Positions 1 to 64,000 of a stretch of DNA of 64,000 nucleotides are shown here, one piece after another. A model generated the notes under the pieces. That model had not been told where the DNA came from. It did no database searches and worked only from the letters and a program-made list of their open reading frames with translations. A program made the position numbers and the translations under genes. Where the stretch lies: NCBI GenBank assembly GCA_905182785.1, contig CAJJDF010000020.1:3177-67176 (forward strand), read 5' to 3'. The DNA comes from an uncultured Flavobacteriales bacterium. GTDB lineage: Bacteria > Bacteroidota > Bacteroidia > Flavobacteriales_D > CAJJDF01. Every line of letters starts with the position of its first letter. The stretch's first letter is position 1.

Positions 1-483
1 ATGTCTCCGTAAATTTTTGCTTGTTGTTTTTTCCAGTTATAACCCAGGATATCGCCCATTAAGGAATCACTATATGCTGCATTTTCTGCATTTCCTTTTC
101 GTTGTGCTATCGCAAAATCTGGTATTCCTTCTAGAAATCTTGCTTTTTGAAGCCCATATATATTAAGATAAAACAATTGATTAAAATTATCTCCGTTACT
201 TTGAATTGTAGTATCAGACTGAAGATTTTTTATTATAGATTCTCTTGTGTCGAAGTTTAAATTATTTGCTTCCAATAATTCTACCAGAGAATCCATTTCC
301 ACATCTAACGGTTCTCTACCTGACAAATCAATAAATAATCGGTTGACGTAATTTTTAACTTTTATTGTAGGGACTCCATAATAATCTGGCGCTGTATTTC
401 CAGCAATAAATTTATCTTCTTTTTTGCATGACATCAATGCAAGAAAAATACTGGCTATAAAAATTATACTTAGTTTTTTCATC
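1..483 (-). CDS. Hypothetical lipoprotein (N-terminal part only; gene runs off the left edge)
   Basis: Reverse-strand ORF starting at the ATG at 483-481. It reads MKKLSIIFIASIFLALMSCKKEDK..., a signal peptide plus lipobox Cys, and stays open to position 1. No family recognised. Confidence 0.55.
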
Positions 484-656
484 TATAATATATATTAAAA
501 TGCTTATTAGATAAACCAATAGGTTTTCAGTCTACAATTTAATAAATATTATTATAAGTTGAAAGTTAATCTATTGTTAATTCTTTTTAAGAATACGTGA
601 TTAACTAAAAAAAAGTTGCCGTTTTTCAACCTTTTTTTTAGAAAACAGAAAGAACT

Positions 657-2189
657 TTATATAAGTTCCTCTTTTTTATTGTTTAATAGTTTAAAAAACA
701 AAAGATGTTTAGAGGTCTTTCCTTCAATTTTAATCCATTTTTTAAATTTAAAAAACCATTTTACTTGTCTAGAAATTAATCCTTTTTTGAAATAAGCCTC
801 TATAAATGGATGAACTTGAAGAATTAACCCTTTAGATTTGTCAGCATGCTCTATAGCATGTTTAATTTGATCTGTAATTAAAATTGCAGCTTGAACTTCT
901 CCAGTCCCATGACAAGTTGGACATTTTTCAGCCGTTTCTATAGATGTTTCTGGCCTCAGTCTTTGTCTTGTTATTTCAATTACACCAAATTTACTTGGAG
1001 GGATAAGATTATGCTTAGCTCTGTCAGAGCTCATTTTTTCTTTTAGGAATTTGTATAATTTTTGATTGTTTTCTTTTTTATACATATCAATAAAATCGAC
1101 AGCAATAATACCTCCCATGTCTCTAAGTCTTAAAACTCTTGCGACTTGTTCGGCTGCATCCAAATTTACTTGTAATGCATTTGCTTCTGCATCATTTTCC
1201 TTTCCTTTCCTATTTCCGCTATTTACATCTATCACGTGCATAGCTTCTGCATGGTCTATAATTAAATAACCTCCGTTAGGCATATCTACCTTACGACCAA
1301 AACTGGCTTTTATCTGCTTATGAATTCCATAATGTTGAAATACATCAGAATTTCCTTTATGAAGTTTTATTATTTTTGTTTTGTCTGGAGCTATTTTACT
1401 AATGTATTCTTTTAATTGAACATACATTACACTATCATTTACAATGATAGAATTAAAATCTTCATTCAATAAATCCCTTACGATAGCAGAGGCTTTATTT
1501 ATTTCTCCTAATATTTTTTTTGGAGGAATAACATCTTTTGCTTTAACATAAATAGATTCCCATTTATCTATAAGCTCTTGAAGATCTTCGTTTAACTCAG
1601 CAACTTTTCTTGTTTGAGCAACTGTCCTTATTATAACACCAAAGTTTTTTGGTCTTATGCTTTCAATTAATCTAACTAACCTGTTTTTTTCTTCTTGGTC
1701 ATCAATTTTTTGAGAAACAGAAACTTTATCCGAAAACGGAATTAAAACTAAATATCTTCCAGGAAGAGTTATTTCAGTAGTAATTTTTGGTCCCTTAGAT
1801 GAAATAGGTTCTTTAGTAATTTGAACCAACATTTTTTGATTAGAAGAAACACAATCTTTAATTTTACCATGTTTATCAATTTCTTTTTCCAAAGGAAAAT
1901 CGAATCTTGGCTTAGCATTAAATGCTATTTTAGCAGCTTTTTCAAATGATTTGTAATTTGCTCCTAAATCAGAATAGTGAAGAAATGCATCTTTCTCATA
2001 CCCTACATTCACAAATGCAGAATTTAGTCCAGGGTTAGTTCTTTTGACTTTCCCAAGGAATATATCTCCAGCCGAAATTGTGTTATTTTCCTCTTGTGAT
2101 TCGGTATGAACCTCAATTAAGTTTTTATCTTTTAAGAGAGCAATAACAACTTCCTCTGGTTTAGAGGATATTATTAAATCTAAACTCAC
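657..2189 (-). CDS. rng: Ribonuclease G/E family endoribonuclease
   Basis: 510-aa ORF with an S1-like N-terminus (GDIFLGKVKRTNPGLNSAFVNVGYEKDAFLH). It has RNase E/G core motifs (HVIDVNSG, GIIAVDFIDM) and a CPTCHGTG zinc-link. The size fits RNase G. Confidence 0.85.
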   Translation of the reverse strand: MSLDLIISSKPEEVVIALLKDKNLIEVHTESQEENNTISAGDIFLGKVKRTNPGLNSAFVNVGYEKDAFLHYSDLGANYKSFEKAAKIAFNAKPRFDFPLEKEIDKHGKIKDCVSSNQKMLVQITKEPISSKGPKITTEITLPGRYLVLIPFSDKVSVSQKIDDQEEKNRLVRLIESIRPKNFGVIIRTVAQTRKVAELNEDLQELIDKWESIYVKAKDVIPPKKILGEINKASAIVRDLLNEDFNSIIVNDSVMYVQLKEYISKIAPDKTKIIKLHKGNSDVFQHYGIHKQIKASFGRKVDMPNGGYLIIDHAEAMHVIDVNSGNRKGKENDAEANALQVNLDAAEQVARVLRLRDMGGIIAVDFIDMYKKENNQKLYKFLKEKMSSDRAKHNLIPPSKFGVIEITRQRLRPETSIETAEKCPTCHGTGEVQAAILITDQIKHAIEHADKSKGLILQVHPFIEAYFKKGLISRQVKWFFKFKKWIKIEGKTSKHLLFFKLLNNKKEELI

Positions 2190-2253
2190 AGTTGTTTTGT
2201 TAAATGAAAATTGATTGCATTAAAACTTTTTCACACAGGATGTGTAGAAACAC

Positions 2254-2281
2254 AAAAAACAAGATATTTAAATCTTGTTTT
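2254..2281 (-). terminator. Rho-independent terminator downstream of the bS22-like gene
   Basis: On the minus strand: stem AACAAGAT, loop TTAAAT, stem ATCTTGTT, followed by a T-run. Confidence 0.5.
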
Positions 2282-2313
2282 AAGGTTTAGTTAAAATGTT
2301 GTTTTTTAGAATT

Positions 2314-2406
2314 TTACTTCTTCTTTTTGTGGCGATTTTTTCTCAATCTTTTCTTTCTCTTGTGAGTCGCCATCTTATGTCTTTTTCTCTTTTTACCGCT
2401 TGGCAT
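2314..2406 (-). CDS. Small basic ribosomal protein, bS22-like (AURKAIP1/COX24-type)
   Basis: 31-codon ORF below the ORF-track cutoff, from the ATG at 2406 to the TAA at 2316-2314. It encodes MPSGKKRKRHKMATHKRKKRLRKNRHKKKK. The KKRKR-x-KM-x2-HKRKK-x-LR pattern resembles the bS22 family as I recall it from Actinobacteria and Bacteroidota. A terminator hairpin follows. Confidence 0.7.
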   Translation of the reverse strand: MPSGKKRKRHKMATHKRKKRLRKNRHKKKK

Positions 2407-2411
2407 ATCTT

Positions 2412-2876
2412 TTAATTTTTGTTAATTATATTAATTCTTTCTTCTATGTCTATTACAAGGTCAGATTTTTTATTTAAAGTTTTGGCTTTAATCAAATTAT
2501 CTAACGATTTTTGTCTTTCGCTATTTAAAAAATAGGCATCCGACAAATAGATTAATCCACTAACTTTATCCTCCCCACCAGTTAAACTGACAAATTTTTC
2601 GAAACGACCTATGGCCTTCTCATATTGTTGAGACTGCATGGATAATTTTCCAAGCTCCCATATTGCATCTATGTTGTTCTCGTCTTTTTCGAGAATACCT
2701 CTAAGCAACATTACACCTTTCATTGGTTGACCATTTTGAATCATTTGAGAAGCTTTTTTTATATCAACTTCATCTTGATTTATTGATGGTTTCCTTGATA
2801 GGAATTGCAAAGATACTAAAATAATAAGAGCTCCTGCTAAAATTATTGAAAATATTTTTAAAAAGGAACTCTTCAT
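2412..2876 (-). CDS. Membrane-anchored TPR-like repeat protein
   Basis: 154-aa ORF with an N-terminal hydrophobic anchor (FSIILAGALIILVSL) and TPR-like helices (AIWELGKLSMQSQQYEKAIGRFEKF). Confidence 0.6.
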   Translation of the reverse strand: MKSSFLKIFSIILAGALIILVSLQFLSRKPSINQDEVDIKKASQMIQNGQPMKGVMLLRGILEKDENNIDAIWELGKLSMQSQQYEKAIGRFEKFVSLTGGEDKVSGLIYLSDAYFLNSERQKSLDNLIKAKTLNKKSDLVIDIEERINIINKN

Positions 2877-2899
2877 TATTGTTTAATTTTTACTGTAAG

Positions 2900-3190
2900 T
2901 TATTTTACTTTTACTTTCTTCTTCACATCATTAGCAAAATCTCTTGCTGGTTTAAATGCTGGAATGTTGTGTGCTGGTATAATAACTGAAGTGTTTTTAG
3001 AGATATTTCTTCCTGTTTTCTTAGCTCTTTTTTTAATAATAAAGCTACCGAAACCTCTTAAGTAAACGTTTTCACCTTTAGTCATGTTTCCTTTTACAGT
3101 TTCCATGAAAGATTCTACTGTTTTTAATACTACAGCTTTTTCTATTCCAGTTTTTCCTGAAATTTGTTCAACTATTTCTGCTTTTGTCAT
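2900..3190 (-). CDS. hup: HU family DNA-binding protein
   Basis: 96-aa ORF with the HU/IHF arm signature (RGFGSFIIKKRAKKTGRNISKNTSVIIPAHNIPAFKP). Confidence 0.85.
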   Translation of the reverse strand: MTKAEIVEQISGKTGIEKAVVLKTVESFMETVKGNMTKGENVYLRGFGSFIIKKRAKKTGRNISKNTSVIIPAHNIPAFKPARDFANDVKKKVKVK

Positions 3191-3233
3191 TGTTTTAGTT
3201 TTAGTTAGTTAATAATTTTAGCCCAAAATGTTA

Positions 3234-3241
3234 TAAATTTG
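3234..3241 (+). promoter_or_regulatory. Candidate Bacteroidota -7 promoter box (TAnnTTTG) upstream of mutY
   Basis: Exact TAAATTTG, 57 nt upstream of the mutY start, in the divergent HU/mutY spacer. Confidence 0.3.
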
Positions 3242-3297
3242 ACTACTTTCTCAAAAGTTGATACAAACATAAACAATTTTTTGCTATAAAGTGCTAA

Positions 3298-4386
3298 GTG
3301 TTTTTACTTAGTTTTTTTAATTATATAATTGATAATCCATTGGTTAAACAAAAATTCTTAAATAGTCTATTCTCTTGGTATAGTTTTAACAAACGCGATT
3401 TGCCTTTTAGACATACAGTAAACCCTTATTACATATGGCTTTCTGAGATAATTTTACAACAAACACGTGTTGCTCAAGGCCTCCCATATTACGAAAAATT
3501 TGTAAATCTTTTTCCTACAATTATTCATTTGGCACAAGCTGAAGAAAAAGATGTTTTAAATGCTTGGCAAGGTTTAGGATATTATTCTAGAGCAAGAAAT
3601 TTACATTTTACTGCTAAATTTGTTGTTAATGAATTAAATTCTAAATTTCCAACCTCCTATGCAGAGTTAATAAAGTTAAAAGGAATTGGCGATTACACAG
3701 CTTCAGCAATTGCTTCTTTTTCTAGTAAAGAAGTTGTTCCGGTTTTGGATGGAAATGTATATCGTTTTATGAGTAGGATGTATGGAATAGAAACACCTAT
3801 AAACACTCCAAAAGCTATTAAAGAGTTTAAAATTGTTCTAAATGAATTAATTGACCACAGTAATCCTGATATTTTTAATCAGGCAATTATTGAGTTTGGA
3901 GCTTTACATTGTATTCCTAAGTCTCCAGATTGTGAAAATTGCCCTTTTTTAGAAAATTGCTATTCATTTAGCAAAAATAGGGTAAAAGATTTTCCTGTAA
4001 AACTTAAAAAGAAAAAATCTGTTAACCGATTTTTAAATTTTTACTTATTAAATGAAGAGGATTCATTTTATATATTAAAAAGGGAAAGTGATGCAATTTG
4101 GAAAAACTTGTATGAATTTCCTAACAAAGAATCTGAAGAGTTATTTGATAATGAAAAGATTAGTGTAAGCTTAAGTTCTGGTGTTTCTTTAAGACAAGTT
4201 GTTGGTCCTTTTAAACACATTTTGTCTCATCAAAATATACAAGCAAAATTATTTATTTGTGAGATAAATGATAGAAATGTACTCCAAGACAATTGGATTA
4301 AGGTTGATTCTAAAACACTAGAAAATTATCCTATTCATAGGTTGATGGAAAAAATGATTCATAATACCGAGAAGTTAGTTAAATAG
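3298..4386 (+). CDS. mutY: A/G-specific adenine DNA glycosylase
   Basis: HhH-GPD motifs (PYYIWLSEIILQQTRV, GIGDYTASAI) and a 4Fe-4S cluster C-x6-C-x2-C-x5-C (CIPKSPDCENCPFLENC). It also has a NUDIX-like C-terminal domain. The GTG start is uncertain. Confidence 0.85.
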   Translation: MFLLSFFNYIIDNPLVKQKFLNSLFSWYSFNKRDLPFRHTVNPYYIWLSEIILQQTRVAQGLPYYEKFVNLFPTIIHLAQAEEKDVLNAWQGLGYYSRARNLHFTAKFVVNELNSKFPTSYAELIKLKGIGDYTASAIASFSSKEVVPVLDGNVYRFMSRMYGIETPINTPKAIKEFKIVLNELIDHSNPDIFNQAIIEFGALHCIPKSPDCENCPFLENCYSFSKNRVKDFPVKLKKKKSVNRFLNFYLLNEEDSFYILKRESDAIWKNLYEFPNKESEELFDNEKISVSLSSGVSLRQVVGPFKHILSHQNIQAKLFICEINDRNVLQDNWIKVDSKTLENYPIHRLMEKMIHNTEKLVK

Positions 4387-4447
4387 CTTTATTTGAATTA
4401 TTTCTTTGTATATCTTGATTTCATTTAGTATTTTGAATGAATAATTG

Positions 4448-4455
4448 TAAATTTG
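4448..4455 (+). promoter_or_regulatory. Candidate Bacteroidota -7 promoter box upstream of ssb
   Basis: Exact TAAATTTG ending 18 nt before the ssb ATG. Confidence 0.35.
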
Positions 4456-4473
4456 TAAAAAATAAAATTAGCC

Positions 4474-4899
4474 ATGGCAGGAGTAAATAAAGTTATATTA
4501 ATAGGAAACTTAGGAAAAGACCCTGAAGTTAGACATTTGGAGAGTGGGGCAGTGGTTGCAAATTTTCCTATTGCTACTTCCGAAACTTATAAAGACAGAA
4601 AGACAGGAGAAAAAATTACTCAAACTGAATGGCATAATATTGTAATTTGGAGAGGTTTAGCAGAGGTGGCTGAAAAATATTTAAAAAAAGGAAATTCTGT
4701 TTATATAGAAGGAAAGCTAAGAACAAGGTCTTGGGATGATAAAGAAGGAAACAAAAGATATACGACAGAAATTGTTGCCGATAACATGACAATGTTAGGA
4801 GGGAAATCTGATTCTGGTTCATCTTCTGATAATAGTGGTTCGCAAGAGTCTGCTTCTTCAGCATTTGAAGGTGATTCGAGTGGTGATTTACCGTTTTAA
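4474..4899 (+). CDS. ssb: Single-stranded DNA-binding protein
   Basis: OB-fold N-terminus ([20 protein letters not shown] ... [10 protein letters not shown]), a Gly/Ser-rich linker and an acidic tail ending DLPF. Confidence 0.95.
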
Positions 4900-4926
4900 T
4901 TTTAATTTTCACTAAACTATAACTAA

Positions 4927-6255
4927 TTGGAACTTCCCAGTATCGAGCCTCTCAGGGGGCTTCTTTTTACATTTAATACGATATCAATTTCAATTATTAT
5001 TGCAATAGCTGTGATGGTAATTTTACTTGTCCTTTCTGCTTTAGTCTCGGGCTCTGAAGTTGCTTTTTTCTCCTTAGACGCAAAGGATAAGGAAGCTTTG
5101 AATAGCAATAAAGACAATATCTCTACCCGAGTTTTGGATTTATTAGCTAGACCAAAGAGGTTATTAGCGACTATACTTATTGCTAATAATTTTGTAAATA
5201 TCGCCATTGTTATTCTTTCTACTTTTATCATCAACAACTTGTGTGATTTTGAAGGAAATAAAATAGCAGAGTTTGTTACAACTGTTGTTATTGCTACATT
5301 TCTTATTTTAATGGTGGGAGAAGTTATTCCTAAAGTTTACGCTACGAATAACAGTATAAAGTTGGCAAAATTCATGTCTACTCCTATCGTTATTATTGGA
5401 AAAATATTTTCGCCATTAAGCATGTTGCTTGTGAAAAGTACTTCCTTTATTGATAAGAGAATTAAAAAATCGGCTACAGAGATATCTGTCCATGATTTGG
5501 ATCATGCGCTTGAGATTACCGAGATAGAAGGGGTGACAGAAGAGGATAGAAAAATACTGGAGGGGATTGTCAAATTTGGAGAAACAGACGTAAAACAAAT
5601 TATGAAATCCAGGGTGGATGTTATTGCTTTTGACGAGAATGAAGAGTTTTCAGTGTTACTAGAGCAAATAATTGAAAATGGATATTCGAGATTGCCTATT
5701 TACAAGGAATCATTCGATAATGTGACAGGTATGTTGTACGTAAAAGATTTGTTACCACATTTACACAAAGAAAAATTTGATTGGAATACTTTGCTGAGAG
5801 AGCCGTTTTTTGTACCGGAAAGCAAGAAAATAGATGATTTATTAAGGCAGTTTCAAGAGACTAAAATACACATTGCTATTGTTGCTGATGAATATGGAGG
5901 TACTTCCGGTATTGTAACCTTAGAAGATGTGATAGAAGAAATTATTGGTGAAATTTCGGATGAATTTGATGATGACGACCTTGTTTATTCTAAGATTGAT
6001 GATAATAATTTTGTGTTCGAAGGTAAAATATCTTTAGTAGACATGTACAAAGTAATGGATATCGATGGAGAGGTATTTGAGGAAGAAAAAGGAGAATCCG
6101 ATTCATTAGCAGGTTTTTTAATTGAGCAATCAGGTAAAATAATGAAGAAACATGAGCGTATGAAGTTTGATGATTATTTGTTTGAAGTGGAAGCAGCGGA
6201 CAAACGAAGAATTAAGCAAGTGAAAGTAACGCGTAAACCAGAAGATAATGAATAA
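4927..6255 (+). CDS. gldE: Gliding motility-associated protein GldE (DUF21-CBS-CorC/HlyC)
   Basis: Multi-pass membrane domain, CBS pair and CorC/HlyC C-terminal domain. It sits in the mutY-ssb-gldE-gldD order typical of Flavobacteriia. The TTG start is uncertain. Confidence 0.75.
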   Translation: MELPSIEPLRGLLFTFNTISISIIIAIAVMVILLVLSALVSGSEVAFFSLDAKDKEALNSNKDNISTRVLDLLARPKRLLATILIANNFVNIAIVILSTFIINNLCDFEGNKIAEFVTTVVIATFLILMVGEVIPKVYATNNSIKLAKFMSTPIVIIGKIFSPLSMLLVKSTSFIDKRIKKSATEISVHDLDHALEITEIEGVTEEDRKILEGIVKFGETDVKQIMKSRVDVIAFDENEEFSVLLEQIIENGYSRLPIYKESFDNVTGMLYVKDLLPHLHKEKFDWNTLLREPFFVPESKKIDDLLRQFQETKIHIAIVADEYGGTSGIVTLEDVIEEIIGEISDEFDDDDLVYSKIDDNNFVFEGKISLVDMYKVMDIDGEVFEEEKGESDSLAGFLIEQSGKIMKKHERMKFDDYLFEVEAADKRRIKQVKVTRKPEDNE

Positions 6256-6820
6256 GATTTGGATAGTTTTTGTGGTTAGTTTTGTTGTGTTTTACGGCTG
6301 TAAAAGTGAAAACTATTACCCAAAACCAATGGGTTTCCATAGAATAGATTTTCCAGAAAACATACAAAGGAAAACGTATGAAGGAAATTGTCCATTTACA
6401 TTTCAATATCCTATTTTTGCATCTGTACAGGACAAAGATAGGTGCAATCAAAATATAGCTTTTCCTAAGTTTAAAGCATTGTTACATTGTACTAATATAC
6501 AATTCGATGATACGAAGATGAACAATTTATTTTATCACTCGGAATACTCCAGAAAACTAGCTTATGAGCATAGAATAAAAGCAGATGCAATTAACGAAAC
6601 GGCTTATACCAATGATTCTCTAGGCGTGTATGGAGTTACTTATGAAATTATAGGAGATGTAGCTTGTAACTATCAATTTTTCTTGACAGACAGTACCAAT
6701 AATTTCTACAGAGGTTCTCTTTATTTCAATGTGCCTCCAAATTTAGATTCACTAAGACCTGTATTGAATTATTTGAAAGAAAATATCAATACTATGATTG
6801 GTACTTTTGATTGGAAGTAG
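6248..6820 (+). CDS. gldD: Gliding motility lipoprotein GldD
   Basis: 190-aa lipoprotein (VVFYGC lipobox) overlapping gldE by 8 nt. Segments PKPMGFHRIDFP, TDSTNNFYRGSLYF and PNLDSLRP match my recollection of the GldD family. Synteny supports the call. Confidence 0.7.
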   Translation: MNKIWIVFVVSFVVFYGCKSENYYPKPMGFHRIDFPENIQRKTYEGNCPFTFQYPIFASVQDKDRCNQNIAFPKFKALLHCTNIQFDDTKMNNLFYHSEYSRKLAYEHRIKADAINETAYTNDSLGVYGVTYEIIGDVACNYQFFLTDSTNNFYRGSLYFNVPPNLDSLRPVLNYLKENINTMIGTFDWK

Positions 6821-7196
6821 TTTCTGCGGAATGGTTAGAATAGATTAGTTATATCCATTATCTTTACTCATTGGAATTAGACATAATGAAATAGGATTAA
6901 AAATGATAATTTTACATATTAATTTCCAATTTGACTTTATAAAATATAAAATAACTAAACCGTAAATAGGTATTTGAATAATGGCTAAGTAAAAATGCTA
7001 AATCAGTAATTTGATTATTTATTCCTGCAATAATCATAGGAAGTGGAAAAAAAACACTTTTGCAAATAAATATGTGCCATGTAAACCACCCATAAAAAGG
7101 ATTACTATAAAAAATAAAAAGGGTGTAGCTATGCTGTCCAAATTAATATTGGCAAACCTTTAAGAGATTCCTCTTTATCACTAGACCTTGTTTCAT

Positions 7197-7239
7197 TCCA
7201 AAAACTATTCACAAATTACTTTTTACTTCTCACTAAAAA
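7197..7239. repeat. Dispersed ~40-nt intergenic repeat, copy A
   Basis: CCAAAAACTATTCACAAATTACTTTTTACTTCTCACTAAAAA is near-identical to 12565-12605. Confidence 0.75.
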
Positions 7240-7243
7240 AGAT

Positions 7244-8650
7244 TTAACTCTTATACCTAATCCATTTAAACATCTCTTTGTAAGTCACCTTCTTACCGTA
7301 CATAAGAATTCCTACTTTGTAGATTCTTGACCCAATCCAGGTTGTTCCAATAAATGTTAAGATTAGTAAACTGATAGAAAGTAATACTTCCCATACTTCA
7401 GCATTACCCATTGCAATTCTTACCAACATAGCGATTGGCGAAGTAAATGGAATCATAGATAACCAAAACATGGCACTACCTTCTGGGTTTGTGAATACGG
7501 ATAGCTGAGTTACATACAATCCTAACATTAACGGTAGCATTACTGGGACCATAAATTGTTGAGTGTCTGTTTCGCTATCTACAGCAGCACCAATTGCAGC
7601 ATATAATGCAGAATATAAAAAGTATCCCCCTAAGAAATATACAAGAAAAGAAGAGATTAAAGCTAACCAGGGAAGGTTAAATATAGCTGAAATCATTTCG
7701 TTTGCTTTCCCTCCTGTAGCTTTAGTTAGATCTGTAGAGCTCATTTCTGCTACTGTATCTGGAGATAGATTAACTCCAACAACTGCAGTCATTATTGTAA
7801 TTAAAACACCAGTAAGAATTATCCAGAATATGAATTGGGTTAGACCTACCAATCCTATTCCGATAATCTTTCCCATCATAATTTGAAACGGTTTAACCGA
7901 AGAAATAATAACTTCAATAATTCTACTCGTTTTTTCTTCTATTACACCTCTCATCACCTGCATACCAAATGTAAGGATGAACATCAAGATTAAAATAGAA
8001 AACCCAAACCCAATACCTGCAGCAATTTTAAAGTCTGCTTTTTCTTCTTTTAGATTTCCGTTTTCATCCATGTTTGAGGATGCCAAAGCTGTCAGTCCAA
8101 CTTTTGTTTTTATTCGGTCAAATTTCACTTTGTCAACCTGTTCAATTTCCATCAATAGAGCTTCTCTAGCATCATTAATCAATCGATTTATTTTAGTTTC
8201 TGTAATAGAGTTAGGAGCAGATTTATAAATTAGATTTGCTTTTCCATCCGATTGATCGACTAAATTTTTTGGTAAAAAAACTAAATAATTGAAATCAGAA
8301 TTCTCTTTTTGAAACCTTTTAATTGCTTCAGAATAACTTCCTGTTGCTTCAAATAATTCTATTTGGTTTTTCTCAACTATTTGTTTGTCTTCGCCTAGTA
8401 CTTCGTTATTCTTTACTTTTTTTGCTCTTTCTTCTTTTTGTAAAAGATCCATTCCTTCATACATAATAGTAGTTTCGTCTACAACCAACACTTTGTAATC
8501 TTCGTCTTTTGGCATTGCTAAGAAAATAATCAAAGCAAAAAAACCTGCAAATAGGAAAGGAGCGAAAACAGTCATCAAAATGAATGATTTCTTTTTTACT
8601 CTTGTTAAGTATTCTCTTTTAATTATTAACCCAGTTTTATTATTACTCAT
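7244..8650 (-). CDS. ABC-2 / NatB-type transporter permease
   Basis: 468-aa ORF with an N-terminal TM helix, a large external loop and a C-terminal bundle of TM helices. It lies 11 nt downstream of the ATPase gene. Confidence 0.75.
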   Translation of the reverse strand: MSNNKTGLIIKREYLTRVKKKSFILMTVFAPFLFAGFFALIIFLAMPKDEDYKVLVVDETTIMYEGMDLLQKEERAKKVKNNEVLGEDKQIVEKNQIELFEATGSYSEAIKRFQKENSDFNYLVFLPKNLVDQSDGKANLIYKSAPNSITETKINRLINDAREALLMEIEQVDKVKFDRIKTKVGLTALASSNMDENGNLKEEKADFKIAAGIGFGFSILILMFILTFGMQVMRGVIEEKTSRIIEVIISSVKPFQIMMGKIIGIGLVGLTQFIFWIILTGVLITIMTAVVGVNLSPDTVAEMSSTDLTKATGGKANEMISAIFNLPWLALISSFLVYFLGGYFLYSALYAAIGAAVDSETDTQQFMVPVMLPLMLGLYVTQLSVFTNPEGSAMFWLSMIPFTSPIAMLVRIAMGNAEVWEVLLSISLLILTFIGTTWIGSRIYKVGILMYGKKVTYKEMFKWIRYKS

Positions 8651-8661
8651 AATTCAATCTT

Positions 8662-9594
8662 TTAGCTTGTCAATTGGTTGTTTTTCTCTACTACTTCAAT
8701 GAAAATCTCACTCATTGTTGGGATTATTTCATTGACTTGTTTTAACTCAATATCTTCTTTTATTAAGGAAGTAAGTAAACTATTAAGGCTGTTGTTATTC
8801 AATAATTTCACGGTTGCCCTGTGATTATCTTTGTCAAATGATTGTTTGTCTACCAAGTCAAAATTTGTCCAAAGGGCATTGGAAAATCCAATCATATTTC
8901 CTTTGAAATCAATTTCGTACATGTTTTTACTAAACTCTTGTTTGATATCAGACACTTTTCCATCCAATATTTTTTTCGAAGAATTGATTAGGGCAATGTT
9001 ATCACAAATTTCTTCTACAGAACCCATGTTGTGTGTAGATAAAAATATCGTAGCTCCATTGTCTTTTAACTGCATTATCTCACTTTTGATAAGGTTTGCA
9101 TTTATTGGGTCAAATCCACTAAAGGGCTCGTCCAAAATCAAAATTTTAGGCTTGTGAAGTACCGTAGTAATAAACTGTATTTTTTGAGCCATACCTTTTG
9201 ATAATTCTTCTACTTTTTTGTCCCACCAACTTCCAATCTCAAATTTCTCGAACCAGTTTTGAAGTTCTCTTTTTGCATCATGTTTACTCATTCCTTTCAG
9301 TTGAGCTAAGTACATTGCTTGTTCTCCAATCTTCATTTTTTTATACAAACCCCTTTCTTCGGGCAAATATCCAATGTCTTTTATATGCTTAGGTCCCAGG
9401 GCTTCTCCATTTATTAATATCTCTCCAGAATCTTGTCCAGTAATTTGATTAATAATTCTTATTAAAGACGTTTTGCCAGCTCCGTTAGGACCAAGTAATC
9501 CAAATATAGTTTGTTCTTTCACACTTAAACTAACATCATTCAATGCTACATGGTTGTGGTAAGATTTGTTTATGTTTTTTGCTTCAAAAATCAT
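8662..9594 (-). CDS. ABC transporter ATP-binding protein
   Basis: Walker A GPNGAGKTS, signature LSKGMAQK, Walker B ILILDEP and H-loop STHN. Confidence 0.9.
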   Translation of the reverse strand: MIFEAKNINKSYHNHVALNDVSLSVKEQTIFGLLGPNGAGKTSLIRIINQITGQDSGEILINGEALGPKHIKDIGYLPEERGLYKKMKIGEQAMYLAQLKGMSKHDAKRELQNWFEKFEIGSWWDKKVEELSKGMAQKIQFITTVLHKPKILILDEPFSGFDPINANLIKSEIMQLKDNGATIFLSTHNMGSVEEICDNIALINSSKKILDGKVSDIKQEFSKNMYEIDFKGNMIGFSNALWTNFDLVDKQSFDKDNHRATVKLLNNNSLNSLLTSLIKEDIELKQVNEIIPTMSEIFIEVVEKNNQLTS

Positions 9595-9750
9595 GGTTGG
9601 TATTTTAGTTAAGTAAAATTAAGAAAAGCATTCTTATTCCCAATTAAATAATGTTAAATGGTTGAGATTAATGTTGAGAGGAGGTTTTGTAAGGTTAGAT
9701 ATTTGAGAAATGACTGAAGAGAAAAGGACTTGCGATTAAGGTTCATACGA

Positions 9751-9777
9751 AAACACTTCGACTCCGCTCAGTGTGAC
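9751..9777. repeat. REP-like element, single arm (AAACACTTCGACTCCGCTCAGTG)
   Basis: 23 of 23 nt identical to 17247-17269. It lies in a 318-bp spacer. Confidence 0.7.
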
Positions 9778-9856
9778 TGTAAAAGGGCGAAGAATTTAAT
9801 ATACAGCAATTCCCTTTTAGTAATCTCTGGGGTAAATTTCCCAAGAGTTAAAAGTC

Positions 9857-9892
9857 AAAAAAAAAGCTCCATTCTAATTAAATAATGGAGCT
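9857..9892 (-). terminator. Rho-independent terminator after the M49 peptidase gene
   Basis: Stem AGCTCCATT / AATGGAGCT with a T-run on the minus strand. Confidence 0.6.
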
Positions 9893-9912
9893 TGAAATTA
9901 TTTTAATATCTC

Positions 9913-11964
9913 TTAGTTATACTCTGGTAAGAAAGCAAATCTCTTTGCGTACTCAAGCATTTGTTCGTCAAAGTTTTGGTATTCAATTTTGAAATCCATA
10001 ATCTCTCCCTCTTCATTTGTTACAGGAACAATTTTAGGATTTACAAATCCTCTGTAAGGTTGAATGTTTAGAGGTTTTACTCTATTCAATACTTCTTGGT
10101 GAATTACTTGGTCTACTTTTACTCCGTAGTTTTCAACTAAATCTCTTCCTGCATTGTAATCACCTTCCGATTTTATTCTTTGAATCTCTTTCAATAATTG
10201 TCCAAACAAACCTCTTAGTTTACTGTAATCATTCACTTCAAAATAAGTTTTTCCATCTCTTGTCAATTTAGAAATTACGCTATCAGCTTGACCTTTTTCA
10301 AAAGCCCAAGAAGCAACCAATTGCCTGTTTCTCATGTGAGCTTCTTCAATGTCAGCTCCTAAATCTAATCGAGATAACTGTGTCATCATTCCATTTCTGA
10401 TGTAACCGTCATATTCAGCCTTTCCTACATCCAAAGTTTTAACTAATCCTAAATCAACCATTTTTTGATCAAGAATATAATAAAGACCAACTAAATCGGC
10501 TCTTGCTTCTTCTAAAGTAGAAGAGTAATTTTTAAGTGTTTCTTTTGGTGTTTTTACTCCAGGGTTTAATTGTCCTGATGCATGACCTACTACTTCGTGA
10601 AGTGCAGTGTGCATTTTTCCAGCAGTTTTACCGTGCGCTTTGGCTAATTTTATTTCCTCTTCGTCATTTGTAAATTCACCAAGGATTCCATCTCCTCCCG
10701 CTTCGCTATAAGCAGAAATAATGTTTCCTAACGAGACCGATTTTGAACCGTGAGTACTTCTTATCCAATTTGCATTAGGTAAATTTACTCCAATTGGAGT
10801 AGAGGGAGAAGCATCTCCAGCTTCTCCAGCAACATCTACTACTTTATAAGAAACTCCTTTTACTTCTTTCTTTTTGTGCTCAGCCATTAACGGTGCGTTA
10901 TCTTCAAACCATTGTACATTATCTGCAACAACAGACATAATTTCTGTCATTTTAAAATCTTTCAATTCTACTACAGTTTCAAAAGAACCAGAATATCCTA
11001 ATGGATCATTGTAAACTTCGATAAAACTATTGATGTAATCAATATCACCTTCAGTAATACCAACCCACGCAATGTTGTATTGACTCCATAGTTTTAAATC
11101 TCCAGTTTTGTAATATTCAATTAGCAATTGAAGTGCATCTGCTTGTCCTTGATTTTCTGTAACCGTTATAGCTTTGTCTAACCATCCAATTATTTCAGTA
11201 ATGGCAGCATCATACATTCCTCCTTTTTTGTATGTTTTCTCCATCAATTTTCCATTCTCATCTTTTACCAATTGAGAATTAAGTCCGTATTCTACTGGAG
11301 TAGGGTTTTTAGAATCAATTACTGAGATGTAATACTCTTCTACTTCTTTTTGTGTTAAATCGCTTCCGTAAAAGTTTACCGCAGATTCTTTTACCAAATC
11401 CACATCTTTTGATAAGTTCACTTTCTTAGCGTCATAAGTTGGATCAAATATTGCTTTTTTAGCTTCGTCAGTTAGTTTAGCACCAACTTTTGCCAAAGCA
11501 CCATCCAAAAACTCTGGGCTAAACCCTGGCTTGAATTTATCGTTAGAATAATGGTGGTGAATTCCGTTAGAGAACCACATTCTTTTTAAATACACGGTCA
11601 TGTTTTTGAAATCTTCAGTTCCTCTATCTCCCTCATAGTTTGCATACACATTTTCTAAAGCTCTTTTTATAGAAAGGTTGTGACGGTAGTTTTGGTCAAA
11701 GATTATTTCTCTACCCGCATAACCAGCCATAGTTAAGTAATAAGCATATTTCTTTTGTTGTATGCTCAATTTATCCCAACTAGGAATCTTATATCGAATA
11801 ACTTCAATGTCGTGAAATTTATCTACTGGGTAAGAGAATTCTCCTGAATTATCAAATTTCACTAATTCAAATTTATCAGAGGTTTCTTCTGTTTTTTTTT
11901 GTGCACCACAAGAAAATAAAAATCCTGCCGCAGCTGTTGCTATTACTATTGATTTAAAGTCCAT
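9913..11964 (-). CDS. Peptidase family M49 (dipeptidyl-peptidase III-like) lipoprotein
   Basis: 683-aa ORF with a lipoprotein signal (AAGFLFSCG). The zinc motifs HEVVGH and EEARAD have M49-type spacing. Confidence 0.8.
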   Translation of the reverse strand: MDFKSIVIATAAAGFLFSCGAQKKTEETSDKFELVKFDNSGEFSYPVDKFHDIEVIRYKIPSWDKLSIQQKKYAYYLTMAGYAGREIIFDQNYRHNLSIKRALENVYANYEGDRGTEDFKNMTVYLKRMWFSNGIHHHYSNDKFKPGFSPEFLDGALAKVGAKLTDEAKKAIFDPTYDAKKVNLSKDVDLVKESAVNFYGSDLTQKEVEEYYISVIDSKNPTPVEYGLNSQLVKDENGKLMEKTYKKGGMYDAAITEIIGWLDKAITVTENQGQADALQLLIEYYKTGDLKLWSQYNIAWVGITEGDIDYINSFIEVYNDPLGYSGSFETVVELKDFKMTEIMSVVADNVQWFEDNAPLMAEHKKKEVKGVSYKVVDVAGEAGDASPSTPIGVNLPNANWIRSTHGSKSVSLGNIISAYSEAGGDGILGEFTNDEEEIKLAKAHGKTAGKMHTALHEVVGHASGQLNPGVKTPKETLKNYSSTLEEARADLVGLYYILDQKMVDLGLVKTLDVGKAEYDGYIRNGMMTQLSRLDLGADIEEAHMRNRQLVASWAFEKGQADSVISKLTRDGKTYFEVNDYSKLRGLFGQLLKEIQRIKSEGDYNAGRDLVENYGVKVDQVIHQEVLNRVKPLNIQPYRGFVNPKIVPVTNEEGEIMDFKIEYQNFDEQMLEYAKRFAFLPEYN

Positions 11965-12126
11965 CTTTTACTTTTGTTTTGTTTCAAACAAAGATATAAT
12001 AATGTAGCTTATTTGCAATGAAATGGTACTCTAACTCATAATAGGGTTGCTAAATACTTTTTGTTTATTTCCTCCGTTAACTCAGTAACACAAGTTATTT
12101 AAAAATAAAAACCTTAACTTAGTACT

Positions 12127-12429
12127 ATGATATTCAATAGATTTTTCAAACAGCCTAAAGCCAATAAATTTGGATACACTCCTGTTTATTATGACGAGCG
12201 CAAAGAAGATAGAGATCGTAAAGCTAGAGCTGCCAAACGAGAAGGTAAAGAAGATTCTGAACAAAGAGATTCTATCGATTTTAGAAGTAATTTTAGGAAT
12301 GAAGTTTCAAAAAACAGAGAAAAAAGTCTGAATCAGTTTAGGTCAAAAGGAAATGCTAAATCCAATAAAATGCTAATTGTCATTATGCTAATTATTGCAG
12401 GGATTATTTATGTTCAGTTTATGCTTTAA
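12127..12429 (+). CDS. Hypothetical tail-anchored, highly charged small protein
   Basis: 100-aa ORF with a Lys/Arg/Glu/Asp-rich N-terminal ~80 aa and one C-terminal TM helix (MLIVIMLIIAGIIYVQFML). Coding status rests on length and context only. Confidence 0.45.
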   Translation: MIFNRFFKQPKANKFGYTPVYYDERKEDRDRKARAAKREGKEDSEQRDSIDFRSNFRNEVSKNREKSLNQFRSKGNAKSNKMLIVIMLIIAGIIYVQFML

Positions 12430-12564
12430 ATAACTTGCCATTTCGTGATGTCCTCCTTTTAAATACTTAGAGGTTAGTTTACACAAAGAAAAGCTTGCGG
12501 GCTGAGTGATTTTTCGAAAAGAAAAATTGTATCGAAGTCCAACTTAAAGAAGTAAATCAAGCAA

Positions 12565-12605
12565 CCAAAAACTAATCACAAATTACTTTTTACTATTTAC
12601 TAAAA
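12565..12605. repeat. Dispersed ~40-nt intergenic repeat, copy B
   Basis: CCAAAAACTAATCACAAATTACTTTTTACTATTTACTAAAAA is near-identical to 7197-7239. Confidence 0.75.
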
Positions 12606-12641
12606 ATCGTATTTTTACAAGAATAATTGCTAAACCCATTC

Positions 12642-14483
12642 ATGTCAAATCTAATAAAATTGTTACCGGATTCTGTCGCCAATCAAATTGCGGCTGGAGA
12701 AGTGGTGCAAAGACCTGCTTCTGCTGTGAAAGAACTGCTAGAAAATTCTATTGATTCTGGTGCAACTTCTGTTCAGTTGATTATAAAAGATGCGGGAAAA
12801 ACTTTGATTCAAGTAATAGATAATGGTTGTGGAATGAGCGAAACAGATGCTCGTATGTGTTTTGAGCGTCATGCTACTTCAAAAATCACTGACACTAAAG
12901 ATTTATTTAGTATTCGTACCAAAGGATTTAGGGGAGAAGCAATGGCTTCTATTGCTGCGGTTGCTCAGGTGGAGATGAAGACGAAAATGATTTCTGAAGA
13001 GCTTGGGACAAAAATAGAAATTGAAGGAAGTAAAATAACTGTGCAAGAACCAGTACAGACAAAAGATGGCACATCGATTGCGATTAAGAATTTGTTTTTT
13101 AATATTCCAGCACGAAGAAATTTTTTAAAATCAATACAAGTAGAAACTCGTCATATTATTGATGAATTTGAACGAGTTGCATTGACCCATCCAGAGGTTA
13201 CTTTTCAGATGATAAACAATGGCTCCGAAACATTTAATCTTCCTGTAGGAACATTGAGACAAAGGATTGTGGGTGTTTTTGGTAAGAATTTTAACCAAAA
13301 ATTGGTTCCGTTAGATGAGAAAACCTCTATCATGAATCTCACTGGGTTTATTGGAAAACCAGATTTTGCAAAAAAAACAAGGGGGGAGCAGTTTTTCTTT
13401 GTAAACAAACGATTCATAAAGAATGGATATTTGCATTTTGCAGTGATGCAGGCTTACCAAGATTTGATTGCTCACAAGAGTTATCCGTCTTATTTCATTT
13501 ACATGGAAATAGACCCTGCCAGTATTGATATTAATATTCACCCAACCAAAACGGAGATAAAGTTTGAAGATGAAAAAGCAATTTATGCTATTCTTAATTC
13601 TGCTGTAAAGCAATCGATAGGAAAGTATCAGGTAGCACCTTCTTTGGATTTTGAGCAAGAAACTAGTTTTAATGTTGATCCACCTTTAGAAGGTCAAGAC
13701 ATTAAGATTCCTCAAATAAAAGTGAATCCAAACTTTAATCCTTTTGATAAGGAAACAAGTAAAGAAAAAGGATATTCTCCTTCTTTCTCAAAACCATTCT
13801 CGAAGCCAGAGCCAAGCCAAATTCGTGCTTTGGACAGAATGTACCAAAATAATGCAGGCATCAGTTTCGAAAACCTAGACGAAAACCCAATAGAGGATAA
13901 TAAATTAATAGCAGTTCAAACTGAGAAAAAAATATTTCAGGTTCATAATCGATATATTTATTCTCAACTAAAGTCTGGTTATGTTTTGATTGACCAACAA
14001 AGAGCTCACGAGAGAATCTTGTATGAGAAATTTATATCTTCTCTTGAGAACCAAGTTAATTTCTCACAGCAAGAGCTTTTTCCAATTCAGATAGAGTTTT
14101 CTTCGTCTAACTTTGCACTATTAAAAGAGATTTGGGAAGAGGTGAAAGTGATAGGGTTTGATATTTCGGAGTTTGGTAAAAATACCATTTCTATAAATGG
14201 AGTTCCTGCAGATATTAAGGAAACAGATTACCAAAAATTGTTCGAAAATATCATTGAGCAATTCAAAAACAACAAAGATCAATTGAATCTAGATACCAAA
14301 GAAAGTGTAGCGAGATCAATGGCTAGAAACATGTCGATAAAGAAAGGGAAGCAATTGAGTGAAAGAGAAATAATTCAACTTACAGATGAATTATTTGCTT
14401 GTGCCCAACCTGAATATTTGCCGAATGGAAAACGAACTTTTATTACGGTAACTTTATCGGAAATAGAAAAACAATTTAAATAA
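12642..14483 (+). CDS. mutL: DNA mismatch repair protein MutL
   Basis: GHKL ATPase motifs (ANQIAAGEVVQRPASAVKELLENSIDSG, DNGCGM, GFRGEA) and a C-terminal dimerisation domain. I prefer the ATG at 12642 to the upstream TTG. Confidence 0.9.
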   Translation: MSNLIKLLPDSVANQIAAGEVVQRPASAVKELLENSIDSGATSVQLIIKDAGKTLIQVIDNGCGMSETDARMCFERHATSKITDTKDLFSIRTKGFRGEAMASIAAVAQVEMKTKMISEELGTKIEIEGSKITVQEPVQTKDGTSIAIKNLFFNIPARRNFLKSIQVETRHIIDEFERVALTHPEVTFQMINNGSETFNLPVGTLRQRIVGVFGKNFNQKLVPLDEKTSIMNLTGFIGKPDFAKKTRGEQFFFVNKRFIKNGYLHFAVMQAYQDLIAHKSYPSYFIYMEIDPASIDINIHPTKTEIKFEDEKAIYAILNSAVKQSIGKYQVAPSLDFEQETSFNVDPPLEGQDIKIPQIKVNPNFNPFDKETSKEKGYSPSFSKPFSKPEPSQIRALDRMYQNNAGISFENLDENPIEDNKLIAVQTEKKIFQVHNRYIYSQLKSGYVLIDQQRAHERILYEKFISSLENQVNFSQQELFPIQIEFSSSNFALLKEIWEEVKVIGFDISEFGKNTISINGVPADIKETDYQKLFENIIEQFKNNKDQLNLDTKESVARSMARNMSIKKGKQLSEREIIQLTDELFACAQPEYLPNGKRTFITVTLSEIEKQFK

Positions 14484-14487
14484 AAAT

Positions 14488-15207
14488 ATGCTTAGTAACT
14501 TATTCAGAAATCTTCCGCCTGTTACATTAAACCTTTTGATTATTAATGTCTTGGTTTACCTTGGTGTGATGCTTTTCCCTCAGTTTTACGAAATGCTTTC
14601 TTTGCATTATGTGGAAAGCACTTTGTTTCAGCCTCACCAAATTGTGACGCATATGTTTATGCACTCTAAGTATGGGATTACACATATATTTTTCAATATG
14701 TTTGCCTTAGTTATGTTTGGAAGTGCAGTAGAGAAACAAATTGGAGCCAAAAAATTCCTTATTCTTTATTTTCTTTCTGGATTGGGAGCAATGTCTTTAC
14801 AACTTTTATCTTATTGGTATCAGCTAAGTGATATTCCACCTGAAGTTTTGGAATTTATTAATACAAAAGGTGTTGAAACTGTTCTTGAAGGTAAAAATTA
14901 TTCTGACCCAATATTGGGTGGCTATAATGCTGCAATGAATGGAGGAATGGTTGGTGCTTCTGGAGCAATTATGGGTGTTTTGGTTGCTTTTGGTTACTAT
15001 AACCCGAATACAGAATTGATGTTGATTTTCCTTCCAATTCCAATTAAAGCTAAGTTTTTCATTCCGATTTTAATTGTATTGGAAATGACTTTGGGTGTTG
15101 CGAATTTTCAATGGGATAATTTTGCTCACTGGGCGCATATTGGAGGTGCAATTGCAGGATTTATTATTGTTTCAATATGGAAAAAAGACAGGAATAATTT
15201 TTATTAA
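14488..15207 (+). CDS. Rhomboid family intramembrane serine protease
   Basis: Polytopic membrane protein with the HMFMHS..HIFFNM motif, catalytic GASGAIMG and a downstream AHIGG histidine. Confidence 0.8.
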   Translation: MLSNLFRNLPPVTLNLLIINVLVYLGVMLFPQFYEMLSLHYVESTLFQPHQIVTHMFMHSKYGITHIFFNMFALVMFGSAVEKQIGAKKFLILYFLSGLGAMSLQLLSYWYQLSDIPPEVLEFINTKGVETVLEGKNYSDPILGGYNAAMNGGMVGASGAIMGVLVAFGYYNPNTELMLIFLPIPIKAKFFIPILIVLEMTLGVANFQWDNFAHWAHIGGAIAGFIIVSIWKKDRNNFY

Positions 15208-15219
15208 AAAATAAAAACT

Positions 15220-15891
15220 ATGAATGATTTACCTACTTATTTATCAATACTATTTATTGCTTGCACTGTATACACTTTAATAATTCTTTATGTTGCTACC
15301 AATAAATCGAAAAAAGTATTACTCTTTTCTTTAGGCTGGCTAACCTTACAAGGCTTATTGGCTTACAACTTATTCTATACCGATACTTCTACAATGCCTC
15401 CAAAATTTGCTTTGGCACTTGTACCCACTTTAATTTTTATTGCAATTGTGTTTTTTACCAAAAGGGGAAAAGAATTTATAAAATCCATTAACCTCAAGAC
15501 TTTATACTTAGTTTATGTGGTTAGAATTCCTGTAGAATTTGGTTTGTTGGGATTGGCAATTTATAAAGTAATCCCTTATTTGATGACTTTTGAAGGTGTG
15601 AATTTTGATATTTTTGCAGGAATTACGGCTCCTTTAATTATTCTAGGTTATTTTGTTAAAAACTGGTTTTCAGATTCTTTTGTAATGGTTTGGAACTTCA
15701 TTAGTTTGGGGTTATTAATTGCAATAGTTGTAAATGCAATACTGTCGGTTCCTTCTGGTTTTCAAACTCAAGGGTTTGATCAACCCAATATTGCAATTCT
15801 TCATTTTCCATACCTCTGGCTAGCTAGTTACATTGTACCAGTTGTTATGTTTGCTCATTTGGTTAGTATTAAAAGAGCTTATTCTCATTAG
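15220..15891 (+). CDS. Hypothetical integral membrane protein
   Basis: 223-aa ORF with about six hydrophobic helices. No family recognised. Confidence 0.55.
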   Translation: MNDLPTYLSILFIACTVYTLIILYVATNKSKKVLLFSLGWLTLQGLLAYNLFYTDTSTMPPKFALALVPTLIFIAIVFFTKRGKEFIKSINLKTLYLVYVVRIPVEFGLLGLAIYKVIPYLMTFEGVNFDIFAGITAPLIILGYFVKNWFSDSFVMVWNFISLGLLIAIVVNAILSVPSGFQTQGFDQPNIAILHFPYLWLASYIVPVVMFAHLVSIKRAYSH

Positions 15892-15942
15892 TATTTTTCG
15901 ACCTAACATTAAATAAAATATAACTTTCCTCGTTTTCCTATT

Positions 15943-16785
15943 ATGAAAAATAACTCCATCTTAGTTTTAGTTTTAATCGTTTTCTCTTTCACTTCCTTCT
16001 CTCAATACAAAAGATATGGAGGAAAGAAAAGACCTCAAAAAATGGCTCCGTTTATTCAAGCTTTGAATAATAACGGATGGTTTGTTTCTCCGGGAGTTAC
16101 GCTTACACCCAAACTAAATTTCTTTAACTACAATCCAGAATTAACCATTACAGACAATGGAACAATTTACGAAGCGCTTAACTTGGAACAACAAAGTAAA
16201 ATTGGTGCCTACCTTGAAGTTGGGCGATACAGGTTGTTGAGCACTAGAAAACTAATTAGTTACATAGATTATGGCTTGGCTTATAAAATGTTGAGGTCTG
16301 GACAAACGTATGATTTAAGAACTTCAGGACTCTTAAATGATACAAATTCTTACACGCAAAGCTTCACCAACCATAATATTTCAGGATTTTTTAATGCAAA
16401 CAATGTATTGGCGATTAATAAGAATATATTTTTTCAAAATACACTGGGTGTAAATGTAGACTATGCACTTTCGCAAAAAGTAGAAACGGATGATGGCACT
16501 CCATTTATAGGAACTTACCAAGACGAAACATCTAGATTAAAAGCACAAGTACATTATAAGTTTGGAGTGGGGATAAGAATAGGAGAGCGCTTGTATGCAA
16601 TTCCATCTGTTGAGATTCCATTGCTTACAGGCTGGAAATGGGAGGGAGGAAGATCCACTTTTGGTGCTTTTAACTCACGTTACCGCCCAATGATCATCTC
16701 TGTAAGATTTTCTTGGTTAACTAAGCCAAGTTGTCCTAAAGTATGGGATAACGATCCTTCTACTAAGAATGGAGGAGGATTGTAA
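15943..16785 (+). CDS. Hypothetical secreted / outer-membrane protein
   Basis: 280-aa ORF with a Sec signal (VLVLIVFSFTSFSQ) and alternating-polarity strands. No family recognised. Confidence 0.5.
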   Translation: MKNNSILVLVLIVFSFTSFSQYKRYGGKKRPQKMAPFIQALNNNGWFVSPGVTLTPKLNFFNYNPELTITDNGTIYEALNLEQQSKIGAYLEVGRYRLLSTRKLISYIDYGLAYKMLRSGQTYDLRTSGLLNDTNSYTQSFTNHNISGFFNANNVLAINKNIFFQNTLGVNVDYALSQKVETDDGTPFIGTYQDETSRLKAQVHYKFGVGIRIGERLYAIPSVEIPLLTGWKWEGGRSTFGAFNSRYRPMIISVRFSWLTKPSCPKVWDNDPSTKNGGGL

Positions 16786-16790
16786 AATCT

Positions 16791-16886
16791 CTTCCCTAAC
16801 CCTTCCCTAAGGTAAGGGAACCAATGACTCTTTGAAAACATTTTGGCTTGAAAAAAAAGTTCCTTCCCTAAGGAAAGGCTAGGATG
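16791..16886. repeat. REP-like cluster built on CTTCCCTAA(GG)
   Basis: The 9-mer CTTCCCTAA occurs at 16791, 16802 and 16863. There is a hairpin TTCCCT-AAGGTA-AGGGAA at 16803-16820 and a second imperfect palindrome at 16862-16879. Confidence 0.6.
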
Positions 16887-16903
16887 GGATAACACGAGAA
16901 TAA

Positions 16904-17209
16904 ATGCAATTACAAAATCTAATAGAATCCTTACTGTCTAACGAACCAGATTTAGAAAATAAAATTCCTTTATCTATTCAGGCTTTGGAAAATAATATTT
17001 TAGTTAAAGCTAAATTTTACGAAGGCGATTTGTTGATGACTGTATTGGCTGTGAAAGAAAGTTTTTGGAAAACAAATGATACTCTTTGGAAAGAAGTTTT
17101 AGGTGTTTTAGAGAAACAATCGGATAGGATTAAAAATGAAGCTGTTTCTTTCGAAATGAAAGTAGATTGGTATGAGAAGATTAAGAGGTTTAAGGGAATG
17201 CAATTGTAA
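16904..17209 (+). CDS. Hypothetical protein
   Basis: 101-aa ORF flanked on both sides by REP-like elements. No family recognised, and it may not be coding. Confidence 0.4.
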   Translation: MQLQNLIESLLSNEPDLENKIPLSIQALENNILVKAKFYEGDLLMTVLAVKESFWKTNDTLWKEVLGVLEKQSDRIKNEAVSFEMKVDWYEKIKRFKGMQL

Positions 17210-17212
17210 GTC

Positions 17213-17320
17213 ATTCTGAATTTATTTCAGAATCTTTATTCATTGGAAACACTTCGACTCCGCTCAGTGGGACAATGTTAAAAGAGCTTTTTTAAGTCCG
17301 CCTGAGCGGAGTCGAAGACT
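17213..17320. repeat. Composite REP-like palindromic element
   Basis: Hairpin ATTCTGAA-TTTA-TTCAGAAT lies at 17213-17233. A perfect 16-bp inverted repeat follows: CTTCGACTCCGCTCAG (17252-17267) and CTGAGCGGAGTCGAAG (17302-17317), separated by 34 nt. Confidence 0.8.
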
Positions 17321-17366
17321 AAAACGAGAATACAAAACTTGTAACTAGTAATCAACTCACCAGCAA

Positions 17367-18284
17367 CTATTTCATCCCCAATATCTCAGGTAATTTCCTC
17401 AACAAAGCCATTTCTTTAAACTCTAACCTAGCTTCTTTAGCTGGACTTCCAAGGTATTTTTTACCTTCTTCCATGTCGTACATGATTCCGGCTTGACCGA
17501 GAGCTGTAGAGTTTTTATGTAAAGTTAAATTGGCAGGAATTCCTACTTGTCCCCAAAGTGTAACGTTATCTTTTATGGTAACGCAACCAGCAATCCCAAC
17601 TTGAGCCGCAAATCTGCAGTTTTCTCCAATTACGGTATCGTGACCAATGTGAACTTGTCCGTCTATTTTAGTTCCTTTTCCAATTCTTGTTTCTCCCGTT
17701 ACACCTCTGTCAATACTACACGAAGCACCAATTTCTACATTGTCTTCTATTACAACAGAACCACACGAATGCATTTTGTTGTGTTTGGTTTCTTTTGTTT
17801 GGTAATAAAAAGCATCAGAGCCAATAACCGTGTTGGCATGAATAATTACGTTATCGCCAATAGTGGTGTGGCTGTAAATTACGACTCCAGGATAAAGGAT
17901 GCAGTTTTTACCAATTGTTACCGTGTCTCCAAGTGTTACATTAGGAAAAATATCAGAGGAAGAATCAATGTGTTGATTTTCTCCACTCCATTTTTTAGTT
18001 GGGTTAAAGTGCCTCGTTAGTTTATTAAAATCCTTAAAAGGATTTTCCGAAATAATTAATGCTTTTCCTTTTGGGCAATCTACTTCTTTGTTTATTAAGA
18101 TTGTTGTTGCAGCTGAGGTTAGTGCTTTTTCGTAATACTTTTCGTTATCTACAAATACCAAATCTCCTTTTTCTACTTTGTGAATTTCATTAATTCCAGT
18201 TACTTCAAAATCAGGACTGCCAATGAATTTACAATCGATTAATTCGCTTATGGTTTTTAAAGTGTGTGAGAAAGGTAATTTCAT
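17367..18284 (-). CDS. lpxD: UDP-3-O-acylglucosamine N-acyltransferase
   Basis: LpxD-type N-terminal domain followed by left-handed beta-helix hexapeptide repeats. At 305 aa it is shorter than typical LpxD, so it may be a paralogue. Confidence 0.75.
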   Translation of the reverse strand: MKLPFSHTLKTISELIDCKFIGSPDFEVTGINEIHKVEKGDLVFVDNEKYYEKALTSAATTILINKEVDCPKGKALIISENPFKDFNKLTRHFNPTKKWSGENQHIDSSSDIFPNVTLGDTVTIGKNCILYPGVVIYSHTTIGDNVIIHANTVIGSDAFYYQTKETKHNKMHSCGSVVIEDNVEIGASCSIDRGVTGETRIGKGTKIDGQVHIGHDTVIGENCRFAAQVGIAGCVTIKDNVTLWGQVGIPANLTLHKNSTALGQAGIMYDMEEGKKYLGSPAKEARLEFKEMALLRKLPEILGMK

Positions 18285-18292
18285 TTTTTTAA

Positions 18293-19093
18293 TTATTTGC
18301 TTTTTAGGATTTCCCTGCTAGAGTAGATTCCATAAGAGGTTTCTAGAGTTAAAAAGACTTTTGAGTTTTTAATTAAATTTTTAGGGATTATAGCTTTTGT
18401 TTTATCAAACAAAATTGTTTGTGTGTTATTTTTATCACTTAGACTTTCGATTATTATTTTATTGTCTCTTAAAGTGTCTATTATATTCATATAACATTCA
18501 AAATTAGTCTCTTTCTCAATCATTAAAGGTTCGATATGATTAACATCAATTGAGAAGAATGATCTTGGATGTGAAAGTGTTTTAGTTGCGTCCTTGAGAA
18601 TTAGTGATAATATTAATTTTGTGTAATGTATGTTTGTTTCGGCTTTGTTGTTTTTTAATTCATATTTAAGAAAATTTAAATAATCATTTGCGTAAAAAGT
18701 GTCAGTAATGTTGTCAATTGTTATTGAAGAAAAACCGTTTTGATAAAAAAGTATCTTGTCAACAAGAAAATAAATAGTGTCCAAATTGTTATTTAATTCA
18801 TTATAGTAGAATGAATCATCATCTGTGTTTTTTATTATTATGTTACAAATTTCAATTGTAGATTCAAATTCACGTTTTATTTTATGATATAAAAAATATT
18901 GTTGAGCGGCTTCACTTTTGTTATCTCCTTTGTTTCTTGCTGGTCTTGTATAAATATCTCCAAAAATTACTGCTTTTTTTGATTCTTCTTCAGCAAGTTT
19001 AATAAGTTTTTTATCAAAATCATTTTTATTAGAATTACAACTTAATGTTAAAATACTAATTATGATTATATAAATATATTTTTTCGTCTTCAT
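18293..19093 (-). CDS. Hypothetical lipoprotein
   Basis: 266-aa Asn/Ile/Lys-rich ORF with a lipoprotein signal (IISILTLSC). Its ATG overlaps the pheT stop (TAATG). Confidence 0.55.
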   Translation of the reverse strand: MKTKKYIYIIIISILTLSCNSNKNDFDKKLIKLAEEESKKAVIFGDIYTRPARNKGDNKSEAAQQYFLYHKIKREFESTIEICNIIIKNTDDDSFYYNELNNNLDTIYFLVDKILFYQNGFSSITIDNITDTFYANDYLNFLKYELKNNKAETNIHYTKLILSLILKDATKTLSHPRSFFSIDVNHIEPLMIEKETNFECYMNIIDTLRDNKIIIESLSDKNNTQTILFDKTKAIIPKNLIKNSKVFLTLETSYGIYSSREILKSK

Positions 19094-21534
19094 TATCTCA
19101 AACTTGCTCCTAATTTACTCTCCAATTCACTCTGAATCTTAGTCATAATCTTTTCAATTTGCTTGTCTACTAAAGTTTTGCTTTCATCTTGGAAAAGGAA
19201 GCTAACAGCATATGATTTTTTTCCTTCGGCTACGTTTTTCCCTTCGTAGATATCGAACAAACCAATTTCTTTTAGAATTTTACGGTCTACTTTAGAAGCA
19301 ATTTCTTCTATTTCTTTAAACTTTACAGTTTTATCAATCAATAAAGATAAATCTCTACGCGAAGTAGGGAATTTTGCCAATTCCTTGTATTTCGTTTTGT
19401 TCATTATCATTAATGCCAATACACTGTCCCAATTAATTTCTGCATAATACACAGCTTGTTTCACTCCAAAGTGAGACACTACCTTGTTCGATACTTTTCC
19501 AAAGTCTGCCACAGGCTTTTTATTGATGGAATATGATAATCCTTCAGCCAACAACTCATTTTTAGTAGCACTTATTTGGAAGTTTTTATAAATCCCAAGT
19601 CTTTTCAAAGTATTGATTACTTCTTTCTTTATAGAAAAGAAATCAGCTTTTTGTTGTGCTTCTTCCCAGTTTTCTGAAGTTGTATTTCCTGTTATAAATA
19701 AAGCTAGAACTTGATTCTCCTCGTATCCCGATTCGTATTTGAAGTAAGTTTTTCCAAATTCTACCAATTTCAAATCGTTATTCCTACGGTTGCTGTTGTA
19801 AATAATAGCCTCCATTCCATTAAACAATAACGACTGGCGCATAACGTCTAATTCGCTACTCAATGGATTAAGCATCTTTACTGCATAATCAGGATTAATT
19901 TTCTTTGATTCAAATGCGGTTAAATAGCTAGACTTCGTCAATGAGTTAGACATAATCTCAGCAAAACCATTGTCGCTTAGTCTGTCCAATACCGTATTCA
20001 TTAATATTCTAGAATCCGTTTTCTCTCTGTAAGTGATAGAAGTATTTAATTTCTCTGGAACAGGAATGTTATTGAATCCGTAGATTCTTAAAATTTCTTC
20101 AGTTACATCCGCTTCTCTCAATACATCATTTCTGTAAGCAGGTACTTCAAGAGAAAGTGTTCCTTTTGTATTAGAAATCGTTTTTATATCTAAATCCTCT
20201 AAAATTGAATCAATTGTTTCAGTTGGAATATATTTTCCAATAAGGCGGTTACAATTGTCGTAATTAAAGGCTACGATTTGGTTTTTGATAGGAGTAGGGT
20301 AGCTTTCTTGAATTTCTGATGAAATAGTTCCTCCAGCAATTTCTTTGATTAGTAGAGCAGCTCTTTTCAAAGCATAAACTACTGTTTCTGGGTCTATTCC
20401 TCTTTCAAAACGGAAAGATGCATCTGTATTCAATCCTTGTCTTTTGGCTGTTTTACGAACCGATACCGGATTAAAATACGCACTTTCAAGGAAAATAGAA
20501 GTAGTAGATTCGGTTACTCCAGAATTTAAACCTCCAAATACTCCTGCAATACACATTGGTTTAGAAGAGTCGTTTATCATCAAATCTTCTTCGTGCAGTT
20601 CTCTTTCGGTTTCATCCAAAGTAGTGAACTTGTCTTTTGCATTTGCAGTAGCTACGATTACTTTGTTTCCTTCAATTTTTGCAGCATCAAAAGCATGAAG
20701 CGGTTGTCCCAATTCGTGAAGAACGAAGTTTGTAATGTCTACAATGTTGTTTATTGGCGATAATCCAATCGCATTCAATCTTGTTTTTATCCATTCAGGA
20801 GATTCTTCTACTTTTATTCCTGAGATAGTTACACCTGCATACCTTGGACAAGCATCTGTATTCTTTACTTCAATAGTAATTGGTAAATCGTTATTGTCAA
20901 TTTTCCAATTTGCAACTGAGGGAGAGCAAGTTTTTGCTTCTTTTGGTAAAATATTTTTATGTTTCAAAGCTACCATCAAATCTCTGGCAACACCAAAATG
21001 GCTCATTGCATCTGCTCGGTTTGGAGTTAATCCAATTTCGAACATAGTATCATTTTTTAAATCAAAATAATCGGCAGCTGGCAATCCTATTTTAGCAGTG
21101 CTATCCAATTCCATTATTCCATCATTTCCTTTGCCAATGCCAATTTCATCTTCTCCACAAATCATCCCAAAAGATTCTTCTCCTCGTATTTTTGATTTTT
21201 TAATTTTAAATGACTCCCCATTTTCTGAATACAAAACTGTTCCTATAGTTGCGACTACTACTTTTAGTCCTACAGCTACATTAGGTGCTCCACAAACAAT
21301 AGAAAGTGTTTCTGTTCCAATGTTTACTTTAGTTATTTTCAAAGTATCGGCACCAGGGTGTTTAACTGCTTGCATCACTTCTCCAATTACAAGTCCGCTT
21401 AGTCCACCTTTTATTTGTTCTACAGTTTCCACCTTTTCTACTTCCAGACCAATGTCAGTCAGAATTTCCGAAGTTTGCTCAGGAGTAGTGGTTAAGTTTA
21501 AATATTCGTTTAGCCAGTTGTAAGAAATTTTCAT
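19093..21534 (-). CDS. pheT: Phenylalanine--tRNA ligase beta subunit
   Basis: 813 aa with an N-terminal tRNA-binding OB domain, B3/4 and B5 domains and a C-terminal FDX-ACB domain. Confidence 0.95.
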   Translation of the reverse strand: MKISYNWLNEYLNLTTTPEQTSEILTDIGLEVEKVETVEQIKGGLSGLVIGEVMQAVKHPGADTLKITKVNIGTETLSIVCGAPNVAVGLKVVVATIGTVLYSENGESFKIKKSKIRGEESFGMICGEDEIGIGKGNDGIMELDSTAKIGLPAADYFDLKNDTMFEIGLTPNRADAMSHFGVARDLMVALKHKNILPKEAKTCSPSVANWKIDNNDLPITIEVKNTDACPRYAGVTISGIKVEESPEWIKTRLNAIGLSPINNIVDITNFVLHELGQPLHAFDAAKIEGNKVIVATANAKDKFTTLDETERELHEEDLMINDSSKPMCIAGVFGGLNSGVTESTTSIFLESAYFNPVSVRKTAKRQGLNTDASFRFERGIDPETVVYALKRAALLIKEIAGGTISSEIQESYPTPIKNQIVAFNYDNCNRLIGKYIPTETIDSILEDLDIKTISNTKGTLSLEVPAYRNDVLREADVTEEILRIYGFNNIPVPEKLNTSITYREKTDSRILMNTVLDRLSDNGFAEIMSNSLTKSSYLTAFESKKINPDYAVKMLNPLSSELDVMRQSLLFNGMEAIIYNSNRRNNDLKLVEFGKTYFKYESGYEENQVLALFITGNTTSENWEEAQQKADFFSIKKEVINTLKRLGIYKNFQISATKNELLAEGLSYSINKKPVADFGKVSNKVVSHFGVKQAVYYAEINWDSVLALMIMNKTKYKELAKFPTSRRDLSLLIDKTVKFKEIEEIASKVDRKILKEIGLFDIYEGKNVAEGKKSYAVSFLFQDESKTLVDKQIEKIMTKIQSELESKLGASLR

Positions 21535-21608
21535 TTTTTGGAGTGGATATCAGTTAAATTTTAAGTAGTAAAGATACGGAGATTAGGTAATTTATTTCAG
21601 TTTTACGC

Positions 21609-21644
21609 AAAAAAAAACCATCACGATTTATCGAGATGGTTTTT
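21609..21644 (-). terminator. Rho-independent terminator after rpsT
   Basis: Stem CCATC / GATGG around a 12-nt loop, with a long T-run on the minus strand. Confidence 0.5.
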
Positions 21645-21664
21645 AAATAATTGTTTTAAACGAA

Positions 21665-21916
21665 TTATAAGCTATTCACTTTTATAGTTAGGCTAGACTT
21701 CAAGTTAGAAGCTTTATTTCTGTGAATTACATTTCTTTTCACAAGTTTATCAAGAATACTTGATACAACAGGTAAAAAAGCAGTAGCTTCTTTCTTGTCT
21801 TCCATTCCTCTCAATTTTTTAATTGCAGTTCTAGCAGATTTGTGGTAGTACTTATTTCTAAGTCTTCTTACTTCTGTTGATCTGATTCTTTTCTTAGTTG
21901 ACTTGTGATTAGCCAT
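21665..21916 (-). CDS. rpsT: 30S ribosomal protein S20
   Basis: 83-aa basic protein starting [22 protein letters not shown], which is the S20 signature. Confidence 0.9.
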
Positions 21917-21947
21917 AATGTTTTATTTTAAATTAGTTTAAACTATG

Positions 21948-22019
21948 TAGCCCGTAGGGGAATCGAACCCCTATTGCAGGAATGAAAATCCTGCGTCCTA
22001 GCCGTTAGACGAACGGGCC
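21948..22019 (-). tRNA. tRNA-Glu (anticodon UUC)
   Basis: 72-nt cloverleaf folded by hand. Acceptor GGCCCGT/ACGGGCT, D-arm GTCT-AACGGCTA-GGAC, anticodon arm CAGGA-TTTTCAT-TCCTG, T-arm AGGGG-TTCGATT-CCCCT, discriminator A. No CCA is encoded. Confidence 0.9.
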
Positions 22020-22050
22020 AAAATGTCTTCCCCTTTATTATTTGGGAATG

Positions 22051-22058
22051 CAAATTTA
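22051..22058 (-). promoter_or_regulatory. Candidate -7 promoter box for tRNA-Glu/rpsT
   Basis: Exact TAAATTTG on the minus strand, 32 nt upstream of the tRNA 5' end. A TTG lies about 20 nt further upstream. Confidence 0.4.
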
Positions 22059-22097
22059 GAACCTTTTTTTTAATTTCAAAAAGAATTCAAGTTTTTT

Positions 22098-22784
22098 TTA
22101 CTTAATATTTACATCTGTTGAAAATTGGAATCCCATTCTCTTCCCAGTTTTCAATTGAATAGAGTCTCCAGTGGTTTTTACTTCGTGCACAGAAACTTCG
22201 CTAACAAGCTCATAAAGTGGAGCATAAAGGTCAAATTCCAGGATGTGAATCATTAAGTTTTCAATGATATCTTCCATCAAAGGAGGGTCAAAATTTAAGT
22301 TAGCAAAGTCAGTATATAAAAAACTTAATGTTCTTTTTCCCTCTGCATAAAAATGATTTTCGTTATTCACAAAAAGTCTTCCTATCAAATAACCAAAATC
22401 ATTCACTCTATTGAATCGAAAAGAATCGGATAAAAAATTATATACATTTATTATTCCTGTATATCCTCGGCTCTCGTCTTCTTCTAAATAGGGTGTTTTC
22501 CATATTGTGTGGTTCTCATCAAATTTAAATACATTGGAGTGTAAATTAAAAACAAGAATATCTCCTGCTAAAATTATATGAAATTCATACTTACTCTTTT
22601 CATGGTAATCAATGATAATTCTATCATCTTTAGAGCATACCTTTTCTTTAATTCTGTCGACAAGACTTATTGCTACTTTCTTTAAAACTTGAAATTGGTC
22701 TACTGTATTTTTAAAAACATCCTGTTTTAAAACTGATTTTGTGCACAACATTTCTGTTATTTTATCTAATTCTTCATTTTCCAT
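22098..22784 (-). CDS. Hypothetical cytoplasmic protein, translationally coupled to proS
   Basis: 228-aa ORF from the ATG at 22784, 1 nt after the proS TGA. The track's TTG at 22802 would overlap proS by 17 nt. No signal peptide, TM helix or recognised motif. Confidence 0.55.
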   Translation of the reverse strand: MENEELDKITEMLCTKSVLKQDVFKNTVDQFQVLKKVAISLVDRIKEKVCSKDDRIIIDYHEKSKYEFHIILAGDILVFNLHSNVFKFDENHTIWKTPYLEEDESRGYTGIINVYNFLSDSFRFNRVNDFGYLIGRLFVNNENHFYAEGKRTLSFLYTDFANLNFDPPLMEDIIENLMIHILEFDLYAPLYELVSEVSVHEVKTTGDSIQLKTGKRMGFQFSTDVNIK

Positions 22785-22785
22785 A

Positions 22786-24264
22786 TCAATAAGCTTTTGC
22801 AAATATTACTCTTTCAGACGAAGGTTTTCCAGAATACATACAGGTTCCTTCTTCTTTTTTGTTATCCAATAGTATGCATCTAATAGTAGCTTTTGTTTCT
22901 TTTTTTATTTTTTCTTCAGTTTCTTCCGTTCCATCCCAATGTGCAGAAATAAAACCTCCTTTAGATTCCAATACTTCTTTGAATTCATTATAATCATTCA
23001 CTTCAGTTATATGTTCGTCTCTGTAGGTAAGAGCTTTTTTATAGATAGTGTCTTGAATCACATCTAATAAATTAGAAATATAACTTCCCAATCCTTCTTG
23101 AGGAACAGACTCTTTAGTTTGAGTATCTCTACGAGCCAATTCTATCACATTGTTTTCTACATCTCTTGGTCCAATAGCAATCCTCAATGGAACTCCCTTT
23201 AACTCATATTCTGCAAATTTCCAGCCTGGCTTTCTGTTTTCATCAAAATCAAGTTTTACAGTTACTCCAGCTTTTTTTAGTTCTGTTTCTATTTTAGAAG
23301 CAGCTCCCATAACTAAGTCTTTTTGTTCGTCATTTTTGTAGATAGGAATAATTACTACATGAATAGGTGCTAATTTTGGAGGCAATACTAATCCAGCATC
23401 ATCTGAGTGAGCCATAATTAAAGCTCCCATTAGTCTAGTTGATACGCCCCAAGATGTTCCCCAAACTAATTCTTGTTTTCCTTCTTTGTTTACAAACTTC
23501 ACATCAAATGCATCTGCAAAATTTTGACCTAAGAAATGAGAAGTACCAGCTTGTAATGCTTTTCCATCTTGCATCAATGCTTCAATACACAATGTGTCTT
23601 CAGCTCCTGCAAACCTTTCGCTATCTGTTTTTCTTCCTCTAAGAACAGGCATAGCCATGTGTTCTTCGGCAAAATTTGCATAAACGTGTAACATTTGTTC
23701 TGTTTCTGCTATTGCTTCTGCTTTTGTAGCGTGTGCAGTATGTCCTTCTTGCCATAAAAATTCAGCAGTTCTTAAAAACAATCTTGTTCTCATTTCCCAC
23801 CTTACCACATTTGCCCATTGGTTTATCTTTATTGGTAAATCTCTATAAGATTGAATCCACCTTTTATAAGTACTCCATATAATTGCTTCCGAAGTTGGTC
23901 TTACAATCAGTTCTTCTTCAAGCTTAGCATTTGGATCCACCATTAATTTCCCAGGTTTGTCTGGGTCATTTTTTAATCTATAGTGTGTAACGATTGCAGC
24001 TTCTTTTGCAAATCCTTCTGCATTTTTTTCTTCCGCTTCAAACATACTTTTAGGAACAAAAATTGGGAAATAGGCATTTTGATGTCCTGTTTCCTTGAAC
24101 TGTCTGTCCAGTTCGTCTTTCATTTTTTCCCAAATAGCATACCCATATGGTTTAATTACCATACATCCTCTAACTCCTGAATTTTCAGCTAAATCAGCTT
24201 TTACAACTAGCTCATTATACCATTCGGAATAATTGTCACTTCTCTTGGTTAATTTTTTACTCAT
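22786..24264 (-). CDS. proS: Proline--tRNA ligase (archaeal/eukaryote-like type)
   Basis: 492 aa with class II aaRS motifs. It has no bacterial INS editing insertion and has the C-terminal domain ending in Tyr (..FAKAY). Confidence 0.95.
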
Positions 24265-24386
24265 AATATTTAGTGTGGCACAGTCTTTGTTATTTTTACG
24301 TTAATATACGCTTCCAAATTTAGATAAATTTATGTAAACTAGAAGTGGATTATAAAGAAAGGTCATTTTAATTAAAAATAACAACT

Positions 24387-25823
24387 ATGAAACTTAACTA
24401 TCTACTTATTTCTGCCCTAGCACTAATTAGTTTAAATTCTTTTTCCCAAAATGGGTTTGAGGATTTTGATGATATCTATTCTGACAATACTTCAGGAACA
24501 AAAAATTCTGATGCGAATACTACCAATAATGCAACAGAATTTTCAGATGGGGAAGATGCAGGAGCTTGGATAGAAAATGACGAATATTATGATCCTTCAT
24601 ACAATGCTAAAACAAATTCAGATTCTAGTGGAAATACATACATAACGAACAATTATTATGGAGACTACGAATATTCTTCGAGATTTAGAAGATTTGACAA
24701 TAGAATTTCTGGATACTCTTATTTTGATCCGTTTTACACTAATGTAGGATACTATTCTCCTAACGCTTGGGGGTATGGGAGGAATTTCAGAAGACCAGGA
24801 TGGAATATGGGATGGAGTTCTTACTCAGGATGGAATGTAGGTTATAACTACGGATGGAATAGCAATGGATGGGGAAATAATGGATGGGGAAACAATGGAT
24901 GGGGAAACAATGGATGGGGAAACAATGGATGGGGAAACAATAGATGGGGTAATAATGGATGGGGAAACAATGGTTGGGGTAATAATGGTTATGCATATAA
25001 TCAAGGTTTTAGAGATGGAGTTTATGCTTCAAATGGAGACAATAATAACAGATCAAGGTATTACGGAAGAAGAGAAAGTAGAGGGGCTGGAACAAGATTA
25101 TCATCCACTTATGGGAATAGAAGGTCAAATTCGAGAACAATTAATTCATCAGGGATTACTCAAAACACAAATACTTATGCAGGGAGACAATCTGCAGGAA
25201 ATTCAATAAGAACAGCTAGACCGGCAAGAGCTGCTGCTGTAATTGCTCCAACTAGAGCGTCAGGAGCAACAATGAGATCTGTGGGAGCGCCAGTTAGAAG
25301 AACTTCACCAGCAAGGTCTTCAAAAACTAGAGTAGGTGACAAAAGCCCTTCAGTTATTTCAGCTAAACCCTCTAGAGCTTTAAGAACAAGTTCAACGCCC
25401 TCTTCAAAAAGAACTGGAGTAACTGTTACCAAAGAAAGAGCTGTGCCAACAAGACGTTCTACTACACCTAAAAGAAGATCAATTGGAAAGCCTTCAAGAA
25501 GAACTGTTGGTTCTTCACCATCAAGAACAACTCCAAGCAGAGGAATTCCTACAAGAACAATTCCTTCGAGAACTTCACCAAGAAGAACAACTCCTTTGAG
25601 AACAGCACCAACGAGAACTTCACCAACGAGAACTAGTCCTTCGAGAACAACTCCTGGTAGATCAAGACCAACTAGAACTTCACCTTCAAGAAATTCAGGT
25701 TCTTCAAGGTCATCTGGTTCCTCAAGAACGTCTTCACCATCAAGAAGTTCATCTTCTCCTTCGAGAAGTAGTTCTTCAGGATCGTCAAGAGGAAGTAGTT
25801 CATCAAGAGGAGGAAGAAGATAA
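24387..25823 (+). CDS. Secreted low-complexity protein: acidic/Tyr-rich head, GWGNN repeats, Arg/Ser/Thr/Pro-rich tail
   Basis: 478-aa ORF with a Sec signal (LISALALISLNSFSQ). It contains about 8 tandem NGWGN pentapeptides. The C-terminal ~250 aa are dominated by [ST]P[ST]RT-like motifs with almost no acidic or hydrophobic residues. Confidence 0.6.
   Translation: MKLNYLLISALALISLNSFSQNGFEDFDDIYSDNTSGTKNSDANTTNNATEFSDGEDAGAWIENDEYYDPSYNAKTNSDSSGNTYITNNYYGDYEYSSRFRRFDNRISGYSYFDPFYTNVGYYSPNAWGYGRNFRRPGWNMGWSSYSGWNVGYNYGWNSNGWGNNGWGNNGWGNNGWGNNGWGNNRWGNNGWGNNGWGNNGYAYNQGFRDGVYASNGDNNNRSRYYGRRESRGAGTRLSSTYGNRRSNSRTINSSGITQNTNTYAGRQSAGNSIRTARPARAAAVIAPTRASGATMRSVGAPVRRTSPARSSKTRVGDKSPSVISAKPSRALRTSSTPSSKRTGVTVTKERAVPTRRSTTPKRRSIGKPSRRTVGSSPSRTTPSRGIPTRTIPSRTSPRRTTPLRTAPTRTSPTRTSPSRTTPGRSRPTRTSPSRNSGSSRSSGSSRTSSPSRSSSSPSRSSSSGSSRGSSSSRGGRR
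24864..24983 (+). repeat. 15-bp in-frame tandem repeat x8 (AATGGATGGGGAAAC)
   Basis: Eight head-to-tail units, four of them identical. They encode NGWGN. Confidence 0.9.
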
Positions 25824-25854
25824 TATCAGTCACTTACACTAAAAAATAATTAAA

Positions 25855-27330
25855 ATGAAAAGATATTCATTCATTTTTTTTGGGATTCTTATGGCTTTTT
25901 CGGCTAATTCTCAAAATGAAACAGACGCCCTAAGGTATAGTTATCTTAATTATAATGGAACAGCAAGATATGCTGGACTTGGAGGAGCAATGGGAGCTTT
26001 GGGTGCAGATATGTCTGCAATTTCAATGAACCCTGCAGGAATGGGAAGATACAGTCGGTCTGATTTTAGTTTTACAGGAGACTTAACATTTACACAATCA
26101 AAAGGGGCTTATGATGGAAATACGCTAAATGCGAGCAAAGCAAATTTTAATGTGAGTAATGTGGGAGTGGTTTTTGTAAAACCTATTTCTTTTGAGAAAG
26201 CAACTTTATGGAAATATTTTCAATTTGGAATTACTTCTAATAGAACTAATGATTTTCATGGTAGAACAAATATAGAAGGGAAGAACAATAAATCTTTGTT
26301 GACTTCTTATACTAATTATTTGAATGAAAATAATATTCCTTTGAATGAGACTTCCGATTTTTATGAAGGCTTAGCCTTTGATGCCTCTTTAATTGTTCAC
26401 GATAGTTTATCGGGTGTTTACACTCCTTGGTACAATGAATATGATGCAGAAATAGAGCAAACAAAAAGAACTGTAACAAGAGGTGCACAATACCAAACAG
26501 ATATAGCATTTAGTGGAAATTACAATGGAAAATTATATGTGGGAGGAAGTATAGGATTCCCAAGGATACGATACAATACTTCTTCAACTTACACTGAAAA
26601 ATTTGTAAAAGTAGATTCTGTGTATGATACAGAAGGTTTTTCAATGAAAGAAGATGTTTCTACAGAAGGTTCTGGTTTCAATATGAAACTAGGATTGATT
26701 TATGCTCCGGTTAAGTTTTTGAGAGTAGGGATTGCAGTTCATACTCCAACTTGGTATTCATTAACAGACCAATATTCTACTCAAATCACATCAGACTTTA
26801 CTGATAATTATTATGATGCAATTAAACCATCCCCAGATGGAGATTTTAACTACAGGCTAAAGACTCCCGGAAGAGTAATGGGAAGTATTGCTTTATTATA
26901 TAAGAAAAGAGGGTTCTTGACTTTTGAATATGAGTACGTAGATTATACAAGTGCTATTCTTAAGGATGAACTAGGCGTCAGTAAATCAGATAATTTTGAC
27001 GTTTCAAATAGTACAGCTTCTACTATTTATCAAGGAGCTTCCATATTTAAAGCTGGAGCAGAATTTAGATTAACAAATTTTTGGACCTTGAGAGGTGGTT
27101 ACGCTTATTATGGTTCTCCAATAAAAGACGAACAAGCTCAGGTGGATGCTTCAAGAACAAATTTCTCTGGAGGGATTGGATATAAAAATAGAAACTTCTC
27201 ATTAGATATGACTTATTTAAGGTCACAGTGGAAAGAAGAAAGTTATTTGTATGATCCAAGCTTAGTTACTGCAACAATAGTTGACAGAACACTAAATAAC
27301 TTTATGGTAACAGCAGGGTTTAGATTTTAA
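25855..27330 (+). CDS. FadL/OmpP1/TodX-like outer-membrane beta-barrel protein
   Basis: 491 aa with a signal peptide and a FadL-superfamily N-terminal pattern (ARYAGLGGAMGALGADMSAISMNPAGMG). It has amphipathic strands throughout and a C-terminal ...TAGFRF barrel signature. It starts 31 nt after the upstream gene. Confidence 0.65.
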   Translation: MKRYSFIFFGILMAFSANSQNETDALRYSYLNYNGTARYAGLGGAMGALGADMSAISMNPAGMGRYSRSDFSFTGDLTFTQSKGAYDGNTLNASKANFNVSNVGVVFVKPISFEKATLWKYFQFGITSNRTNDFHGRTNIEGKNNKSLLTSYTNYLNENNIPLNETSDFYEGLAFDASLIVHDSLSGVYTPWYNEYDAEIEQTKRTVTRGAQYQTDIAFSGNYNGKLYVGGSIGFPRIRYNTSSTYTEKFVKVDSVYDTEGFSMKEDVSTEGSGFNMKLGLIYAPVKFLRVGIAVHTPTWYSLTDQYSTQITSDFTDNYYDAIKPSPDGDFNYRLKTPGRVMGSIALLYKKRGFLTFEYEYVDYTSAILKDELGVSKSDNFDVSNSTASTIYQGASIFKAGAEFRLTNFWTLRGGYAYYGSPIKDEQAQVDASRTNFSGGIGYKNRNFSLDMTYLRSQWKEESYLYDPSLVTATIVDRTLNNFMVTAGFRF

Positions 27331-27349
27331 AAAATATACATTATTACAT

Positions 27350-27386
27350 AAAAAAAAGGCTACTGAATTTCAGTAGCCTTTTTTTA
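27350..27386. terminator. Bidirectional rho-independent terminator
   Basis: A-run, stem GGCTACTGAA / TTCAGTAGCC, T-run, between convergent genes. Confidence 0.65.
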
Positions 27387-27405
27387 TGTTTAAAATTGAA
27401 TTAAA

Positions 27406-27849
27406 TTAATCTTGTCCTTCTAGCTTACGAGTTTCATATGTATCTTGAGCTTGTTCTTGCTTAAGCCACAGTTCATCATTTTTTAATCTTGTGATTATCC
27501 ATTTTTTTGGCGTAACAATACCATCAGTGGAAATGATTAATTGAGTTTTATTTCTCCCATCTATTTTTCCGAATTCCCATTTTCCTGTTTCATTTGGTTC
27601 AAAACCGGCAGCTGTTTCTCCTCCTCTTGTGTATGAACCATCTTCAGTAAACGTCCAAGTAATTCCTTCATAACCTGCTGTAACATCATCATCAGCATCT
27701 GTAGCCGTAATAATTTTCCAAGTATTGGTCATTCTTGCTTTTTTAGATCTTAAAGATAATTTTGGTCCGTCTTCATATTTATTACAAGATGTTCCAAAGA
27801 TTAGAATGGAAGCAAAAATTACAGGAATTAATTTGATTGTTTTTGTCAT
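27406..27849 (-). CDS. Hypothetical lipoprotein (small beta-rich, lipocalin-like suspected)
   Basis: 147 aa with lipobox IFGTSC. No motif recognised. Confidence 0.55.
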   Translation of the reverse strand: MTKTIKLIPVIFASILIFGTSCNKYEDGPKLSLRSKKARMTNTWKIITATDADDDVTAGYEGITWTFTEDGSYTRGGETAAGFEPNETGKWEFGKIDGRNKTQLIISTDGIVTPKKWIITRLKNDELWLKQEQAQDTYETRKLEGQD

Positions 27850-27875
27850 GGTATGATTTTATTTTATGGTTTAGT

Positions 27876-29789
27876 TTATTTTCCTAGTGAGTATACAGCT
27901 TCTTTATTTATTACAACATTGTATTTAGCTTTTAAGCTTTTAATCCACTCTTCTTCTAAATATACTTGATAGTCAGAAATTACAGCTCCTCTTGTATCTT
28001 TTAGTTCTTTATTTCCAGAAGGTATTAATGCTTTTATTCTTACAAACACAAATTTTCCGTTTTCAATTACTGGTTGTGAAACACCCAAAGTTGGTGGAAA
28101 TTTTTCAAGTATTTTTTTCTCTTCTACTTCATATTTTCCTTGCTCCAAAGAAAGATTTAATCTTGAAGTTTTGTTTAAATTATTCATTATTTCAAGAGAA
28201 GTAACATTCTTGTCTTTAGCCATTTTGTTTGCTTCAAAAATAACATCTTTTTTTGCTGAGGTATATATTTCTACATCTTGTCTAGCTTTCCATTGATATT
28301 TTTTTTGCTTCATTGAAAAGAACTCTTTAAGTCCGGTTGTATCTTTACTTGATTTGTTCCAAACTTTTTGATCAGAGATTTCAAACAATAAGATACCATC
28401 TTTAAACTGTTGCATCAATGCTTTATAATCAGGATACTTATCGTAAAGAATAGATTTTTCGTATTGAAAGATATAGCTATTTGTATAGTCTTTGTAAAAT
28501 GCTTCGATATCTTGTTGAGAGTTTGCAGGTATTTTTGAAAGAAAATCTTTAAAATCTGAAACTGTTACTTTGGTATATTTTTTAAAAAAACCTTCTTCCT
28601 TTTTAAATTTAAAAGCAATTTTAGAATCGTTAATATCTAATTTTGATTCTACTTTAGGGTTGTAAGAATTTTTGATCCAGCGTTTTGATTTGTCTTTAAA
28701 TCGGTATTCTTTCTTTAATTTATTTACAAAAAATTCAGTAGATTTTTTACTTCTTTCACCTCTAGAGATATTGTTTTCAATTTCTGGCTTAAGTTTTTCG
28801 TATGTCCCAATCTCTTCGAGCTCAAGCATTTTTATTATGTGCCATCCATAAGAGGTAAGAAAAGGTTCAGAAATATCTCCTTTATTTTTCAATGAAAAAG
28901 CAACATCTTCAAATTCAGGAACCATTCTTCCAGAAGTAAACCAATCTAATTCTCCCCCTTTTTGTGCAGAAGTATTATCATCTGAGTATTCTCTTGCAAA
29001 GTCCTCAAAAGATTTATTTTTTGCTTTTACTAAACTATAAATTTCTTCAATTTTCACTCTAGCATTTTCCTTCGCATTTTCATCTCCTTCTTTTGGGATT
29101 TTAGAATAGATATGAGCTACTTTAACTCTTCCTTTGTTCTTTCTTTTATCGTATACTTTTATTAAGTGATGACCAAATTTAGTTTTTACAGGCATAGAAA
29201 TATCGCCTACTTTTGTTGTGTATGCAGCTTCCTCAAATAAGTAAAGCATTTGAAAAACAGTAAAATAACCTAAGCTCCCTTTGTTGTCTTTTACAGAAGG
29301 ATCTTGGGAGTATTTTGCAGCAGCAGCTTCAAAATCTCCAGACTTTATAATTTCTGCTCTTATTTCTAGTGCTTTTTTATAAGTATCACCTCCTTTTGTA
29401 ATTAATATATGACTCGCTTTTATTTCATATTTCTTTCTCTCGTAAGCTTCTTGTATTAAGCTTTCAGTTGCTTCAGAATCTGACAAATATTTTTCAGCAG
29501 ATTTATTCACATAACCATTCAGTTCATTTTTTAACCTTTTAATAGTGTCAAACCCCATTTCTTCTGCCTCAAATACTTTCAGTTTATATTTTACAAAAAT
29601 ATCTAAGTAATCATCCATTGAAGCTTTGTCAAACTTTGGTTCATTATTGTTTTGAGTATAAATAGATAAGAATTCATTTTTTCTTATTTCTTTACCATCT
29701 ATTGTGATAAGAACTGGATTTATTTCTTGTGCCATTGAGACCAATGAAAATAGAGTGATTGAAAGGGCAACTAAAATTGATTTTTTCAT
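27876..29789 (-). CDS. Periplasmic peptidyl-prolyl isomerase / chaperone (SurA/PpiD-like, parvulin type)
   Basis: 637 aa with a signal peptide and two parvulin-like segments (ASHILI..; VAHIYS..GGELDWF..GWHIIK). Confidence 0.8.
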
Positions 29790-29855
29790 AATTTGCTTAC
29801 TGTATTTTTATTTTTGAAACGCTAATTTATTGTTTTTTTAGTTAATATGAAGTTA

Positions 29856-31322
29856 TTATTTTAAACTATAATTTGGAGCTTCTCTTGTAATCGTTACATC
29901 ATGTGGGTGACTTTCCACAATACTAGCAGAAGTAATTCTAGTAAATTTAGCTTCTTTTAAAGCTTCAACATTACCTGCACCACAATATCCCATTCCTGAT
30001 CTTAATCCACCAATTAATTGATGCATTACTTCACTTAAATCGCCTTTAAAAGCTACTCTTCCTGAGATTCCTTCAGGAACTAATTTTTTATCGTCACTTT
30101 CAGAATCTTGGAAATATCTATCTTTTGAACCTTTTTTCATTGCTTCCAAAGATCCCATTCCTCTGTATGTTTTGAATTTTCTTCCTTGGTATATTACTGT
30201 TTCTCCTGGCGATTCTGCGACTCCAGCAAACATAGAACCAAGCATTACAGAACTTGCTCCAGCAGCAATTGCTTTTACAATGTCTCCTGTAAATCTTATT
30301 CCACCATCTGCAATAACAGGAATTCCTGTTCCTTTTAGTTCTTCTGCTACATCCATTATAGCTGATAATTGTGGTACACCAACTCCTGCAATGATTCTAG
30401 TTGTGCAAATTGATCCAGGACCAATTCCTACTTTTACTGCATCTGCTCCATGGTCTGCCAAAAATCTAGCAGCTTCTGCTGTAGCTACATTTCCTACGAT
30501 TACTTGTAATTCTGGGAATGCTTTTTTTACTAATACCAATTTATCAGCAACACCTTGTGAATGTCCGTGAGCTGTATCAATTACAATCGCATCTACTCCA
30601 GCTCCCACCAAAGCAGTAACTCTTTCAATGGTATCATTTGTAACACCTACGGCTGCACCCACTCTTAATCTTCCGTGTTCGTCTTTACACGAGTTTGGGT
30701 GTTTTTTTACTTTTATAATGTCTCTGTACGTAATTAATCCTGTTAATTTATACGATTTATCAACTATAAGTAATTTTTCAATTTTATGTTCTTGCAGTAT
30801 TTTTTCTGCTTTTAAAAGAGAGATTTCATTCAAAGCGGTAACCAAATTTCCTGAAGTCATTACTTCCGTAATTTTTTTATCTCTTTGTTTCTCAAATCTT
30901 AAATCACGATTTGTAACAATTCCTTTCAAAGTTCCAGCTTCATCAATAATTGGAATTCCTCCAATTTTAAATTCTGCCATCAAATTTAAAGCTTCTCCCA
31001 CATTTGCTTTTTCTGATAACGTAACAGGATCTTGTATCATTCCGCTTTCGCTTCTTTTTACTTTTCTTACTTCTTTGGCTTGTTGAGCCGCAGTCATGTT
31101 TTTGTGAATGATACCAATTCCTCCTTGTTGCGCAATAGCAATAGCCAATTCCGATTCTGTTACTGTATCCATAGCAGCAGAAAGGATGGGCGTATTTAAC
31201 GAGATGTTTTTGGTGAATTTTGATTCAAGTGTTACTGCATTTGGTAGAACATTTGAATAAGCTGGGATAAGAAGTACATCATCATAGGTAAGTCCTTCTT
31301 TCACAATTTTAGAATTTAACAT
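29856..31322 (-). CDS. guaB: IMP dehydrogenase
   Basis: TIM barrel with a CBS-pair insert and catalytic loop GIGPGSICTTR. Confidence 0.95.
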   Translation of the reverse strand: MLNSKIVKEGLTYDDVLLIPAYSNVLPNAVTLESKFTKNISLNTPILSAAMDTVTESELAIAIAQQGGIGIIHKNMTAAQQAKEVRKVKRSESGMIQDPVTLSEKANVGEALNLMAEFKIGGIPIIDEAGTLKGIVTNRDLRFEKQRDKKITEVMTSGNLVTALNEISLLKAEKILQEHKIEKLLIVDKSYKLTGLITYRDIIKVKKHPNSCKDEHGRLRVGAAVGVTNDTIERVTALVGAGVDAIVIDTAHGHSQGVADKLVLVKKAFPELQVIVGNVATAEAARFLADHGADAVKVGIGPGSICTTRIIAGVGVPQLSAIMDVAEELKGTGIPVIADGGIRFTGDIVKAIAAGASSVMLGSMFAGVAESPGETVIYQGRKFKTYRGMGSLEAMKKGSKDRYFQDSESDDKKLVPEGISGRVAFKGDLSEVMHQLIGGLRSGMGYCGAGNVEALKEAKFTRITSASIVESHPHDVTITREAPNYSLK

Positions 31323-31399
31323 AGTAGTTTGATTTTCTTTAATTGCATGCGAAGATACGGTATTATGTTGTTTTTTTATAAATTAGACTAAAAAAACTT

Positions 31400-33019
31400 C
31401 TATTTTTTTATAAATTTATTTACATATTGGATGTTATCAATAGAATACCTTACTAAATACAATCCCTTCGGCAGGTTTCCTAAATTTTTAATTTTAAAAA
31501 ATTTATTGTTAGAGTAAGTCATCTCATTGTGAACTAGAACTCCACTCACACTATAAATACTGAATTTAATTAATTGATTACTACTTTGCTTTAATTGAAT
31601 AGTTAACTCATTTTTTACAGGATTTGGATATATGTTATGTGATTCTCGTCTCTCTATTTCATTTATAGAAACAAAACTCTCTTTATAGACTCTAACATAA
31701 TCAATAATCAATGTATCTTTTGTGAAACTACTAGCTATACTGGGTTGTATTGCAAAATTGAGTAGTAAATATTGTTCTTTATCAAAAGGCCAGGTACTTG
31801 CATCTTTTATTACTGGATTGTAGGTGTAATGGATGGTGTTGTCAACACTGAAAACCATTTTATCTTTAGTCCATTCTAATGTATAAACATGAAAATTAGA
31901 AGATGCAGTTTGAATTGATTGACCGCCATGATTTACAGTTGCACCAAAACTGGATGGTGTGTGCATAGCGCTTTGAACAAAGTTTTGATTGCCTCCCCAA
32001 TGTTCCATAATATCTATTTCTCCACAAGCTGGCCAAGTGGTTGTTCCATGTCCTTGAGTTTGAAAATATGCTCCTGCCTCATTGATGTTTTTCCCTAATG
32101 TCCAAATTGCTGGCCAAGTTCCAACTCCTGAAGGTAGTTTTGCTCTTACTTCTACTTTACCATATTTAAACGCAAATTTAGAATTCAATCGAGCAGAAGT
32201 ATAATTTTTGGTTTGACCCTGATCAGAAAAAACTTCCTTTTTTGCAATAATGTTCAAGTTCCCATTACTAACAATAGAGTTATTTATTCGATTTGTATAG
32301 TGTTGTTGTTCTCCATTGAACCAACTCCCAGATCCGGGTAATTGAGTCTGATGAAACCAATTTACATTACTTATTGCTCCATTAGCATTGAATTCATCAG
32401 ACCAAACCAATTGATTAAAAGTTGGACCCACGACAACTGTATCGTAATAAATAAAGTCATCTATATAAGCTATTAATTGATCTGTATTGTTTTCTCCATT
32501 TACTTGAATAAGTACTCGATTAAAATCTGTTCTTAGAATTGGAGCTGGCGAACTTGCATCAAAATTTATATAAGGATCGTTTGCAAAATCAAAAGTGACA
32601 GTTTGCCATTGGTTTAGTATAATGTTTTTTATTACTTCAGTCTGATTAGACCAAGGAGAAGTTAGATTCCCATTTTGTAATTTTAGAGAAACTTGGTTGT
32701 TTTGTGTTCCTGTTATTCCAGAAGAAGGAACATATATTTTTAATGAAATAACATTGTTTTGAGATAGATTGAGATTTCTTCCAATATCAAATTTCACATT
32801 TGCATAAGCGCTTCCATAATCATCATATTTTAATACTTTAGTAGAACTGTTTATTGCTGAAGAAAAAGGATTATTGAAGCTTGTATCAATATTACAATTG
32901 TCGCCCTCCCAAATTGAGATGTTTCCATAGCCATCAAAATTGTCTTGGAGTGTTTGACTTAAAACATTATTAGAAATAATTAGTAATAAAATAAATGGAA
33001 CTGAAATTAATCTATACAT
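31400..33019 (-). CDS. Glycoside hydrolase family 16 (beta-glucanase-like) with T9SS C-terminal sorting domain
   Basis: Signal peptide from the ATG at 33019 (MYRLISVPFILLLIISNNVLSQ) and GH16 catalytic motif GEIDIMEH. It has an N-terminal CBM-like region and a C-terminal T9SS sorting domain (IYPNPVKNELTI ... GLYLVRY). Confidence 0.8.
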   Translation of the reverse strand: MYRLISVPFILLLIISNNVLSQTLQDNFDGYGNISIWEGDNCNIDTSFNNPFSSAINSSTKVLKYDDYGSAYANVKFDIGRNLNLSQNNVISLKIYVPSSGITGTQNNQVSLKLQNGNLTSPWSNQTEVIKNIILNQWQTVTFDFANDPYINFDASSPAPILRTDFNRVLIQVNGENNTDQLIAYIDDFIYYDTVVVGPTFNQLVWSDEFNANGAISNVNWFHQTQLPGSGSWFNGEQQHYTNRINNSIVSNGNLNIIAKKEVFSDQGQTKNYTSARLNSKFAFKYGKVEVRAKLPSGVGTWPAIWTLGKNINEAGAYFQTQGHGTTTWPACGEIDIMEHWGGNQNFVQSAMHTPSSFGATVNHGGQSIQTASSNFHVYTLEWTKDKMVFSVDNTIHYTYNPVIKDASTWPFDKEQYLLLNFAIQPSIASSFTKDTLIIDYVRVYKESFVSINEIERRESHNIYPNPVKNELTIQLKQSSNQLIKFSIYSVSGVLVHNEMTYSNNKFFKIKNLGNLPKGLYLVRYSIDNIQYVNKFIKK

Positions 33020-33116
33020 GAGTTTATATTGCTTTTTGTTAAAAATACAATAACCATTTGAATATTTCAACTCAAAGAAGATTATTCTCAAGAAGTTCAG
33101 ATTTAACTGTCGAAAT

Positions 33117-34508
33117 TTAAAGTCTAAAAGTGATAAACCGAATTAATTTCCTTTTGAAATTAGTATAAGGTGGGGAAATTAGTTTAAGAGATGTGAGGCC
33201 AATTCTTTGTTTTAAAACTGCTCTTTGATTTGAGAATTCAATGAATCCATATTTTCCATGTGCTTTTCCAATTCCACTGTGATTTACTCCTCCAAACGGT
33301 AAATTGGGTTGAGCAAATTGTATGGTAGTTTCATTTATTGCCGTAGTTCCAGCACTGGAATTTTGTATAATGAAGTGTTGATTTTTTCTAGATTTAGAAA
33401 ACACATACAAAGCCAATGGTTTTTCTATTTCATTGATAGTTTTGATAGTTTCTTCCAATTTATTGAAAGTTAAAATAGGCAATAACGGACCAAAAATTTC
33501 ATCTTGAAAAACAGGAGAGTCTTTCGTAACATTAGTCAAAATAGAAGGAGAGAGGTAATTAATATCCTCCAACTTTCTTCCTCCGTATTTTAATTCTGCT
33601 CCCCTTTTTATTGACTCTTCTAACAGTGAATTTATCCTATCAAAATGATTCTTATTTACAATATGGCTTACCTCTGTGTTCTTTTTGGAGAACTGAATTT
33701 CAATTTGTTTGATTAATTCTTTTTCTAACTCTGATTTTTTGGATTCGTGTACATAAACATAGTTGGGAGCAATACATGTTTGACCTGAATTAAGAAATTT
33801 TCCCCACACAATTTTTTGTGCTGCATCTTTTATGTTTGCTGTTTCATCTACTATTGCAGGATTTCTTCCACCTAACTCCAAAGTCACAGAAGTTAAGTTC
33901 TCTGCTGCAGCTTTCATCACAATTTTTCCTACTTGCGGACTTCCTGTAAAGAAAATATGATCAAAAGGCAATTTCAATAATTCTTGAGAGACTAAATAAT
34001 CTCCAGTTATGGCTGTTACTTCTTGTTCCTGAAATAATTCTGCAATCATTTTTTTAATCAACTCGGCAGTATGTGGAGTATTTTCGGAAGGTTTTATTAT
34101 TGCTGTGTTTCCTGCTGTAATTGATGAAACTAGTGGTCCAATACACAAATTGAAAGGGTAATTCCATGGTGCAATAATTAATGTAACTCCTTTTGGTTCT
34201 ATAATTATTTTAGATTTTGAGCCTATAAAACCCAAAGGATTAGGGACTTTCTCTTCTCTCGTCCAATCATAAATATGATTAATTGCATGATTTATTTCAT
34301 CTAAAATTGGTTTTATTTCGGTCAATAAAACTTCTTCTGTTCCTTTATTAAAGTCTTTTTTTATTTCAGCACAAATTATTTTTTCATTTTTCTTAATCCA
34401 ATTTTTTAAAGTCTTCAATTTTTTTATTCTTGAAGAAATAGATTGCGCTCTTAATTCTTGAATAAAGAAAGTTTTTTGCGAATTGAAAATGGATTGATAG
34501 CTGTTCAT
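33117..34508 (-). CDS. NAD(P)-dependent aldehyde dehydrogenase (class 3-like)
   Basis: ELGG motif and catalytic Cys (GQTCIAPNY); 463 aa. Confidence 0.85.
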   Translation of the reverse strand: MNSYQSIFNSQKTFFIQELRAQSISSRIKKLKTLKNWIKKNEKIICAEIKKDFNKGTEEVLLTEIKPILDEINHAINHIYDWTREEKVPNPLGFIGSKSKIIIEPKGVTLIIAPWNYPFNLCIGPLVSSITAGNTAIIKPSENTPHTAELIKKMIAELFQEQEVTAITGDYLVSQELLKLPFDHIFFTGSPQVGKIVMKAAAENLTSVTLELGGRNPAIVDETANIKDAAQKIVWGKFLNSGQTCIAPNYVYVHESKKSELEKELIKQIEIQFSKKNTEVSHIVNKNHFDRINSLLEESIKRGAELKYGGRKLEDINYLSPSILTNVTKDSPVFQDEIFGPLLPILTFNKLEETIKTINEIEKPLALYVFSKSRKNQHFIIQNSSAGTTAINETTIQFAQPNLPFGGVNHSGIGKAHGKYGFIEFSNQRAVLKQRIGLTSLKLISPPYTNFKRKLIRFITFRL

Positions 34509-35743
34509 TCGTTTTCTTTTATAATTAATTCTCGCAACAGATTAATTGCAGCCAAAGCCGATTGAGAAATATTTCTTTCTCTGTTATTCCCAAAATTGAA
34601 TAGCTTAGAAACTACTGTTTTTTCATTTCTTACCGAAACCCATACTGAACCCACCGGTTTGTCTGGAGTTCCTCCAGATGGACCTGCAATTCCTGAAATA
34701 GAAATGGAATAATCTGTTCTGTATTTTTTTCTTATTTCATCACTTAATATTTCTACTATCTCTTTACTTACAGCTCCTTTTTGGAGTAATAAATCGTGAG
34801 GAACATTCAGTTCTTTTTCTTTTATATCGTAAGAATAACAAACGATAGAACCTTCATAGAACCTAGAGCTTCCCGATATTTTTGTGAATAAGTGAGACGC
34901 ATATCCGCCTGTGCAACTCTCGGCAAGAGAAAGCGTTTTCTTATTTTTGATTAATAAGTTGGCAACTGTTTCCTGCAAAGTAATTTTTCCTTCACCAAAA
35001 ATATATTGAGGAATTAATTGATACAATTTATCACAGAATTCATCTACCAATTTTTTGTTACCTGCGGTAGAAGTAACTCTTAATTTCACTAGTCCTGGAG
35101 AGGGTAAGTAAGCCATGTCTAAGCCATTTTCTCTCAGTTTATTCTCCCAATCTTCAATGATGTCTGCAAGGAACGATTCCCCAATTCCGTGGGTTAAAAC
35201 TGTTCTGTGTACCAATTCGCTAATTCCAAATTGTTCTTTTATTTTTGGAAACACTCCTTCTTTCATGAGATATTTCATTTCGTAAGGAACTCCGGGCATA
35301 GAAACAAAAACTTTTCCATTTCTTTCGAACCACATTCCAGATGCTGTCCCTACTAAATTCCTGAGAATTGTAGCTTTTTCTGGCAACAAGGCTTGCATGT
35401 TGTTTATTTCCAAGAAAGGTTTATTGCGAGTTTTGAAGTAGGCTTGAATATCTGACAACACTTCTTCATTAAGTACTAGTTTAGAATCAAAATAATCGCA
35501 CAATACTTTTTTTGTAATGTCGTCTTTGGTTGGGCCTAAGCCTCCAGTAATTAGAATCAAATTCGAACGAGATTCGGCTAATTTTAAGGATTCAGTAATT
35601 TCTTCATAAGAATCACTTATGGTGGTAGTTCTGTTATTTTTAATTCCAATCTTTGCTAATTCTTGTCCCATCCAAGTTGCATTGGTGTTGACTGTTTGGC
35701 CGATTAGTATTTCATCCCCTATGGAAATTATTTCTGTTTTCAT
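34505..35743 (-). CDS. cinA: CinA family protein (MoCF-like domain + NMN deamidase domain)
   Basis: N-terminus MKTEIISIGDEILIGQTVNTNATWM and a C-terminal PncC-like domain. It overlaps the ALDH gene by 4 nt. Confidence 0.85.
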   Translation of the reverse strand: MKTEIISIGDEILIGQTVNTNATWMGQELAKIGIKNNRTTTISDSYEEITESLKLAESRSNLILITGGLGPTKDDITKKVLCDYFDSKLVLNEEVLSDIQAYFKTRNKPFLEINNMQALLPEKATILRNLVGTASGMWFERNGKVFVSMPGVPYEMKYLMKEGVFPKIKEQFGISELVHRTVLTHGIGESFLADIIEDWENKLRENGLDMAYLPSPGLVKLRVTSTAGNKKLVDEFCDKLYQLIPQYIFGEGKITLQETVANLLIKNKKTLSLAESCTGGYASHLFTKISGSSRFYEGSIVCYSYDIKEKELNVPHDLLLQKGAVSKEIVEILSDEIRKKYRTDYSISISGIAGPSGGTPDKPVGSVWVSVRNEKTVVSKLFNFGNNRERNISQSALAAINLLRELIIKENE

Positions 35744-35863
35744 TTATTAGTTTTGGTGAACTAAATGTACGAAATGTTATAATGAGAATAAAAATTTAGG
35801 GTTCATATTTTATTTAATGATTAATATTTTGAAAACACTTTTTTTGTCAAGATTAATAAAGGA

Positions 35864-37207
35864 TTATTTTTTTATTACAACCTTAAAAGTCTTTACATTA
35901 TTCTCATTAGAAATTTTTACCAAATAAATTCCTGCGTAAACTGTTTCAATGTCAAAATAGGCGATTGTTTGTCCTTTATTGATTTTAGATTGTTTGATTC
36001 GTTTTCCGTTTATGTTATACAAAGCAATATCAAAATCATATTTTATCAAATCATTAAATTGAATCGCAATTAAATCGGATGCTGGATTTGGAAAGACAGT
36101 AACCTTTAATTTTTCAAATTCATTTTTATTTATTCCCACAGTAGAGGTGTAAGGAGTTGTTCCGCTTGGGACAGAAGTGACTTTTGCATTGGCATAAACG
36201 CCATAAAATGTTGGCCCCACCACATAAGGGTAAGCCGAGTTGTGGTTGGTATCTACAGTTGCAAAATAAGCATAAGTTCCATTTGGATATTCGGGTGTTT
36301 TACACCATCTTCCATTGTGTTCGTCCAAATAAGTTAAATCTGTAGGATGAGCTATAAATTGGTAGTCTTCTCTAAAATAGCCATTAAAATAAGTGGTATT
36401 CACAGCAGGACCATTTGTTCTTGTGGTTGCAGTGTTTAATTGGTACCCAGATTTAATTCTTACGATTGCACCAGTTCCATTTGTGTCTGCAAAGCCATAA
36501 GCTCCATAAACTGGGAATCCATCATAGGCAAATCCAATAAGTGGTGAATGAGAACTAGAGTCTATTGTATACAATCCATCTGCATCATATAAATTGCAAA
36601 TTGTAGAGATAACTACTTTGTCTAGTTTAAAAGCACTTGGGTTTTGATGGTGGTGGTAATTTCCCCTTGCAGGATGTCCTTTGGAGCAATCGAAACCTCC
36701 TTTTTCTGCTGGGATTGCATCACGGTTCCAATCTTGTGTTGCCATTGGTCCTCCTGGGCAAGGTGGATTTCCTGGTCCGCCACAAAGTGCGCTTGTTGCA
36801 TTGTTCCAAGCTACTCCATCTCGGTAATCAAATAGAGCTACTCCATTAATAAAAACACCAATATTACCTCCAGTGGTTGCAGTTTTTGTTCCTGTGTTTT
36901 CAACAGGGGCTAATGGGAATTTAAAAATAGCATTTTGATCGGATGCAAGGGAAGGATTTCCATCTAAAAAAGGACCTGTAGGATAAGCTGGAATTCCTTT
37001 GGTAGATACATACACATCTGTAGTATTATACTGAACAGATTGACAGTTTATCAAAACATTATTTGAAATAGCTAAAGAATTACCCGATACATAATAAGTT
37101 CCTAAAACAGTGTTGTTTTGTAACCAATCTGTTATTACTGGATTTGTTTGGCTATAGCTCATTGTTGCAATAAGGTAGGCTGTTATAATTAATATTATTT
37201 TTTTCAT
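35864..37207 (-). CDS. YHYH-domain protein with T9SS C-terminal sorting domain
   Basis: 447 aa with a signal peptide. It has two His-rich motifs typical of the YHYH family (CSKGHPARGNYHHHQNP and LDEHNGRWCKTPEYPNGTYAYF). A C-terminal T9SS sorting domain is present (VFPNPASDLIAI ... GIYLVKI). Confidence 0.65.
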   Translation of the reverse strand: MKKIILIITAYLIATMSYSQTNPVITDWLQNNTVLGTYYVSGNSLAISNNVLINCQSVQYNTTDVYVSTKGIPAYPTGPFLDGNPSLASDQNAIFKFPLAPVENTGTKTATTGGNIGVFINGVALFDYRDGVAWNNATSALCGGPGNPPCPGGPMATQDWNRDAIPAEKGGFDCSKGHPARGNYHHHQNPSAFKLDKVVISTICNLYDADGLYTIDSSSHSPLIGFAYDGFPVYGAYGFADTNGTGAIVRIKSGYQLNTATTRTNGPAVNTTYFNGYFREDYQFIAHPTDLTYLDEHNGRWCKTPEYPNGTYAYFATVDTNHNSAYPYVVGPTFYGVYANAKVTSVPSGTTPYTSTVGINKNEFEKLKVTVFPNPASDLIAIQFNDLIKYDFDIALYNINGKRIKQSKINKGQTIAYFDIETVYAGIYLVKISNENNVKTFKVVIKK

Positions 37208-37258
37208 AGGGCTTGTAATTTGCTGTAAATTTTATACTTAGTAGACGAGTTTAATTGT

Positions 37259-38287
37259 TTAATCCTTCTCCGGCAATAATATACTTCTTGGAAATTTATT
37301 TTTTGGGTTAAAAACAAACGCTTTATCATCCAAAGTTTTAAGAAAAGCTATTAAATCTACTTTTTCATTAGAAGAAAATGTAATTTTCTTTTTTAATTTG
37401 AGACTCAATGTTGGACTATCTTTTATTCCGTTTGTATAGTGATTTAGTACTTGGTTTAATTTGTTAAATCTTCCGTCATGCATGTAAGGGTATGAATAAC
37501 TTAAGTTTCTCAAACTAGGAATTTTAAACAGCATATTGTCTTCTGTTTTTTGAGTTATTCTTTTCCTTCCATAATCTGATAAAGTAGAATCAATAGGCAG
37601 TCCATTATTAGCAAATTGATAGCTAGAAAATAGCGGTTCGGTATGGCAAGAATTACAGTTTTGTTTAAATAATTTATATCCGTTTTGCTCTTTTGAAGAA
37701 AAGAATTTTTCTCCTGATTTTACTTGGTCGTATTTGGAATTTGCAGAAACTAAAGTCAATTGAAACTGAGTTAATGCTTTTAACATTAATTCTCCTGTAA
37801 TTTCTTTTGTGCCAAAAGCACTTTCAAATAATACGGGATAAATGGAGGATTTATTTAGTTTATCCACCACATTTTTTGTGGTTTCTCCCATTTCTCCTGC
37901 GTGATTTATTGGAGCTAATGCCTGCATATCCAAATGATTAATTGCTCCGTCCCACATGAAAGAACTGTGCCATGCTAGATTAAATAAAGCTGGGGCATTT
38001 CGTGTTCCAATGCTGTCGTATATGCCGTGGCTTAAATCGTGATCGGTATGAGCAAAAGCATTATAAGGCGAATGGCATGAAGAGCAAGAAATAGTATTGT
38101 CTTTGGATAAAATAGGATCATAAAATAAAGTTCTTCCTATTTCTATTTTATTTGAGTCTAATGGATTTTCTTCAAAATTATAAATGGGAGCAGGAAAATT
38201 AAGGGGAATTAACCCATCATATTTCATGCATTTGAAAGCAAATAAAAACAAGGAAAAGACTACTATAACAATCAGATTTTTATTCAT
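37259..38287 (-). CDS. Di-haem cytochrome c peroxidase family enzyme (CCP/MauG/MbnH-like)
   Basis: Signal peptide, two haem-c motifs (CSSCH, CNSCH) and a conserved PSLRN..PYMHDG segment. Confidence 0.85.
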   Translation of the reverse strand: MNKNLIVIVVFSLFLFAFKCMKYDGLIPLNFPAPIYNFEENPLDSNKIEIGRTLFYDPILSKDNTISCSSCHSPYNAFAHTDHDLSHGIYDSIGTRNAPALFNLAWHSSFMWDGAINHLDMQALAPINHAGEMGETTKNVVDKLNKSSIYPVLFESAFGTKEITGELMLKALTQFQLTLVSANSKYDQVKSGEKFFSSKEQNGYKLFKQNCNSCHTEPLFSSYQFANNGLPIDSTLSDYGRKRITQKTEDNMLFKIPSLRNLSYSYPYMHDGRFNKLNQVLNHYTNGIKDSPTLSLKLKKKITFSSNEKVDLIAFLKTLDDKAFVFNPKNKFPRSILLPEKD

Positions 38288-38961
38288 AGTTTTGAATGAA
38301 AACAGGTTGCTAATATCTCGGTCATATCCACAGCCTTTTTTCCTGGGCTCATGATAGTATGGTTAGATTCTAAATTAATCGTAGAAAATAATTTGCTAAA
38401 ATTCAATTCGTATTCTCCATCCTCGGCATAAGGGAGGGTCGCTTTTTGTGCTGTTTGATGAGGAAAAGTAAAACCACCTAAATGAAATTGAAATTTATTT
38501 TTTCGTGTCGGACATTGTGATGAAAAGCCTTCAATTTTTGTATTGATGTAACCGCTTTGCCAAGTCCAATACATTCCGTTTGTAGGATCTAAATCTCCAC
38601 CCAATGCTCCAGCAGAATTTGTAATACTATCAATACCGAGAGTAAAAGAAACGGAATCCCAATTGGATTTTTTCACCTTTTGTGAAAGTATGCGAAGGGA
38701 AGCAGGATTGCTTAAATCGATTAAATGAAACCTCTTCGGAAAGCAATAAGTTTTAGATTTTCCTTTGTGTAATTTAATATTAGAAATATAAAATTTTAAA
38801 GATGAAAAACGAATCGTGTCCTCGTACCTATAATAATCTCGATCAAGCTGAATTATGTTTCTTTGAAAAGTAGGAGTGAAGGTGAGTCCTCTTTTTTTCT
38901 TTGGCACAAAAGAGGCGCAAAGAAATACAGTAAAAATAATAAAGAGAATTGTTTTCATCAT
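38284..38961 (-). CDS. MbnP-like periplasmic partner protein (putative)
   Basis: 225 aa with a signal peptide and a Trp-rich conserved-looking core (GMYWTWQSGYINTKIEG). Its stop overlaps the peroxidase start (ATGA). The family call comes from gene-pair architecture and recollection of Bacteroidota MbnP family annotations, and it is not verified. Confidence 0.45.
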   Translation of the reverse strand: MMKTILFIIFTVFLCASFVPKKKRGLTFTPTFQRNIIQLDRDYYRYEDTIRFSSLKFYISNIKLHKGKSKTYCFPKRFHLIDLSNPASLRILSQKVKKSNWDSVSFTLGIDSITNSAGALGGDLDPTNGMYWTWQSGYINTKIEGFSSQCPTRKNKFQFHLGGFTFPHQTAQKATLPYAEDGEYELNFSKLFSTINLESNHTIMSPGKKAVDMTEILATCFHSKL

Positions 38962-39014
38962 CTATAAATATACAAAGTTAGACGAAACAGCTGGAGGATT
39001 CCTTTTGTTTATTT

Positions 39015-39047
39015 AAAAAAAAAGCTCCGATATTTCGGAGCTTTTTT
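39015..39047 (-). terminator. Rho-independent terminator after the thioredoxin-fold gene
   Basis: A-run, stem AGCTCCGA / TCGGAGCT, T-run. It separates the thioredoxin-fold gene transcriptionally from the MbnP-like operon. Confidence 0.6.
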
Positions 39048-39066
39048 AATATTGATTAAGAAATTA

Positions 39067-39807
39067 TTATTTCTTCACTCTTTTAATAGAACACCCTTTA
39101 TTTTTTGAAGTTGGAGTTGCAATTGCTTCTCCTTTGCTTAAGCTAGTCATTGCATCTGCCAACCAGTTTTCTTTTACGTCAGCTTTGCTATCTACATTAT
39201 CATCAATCGCTCCAGTGTAAACTAGTTTGTTTTCTGAATTGAATAAATAAACATGAGGAGTTGTTTTTGCATTAAATGCATCAGCAACAACATGATTTTC
39301 ATCCATCAAATATTTGATGTTATCATATTTGTTGTCAGTAGCATGTTCAACCATAGCTTCAAAAGAGTCTTCATCAGCTCTTTTCCCTTCGTTTGAGTTT
39401 ACCAAAGCAAATCCAATTTCCAATTCTCCTGCCATTTTATTGATGTCATTGTATCTGTTTTCCCATCCTTCAGTATCTTCTCCTCTTCCTACTACGAAAG
39501 GACAAGTGTTACAAGAAAAAATGATTAATGATCCATTCTTTTTTCCTAATTCTTCAATGTACATTTCAGTTCCAGAGATATCTTTTAGTTTAGTTTCTAA
39601 AGAAGGGTTTTCTGAGCCAATTGTCATCTTTCCTTGTTCCTGAGCACAACATTTTTTCTTACAATCTTTTTCACAATCTTGGCTGTCTTTGTTTCCATGA
39701 GAACAAGCTTCTTTTTTGCAGTCTTTCTCACATTTTTCTCCTGTTGCTTCAGTTCCACAAGAGAACATTAATAATGCTGCTGATACTATTAAAATTAATT
39801 TTTTCAT
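39067..39807 (-). CDS. Thioredoxin-fold (peroxiredoxin-like) lipoprotein with N-terminal Cys-cluster region
   Basis: Lipobox LMFSC, then 9 Cys in about 40 aa, including duplicated CEKDCKK. A thioredoxin-fold domain follows with CNTCP and a C-terminal GCSIK motif. Confidence 0.65.
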   Translation of the reverse strand: MKKLILIVSAALLMFSCGTEATGEKCEKDCKKEACSHGNKDSQDCEKDCKKKCCAQEQGKMTIGSENPSLETKLKDISGTEMYIEELGKKNGSLIIFSCNTCPFVVGRGEDTEGWENRYNDINKMAGELEIGFALVNSNEGKRADEDSFEAMVEHATDNKYDNIKYLMDENHVVADAFNAKTTPHVYLFNSENKLVYTGAIDDNVDSKADVKENWLADAMTSLSKGEAIATPTSKNKGCSIKRVKK

Positions 39808-39936
39808 TGTTATTTTTATCTAGTTTTTATTTTTTATAAAAGTTTGGGTTTATTAAAAAAAGAAAGTTTTAATAAAGAGATTAATTATAACCTTGTTCTT
39901 TTTCTAACTCAGAAAAGAAATCAAAAAAAATCAGAG

Positions 39937-41613
39937 TTAAAATTTAATAATGTAATATACCCCAGCATTAACTGGTCTCGTTTCTAAACCTCCTTCGTTC
40001 TGAGTTCCTGAAGTATTACCTCCGTCACCATTTCTTCTTAGTGATGTGTTACCAAAACCACCTCCACTAGTAATTAAATGGCCATGAGATTTAATTTCAT
40101 CAGATTGATAACTTCCTACATTGTCTCCAGTATTTCCCCCAGTATGTAATGCAGTTCTGCCAGATGCATCTGGGTCGTTATCTGCTCCAGCATCTACACC
40201 TCTTGCAAATCTTCCTCTCATATCAGGTAAATTAAATGTAGTAGAATTATCTCCTTGTCCCCAGCTTGTTCCTAATGCTGTGAATAAAGTTGAATAAGTA
40301 CTTCTTGAAATTGCTGATCCATCACACAAAATCCAACCTGTAGGAATCGAGTTTCCAGCATAAAGCATTATAGTTCCTACAGGAACTCCTGTGTTCCCAG
40401 AAGAGGATGGAACAACTACAAAATTTGATGAGCTTAAGTAAAGTGTGTCGTTACTATAATTTAAAACTTGAATCTCATTAGTAGAATCATTATCTGAATC
40501 AATTACCGAATCTTTAGCATAGTCTCCTAAGTAAACACTTCCGCCATTAGATAAATATAAAGTATCATTAGAAATTGAAATAGCTTGAACTCCTTCTGGT
40601 CCTTCTGGTCCAGTTACTCCAGTGTCTCCTTTAAGTCCTTGTATCCCAGTTGTTCCTTGTGCACCTGTCATTCCCTGAATTCCTTGTAACCCTTGCGGTC
40701 CCATTGCTCCTGCAAGTCCTGTGTCTCCTTTCGCACCTTGTATTCCTTGTGGTCCAGTCATTCCAGTAGCACCTTGCGCCCCCGTCATTCCTTGAATTCC
40801 GATTGGTCCAGTAACTCCAGTATCACCTTTCTCACCAGTTAATCCTTGTAAACCTTGTGGTCCAGTCATCCCAGTTGTTCCTTGTGCACCTGTCATTCCC
40901 TGAATTCCTTGTAACCCTTGCGGTCCTATTGCTCCTGCAAGTCCTGTGTCCCCTTTCGCACCTTGTAAACCTTGCGGTCCAGTCATTCCAGTTGTTCCTT
41001 GAGCACCAGTCATACCAATAGGCCCTTGTGTACCTGCTATTCCTTGTGCTCCAGTATCTCCTTTTGGTCCTTGAGGTCCTGTTCCTGGAGTTGGTAAAAC
41101 CACAAATCCAGAATTTGAAAGAAATAAAGTATCATTAGAATACGACAATACTTGTAATTCATTGGTAGCATCTGAATCTGCATCATTTACTTTATCAAAC
41201 TTTACACTGTCTGCTTTTGATGCATAAAGCGCATAAGGAACACTTAATAATTCGCTTACACCTGAAATAGTATAAGTTGTTCCGCCAGTAGGATCTGTTT
41301 CTGTTTTGATAAAATATGGGCCATTTGCCCAATTTATATAAGAGAAAGTTCCTGTTCCTGCTGTTCCTGTTCCGATTTCTAATGAAACTAATCCATTTGC
41401 ATTAGTAGAGGTAGAGTGAGTTTCGGAGTAAACTGCTGAACTAGTAGCAGAACCTTGTAAAATACTTATTTTCATTCCTACGGTTGAAGAAGTAACTAGA
41501 CCATTGCTTGCATTTCTTAATACTGCTTGATAACTAATTTTATTAGGTGCCTGGCCAAATAATAATGTAGTAATACAAATTATTAGATAGATTGTGATTA
41601 ATAATTTTTTCAT
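39937..41613 (-). CDS. Collagen-like triple-helix repeat protein with C-terminal phage tail-collar (MdpB-like) domain
   Basis: 558 aa with a Sec signal and an N-terminal beta-rich domain ending SVPYALYA. It has about 54 uninterrupted Gly-X-Y triplets. The tail-collar motifs are [37 protein letters not shown] ... [13 protein letters not shown]. No T9SS sorting domain is present. Confidence 0.75.
40591..41085 (-). repeat. Gly-X-Y coding repeat region with four ~110-bp near-duplicate modules
   Basis: The protein modules beginning GMTGAQG(T/A)TG recur four times. The underlying DNA blocks are near-identical. Confidence 0.8.
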
Positions 41614-41768
41614 TCTTATTTTTTTATAAGTTTAAATGATTATTTTTTATTGTTTTTCGAGTTGTAAACTTGCATGATGTAGGTTGCTGAAAAGAAATTA
41701 TTTATATCGATTTTCGTGAGTTGATTTTCTATTTTCTCCTTTTTTTTCTAAATCTACTTCAAAACAAT

Positions 41769-42089
41769 CTAATCTTCAGTTTTCCAGTTTTTAGTATTTT
41801 TTTTGTGATAAACAAAACTTAGTTTGTTTGCTATGTCGTGATTCTTGTCACGGTTTCCACTTGCTTCTTTTATTTTTGTTTCTTGTTCCATTAAGAAGTT
41901 TCCAACCTCCAAAGTGTGTTTTCCTTTTTCAAATATAACGATTACTGTAGTAACATACCAATCGTATTCAATCGGTTCCATTTCATCCGCCACTTCTATC
42001 ACGTTCCAGCTTGTTTGAAGAATGTGAGTCATCATCTCTCTCATGCCTTCATTTTGTACGTCTGTGTGTTCTTCTTCTCTTTCTTCCAT
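41769..42089 (-). CDS. Hypothetical acidic protein, translationally coupled to lysS
   Basis: 106-aa ORF whose ATG directly abuts the lysS TAG (..GAAAACTAGATGGAA..). No family recognised. Confidence 0.5.
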   Translation of the reverse strand: MEEREEEHTDVQNEGMREMMTHILQTSWNVIEVADEMEPIEYDWYVTTVIVIFEKGKHTLEVGNFLMEQETKIKEASGNRDKNHDIANKLSFVYHKKNTKNWKTED

Positions 42090-43799
42090 CTAGTTTTCTG
42101 TGTAATCTACGGTTAAGGTATCGTTTGTTTTGGTAACTTTTACCAATCCCATTTTTCCTAATGCTTTTATCCCTTTATCCCATTGTTTGTTACTTAGTTG
42201 TGTTGCTTCTTTTAGTGCAACAAGCTCCATAGATTTTTGTGCTTTTATCAAGTCAAAAATTACTTTTTCACCTTCGTTTAGTTCAATTTTCTTTTGAACT
42301 ACCTCTGGTCTCATTTGAGGGAAAAACAATACTTCTTGGATGGATGAATTGTTCGTTAAGAACATAATTAGTCTATCCATTCCTATTCCCATCCCTGAGG
42401 TTGGAGGCATTCCATATTCCAAGGCTCTTAAGAAGTCATTGTCAATAAATTCTCCCGCTTCGTCATCCCCTCTTTGAGCAAGTTTTAGTTGTTCTTCAAA
42501 TCTTTCTCTTTGGTCTATTGGGTCGTTTAGCTCACTGTATGCGTTTGCTATTTCTTTTCCACACACCATTAATTCAAATCTCTCTGTCAATTCTGGGTCT
42601 TCTCTGTGCACTTTACAAAGAGGAGACATTTCTTTCGGATAATCTGTAATGTAAGTTGGTTGAATGTAGTTCCCTTCACATTTTTCTCCAAAAATTTCAT
42701 CAATCAATTTCCCTTTTCCCATGGTATCGTCCACAGCAATTCCCATTCCTTTTGCAGCTTCTCTCAACTCATCTTCTGATTTTCCTTTGATATTAAATCC
42801 AGTAAAATCAATAATTGATTGAGTCATTGTCACTCTTTTGTAGGGAGCCTTGAAATTAATCGTATGTTCTCCAAAAATAGCTTCTGATGTTCCGTTTACT
42901 TCAATAGCAACATGTTCAAGCAATTTTTCTGTAAAGTCCATCATCCAGTTGTAGTCTTTGTAGGCCACATATATTTCCATGGCAGTAAACTCTGGATTGT
43001 GAGTTCTGTCCATTCCTTCATTTCTAAAGTTTTTAGAAAACTCATACACTCCATCAAATCCACCAACGATTAATCTTTTTAAGTATAATTCGTTTGCAAT
43101 TCTCATGTACAAAGGAATATCCAAACTATTGTGATGTGTAGCAAATGGACGAGCTGCAGCACCTCCAGCAATTGGTTGTAAAATTGGTGTTTCTACTTCA
43201 AAATATCCAGCTTCGTTAAAGAAATTACGCATTGCATTGAACATTTTTGTTCTTTTTACAAATACTTCTTTCACTCTAGGGTTTACAACCAAATCCACAT
43301 ACCTCTGTCTGTATCTTAATTCTGGATTTACAAATGCATCATGTACTTTTCCTTCGCTATCCGTTTTAGGAAGTGGTAAAGGTTTTAATGATTTACTTAG
43401 TAAAGTGAATTTTTCTACGTGAATAGATTTTTCACCTACTTTGGTTGTGAAAAGAATTCCTTCAATTCCTATAAAATCACCAATATCTAGTAATTTTTTG
43501 TAGACTAAATTGTATAGACTTTTGTTTTCGTCAGGACATAAAATATCTCTATTGAAATAAGCTTGAATTCTTCCTTCCGAATCTTGGATAGAAGAAAAAG
43601 AAGCTTTTCCCATGATGTTTTTACTCATCAATCTTCCTGCAATAATTACTTTTTTTCCTTCTTCGTAATTTTCTCTCACTTCCTTAGAAAGTGTATCCAC
43701 AGGGAATAATGCTGCTGGAAAAGGCTCGATGCCTTCGTCTTTTAGTTTTTGTAGAGAATCTCTTCTTACTAGCTCTTGTTCAGATAGTTCTAAGCTCAT
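42090..43799 (-). CDS. lysS: Lysine--tRNA ligase (class II)
   Basis: OB anticodon-binding domain plus a class IIb catalytic core. I prefer the ATG at 43799 (MSLELSEQELVRR) to the upstream in-frame extension. There is a ~70-aa C-terminal extension. Confidence 0.95.
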   Translation of the reverse strand: MSLELSEQELVRRDSLQKLKDEGIEPFPAALFPVDTLSKEVRENYEEGKKVIIAGRLMSKNIMGKASFSSIQDSEGRIQAYFNRDILCPDENKSLYNLVYKKLLDIGDFIGIEGILFTTKVGEKSIHVEKFTLLSKSLKPLPLPKTDSEGKVHDAFVNPELRYRQRYVDLVVNPRVKEVFVKRTKMFNAMRNFFNEAGYFEVETPILQPIAGGAAARPFATHHNSLDIPLYMRIANELYLKRLIVGGFDGVYEFSKNFRNEGMDRTHNPEFTAMEIYVAYKDYNWMMDFTEKLLEHVAIEVNGTSEAIFGEHTINFKAPYKRVTMTQSIIDFTGFNIKGKSEDELREAAKGMGIAVDDTMGKGKLIDEIFGEKCEGNYIQPTYITDYPKEMSPLCKVHREDPELTERFELMVCGKEIANAYSELNDPIDQRERFEEQLKLAQRGDDEAGEFIDNDFLRALEYGMPPTSGMGIGMDRLIMFLTNNSSIQEVLFFPQMRPEVVQKKIELNEGEKVIFDLIKAQKSMELVALKEATQLSNKQWDKGIKALGKMGLVKVTKTNDTLTVDYTEN

Positions 43800-44026
43800 T
43801 TTTGTTCTTGATTTGGCTTTGTTTGTAATAGGTTGTAAATATACGGAATTACTAGTAAGATTGGATAAAATATAATACAATATTCGAGATTAAGATTTTG
43901 ATAATTTATTTTAGATGATATTAAGTTCCTTCTGTTACTAAGTGACTTTTGTAAATGATTGTAAGTGTTTTTCTTTTGTATCTTTACGACATTATTTAAT
44001 GCCATTTATTAATTAGCCAGATAAAA

Positions 44027-44530
44027 ATGAAAGTATCTTTAATTGTTGCAAAAGCTGAAAACGAAGCCATAGGAAAAGACAATGACTTAATATGGCATTT
44101 GAGAGATGATTTGCGTTATTTTTCTCAAACGACAAAAGGACATTATGTGATTATGGGAAGAATGAATTATGATTCTATTCCAGATAAATATAGACCTTTG
44201 CCTCACAGGACAAATGTTGTTGTTACAAGAAATAAAGATTTTGTTGCTAAAGACTGTGTGGTTGTAAACTCTATTGAGGAAGGTTTAATAATTGCCAAAC
44301 AAAATGGAGACGAAGAAGCTTTTGTTATTGGAGGAGGTCAAATCTATGGTAAATCCTTAACTGAAGATTTGATTGATAAACTCTACATTACTTACGTGCA
44401 TGAGAGTTTTGAAGCAGATGTATTTTTTCCAGACTATGATAAATCAAAATGGAATAAAACAAGTGAGATTTTTCATCCTAAAGATGAAAAACATGAGTTT
44501 TCTTTTTCATATGTAACCTATGAAAAATAA
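44027..44530 (+). CDS. folA: Dihydrofolate reductase
   Basis: 167 aa with DHFR motifs (IVAKAENEAIGKDNDLIW, VIMGRMNYDSIP, FVIGGGQIY). Confidence 0.9.
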   Translation: MKVSLIVAKAENEAIGKDNDLIWHLRDDLRYFSQTTKGHYVIMGRMNYDSIPDKYRPLPHRTNVVVTRNKDFVAKDCVVVNSIEEGLIIAKQNGDEEAFVIGGGQIYGKSLTEDLIDKLYITYVHESFEADVFFPDYDKSKWNKTSEIFHPKDEKHEFSFSYVTYEK

Positions 44531-44533
44531 ATA

Positions 44534-45556
44534 ATGAGAATTATAATTATTCTTTTTTGTGTACTGTTTTCATTTTCTTCTTTTTCTCAAAAAGACAGGA
44601 AGAACTACGACACAAATTATTTGAAAGAATTTTCGCATAATTTTTATCCTTATACATTTACTAATATTAAAAACCACAATATATATTTAAGTAATCTAGA
44701 AAATGAAAGTGCTTGGGTAAACTATTCTCCCAACTCACCTTTGTATTTGGGTTTTGGATTTGATTATAAGTGGGCAACTTTTAGTTATGCTTTTCCTATA
44801 CAAAGCAAAGCAGATAAAAAAGGAAGTAACTTCAATGTTTTTTACGGAATGAGTAGAAGGAAATTTAGATTTTCCTTAATGTATCAACAATATCAAGGCT
44901 TTTTTAAGGATGACCCAAATATTCCTGGCGATTGGTTTGATCATAATAAAACGCTCCCTTTTAGAGCTGACATTAAAGATTATATATTACAAGGAACATT
45001 TTTCTATATTTTTAATAATAGAAAAGTTTCTTACCGTTCTTCTTTTTTGTATTTAGAAAAGCAGCTAAAAAGTGCAGGTTCATTTACGGCAGGAACAAAT
45101 TTTAATATCTCTGGAATTACTTCTGACTCTTCTTTGATTCCTCCAAAATTAGATACTTCTTTTGGTGAAGAAATAAAAAAACAAAAGGTTCTAGATGTTA
45201 ATATTGGTATTAAAGTAGGTTACATCTATACTTGGGTTTTTCATAAAAACTGGCATGTTTCGGCTCATTTTTCACCTACTTTATATTTTAATAAAGATAG
45301 GTTGCTAGAAAAAGGAGCAAGTGGTATAAATGTTTCAAATTTAGAGAAATCAATATTTTTTGGAACAGATTTTAGGTTGGTTTTAGGGTATGATAATGAC
45401 ACTTATTTTGGTGGTTTGTTGTTTTTGAATTCAAACACTAAGCAAGATTTTACAAAGAGTTCTTTTAGTACAGATTATTCTGTAATTGAACTTTATTTTG
45501 GAAAAAGGATGAATTTACATTTTAGAAAACCTGAAAAAAGAAAAGTATTTGATTAA
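44534..45556 (+). CDS. Hypothetical outer-membrane beta-barrel-like protein
   Basis: 340 aa with a signal peptide (ILFCVLFSFSSFSQ) and aromatic-rich alternating strands. It starts 3 nt after folA and ends 1 nt before pnuC. Family not verified. Confidence 0.5.
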   Translation: MRIIIILFCVLFSFSSFSQKDRKNYDTNYLKEFSHNFYPYTFTNIKNHNIYLSNLENESAWVNYSPNSPLYLGFGFDYKWATFSYAFPIQSKADKKGSNFNVFYGMSRRKFRFSLMYQQYQGFFKDDPNIPGDWFDHNKTLPFRADIKDYILQGTFFYIFNNRKVSYRSSFLYLEKQLKSAGSFTAGTNFNISGITSDSSLIPPKLDTSFGEEIKKQKVLDVNIGIKVGYIYTWVFHKNWHVSAHFSPTLYFNKDRLLEKGASGINVSNLEKSIFFGTDFRLVLGYDNDTYFGGLLFLNSNTKQDFTKSSFSTDYSVIELYFGKRMNLHFRKPEKRKVFD

Positions 45557-45557
45557 T

Positions 45558-46118
45558 ATGAGACTAATAATTAACAAAAGAAATAAGTTTTTATTTTTAG
45601 AGATTCTAGCGGTCTTATTCGGACTTTTATACACGGTTCTTTATATAAAAGAGATGAAGATTTGTTTTTTATTTGCTGTTTTGGGAGCATGTATTTACAC
45701 TTTTCTTTGTTATAAAAAACAAATCTTTGCAGAAGCATTTTTGCAGTTTTTCTATATCCCAATGGCAGTTTATGGTTGGTACAATTGGGGTGAATTTGGA
45801 GAAGGAGTTTATTCGGTTACTCAACATTTAATTATATTGTCCATTTCTATTTTTTCTATGATTTTTTTGTCTTTTTATTTGAAGAAAAATACACAATCAA
45901 AATCCCCTTTTTTAGATTCATTTACCACCATTTTTAGTTTGTCTGGAACTTGGCTAATGGTTAATTTTATTAACGAAATGTGGCTTTATTTAATTGCAAT
46001 AAATGCAGTATCTATGTTTTTGTATTATTCGAGAGGAATGAAATTAAGTGTTTTGTTGTATGCGTTTTACACTTACATTTCGTTAGCTATGTGGTTTGGA
46101 TGGAAGGTTTTTTTTTAA
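45558..46118 (+). CDS. pnuC: PnuC family nicotinamide riboside-type transporter
   Basis: About 7 TM helices and the PnuC-like FFYIPMAVYGWYNW motif. I prefer the ATG at 45558 to the TTG at 45549. Confidence 0.7.
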   Translation: MRLIINKRNKFLFLEILAVLFGLLYTVLYIKEMKICFLFAVLGACIYTFLCYKKQIFAEAFLQFFYIPMAVYGWYNWGEFGEGVYSVTQHLIILSISIFSMIFLSFYLKKNTQSKSPFLDSFTTIFSLSGTWLMVNFINEMWLYLIAINAVSMFLYYSRGMKLSVLLYAFYTYISLAMWFGWKVFF

Positions 46119-46137
46119 ACTGAAATCGGTTTAAAAA

Positions 46138-46590
46138 TCACTCTTTATTTTTTGAATCTAACCAAATTGTAACAGGCCCATCATTCACTAAAGCAACTTT
46201 CATATCAGCTCCAAAAACTCCTGTTTTAGCCTCTTTTTCAATCGTATTATTCAAGTTTTTTAGGAATGATTGATAAAGAGGAATCGCAATGTCTGGCTTT
46301 GCAGAATTGATAAAGGAAGGGCGATTTCCCTTTTTGGTAGATGCAAATAAAGTAAATTGGCTAACCACTAAAATTTCACTATTTTTATCTCTAACAGAAA
46401 GGTTCATTTTTCCATCTTGGTCACTAAAAACACGTAATTGTGTAATTTTTTTAACTAACCAATTGATGTCGTCTTGAGAATCCAATTCTTCAATTCCCAA
46501 AAAGACCAATAAACCTTCATTTATATCCGAGTGGATGCATTTATCAATAGTTACACTAGCAGTTGTGACTCTTTGGATTAATGCTCTCAT
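46138..46590 (-). CDS. dtd: D-aminoacyl-tRNA deacylase
   Basis: 150 aa with MRALIQRV, SQFTL and NDGPVT motifs. Confidence 0.9.
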   Translation of the reverse strand: MRALIQRVTTASVTIDKCIHSDINEGLLVFLGIEELDSQDDINWLVKKITQLRVFSDQDGKMNLSVRDKNSEILVVSQFTLFASTKKGNRPSFINSAKPDIAIPLYQSFLKNLNNTIEKEAKTGVFGADMKVALVNDGPVTIWLDSKNKE

Positions 46591-46689
46591 TTTAGTGGTT
46601 TTTATTTTTCTAAAACATACCTCATCTCTATTTGGAGCTTGGGAATTTGTTTTTGGAATTTTAATAATTGTTCAGGTTATGCTGAACAA

Positions 46690-47637
46690 TTATTTAGGAG
46701 CAAACATGCTTTCTCTCCATCCGCTTTCATCATCTCCATAATATAAATTTAAATAGTTTTTATAACGAGATTCTGAAATATTTCCACTTTCTAAAGCAAC
46801 TTTCACAGCACATTTTGGTTCGTTTATATGCACACAGTTATTGAATTTACATTCGTTCATTAATTTTCTCATTTCAGGAAAATAATGGTGAATTACTTCT
46901 TTTTCAATGTCTACAATTCCCAGCCCTTTTATTCCTGGAGTATCAATGATATAACCACCAAATTTTAATTCATGCATCTCTGCAAAAGTAGTGGTGTGCT
47001 TTCCTTGGTTGTGCGAATCGGATATGTCATCAGTTTTAATATTCATATCAGAATCGATAAGATTAATCAAGGATGATTTTCCAACTCCAGAATTTCCAGA
47101 GAAAACAGAAGTTTTTCCTTTCATTTCATCCATTACTGCTTCAATATTTATGTTTTTCTCTACTGAAGTCTTAATACAGTGATAACCAATATTAGAATAA
47201 ATTCTAATGTATTCTTCTAGTTCCAATTCTTCTTCCTCAGATAATAAATCAATTTTATTAAAAATAATAGTGGTAGGAATGTGATATGCTTCTGCCGAAA
47301 CAAGAAATCTATCTATAAAATTGGAGTAAGTTTTAGGGTGATTAATAGTAACTACCAAAAATGCCAAATCTATGTTTGAGGCTATAATATGTGATTTCTT
47401 AGATAGGTTTACAGACTTACGAATGATGTAGTTTTTTCTATCTTCAATCTCTACAATAATTCCGTTATCGTCTTCCTGTATTTCTATCAGCACAAAATCT
47501 CCAACCGTAACAGGGCTAGTTGTTCTAATTCCTTTTAATCTGAATTTTCCTTTTATTCTACAGTTTACGATTCCTCCATTTTCTATTTTCACAGAAAACC
47601 AACTTCCGGTAGATTTTATGACTAGTCCTTTTTTCAA
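46690..47637 (-). CDS. rsgA: Ribosome small-subunit-dependent GTPase A
   Basis: Circularly permuted GTPase with an OB domain, NKIDL and GNSGVGKSS motifs, and a C-terminal zinc-finger-like CKFNNCVHINEPKC. Confidence 0.9.
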   Translation of the reverse strand: MKKGLVIKSTGSWFSVKIENGGIVNCRIKGKFRLKGIRTTSPVTVGDFVLIEIQEDDNGIIVEIEDRKNYIIRKSVNLSKKSHIIASNIDLAFLVVTINHPKTYSNFIDRFLVSAEAYHIPTTIIFNKIDLLSEEEELELEEYIRIYSNIGYHCIKTSVEKNINIEAVMDEMKGKTSVFSGNSGVGKSSLINLIDSDMNIKTDDISDSHNQGKHTTTFAEMHELKFGGYIIDTPGIKGLGIVDIEKEVIHHYFPEMRKLMNECKFNNCVHINEPKCAVKVALESGNISESRYKNYLNLYYGDDESGWRESMFAPK

Positions 47638-47752
47638 GTAATAATTTAGTTTTTCAAATATAGTTTTTTATTGAGAAATTTAAGTCCAATAACCCTTCAA
47701 GGTTGTCTATTTTTCTTTATTTTTATAGATTGATTAAAATTCAGGAGGTAAT

Positions 47753-48658
47753 ATGTCGATAGAAATAAAGAATGTCACAAAAATTTACGGATTACAAAAA
47801 GCACTAAATGAAGTTTCTTTTACTGTAAATCAGGGAGAAATTTTAGGTTTTTTGGGTCCAAATGGAGCAGGGAAATCAACTTTAATGAAAATTATATCGT
47901 GCTACATTCCACCCACAGAAGGAACCGTAATTGTAGATGGATATGACGTGAGAGAAGATTCGCTCGAGATAAGAAAACGAGTAGGTTATTTACCAGAACA
48001 CAATCCATTATATTTGGATATGTATGTGAAAGAATATTTGACATTTATAGCAGGTATTCATAAACTGAATAAGAAAAAAGAAAAACTCTCTAATGTAATT
48101 GATTTAGTTGGTTTAGGGTTAGAACAAAATAAGAAAATAGGACAATTATCTAAAGGTTATAAACAAAGGGTAGGATTAGCCCAGGCTCTTATTCATGATC
48201 CAAAAGTATTAATTCTAGATGAGCCAACAAGTGGTTTAGACCCTAACCAATTGGCAGACATTAGAGAAGTAATTAAAAATATTGGGAAAGAAAAAACGGT
48301 TATGTTTTCTTCACATATTATGCAAGAGATTGAAGCAATTTGCGACAGAATTGTCATAATAAATAGAGGCAAACTAATAGTTGATAAAGATGCGCTTCAG
48401 ATGATGAACTCTAACTCAAGTCAACAAATTGTTCAGGTAGAATTTGAAAAAATAGTTTCTAAAACCGAATTGAAATCTATAAAAGGAGTAGAGAAAGTAA
48501 AACAACTTGAAGGTAATAGTTGGCAATTGATTTCTACAAAACCCGAAGATTTAAGGGTGGAGATTTCAAAATTTGCATCAAGTAAAGGAATTCTTGTGCT
48601 TTCGCTTCAAAAAGAAACACAGAAATTAGAGAATATTTTCAAAGAGTTAACTAATTAA
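47753..48658 (+). CDS. gldA: Gliding motility-associated ABC transporter ATP-binding subunit GldA (probable)
   Basis: Walker A GPNGAGKST, signature LSKGYKQR and Walker B LILDEPT. The N-terminal 100 aa (incl. GYLPEHNPLYLDMYV) closely match my recollection of F. johnsoniae GldA. gldF and gldG are not adjacent. Confidence 0.7.
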   Translation: MSIEIKNVTKIYGLQKALNEVSFTVNQGEILGFLGPNGAGKSTLMKIISCYIPPTEGTVIVDGYDVREDSLEIRKRVGYLPEHNPLYLDMYVKEYLTFIAGIHKLNKKKEKLSNVIDLVGLGLEQNKKIGQLSKGYKQRVGLAQALIHDPKVLILDEPTSGLDPNQLADIREVIKNIGKEKTVMFSSHIMQEIEAICDRIVIINRGKLIVDKDALQMMNSNSSQQIVQVEFEKIVSKTELKSIKGVEKVKQLEGNSWQLISTKPEDLRVEISKFASSKGILVLSLQKETQKLENIFKELTN

Positions 48659-48674
48659 AACAAACTATAAGTAA

Positions 48675-50660
48675 ATGGAATTCAAATTAGTTTCAGACTT
48701 TAAACCAACTGGAGATCAACCAGGAGCAATAAAGGAATTGGTACAAGGACTTAATGACGGAGCAGAAAGTCAAGTTTTACTTGGGGTAACAGGTTCTGGA
48801 AAAACATTTACAGTAGCGAATGTTATCCAACAAACAAATAGACCAACTTTGGTTCTTTCTCACAACAAGACTTTAGCAGCACAATTGTTTGAAGAGTTCA
48901 CCAATTTTTTTCCAGAAAATAGAGTAGAGTATTTTGTTTCCTATTACGATTATTACCAGCCAGAAGCTTATTTACCAACTACAGGAACTTACATAGAAAA
49001 AGATTTATCCATCAATGATGAGATTGAAAAATTAAGATTGAGAGCAACATCTGCTTTACTCTCTGGAAGGAAAGATGTAATTGTTGTTTCTTCAGTTTCT
49101 TGTATTTATGGTATTGGAAACCCAACCAATTTCAAAGACAGTATTCTTGAAATAAAAGTTGGACAGGTTGTAACTAGAAATACATTTTTAGGGCAGTTAG
49201 TTGATAACCTTTACTCTAGAGCAGGTTTAGATTTTGAAAGAGGAACTTTTAGAGTGAAAGGAGATACAATTGACATCAATTTGCCTTATGCAGATTTTTC
49301 ATTGCGAATAGGATTTTGGGGTGATGAAATGGAATCCATAGCAACTATAGATAACGAAACATCAAAGACAATTGAAAAATTTGATGACTATTCAATTTAC
49401 CCAGCCAATATATTTGTAACCTCGAAAGATACCATTCAAGGAGCAATTCATTTGATTCAAGAGGATATGGTTGCTAGAATAGATGCTTTTGAAAAAGGAG
49501 GACAACATTTAGAAGCTAAAAGACTGGAAGAAAGAGTAACTCTGGATTTGGAAATGATAAGAGAGTTGGGTTATTGTTCTGGAATAGAAAATTACTCGAG
49601 GTATTTTGATGGAAGAGAACAAGGGTCTAGGCCTTTCTGTTTGTTAGATTATTTCCCAGATAATATGTTGATGGTGGTGGATGAAAGTCATGTTACTTTA
49701 CCACAAATACGAGCTATGTATGGAGGTGATAGAGCCAGAAAGATAAACTTGGTGGAACATGGATTTAGATTGCCTTCAGCCATGGATAATCGTCCTTTGA
49801 GGTTTGAGGAGTTTGAAGCGATCACAGAGCAAACTATTTATGTGTCGGCAACCCCTGCCGATTATGAATTAGAAAGATCGGAGGGGGTTTTTGTGGAACA
49901 ATTAATAAGACCTACAGGGTTGTTAGATCCAAAAATTGAAGTTCGCCCAAGTAAAAACCAGATAGATGATTTACTAGATGAAATTCACGATACGATAAAA
50001 TTAGACGAAAGAATATTGATAACTACTCTTACCAAAAGAATGGCAGAGGAGATGCAAAAATATTTGGATAGAGTGAATGTTAAATCAAGATATATCCACT
50101 CTGATGTGGATACAATGGATAGAATTGAAATTATCCAAGATTTAAGAAAAGGTGCTTATGACGTACTTGTTGGAGTCAATTTACTGAGAGAAGGACTGGA
50201 TTTGCCAGAAGTTTCTTTAATCATTATTTTGGATGCAGATAAAGAAGGTTTTTTAAGGTCGGAAAGAGCATTGGTACAAACTGTAGGAAGAGCAGCAAGA
50301 AATGTAAATGGGAGAGTGATAATGTATGCGGATAAGATGACCAATTCTATGCAGAAGACTATAGATGAAACAGAGAGAAGGAGAGGAATTCAAATAGCAC
50401 ACAATAAAAAACATGGATTAACCCCCACTCCAATTAAAAAGAATTCGGAAAACACGCCTTATAAATTTGAGAATAATTTAGAAAAGGTGCATACTATTGC
50501 AGCAGAAGAGGAAGTTTCTTACTTGACTAAAAATCAAGTAGAAAACAATATTAAAATGACTAAGAAGGCCATGGAAAAAGCTGCAAAAGAATTTGATTTT
50601 GTTGAAGCAGCAAGATTAAGAGATCATATTAAAATTTTAGAGAAACAATCGACAAGCTAA
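48675..50660 (+). CDS. uvrB: Excinuclease ABC subunit B
   Basis: Helicase motifs (GVTGSGKT, DESH) and a C-terminal UVR domain (FDFVEAARLRD). Confidence 0.95.
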   Translation: MEFKLVSDFKPTGDQPGAIKELVQGLNDGAESQVLLGVTGSGKTFTVANVIQQTNRPTLVLSHNKTLAAQLFEEFTNFFPENRVEYFVSYYDYYQPEAYLPTTGTYIEKDLSINDEIEKLRLRATSALLSGRKDVIVVSSVSCIYGIGNPTNFKDSILEIKVGQVVTRNTFLGQLVDNLYSRAGLDFERGTFRVKGDTIDINLPYADFSLRIGFWGDEMESIATIDNETSKTIEKFDDYSIYPANIFVTSKDTIQGAIHLIQEDMVARIDAFEKGGQHLEAKRLEERVTLDLEMIRELGYCSGIENYSRYFDGREQGSRPFCLLDYFPDNMLMVVDESHVTLPQIRAMYGGDRARKINLVEHGFRLPSAMDNRPLRFEEFEAITEQTIYVSATPADYELERSEGVFVEQLIRPTGLLDPKIEVRPSKNQIDDLLDEIHDTIKLDERILITTLTKRMAEEMQKYLDRVNVKSRYIHSDVDTMDRIEIIQDLRKGAYDVLVGVNLLREGLDLPEVSLIIILDADKEGFLRSERALVQTVGRAARNVNGRVIMYADKMTNSMQKTIDETERRRGIQIAHNKKHGLTPTPIKKNSENTPYKFENNLEKVHTIAAEEEVSYLTKNQVENNIKMTKKAMEKAAKEFDFVEAARLRDHIKILEKQSTS

Positions 50661-50738
50661 ATAGGTTTAGTTATCTCTCTAAAATTTAAGCAACCAAATA
50701 AATAAAATTTCGTATTTTTAGGAAACGCAGATATATTT

Positions 50739-53700
50739 ATGAAGATAAAAAACATACTCCAAACGCTTATTTTAGTTTTGTTATTATCCCCAGTAATAGC
50801 GCAAATCTCACAAGGAGTTACGATTCCCCTTATACCAGGAAAGACAACACCATTCGTAGGAGAGAAATGTGCTTCTCACTACATGGATGAGTTTCTATTG
50901 AGGCAAGACCCAACTTACAAAGCAATGAGGCAACAAATAGAAGTTGCAACTCAACAATATATTCAGAATCAAGCTTCAAGTAGATCTGGAAGTAGAGGGG
51001 TTGTTTATACTATTCCAATTGTTTTCCATGTCATGCATGAAGGTGAGGCAGTAGGAGATTCAACTAACATACCGGATGCTCAAATTTATTCTTGTATTGC
51101 AGCATTAAATAGAGACTTTAGAAGAAACTCTGCAGATGGAGGAATAGCTCAAGGTGGACCCTTAGGAATAGATGCTGAAATAGAATTCTGTATCGCAAGA
51201 AAAGATCCTAGTGGTAATTTTACAAGTGGAATTACTAGGCATGATATGTCTGGGATTCAGGGTTATGTAGATAGTGGAGTATACCATCAAGCTTCTTGGA
51301 GAAGTGATGTGCCAATGAAAACAATGGTGCAATGGAATCCAGCCCAATACTTAAATGTATGGGTGGTAAATAAAATTAAAAGTACTACCAATATTTATGC
51401 TGGAGGAGGAGGAGGAGTAATTGGATATGCTACATTTCCTGGAGGATCAGCTACCTCAGATGGTGTTGTAATTAGATTCAGTGCAACAGGAAATGATATC
51501 TCCGGAGGTAATGGATTTAACTTATGGTCTGCAACAAATGACAACCGTGTTTTAACTCATGAATTAGGTCATTACCTTAATTTATACCACACTTTTCAAG
51601 GAACTTCTTCGTGTACGCCAGGAACTCCTTGTGCAACATCAGGAGATAACTGTTGCGATACACCTCCTACAACAGTTGGGACAGGAAATGCTTGTACAAC
51701 TCTTGCTTGTCCTTTAGACAATAAAGAAAATTACATGCAATACCAAAATGGGGCTTGTGCTTCAGACTTTACTCCAAATCAAGTTACAAGAATGAGAGCT
51801 GTATTAGCTTTGGGTGGTGCAAGAAATGCTTTAACAACTACTCCAAATTGTTTATCTCCCTTCCAATATAATCCTTATGTAGCAAGTATACTTTATCCAA
51901 AAGATACTGTTTGTTCTAATACTATTCCAGGTTATGCAATAGTTTGTAATGGAGGTTGGGATACATTAAAAACCTTTAATATTAAATATAGCATTGATGC
52001 AGGTACAGTACTTAACTATTTTTGGTCAGGGAAATTAGCTCCTTCAGAATGTGATACAGTAGTTTTTCCTCAAATTATAACAATAACAGGAGCTCATTCT
52101 TATAATGTAGAGATTGATTCAACTCTTATTAATGGATTCAATAACGATGGATTTACATCAGATAATTCACTTTCTTCTGCATTTTATTCTAAAGATGGGT
52201 TTGGTGTAGTTATAGCTATAACGACCGATTGTAAAGCACAAGAAACTTCTTGGGTGTTAAAAGATACGGGAGGAGCAATTATTATGACAGGAGGAGGGTA
52301 TGCGCAACAAATTCAAAACATTTTTGAGACTGCTTGTCTGGATTCGGGGTGTTATGTATTTACCATATATGATGTAGGTGGAGATGGACTGCAGAAATCA
52401 GGATTTTGCTTTACAGATGGTAAGTTTTCTGTAACTGATGTAACAACAGGTCAAACCATAGCGAAATCAATTAATCCAAATTTTGGAGATTCAGCAACAT
52501 ACACTTTTTGTCTTCCTTATAATACACAATTAACACCAGGTTTTACAGGCTGTGATACAGTATATCCAGGTTATCCATTATATTTTAATGATACCTCTAT
52601 TTCTTTTCCTGCTGCTTTCGGTTGGAAATGGGATTTTGGAGATGGAACAAGTTCAACCTTGGTCAATCCTGTTAAAAGCTATTCTTTATTGGGAACATAC
52701 AATGTGGAAATGGTAGTGGAAAATGCAGCATTGAAAGATTCGGTAACTAAAACAGGATGTGTGGTTGTAATCCCTACACCTCCAGGATTCTGCGATACGT
52801 TAGATAATTATAATTTGGCAGTGGATACTATGATTTTCTATGATTTAATAGGAACTTGGGGGTACTATCCAGGACACAATGGAGCAAATTTAAGTGGTTA
52901 TGCAGAACCTTTTACTTTAACAGGAGTAAATACAATTCAAAGAGTTATTTTACCTGTTGTTCAAGCCTATGCTGGAACCCCAACTTCTACTTTTGTCATT
53001 AATGTATTTGCCGACAATGCCGGTTCTCCAGGGGCAATTTTATCTTCTGATACAATATTAATAAATAGCTTGGTAGCAGGAGTGAGTAATGAAATTTACT
53101 TAACCACACCTCCATTTGTTACGGGTAATTTTTGGACAGGGATAGAGTTAAATTATGGAGTGGGAGATACACTTGTAATTACTGCAGCCTTACATAGAAT
53201 AGGAGGCTTAAATACAACCTATGTGAAAACTGCTGGAATATGGCAAAGTTCAACAGCTGTTGCGGCAATAAATTCTTCAACTGGGCTTAGAGTAATTTAT
53301 ACAGATTTACCAGCAACAGGAACATTAAATGTATCGAGAAGTAGAATTTGTCAAGGGCAATCTACTAATTTCTCAGCAACTTCTCTTTCTAATTACGATT
53401 CTTTAAAATGGTTTTTTCCAGGAGGAACCCCTTCATTTTCTACGAATATAAATCAAACAGTAACTTATTCTAATTCTGGCACATACAATGCAATATTATA
53501 CCTAGAAGGGATTTGTAGTAATGACAGTATTATTAGAACAATAATTGTTGATACTTCAGCAACTACTGTAAGTTTTACTGAGACTTCTTTATTGGTTTGT
53601 GAACAAGATTCAATTTATTTTGACGGAACTATTACAGGAGCAGGAACTATTTATTGGACTTTTCCAGGAGGGTTACCCAGTGTTTCTAGCCAAGAAGATG

Positions 53701-54530
53701 ATACAGTTTTCTTTACAGTCCCAGGGGTTTTTAATGTAAAAATGAAATCTGTAAATGGATGTGGTTCTGATAGTGTTTCAAAAGTATTGACAGTTAGATC
53801 GTATCCTACAACAGTAATAACACCAGGTGATACAACTTTATGTGATGGTACTCCAATTACTTTCTCTACATCAGGTGGGTTGTCCTACAATTGGAGTAAT
53901 GGAGCAACAACTTCTTCAATAAATGTAACCCCAACTGCAACTACTCAATATTGGTCAGTAGCAAGTAATGGAAATTGCCAAGGTGATACAGGTTATGTAA
54001 CTGTTACACATAATCTAATTCCTACAGTAGTAGCGAATGCAACACCTGATACGGTTTGTCTTGGAGAAGCTATTTATTTTAGTATGACAGGTTCAAATGC
54101 AATAACCTATGATTGGAAGTATGGAGATTTAACAACTTCAACAATACCAAATGGAACTCACACTTATACCACTGCAGGAGTTTTTACAGCAACTTTAAGA
54201 GGGGTTTACGGGATATGCGAAAAAATAAATACGACACAAGTTGTAGTTGTTAATTGCACAGGATTAGAAGAGTCAGCACTTTCAAGATCGGTAGTTGTGT
54301 ATCCAAATCCAGCTAGTCATTATTTGAATATTTCATTTTTAGATGAAAGTATGGGGAATGTTCGTATTGATATGATAAACAGCACAGGAAAACTCGTTCT
54401 TTCTAAGGAGATAATTAATAGAAAGAACTTGGAAGGAATTGATTTAAATGATTTTTCAGAAGGAGTTTACCTCCTAAGGTTTACTTCAGATAATAGCTCG
54501 TTTACTAAAAGATTGGTGATAATGAAGTAA
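50739..54530 (+). CDS. M43 (pappalysin/cytophagalysin-like) zinc metalloprotease with PKD domains and T9SS C-terminal sorting domain
   Basis: 1263 aa with a signal peptide and the metzincin motif HELGHYLNLYHTF. It has a PKD-type segment (WKWDFGDGTSSTLVNPVKSY), more Ig-like repeats and a C-terminal T9SS sorting domain (VVYPNPASHYLNI ... GVYLLRF). Confidence 0.8.
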   Translation: MKIKNILQTLILVLLLSPVIAQISQGVTIPLIPGKTTPFVGEKCASHYMDEFLLRQDPTYKAMRQQIEVATQQYIQNQASSRSGSRGVVYTIPIVFHVMHEGEAVGDSTNIPDAQIYSCIAALNRDFRRNSADGGIAQGGPLGIDAEIEFCIARKDPSGNFTSGITRHDMSGIQGYVDSGVYHQASWRSDVPMKTMVQWNPAQYLNVWVVNKIKSTTNIYAGGGGGVIGYATFPGGSATSDGVVIRFSATGNDISGGNGFNLWSATNDNRVLTHELGHYLNLYHTFQGTSSCTPGTPCATSGDNCCDTPPTTVGTGNACTTLACPLDNKENYMQYQNGACASDFTPNQVTRMRAVLALGGARNALTTTPNCLSPFQYNPYVASILYPKDTVCSNTIPGYAIVCNGGWDTLKTFNIKYSIDAGTVLNYFWSGKLAPSECDTVVFPQIITITGAHSYNVEIDSTLINGFNNDGFTSDNSLSSAFYSKDGFGVVIAITTDCKAQETSWVLKDTGGAIIMTGGGYAQQIQNIFETACLDSGCYVFTIYDVGGDGLQKSGFCFTDGKFSVTDVTTGQTIAKSINPNFGDSATYTFCLPYNTQLTPGFTGCDTVYPGYPLYFNDTSISFPAAFGWKWDFGDGTSSTLVNPVKSYSLLGTYNVEMVVENAALKDSVTKTGCVVVIPTPPGFCDTLDNYNLAVDTMIFYDLIGTWGYYPGHNGANLSGYAEPFTLTGVNTIQRVILPVVQAYAGTPTSTFVINVFADNAGSPGAILSSDTILINSLVAGVSNEIYLTTPPFVTGNFWTGIELNYGVGDTLVITAALHRIGGLNTTYVKTAGIWQSSTAVAAINSSTGLRVIYTDLPATGTLNVSRSRICQGQSTNFSATSLSNYDSLKWFFPGGTPSFSTNINQTVTYSNSGTYNAILYLEGICSNDSIIRTIIVDTSATTVSFTETSLLVCEQDSIYFDGTITGAGTIYWTFPGGLPSVSSQEDDTVFFTVPGVFNVKMKSVNGCGSDSVSKVLTVRSYPTTVITPGDTTLCDGTPITFSTSGGLSYNWSNGATTSSINVTPTATTQYWSVASNGNCQGDTGYVTVTHNLIPTVVANATPDTVCLGEAIYFSMTGSNAITYDWKYGDLTTSTIPNGTHTYTTAGVFTATLRGVYGICEKINTTQVVVVNCTGLEESALSRSVVVYPNPASHYLNISFLDESMGNVRIDMINSTGKLVLSKEIINRKNLEGIDLNDFSEGVYLLRFTSDNSSFTKRLVIMK

Positions 54531-54554
54531 ATTTAATTATAATTGTCTGTGTGA

Positions 54555-54588
54555 AACTCCATTAGAATATTCTAATGGAGTTTTTTTT
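54555..54588 (+). terminator. Rho-independent terminator after the M43 protease gene
   Basis: 13-bp stem AACTCCATTAGAA / TTCTAATGGAGTT followed by T8. Confidence 0.7.
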
Positions 54589-54781
54589 ATATAAAAATAG
54601 GAGGTAGGATAGAAACGAATTATACGAATAAATTTGAATTAGATAAACACAAGGTAAGTTATACTAGATTCTCTTTCTAAAATCAGGAAGGGAACCACAA
54701 AATCTAAGTTTCTAGTTATTTCTTAACTATTGTTAAGTTTTATTATCGAATTATTGTTTTTCTTTGTAAAACATTATAATT

Positions 54782-57124
54782 ATGAAAAATTTAATTAAAA
54801 CAGCAATATTCTTATTGCTATCAAGTCCTTTTTTTTCTCAACAAACAACCTCAGTAATTAGAGGAACAATTACCGATAGAGTTTCGCAAGCTACACTTAT
54901 AGGTGTGAATGTTATATTGGTAGGTAGTGATCCAATTATAGGAACAACAACAGATGTAAATGGAGATTATAGATTGGAAAATGTGCCAACTGGACGTCAA
55001 ATTATTAGCGTTAGTTTTTTGGGGTATGAAACACGCGAAATTCCTAATTTACTTGTTTTATCCGCTAAGGAGTTAAGCAAGGATATTAACTTATCCGAAA
55101 AATACACAGAGCTTGGAGAGTTTGTTGTAAGAGGGAATATGGATAAGAGAGAATCTATAAATAAAATGAATACTGTTAGTTCTAGAACTCTTTCCATAGA
55201 AGAGGCGACAAGGTTTTCGGGAACTTTACAAGATCCAGCAAGAATGTCACAAAACTATGCAGGAGTTAGTGGTTCGTCAGACGATAGAAATGACATAATA
55301 ATAAGAGGAAATTCTCCTACAGGAGTACTTTGGAGGTTAGAGGGGGTTGATATACCAAGTCCCAACCATTTTTCTACTTTGGGAACTACAGGAGGACCCA
55401 TTAGTATGTTGAATGTGAATAACCTTAAGAACTCAGAATTTATGACCGGAGCATGGTCTGCAGAATATGGAAATGCCATGTCAGGAGTGTTTGATTTACA
55501 ATTGAGAGAAGGGAATAATGATAATTATGAACATTTATTTCAAATTGGAGCAAATGGATTTGAGTTGGGTTCTGAAGGGCCACTAAAAAAAGGAAAAAGA
55601 GCTTCTTATATGTTTAATTATAGATATTCGACTTTGGGTGTTTTTAATACATTAGGAATAGATTTAGGGACTGGATCTTCGATTCCAGAGTACCAAGATT
55701 TAACTTTCAAAATAAACGTGCCCACTAAAAAAGCAGGAATTTTCTCTTTGTTTGGAGTTGGTGGATTTAGTAATATTGATTTCAAGATAGACACTTCCGA
55801 GACTAATTTATTTGCTGATGAATCTTGGGAATCTAAATTCACAAGTCAAACAGGAATTATTGGAGTGTCTCATAAATATTTTTTTAATACCACTATGTTT
55901 TCAAAATTTGTGGTTGTAGCATCAGGAACAAGATCTGGAGGAAAAGTAGATTCTACAGGGTTTAATACCGATCAATTTACAAAGCTTTCGAGATTTGATA
56001 GAAAAATGGGCACTTATTCAGCACATTTTAAATTAAATAAAAAGATAAGTGTTAGAGACAGTTGGAATACTGGAATAATTTCAAAGATATATGCAATTAA
56101 CTTTGTCGATAGTTCTAAGAGGTTAAACGATTTCAAAGAGAATACTAATTTTAAAGGGAGTTTAAACCTGAATCAATTATACTTTACTTGGAGGCATAAT
56201 TTTTCTGAAAAGTTTGTTGGTAATTTTGGTATGCAAGGTCAATACTTTGCCTTATCAAACTCTAAAAGTTTAGAGCCAAGAATAGGACTAAGGTATGACA
56301 TGACAAAAAAAAGTAAGGCGACATATGGTTTTGGAATGCACAGTCAATTGCAGCCAATTGTCGTTTATTTTATAAACGACAATGTAAACAATACAACACC
56401 AAATGAGAATTTAGATTTTTCTCGCAGTATTCATAATGTATTAGGTTACGAAATAAACACAGGGGCTAATTCTAGATTAAAAGCTGAGGTTTATTATCAA
56501 TACATTTACAATATACCGATTGATACATTTAGTAGTTCTTTTTCAATGCTGAATGAAGGAGCAGATTTTACATTGCCTAATAAGACAGGATTGGTAAATA
56601 AAGGAACAGGATATAATTATGGAGTAGAACTTACTTTTGAAAAGTTTCTTTCTAAAGGATATTATTATCTATTAACTGCCTCTGTTTTTGAATCTAAATA
56701 TAAAGGGAGTGATGGAGTGGAAAGGAACACGGCATTTAATAATACGTATGTTTTTAATGCTTTGGCAGGAAAAGAGTTTGTATTAAAAAACAACATATCG
56801 CTTACATTTGACACAAAAATAACTGTTGCAGGAGGAAGAGCTTATACGCCAATAGATTTGGCAGCTTCTCAAGCCCAATTTAAAGAAGTGAGAAATAACG
56901 AGGATGCTTTTTCTCAGAATTACCAACCTTATTTTAGATTAGATTTTAAAGTTGGGTTTAGATGGAACAGTAAAAAAGTAACGCAAGAATTTATGTTTGA
57001 CATTCAAAATATCACAAATCAAAAAAACATATTTATTCAAGGATACAAGGTGTCAGAGCAGGTAATAAAAACAAATTATCAAAGAGGATTTTTCCCAGTA
57101 GCTTTGTATCGATTATATTTTTAA
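54782..57124 (+). CDS. TonB-dependent receptor-like OM protein with N-terminal carboxypeptidase-regulatory-like domain
   Basis: 780 aa with a signal peptide and a CarboxypepD_reg-like segment (IRGTITD...GVNVIL...TDVNGDYRLENVP). A plug-like segment (IIIRGNSPTGVLWRLEGVDI) and a long barrel ending ...LYRLYF follow. Confidence 0.7.
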   Translation: MKNLIKTAIFLLLSSPFFSQQTTSVIRGTITDRVSQATLIGVNVILVGSDPIIGTTTDVNGDYRLENVPTGRQIISVSFLGYETREIPNLLVLSAKELSKDINLSEKYTELGEFVVRGNMDKRESINKMNTVSSRTLSIEEATRFSGTLQDPARMSQNYAGVSGSSDDRNDIIIRGNSPTGVLWRLEGVDIPSPNHFSTLGTTGGPISMLNVNNLKNSEFMTGAWSAEYGNAMSGVFDLQLREGNNDNYEHLFQIGANGFELGSEGPLKKGKRASYMFNYRYSTLGVFNTLGIDLGTGSSIPEYQDLTFKINVPTKKAGIFSLFGVGGFSNIDFKIDTSETNLFADESWESKFTSQTGIIGVSHKYFFNTTMFSKFVVVASGTRSGGKVDSTGFNTDQFTKLSRFDRKMGTYSAHFKLNKKISVRDSWNTGIISKIYAINFVDSSKRLNDFKENTNFKGSLNLNQLYFTWRHNFSEKFVGNFGMQGQYFALSNSKSLEPRIGLRYDMTKKSKATYGFGMHSQLQPIVVYFINDNVNNTTPNENLDFSRSIHNVLGYEINTGANSRLKAEVYYQYIYNIPIDTFSSSFSMLNEGADFTLPNKTGLVNKGTGYNYGVELTFEKFLSKGYYYLLTASVFESKYKGSDGVERNTAFNNTYVFNALAGKEFVLKNNISLTFDTKITVAGGRAYTPIDLAASQAQFKEVRNNEDAFSQNYQPYFRLDFKVGFRWNSKKVTQEFMFDIQNITNQKNIFIQGYKVSEQVIKTNYQRGFFPVALYRLYF

Positions 57125-57180
57125 AAATTACAATTCTTGTTTGGTAGGATAATCTTATCTTTGGTAAAAAAAAATCTCAA

Positions 57181-58158
57181 TTGAAGAAGTATATAATTAA
57201 AATATTGAAGATTGTAATTCCTCTGGGAATTGGAATTTACTTGACCTGGTTTTTTTATTCAGGGTTGACTCAAGGACAAAAGGATGCTATCCCTGTAGCT
57301 TTTGCTAGCGCAAATTACTTCTGGATAATGCTTGCATTAATAACAGCATGGCTAGGTCATGTGAGTAGAGCATATAGATGGAAATTCCTTATGGAACCTC
57401 TAGGATACAAGCCAAAATTATCCAACATGTATCACGCAACAATGATTGGGTATGTATTGAACTTTACAATCCCTAGAAGTGGAGAGATTGCACGCCCAGG
57501 GTTTTTAGCGAAAAAAGAAAACCTACCGTTCGATAAAGTTTTTGGAACTGTAGTTGCTGAAAGAATTATTGATGTGATTATGTTACTTTTAATAATGGGA
57601 GGTACTTCATTGTTAGTAGGTCAAGATGTAATTGATGAATTTACAAAAAGTGATGAATCATCTGGTCCACCTTATTTATTATATGGTATACTTGGGATTG
57701 GATTAATAGGAGTTTTAGCTTTCGTGATTTCATCTAAAATTAGAGGGTTTTTTATAGTAAAAATGAAAGGAATGTGGGAAGGAGTAAGAACGATTTTCAT
57801 TATGAAAAAGAGAGTTCCTTTTATTCTTCACACATTGTTTATTTGGTTTACATATATAGCTTTAATGTGGTTAATGGCACAAGGAGTAGCTGGAATGGAA
57901 AATATTGGAATAAAAGAATTACTGGTTGCATTTGTTGTTGGAGCCATTGCAATAGGAATAACACCAGGAGGAATAGGACTGTATCCAATTTTTATTACAG
58001 CTGCTCTTGTTTATTATAATATTGATGAAAGCTTAGCTTCTAGTTTTTCAATTATGGCCTGGGTAATTCTTACTCTTTTGTTGGTGATATTAGGTATCTA
58101 TTCGTTGTATGCGATAAAAATTAAATTTTCTAATTCAGAAGTAGAAGAACAACTATAA
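57181..58158 (+). CDS. Flippase-like polytopic membrane protein (LPG-synthase TM / UPF0104-like)
   Basis: 325 aa with about 8 TM helices. TTG start. The family call is tentative. Confidence 0.55.
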   Translation: MKKYIIKILKIVIPLGIGIYLTWFFYSGLTQGQKDAIPVAFASANYFWIMLALITAWLGHVSRAYRWKFLMEPLGYKPKLSNMYHATMIGYVLNFTIPRSGEIARPGFLAKKENLPFDKVFGTVVAERIIDVIMLLLIMGGTSLLVGQDVIDEFTKSDESSGPPYLLYGILGIGLIGVLAFVISSKIRGFFIVKMKGMWEGVRTIFIMKKRVPFILHTLFIWFTYIALMWLMAQGVAGMENIGIKELLVAFVVGAIAIGITPGGIGLYPIFITAALVYYNIDESLASSFSIMAWVILTLLLVILGIYSLYAIKIKFSNSEVEEQL

Positions 58159-58161
58159 GAA

Positions 58162-59532
58162 ATGGCTAAAATCAAGAAATCATATTTTTGTCAAAATTGT
58201 GGAGCTCAATCCCCTCAATGGATAGGGAAGTGTAGTTCTTGTAATGAATGGAATACTTATGTGGAGGAAATAGTCTCGAAAAATGAGAAAAAGTTATTTA
58301 ATGTAGGTCAAACAACCAAAAGAATTTCTAAGCCGATAGCAATTGGTGATGTTGTAGATGAAAAACACAACCGAATTATTTTTAAAGATATAGAACTCAA
58401 TCGAGTTTTAGGAGGGGGATTAGTTCATGGTTCGTTAGTTTTATTTGGAGGAGAACCTGGAATAGGAAAATCTACTTTGATGTTACAAATGGCGCTTCAG
58501 CATTCCAAAGCAAGAGTGCTTTATGTATCGGGAGAGGAAAGTTTGAAACAAATAAAAATGCGAGCTGACCGAATTGGTAAAACTTCGGAGAATTGTTTTT
58601 TATTGAATGAAACAAAGCTTCAGAATATTTTTGCTCAAATAGAGGAGTTAGCCCCCCATATTGTAATCATAGATTCTATCCAGACATTACATTCAGACTA
58701 TTTGGATTCTTCGCCAGGAAGTATTTCTCAAATTAGAGAATGCACAGGAGATTTGATGAAATTTGCCAAAGAAACACAAACTTCAGTTTTTATTATTGGT
58801 CACATTACCAAAGATGGCAGTATTGCAGGACCAAAGGTTTTGGAACATATGGTAGATACGGTATTGCAATTTGAAGGAGACAGAAATCACATTTACAGAT
58901 TGTTAAGAACAACCAAAAATAGATTTGGTTCTACCAATGAATTGGGTATTTACGAAATGCAAGCGGGAGGATTAATCCCAGTAGAAAATCCCACAGATAT
59001 ATTGTTGAATAATTCGGAAGAAGCATTAAGTGGAGTAGCTATTGCATCTACTATGGAGGGTTTGCGTCCTATGTTGATAGAAGTTCAAGCATTAGTGAGT
59101 ACGGCTGCTTATGGAAATCCACAAAGAACAACCACAGGTTTTGATACCAAAAGATTGAATATGTTACTTGCCGTTTTAGAGAAAAGATGTGGATTTAAAT
59201 TAGGAGCAAAGGATGTGTTTTTGAATATTACAGGAGGAATAAGAGTTCACGATCCTGCTATTGATTTGGCGGTTGTTTGTTCTGTTTTGTCTTCTAATGT
59301 TGATATGCCGATAAGTAAAAATATCGCTTTGGCTGCTGAGGTTGGTTTGTCTGGAGAGATTCGTCCCGTTCCTCATATCGACCAAAGAATAAATGAAGCT
59401 GAGAAATTAGGATTCGAGAAAATGATTATTTCAAAGTATAACAAAGGAATAAAGCAGAAAGATTTCGATATTGAATTAATTCAAGTTGGGAAGATAGAGG
59501 AAGTATTTAGAAATTTATTCGGAAATAATTAA
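58162..59532 (+). CDS. radA: DNA repair protein RadA
   Basis: C4 zinc finger (CQNCGAQSPQWIGKCSSCNEW), Walker A GGEPGIGKST, KNRFG motif and a Lon-like C-terminal domain. Confidence 0.95.
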   Translation: MAKIKKSYFCQNCGAQSPQWIGKCSSCNEWNTYVEEIVSKNEKKLFNVGQTTKRISKPIAIGDVVDEKHNRIIFKDIELNRVLGGGLVHGSLVLFGGEPGIGKSTLMLQMALQHSKARVLYVSGEESLKQIKMRADRIGKTSENCFLLNETKLQNIFAQIEELAPHIVIIDSIQTLHSDYLDSSPGSISQIRECTGDLMKFAKETQTSVFIIGHITKDGSIAGPKVLEHMVDTVLQFEGDRNHIYRLLRTTKNRFGSTNELGIYEMQAGGLIPVENPTDILLNNSEEALSGVAIASTMEGLRPMLIEVQALVSTAAYGNPQRTTTGFDTKRLNMLLAVLEKRCGFKLGAKDVFLNITGGIRVHDPAIDLAVVCSVLSSNVDMPISKNIALAAEVGLSGEIRPVPHIDQRINEAEKLGFEKMIISKYNKGIKQKDFDIELIQVGKIEEVFRNLFGNN

Positions 59533-59534
59533 AC

Positions 59535-59837
59535 ATGGCAATACCTAAAAGAAATAAAGAGATGACTCCGTTAAAAGAAGCAATCGAAAGACTTCTTAAA
59601 GTTTATAAGATTTCTGATAAAATGGATGAAATTACTTTGAGAAAAGAGTGGGAGGAATTAATGGGAAAGGCAATCTCCAACAAAACAAAAAGATTGGAGT
59701 TGAGAAAAAGAGTCTTAATCATTCAAATTGAGTCATCTGTGCTTCGTCACGAATTGTCTTTTGCTAAAGAAAAATTGAAAGAATCTTTAAATAGAAAACT
59801 TAAAAGGAGAGCAGTAGACGAAATAATATTTAGATAA
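59535..59837 (+). CDS. DUF721 (DciA-like) domain protein
   Basis: 100-aa basic ORF whose size and pattern (W..L.G......T....L....L.I...SS....EL) resemble DUF721. It starts 2 nt after radA. Confidence 0.55.
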   Translation: MAIPKRNKEMTPLKEAIERLLKVYKISDKMDEITLRKEWEELMGKAISNKTKRLELRKRVLIIQIESSVLRHELSFAKEKLKESLNRKLKRRAVDEIIFR

Positions 59838-59892
59838 AAAATAATTGAATAAAATAATCGGCTGAAAAGCCTAATAAATTGATAAAAAACTA

Positions 59893-59900
59893 TATTTTTG
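59893..59900 (+). promoter_or_regulatory. Candidate -7 promoter box upstream of the TPR-ribH pair
   Basis: TATTTTTG matches TAnnTTTG, 19 nt before the ATG at 59920. Confidence 0.3.
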
Positions 59901-59919
59901 TCAATCAAAAAACAAGACA

Positions 59920-60582
59920 ATGGCAGATATTGAAAACTTTGATGTTCAAGACATCATGGATAGGGTACAAGGTAAGTACGAAGAGAACAAGAATTATGTA
60001 TTTATCACACTTGCAGCAGTAATACTAATTATCGGAGGAACTTGGTGGTACCAAAACAACAAGGAATCTCAAAATCTAGAAGCAAATAATCTTATTTGGA
60101 AACAAGATCAAAATTTTGACATAGATAATTTTGAAACTGCAATAAATGGGACGACCAACAATGTTGGTTATGCTTATATAGCTGATGAATATAATGGGAC
60201 ACCTGCAGGAGATATTGCAACTTACAACATGGGAGTTGGTTATTTGAACTTAGGAAAATATAACGAAGCAATTGATGCATTAGAAGATGTAGATTTTGAA
60301 GATATAATTCTTGGAGCTATTGCAAAAGGAGCTACAGGAGATGCTTATTTTGAATTAGGAAAAGTAGACAAAGCAATTTCTAATTACAAAGCAGCCGTTA
60401 GTCATTCTGACAATGAATTAACTGTTCCTGTATATTTAAAGAAATTAGCTATTGCTCAAGAAGCAGCAGGAGATATGAAAGATGCGATTGAATCTTACCA
60501 AAGAATAAAAGATGATTATTCTACTGCTCCAGAAGCAAGAGATATAGAAAAATTTATTGCTAGATTACAAGCAAAACAATAA
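59920..60582 (+). CDS. Membrane-anchored TPR protein (YfgM-like)
   Basis: 220 aa with one TM helix (VFITLAAVILIIGGTWW) followed by TPR-like helices. Confidence 0.6.
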   Translation: MADIENFDVQDIMDRVQGKYEENKNYVFITLAAVILIIGGTWWYQNNKESQNLEANNLIWKQDQNFDIDNFETAINGTTNNVGYAYIADEYNGTPAGDIATYNMGVGYLNLGKYNEAIDALEDVDFEDIILGAIAKGATGDAYFELGKVDKAISNYKAAVSHSDNELTVPVYLKKLAIAQEAAGDMKDAIESYQRIKDDYSTAPEARDIEKFIARLQAKQ

Positions 60583-60587
60583 AAATA

Positions 60588-61079
60588 ATGGCAACAGCCC
60601 ATACTAATTTATCCGAATACGATAAGGAATTAATCCCGAATGCATCTGAGATGTCTTTCGGGATTGTTGTTTCTGAGTGGAACGCAAACATTACCGACAA
60701 TCTATTGAAAGGTGCTTACAAAGCATTAATTGATAATGGAGTACTGCCAGCTAATATTATTGTTAAACACACTCCTGGGGCTTACGAATTACCTTTGGCA
60801 GCTCAATTATTAATTGAGAACACCAAAGTAGATGGAGTAGTTGCAATTGGAAGTGTAATACAAGGAGAGACAAAACATTTTGATTACGTGTGCGAAGCAG
60901 TTTCTCAAGGAATTAAAGATGTAAATTTGAAATACGGAAAGCCAGTTACTTTTTGTGTCCTTACAGATAGTACAATGCAGCAAGGTATTGATAGATCTGG
61001 AGGTAAACACGGTAACAAAGGAATAGAGTGTGCCGTAGCAGCTATAAAAATGGTTGCATTGAAGAAGAGTTTGTCTTAG
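60588..61079 (+). CDS. ribH: 6,7-dimethyl-8-ribityllumazine synthase
   Basis: 163 aa with FGIVVSEWN, PGAYELP and VIQGETKHFDYV motifs. Confidence 0.92.
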   Translation: MATAHTNLSEYDKELIPNASEMSFGIVVSEWNANITDNLLKGAYKALIDNGVLPANIIVKHTPGAYELPLAAQLLIENTKVDGVVAIGSVIQGETKHFDYVCEAVSQGIKDVNLKYGKPVTFCVLTDSTMQQGIDRSGGKHGNKGIECAVAAIKMVALKKSLS

Positions 61080-61622
61080 AGCCCTCCACTTTTAATGGTC
61101 TAGAGTTCCTTTTTTTACTTCCCAGTGAGCTTCATAATCATAGTATTCAGACCCTAACCGGTTAGATATCCCTTTAGTTTTAAATTTCATGTAAATACTT
61201 GATTCAGATATTTTTTAATTTAATAGTTAGTCACTTAACATAATTCTCTATCTTCTGGAAGTACTGGATGGCTGTTAAGTTCTACTTTGGTTCTGTTCTT
61301 TTTGTAATTCCATTTAATCCATAAATTCCAAAAATTTTAGAATTAAATCAAGTTTCTTTTAGAAACCTTTTGATGCTCCTAATCTGTTGAATAATTATCT
61401 TCACTTTCGTCAAATAAAAGTTTGAATTTATGATGTGTTCCAAGATAATTTAATAAGCCCAGGCTCATCCCAATAATCTTGTATTGTATATGCCTTTTTA
61501 TATCTCATTTAGCCTATTTTATTTTCGTCAATAAGTTGAAGTATCATTTACATCAAAGACTCTTTGTCTATTTCAATAAGATGTAAAATTAAGTTAGACC
61601 TCCTTGAATATAAATTAGCCAT

Positions 61623-61659
61623 AAAAAAAAAGGGATAAGCAAAGCTTATCCCTTTTTTT
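61623..61659. terminator. Bidirectional rho-independent terminator
   Basis: A-run, stem GGGATAAGC / GCTTATCCC, T-run. It lies just downstream of the minus-strand gene ending at 61679. Confidence 0.65.
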
Positions 61660-61678
61660 ATAAAATATTGTTGTTGTC

Positions 61679-62464
61679 TTATTTAGACAAGTTAAATGAA
61701 ACTCCGATTGAAGCGATTCCTGAAGTAAACATAAAATTGTGATCTGCAGTTCCAATACCGCCAGTAGAAACATCTTTTGTTTTAATGTAACCAGCTTTTC
61801 CTCCTAAGTCTAAGTATACAGGTCCTAAGTAGAATTTAGTTCCGAAAGAAGCATTTGCTCCAAATCCATTCATTCCGTTATTTTTAGTCACAGCATCTTG
61901 TCCAAATAATGAAACAGTACTCTCAGTTATTACTATTCCAGCACCTAAACCAAAGTAGTAACTCCATGCAAATTTTGTGTTCTTAGATACCCAAAAATTA
62001 TCATGAACTTCTAAGTTAAGGTTAATGTAGTTTAATTTAAAATACTCAAAAGTAATGAAATCAGAATTAGTTCTAACTACATCTTCATTTGATTGATATT
62101 CAGCTTCATAACCTCCAGTTGTGTCAGATATTACTCCTCCAATCTTAACTAATCTTTTATCAATAGCTTTGTAACTAAAGTTGTCAAATCCTAAAGCTAT
62201 CGAGAAATGCTCAGAAAAGAAATATCCTATTTTTCCATTAAACTTAGCGAAGTCATACTCAGAAAACCCATCATTTGCATCAAAGTGTGTTAAACTAAAG
62301 TCATATCCATCACCTGACATTTTTAAAGTAGATAAATCGTAAGTAGTTCTGCTTAAGCCATAAGAAGCATATATTCTACCTTTGTTTGTTCTCTCTGTAG
62401 TGTCTTGGGCGTTTGTATATAAAAAGCTGAAAGACAAAGCTATAAGCAGTAAGTTATTTTTCAT
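61679..62464 (-). CDS. Hypothetical outer-membrane-type protein (paralogue 2)
   Basis: 261 aa with a signal peptide (LLLIALSFSFLYTNAQ). It shares KGRIY.SYG..R.TY..ST.....G.GYDF and IGYF....SI.L motifs with the upstream gene. Confidence 0.55.
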   Translation of the reverse strand: MKNNLLLIALSFSFLYTNAQDTTERTNKGRIYASYGLSRTTYDLSTLKMSGDGYDFSLTHFDANDGFSEYDFAKFNGKIGYFFSEHFSIALGFDNFSYKAIDKRLVKIGGVISDTTGGYEAEYQSNEDVVRTNSDFITFEYFKLNYINLNLEVHDNFWVSKNTKFAWSYYFGLGAGIVITESTVSLFGQDAVTKNNGMNGFGANASFGTKFYLGPVYLDLGGKAGYIKTKDVSTGGIGTADHNFMFTSGIASIGVSFNLSK

Positions 62465-62555
62465 TTCTTTTTAATTAATTAGTTTGTAAAACAAAATTAG
62501 TGTTTTTGTACCAACATAAAAAATAAAAGCACATTATTTTTCTTTGTATAAAACT

Positions 62556-63440
62556 TTACTTGTGAGCGATTTTATATTGAAATCCAATTGTGAAATTTCC
62601 CTGAAAGAAACTAATATTTTGAGATGCTCTGTCTATCTCCAATCCATTGGTTGCAACATTAGGCATCATAAGGTATCCGAATTTTGTTGTGGGGTGTATA
62701 AAAAAGTGTTTGAATAAATAGAACTTAAATCCAACATTTCCTGTAACTCCTCCTCCTGCAAGGTGAAACGCGTCATTTCCAAATTCACCAAATAGGTAAG
62801 CATTTGTTTTTGGTACAGTTGCTCCTAATCCAACTCCTGCAACTAAATCAAGAGCAAATTTTCTGTTGTCAGTTTGAAAAATTAAATCGTGATAATCTAA
62901 CTCTAAAGAAATTACATTCAATCCATCTGTATGCTCATAACCAATAAAACTCCTATCAATTGACATGGATTGGTTATCATAATCCTTAGCCCATTTTTCA
63001 CTAGCAGAAGAATCTACAAAACCATGTACTACAGCAATCTGGTTGTTTTCTAAAACATATTTCATGTGATCTACATTCAAGGTTATTGATAATTTATTTG
63101 TAATAAAATATCCTATTCTGAAGTTATATTGAGGTATAGTAATTAGTCCTGGATTGAAATATACGTTCCAACTAAACTTCTCTGGTTTGTCATTTGCTTT
63201 TGCATCTTTTATAGTAAAATCATAACCATTCCCTAAAAAATGAATAGTACTTTTTGAGTAAGTCGCTCTATTATAACCCCAAGAACCAAAAATTCGTCCC
63301 TTTCTCGAAGTATAAAAATCAGTATAATACTGGTTTAATGAATCAGGAAGTTGTAATTCAGTAGTTGTATCTTGAGTTTGTGCTATTCCGTTCGTTATAA
63401 ATAAGAAAAGAATAAATGGTGTAAAAAATGTTCTCATCAT
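62556..63440 (-). CDS. Hypothetical outer-membrane-type protein (paralogue 1)
   Basis: 294 aa with a signal peptide (FILFLFITNGIAQ). Its ATG overlaps the mrp stop (TAATG). Confidence 0.55.
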   Translation of the reverse strand: MMRTFFTPFILFLFITNGIAQTQDTTTELQLPDSLNQYYTDFYTSRKGRIFGSWGYNRATYSKSTIHFLGNGYDFTIKDAKANDKPEKFSWNVYFNPGLITIPQYNFRIGYFITNKLSITLNVDHMKYVLENNQIAVVHGFVDSSASEKWAKDYDNQSMSIDRSFIGYEHTDGLNVISLELDYHDLIFQTDNRKFALDLVAGVGLGATVPKTNAYLFGEFGNDAFHLAGGGVTGNVGFKFYLFKHFFIHPTTKFGYLMMPNVATNGLEIDRASQNISFFQGNFTIGFQYKIAHK

Positions 63441-64000
63441 TATTGTGTCATTTTAACCACTTTGGTTGGGTCTAAATTTTTATGTCTCCAGTTTAGCTGT
63501 TCAATAACATTGGCAGAAATTAAATCAAAAGCTATAGCTGATGGACTTCCATCTACAGTTGCAATTGGCTTTCCAGCATCACCTGCTTCTCTGATATCTT
63601 GCACCAATGGAATTTCGCCAAGAAGTTTTACATCTAGCTGCTCACAAAGGTTTTTAGCGCCTTCTTTCCCAAAAATATAATATTTGTTATCGGGTAATTC
63701 AGCTGGAGTGAAGTAAGACATGTTCTCTATGATTCCTAAAACAGGGACATTAATATTTGGCATTTTAAACATATGAATTCCTTTCTTTACATCTGCCAAA
63801 GCAATTTCTTGAGGAGTACTCACAATTACAGCTCCACTGATTGGAACCAATTGCACCAGTGTTAAGTGAACGTCCCCTGTTCCTGGAGGAAGATCGATTA
63901 ACATATAATCCAATTCTCCCCAGTAGGTATCCATAAACATTTGCTTGATTGCTTTACTCGCCATAGCTCCTCTCCATACAATTGCTTGGTTAAGGTCTGC
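63440..64000 (-). CDS. mrp: Mrp/NBP35 (ApbC) family iron-sulfur cluster carrier ATPase (C-terminal part; gene runs off the right edge)
   Basis: The reading frame stays open to the window edge upstream of the track's Met. MinD/ParA-like motifs are present: DYMLIDLPPGTGD and AVIVSTPQEIAL. Confidence 0.85.
   Translation of the reverse strand, partial: ADLNQAIVWRGAMASKAIKQMFMDTYWGELDYMLIDLPPGTGDVHLTLVQLVPISGAVIVSTPQEIALADVKKGIHMFKMPNINVPVLGIIENMSYFTPAELPDNKYYIFGKEGAKNLCEQLDVKLLGEIPLVQDIREAGDAGKPIATVDGSPSAIAFDLISANVIEQLNWRHKNLDPTKVVKMTQ

Follow-up and report, generated by a model that had tools for sequence, protein, structure and literature searches.

A syntenic MbnP-MbnH-YHYH gene trio in Bacteroidota as a candidate ECF-controlled metal module of the cell envelope

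The window, meaning the whole 64,000-nucleotide stretch of marine Flavobacteriales DNA that was analysed, contains three consecutive minus-strand genes encoding an MbnP-like protein, a MauG/MbnH-type di-haem enzyme and a YHYH protein (Table 1). The first-pass annotation of this DNA had described a translationally coupled pair followed by a secreted protein, and this layout was confirmed: an ATGA overlap joins the mbnP stop codon to the mbnH start codon, and mbnH is separated from yhyh by 51 nt, with no terminator-like hairpin in the gap. The motifs quoted at first pass were also recovered, GMYWTWQSGY at residues 129-138 of the MbnP-like protein and GNYHHHQNP (182-190), LDEHNGRWC (294-302) and YAYF (312-315) in the YHYH protein. 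As had been stated, no TonB-dependent partner lies next to the trio; about 16 kb separate it from the closest Plug domain of the contig.

A bidirectional intrinsic terminator sits between the trio and the thioredoxin-like gene upstream. The near-identical strain L102 retains its hairpin, though the loop differs, and an Rfam scan of the locus gave sub-threshold matches only, all on this hairpin. The upstream gene encodes a lipoprotein with a Cys-rich N-terminus in which the sequence CEKDCKK is duplicated. A thioredoxin-like lipoprotein gene was also found directly upstream of the trio in L102 and in L020, an Owenweeksia MAG. Located upstream of the terminator, this gene is probably transcribed separately from the trio.

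Table 1. Features of the trio locus (positions in the window).
Feature	Position	Strand	Remarks
MbnP-family protein	38284..38961	-	225 aa; PF20243 135 bits; N-terminal signal sequence
MauG/MbnH-type di-haem enzyme	37259..38287	-	342 aa; PF03150 176 bits
YHYH protein	35864..37207	-	447 aa; PF14240 183 bits; signal peptide (…SYS/QT)
YHYH domain of YHYH protein	aa 95-322; nt 36242-36925	-	PF14240
T9SS type-A C-terminal sorting domain of YHYH protein	aa 371-445; nt 35873-36097	-	PF18962
Lipoprotein with weak thioredoxin/redoxin-like C-terminal part (CNTC)	39067..39807	-	sub-threshold Redoxin/DUF6436 only
Bidirectional intrinsic terminator	39018..39047	.	13-bp stem, T/A tracts on either side
P(mbnP), ECF-type promoter	38978..39004	-	AAGGA-N15-CGTCTAA, end 17 nt before MbnP ATG
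P(yhyh), ECF-type promoter	37242..37267	-	AAGGA-N15-CGTCTA, end 35 nt before YHYH ATG
Allelic divergence block vs near-identical strain L102	38180..39450	.	46-83% DNA identity
Candidate Cu-site residues of MbnP-like protein	M130, W132/W134 (WxW), H160	-	conservation and alignment to 7L6G

Profile searches bore out the family assigned earlier to each of the three proteins. The MbnP-like protein matched PF20243 with 135.2 bits (cut-off 27) over model positions 6-188 of 189, and missed the equivalog cut-off of TIGR04052 (MbnP_like_WxW; 40.3 vs 140 bits); judged by these scores, it is a member of a divergent MbnP subfamily. Searches of the PDB with the single sequence or with a subfamily profile returned nothing, and a broad profile reached 7L6G marginally (E 0.05), aligning GMYWTWQSG to GMAWNWQAG, together with an HVG segment. 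An AF2 model of the protein (pLDDT 86, pTM 0.80) was searched with Foldseek: the top six matches were all chains of 7L6G (E 3e-8 to 2e-7, prob 1.0, TM 0.55-0.61), and the next match had an E value of only 0.2. This search settled the fold identity: as modelled, the protein has the MbnP fold, and 7L6G is its sole significant fold match.

W132 and W134 of the WxW motif, either of which may be the counterpart of Kyn174, and H160 are invariant across three MbnP paralog subfamilies, and M130 is conserved in at least 90%. The widespread "metallo-mystery pair" (TIGR04052/TIGR04039, GenProp0940; PMC3621798) has a four-Cys motif in its MbnP-like member that is absent here, where Cys occurs only at positions 15 (in the signal sequence), 73, 150 and 220; C150 alone is conserved in the subfamily. 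The same genome encodes a paralogous MbnP on another contig (C70), which is T9SS-tailed and located near a TonB-dependent receptor.

The MbnH-like enzyme carries the two CxxCH haem c sites reported at first pass (C68SSCH and C211NSCH, residues 68-72 and 211-215) and an inter-haem W112 within FMWDG. TIGR04039 (MbnH family) was the best-scoring NCBIfam model, although its cut-off was missed (199.7 vs 362.85 bits), and the enzyme aligned full-length to MbnH 6E1C. In these alignments Y284 stands at the distal-ligand position: it pairs with a Tyr in 6E1C ("idiYseg") and, in bCCP 3O5C, with the position of the Met ligand. The MauG alignments stop at chain residue 296, which corresponds to query residue 286, and therefore place MauG Tyr294 opposite Y284. 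At the second haem, the place of the distal ligand is thus taken by a Tyr instead of a Met.

The YHYH protein matched PF14240 with 183 bits (cut-off 25), and the sorting domain noted at first pass was recognised by PF18962 (51.5 bits) and TIGR04183 (51.7 bits). The genome encodes a GldM homologue, and for this reason a T9SS is taken to be present. With its signal peptide, its sorting domain and the machinery in the genome, the YHYH protein is a predicted T9SS cargo with a type A C-terminal domain. Among 52 diverse representatives of this family of 5,056 representative clusters, H178, H185, H187, D229, D281 and D295 are invariant, a set of three His and three Asp that would be typical of a metal centre; aromatic residues beside the His motif are near-invariant, W160, Y184 and Y314 being examples. 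The His and Asp invariants match the site of 3 His + Asp that Iyer et al. (2021, PMC7824862) predicted for the YHYH domain in tail proteins of jumbo phages, where the domain was proposed to be a Zn hydrolase; a Zn/hydrolase function is also favoured by the N-Zinclopedia preprint. The phage proteins have the same domain and the same His triad plus Asp fused to tail or lectin modules, whereas the protein described here is a stand-alone predicted T9SS cargo beside a candidate copper-protein pair. A sequence search found no solved relative, and an AF2 model built from 36 aligned sequences, about 66% identical, reached a pLDDT of 45 and supports no fold claim.

The distribution of the trio was surveyed among Bacteroidota. 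MbnP and YHYH genes lie on the same strand and within 1.5 kb of each other in 12 of the 21 surveyed genomes holding both families; these 12 genomes show two gene orders and belong to 7 GTDB families. All three genes were present in each of the 11 loci that were fetched, the YHYH protein ending in a T9SS tail every time. At species level, MbnH (and MbnP) adjoins YHYH in about 70 of 80 loci, and reciprocal look-ups from the MbnP side ended in YHYH in three cases out of three. The mbnH and yhyh genes overlap or abut in many relatives. The adjacency of the three genes is far beyond chance, in agreement with the idea, put forward at first pass, of a conserved Bacteroidota module; a match to the MbnP family, a conserved Trp and synteny in relatives, on which that idea had been made to depend, were all found. 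The literature searched holds no published description of an MbnP-MbnH-YHYH module.

The coupling of YHYH to the pair proved frequent but not obligate. YHYH occurs without any MbnP in at least 15 surveyed genomes, and in the L106 locus it follows an ECF/LTXXQ cassette, MbnPH being absent; in general, YHYH therefore cannot depend on MbnPH. The neighbourhoods of f32-type YHYH genes consist of housekeeping genes and are uninformative.

Both predicted promoters of the locus are of ECF type. P(mbnP) overlaps a Bacteroidota-like TAACTTTG box, and P(yhyh) overlaps the last codons of mbnH. The motif of P(mbnP) is found, with equal spacing, upstream of an ECF sigma gene on contig C9 of the same genome. 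In its strict form the motif occurs only twice in 2.3 Mb. The core AAGGA-N15-CGTCTA has five copies in the genome where about 0.1 would be expected; 10 simulated genomes had 0-1 copies each. PWM scores were 17.4 for P(mbnP) and 18.8 for P(yhyh), the 99th percentile of random sequence being 15.6. In 17 other species 41-93 nt separate the P(yhyh) motif from the YHYH gene downstream, with the cross-species consensus AAGGA[AT]-N14-16-TCGTCTAA[CA]. P(yhyh) is identical in strain L102, where the -35 and -10 boxes of P(mbnP) are kept around a fully diverged spacer. To read-through into yhyh, before which no terminator had been seen at first pass, the conserved ECF-type promoter predicted for yhyh itself, in the 51-nt gap, has to be added. 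A fortuitous adjacency, with promoter motifs that match at random, is contradicted by the synteny survey, the motif counts, the cross-species conservation and the boxes kept around the diverged spacer, and has a negligible probability; the trio is very probably a real, co-regulated module.

In about half of the relatives a cassette encoding an ECF sigma factor, a small TM protein and an LTXXQ protein adjoins the trio on its upstream side; in the source genome it is located on a separate contig (C9). The third gene of the cassette scored below threshold in its best relative (24.7 vs 29.2 bits for Metal_resist PF13801 and 22 vs 24.3 bits for LTXXQ PF07813), and the copy of the source genome matched neither model, so that its LTXXQ/Metal_resist (CnrX / CpxP-Spy) likeness is only suggestive. 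The remaining motif sites of the genome are located before the gene of a Spy-like LTXXQ protein and before an operon of DUF2490 plus two CotH genes; CotH was also found inside the ECF cassette in L017 and L069. The trio is a predicted member of the ECF sigma regulon, its promoters matching that of the putatively autoregulated sigma gene. A general presence of the ECF motif before MbnP in detached trios was rejected as a rule, 5/29 against 4/30 exceeding the 95th percentile; it holds for the source genome and its sister strain L102.

From the gene identities, the MbnP fold, the conservation of key residues, the synteny and the shared promoter motif, all of them observed, we tentatively infer an ECF-controlled envelope module for a metal, probably copper, in which MbnH matures MbnP and YHYH is a coupled secreted metalloprotein. 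The trio would be transcribed from its two promoters, read by a dedicated ECF sigma factor, and would act as one unit in the cell envelope; the small single-pass membrane protein of the cassette is a candidate anti-sigma factor and the LTXXQ (CpxP/CnrX-like) protein would be membrane-anchored. In the periplasm, the MbnH-like enzyme would oxidise a Trp of the WxW motif of its coupled MbnP to kynurenine, which, with H160 and M130, would complete a copper site. The YHYH protein would be exported by Sec, fold in the periplasm and then pass through the T9SS to the cell surface or the medium, most likely working with MbnP/MbnH on one metal, probably copper. In the favoured version it would receive the metal from MbnP during its periplasmic transit, although a direct MbnP-to-YHYH hand-off is in itself doubtful.

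The proposed maturation is modelled on Methylosinus trichosporium OB3b (PDB 7L6G and 6E1C), whose MbnH turns a Trp of its partner MbnP into kynurenine at a copper site, as recounted in the review PMC11951088 for Kenney 2019 and Manesis 2021. Both systems consist of adjoining, coupled genes for a WxW beta-sandwich protein and a MauG-like di-haem enzyme, and they have in common the MbnP fold, the Met/Trp-x-Trp/His residues, the Tyr ligand of MbnH and export signals on both proteins. By this analogy, a chemistry like that of the methanotroph is rather probable for the pair. In contrast to OB3b, the pair falls under the NCBIfam equivalog cut-offs and lacks the four-Cys motif, its MbnP-like protein is only about 12% identical to 7L6G, and methanobactin genes and an MbnT/TonB transporter are missing. 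Control in OB3b is by MbnI/MbnR and here would be by the ECF sigma/LTXXQ cassette, and the partner of the pair is a YHYH protein predicted to be exported by the T9SS. The Bordetella bp2923 operon was also considered as MbnPH-like and was rejected; in its source paper, MbnPH-like genes appear only in a list of DUF2946 neighbours.

YHYH occupies the genomic place that MbnT has beside classical MbnPH pairs (PMC3621798), and this, with its T9SS tail and its His-rich invariant site, could be due to a role in acquisition: YHYH would be an extracellular or surface scavenger replacing the TonB-dependent transporter/chalkophore arm, from which copper is passed inward to MbnP. Precedents are the secreted, copper-repressed MopE* and CorA, and the T9SS-tailed MbnP paralog near a TonB-dependent receptor would also fit. 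However, the module includes no outer-membrane importer in the window, nor within the scanned extent of the 80 loci, a T9SS-exported protein has no evident route for returning metal across the outer membrane, and control by an ECF/CpxP-like cassette is typical of stress or excess, not of starvation regulons. We consider acquisition distinctly unlikely. The module suggested at first pass is upheld; beside the "capture" role suggested with it, a role in envelope or metal stress gains at least equal weight from the ECF/anti-sigma/LTXXQ link.

MopE/MCA2590 of Methylococcus capsulatus and CorA/CorB of Methylomicrobium album BG8 resemble the locus in that a MauG-like gene adjoins that of a surface or secreted metal-binding protein. 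Kynurenine is part of the copper site of MopE and CorA (PMC3621798; PMC11951088), both of which are secreted and each of which is paired with a MauG-like enzyme (PMC3621798). They are themselves the kynurenine proteins and have another fold, whereas the secreted protein here is YHYH, with its His3/Asp signature, and a separate periplasmic MbnP exists besides it.

The regulatory part has its parallels in CnrH-CnrY-CnrX of Cupriavidus metallidurans, which consists of an ECF sigma factor, a membrane anti-sigma factor and a periplasmic LTXXQ/Metal_resist-like protein, and in the LTXXQ proteins of CpxP/Spy/ZraP type. The order of the Cnr genes and of the cassette is the same (ECF sigma factor, small membrane protein as candidate anti-sigma factor, LTXXQ-like protein, then metal-related effectors), and the GGAA...CGTC promoter type is common to both. 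The effectors differ, being MbnPH and YHYH here and an efflux pump in Cupriavidus.

Shared control could also mean that the trio is a set of co-regulated genes for envelope or metal stress with independent effects, MbnP/MbnH buffering periplasmic Cu or removing peroxide and YHYH being an unrelated secreted metallo-hydrolase, e.g. Zn-dependent, that remodels the surface or matrix. In L106 YHYH accompanies the ECF cassette although MbnPH is absent, and many genomes have YHYH but no MbnP. Both findings are in agreement with such independence, as are the promoter of its own, the published hydrolase/Zn predictions (PMC7824862; N-Zinclopedia preprint) and the Spy-like and CotH genes of the putative regulon. 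Contiguity maintained through two gene orders and at least 7 families, with mbnH and yhyh overlapping or abutting in many relatives, exceeds what shared regulation needs, and we regard this explanation as rather unlikely.

The same tight adjoining or overlap of mbnH and yhyh, and the near-invariant aromatics beside the His motif, would also fit YHYH as a second client of MbnH, which would oxidise a Trp or Tyr (e.g. W160, Y184 or Y314) of YHYH on its way through the periplasm and so form a protein-derived cofactor, as MauG does on methylamine dehydrogenase. MauG-family enzymes oxidise folded partner proteins at long range (review PMC11951088). On the other hand, MbnP is already the canonical substrate, many genomes hold YHYH with no MbnH partner, and the AF2 model of YHYH, at pLDDT 45, cannot place these aromatics near the metal site; this possibility is very unlikely.

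If the preferred reading of one envelope metal module is correct, the periplasm of Bacteroidota may be where a secreted metalloprotein is loaded or matured, and the abundant marine and freshwater Flavobacteriia and Saprospiria would have a candidate copper-responsive ECF regulon. Its strongest form, in which YHYH represents a new class of secreted cuproprotein or enzyme whose metal centre or Trp/Tyr cofactor is installed by MbnP/MbnH before T9SS export, is unlikely; if true, MbnP/MbnH would be a dedicated metallochaperone/maturase route for T9SS cargo, triggered by a metal- or envelope-sensing ECF system. The conserved operon gives the orphan YHYH family a testable link to metal handling and is a concrete experimental entry to both the MbnP/MbnH and the YHYH families; its promoter motif is defined, and the cassette is a candidate sensor.

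Comparison with strain L102 revealed a block of allelic divergence that spans the 3' half of the thioredoxin-like gene, the promoter, the whole of mbnP and about 100 nt at the 5' end of mbnH, and is flanked by sequences 97-100% identical between the two strains. The MbnP proteins of these near-identical strains are merely 45% identical, which points to allelic replacement and suggests an unusual selective or recombinational pressure on MbnP.

Re-reading of the window recovered three minus-strand ORFs exactly as the first-pass annotation had described them: genes for an MbnP-like protein and an MbnH-like di-haem enzyme, joined by the claimed ATGA overlap, and a YHYH gene 51 nt past the latter (the trio). 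A hairpin scan agreed that this gap has no terminator-like hairpin. A strong bidirectional terminator ends the upstream thioredoxin-like gene; therefore the trio is a new transcription unit. HMM searches bore out the proposed families, with 135 bits for the MbnP-like protein (PF20243), 176 bits for the di-haem enzyme (CCP_MauG, PF03150) and 183 bits for the YHYH protein (PF14240), as well as the T9SS sorting domain on the last (51 bits). GldM is encoded in this genome (G000), so a T9SS is present.

Coordinates of the trio, its candidate promoter motifs and other features of G000 (window positions unless a contig is named)
Feature	Position	Strand	Description
MbnP-like	38961..38284	minus	225 aa
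Di-haem enzyme	38287..37259	minus	342 aa
YHYH protein	37207..35864	minus	447 aa
Core motif, MbnP site	39004-38978		before MbnP
Core motif, YHYH site	37267-37242		before YHYH, over last MbnH codons
Core motif, sigma site	C9		before ECF sigma gene
Core motif	C34, gene ~98350-98750		before 111-aa Lys-rich Spy-like LTXXQ protein
Core motif	C31, genes ~22400-27300		before operon of DUF2490 barrel-like protein and two CotH-family lipoproteins
Strong bidirectional terminator	39018-39047		end of upstream thioredoxin-like gene
Divergent block against near-identical strain (L102)	38180-39450 (approx.)		sharp borders; flanks 97-100% identical
Cys-rich lipoprotein	39067-39807	minus	~9 Cys in first 40 mature residues, duplicated CEKDCKK
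558-aa protein	ORF 41613..39937 (39817-41769)	minus	collagen-like Gly-X-Y repeats and phage tail-collar domain (PF01391, PF07484)
GH16-type glucanase-like protein, putative	31400-33091	minus	563 aa, predicted secreted, T9SS C-terminal domain
Paralogous MbnP	C70:897-1871		324 aa

Synteny of the three genes in relatives, a point raised by the first-pass annotation, was found repeatedly. Among 401 Bacteroidota genomes surveyed for the YHYH and MbnP families, 21 had both a full-length YHYH and an MbnP, and in 12 of these, spread over seven GTDB families, the two genes lay at most 1.5 kb apart on the same strand, in the order MbnP-MbnH-YHYH or YHYH-MbnP-MbnH. All three genes were present in each of 11 loci fetched, the YHYH protein being T9SS-tailed in every one. 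MbnH (and MbnP) adjoined YHYH in about 70 of 80 species-representative loci found via the YHYH alignment, nearly all of them from MAGs of Flavobacteriales, Chitinophagales and Saprospiraceae; the remainder were mostly truncated contigs. Reverse look-up from three MbnP homologues found MbnH, then YHYH, downstream in 3/3. A cultured carrier of the module is Aquimarina addita JCM 17106. The tie between YHYH and MbnP/MbnH is not obligate: YHYH occurred without MbnP in at least 15 surveyed genomes.

The AlphaFold2 model of the MbnP-like protein (pLDDT 86, pTM 0.80) had a sole significant PDB fold match, 7L6G, the MbnP of Methylosinus trichosporium (E ~3e-8, probability 1.0, TM ~0.6; runner-up E 0.2). 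In alignments of the close subfamily and of three paralog subfamilies of G000, W132, W134 and H160 were invariant, in keeping with the Trp conservation on which the first-pass proposal relied, and M130 was nearly so. With a broad profile, at a marginal E of 0.05, GMYWTWQSG and HLG aligned to GMAWNWQAG and HVG of 7L6G. The copper site of MbnP employs a His, a Met and kynurenine 174, the kynurenine being formed by MbnH from a Trp in a conserved WxW motif (review PMC11951088). With a score of 40 against 140, the MbnP-like protein fell short of the NCBIfam equivalog cut-off, and it has no four-Cys motif; it is therefore a divergent family member.

MbnH (6E1C) aligned along the full length of the di-haem enzyme, which contains C68xxCH, C211xxCH and an inter-haem Trp, W112. 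In the alignments Tyr284 stands opposite the 6E1C Tyr and the Met ligand of bacterial cytochrome c peroxidase; the enzyme is therefore of the MauG/MbnH type and not a plain peroxidase. Together the two proteins make a divergent example of the known MbnP/MbnH pairs, and in the proposed mechanism MbnP would be matured when MbnH turns a Trp of it into kynurenine, which would create a Cu site in MbnP. A rival proposal makes the YHYH protein a second client of this MauG-type enzyme.

Three MbnP-MbnH pairs occur in G000. A T9SS sorting domain (PF18962, 34 bits) is present on the paralogous MbnP of contig C70 as well, so T9SS cargo can include an MbnP; this paralog adjoins a second MbnH, with TonB-dependent receptor and HmuY-like genes nearby. 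A similar T9SS-like tail was seen on the MbnP of another locus, L013.

No solved structure related to the YHYH protein was found by sequence search, and its AlphaFold2 model (pLDDT 45) was too low in confidence for a fold claim. Across 52 diverse representatives H178, H185, H187, D229, D281 and D295 were invariant. Iyer et al. (PMC7824862) predicted a site made of a His triad and an Asp, and this set, judged from the alignment, agrees with it; according to a 2026 preprint the family is still uncharacterised. The YHYH protein is proposed to be a metalloprotein that crosses the periplasm before T9SS export and acts on the same metal as MbnP; in the favoured version it would receive the metal from MbnP. 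The absence of a TonB-dependent transporter beside the trio, noted at first pass, held on inspection, no Plug domain of the contig being closer than ~16 kb, and in a competing version the YHYH protein would capture metal extracellularly, replacing this missing TonB arm.

Directly 5' of the trio, 7 of the 11 fetched loci have a cassette of three genes, which encode an ECF sigma factor, a small membrane protein with a single pass and an LTXXQ-repeat protein anchored in the membrane. Three further annotated contigs show the same arrangement, as do ~30 of the 80 species loci. Pfam matches of the third protein to Metal_resist and LTXXQ were sub-threshold only. CotH was also seen within the cassette at two loci (L017 and L069). 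In G000 all three cassette genes are present, but on contig C9, apart from the trio. The genome that holds locus L106 has no MbnP at all; there the cassette stands directly 5' of genes for a 322-aa YHYH lipoprotein, which lacks a T9SS tail, and for a 185-aa membrane protein. This locus suggests that the output which stays constant in the cassette's regulatory system is YHYH.

The upstream regions of the sigma gene on C9 and of MbnP share AAGGA-N12-TTTCGTCTAA, which was found nowhere else in 2.3 Mb. The core, AAGGA-N15-CGTCTA, has 5 copies in G000 vs 0-1 per genome in ten simulated genomes, and the genes following the copies on C31 and C34 are candidate further members of the same ECF regulon. 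In 17 other species the YHYH-proximal sites, 41-93 nt 5' of the ATG, had the consensus AAGGA[AT]-N14-16-TCGTCTAA[CA]. The MbnP promoter of the near-identical strain (L102) kept both boxes at identical spacing with a completely different spacer. The motif had been expected before MbnP in every trio without the cassette directly upstream, but this was not borne out across the species loci.

One reading of this shared control is that the trio proteins are independent stress effectors, co-regulated only; the best-supported reading is that the trio is an ECF-controlled envelope module, the chemistry of which we infer. No description of a T9SS-exported YHYH partner or of ECF/LTXXQ control of MbnP/MbnH was found in the literature searched, relative to which both are new, the pair itself being of a known kind. 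The locus in G000 contributes a regulon that is split while its promoters are kept, further candidate members of that regulon, and an apparent replacement of the MbnP allele.

Between G000 and L102, CinA and DHFR were 100%, LysRS 99.7% and YHYH 98.2% identical, whereas MbnP was only 44.6% identical. The divergent block takes in the Trx-like gene's 3' half together with the promoter, MbnP and the part of MbnH that encodes the signal peptide. Because the divergence is sharply bounded inside near-identical flanks, the comparison indicates that an MbnP allele was replaced by recombination. Candidate Cu-site residues and promoter boxes were retained in both alleles.

The gene of the 558-aa protein is absent from the otherwise collinear L102 and thus represents an insertion/deletion polymorphism; the N-terminus of its product weakly matched Bdellovibrio 'mosaic adhesive trimer' fibre proteins. 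The Cys-rich lipoprotein continues into a weakly thioredoxin-like part that holds a CNTC motif, and it may have a metal- or redox-related role; it is kept directly 5' of the trio in L102 and in an Owenweeksia MAG (L020). TlpA-like redoxins were observed close to the trio in L005, L006 and L036. The GH16-like protein, as read from its sequence, is another putative T9SS cargo in the window.
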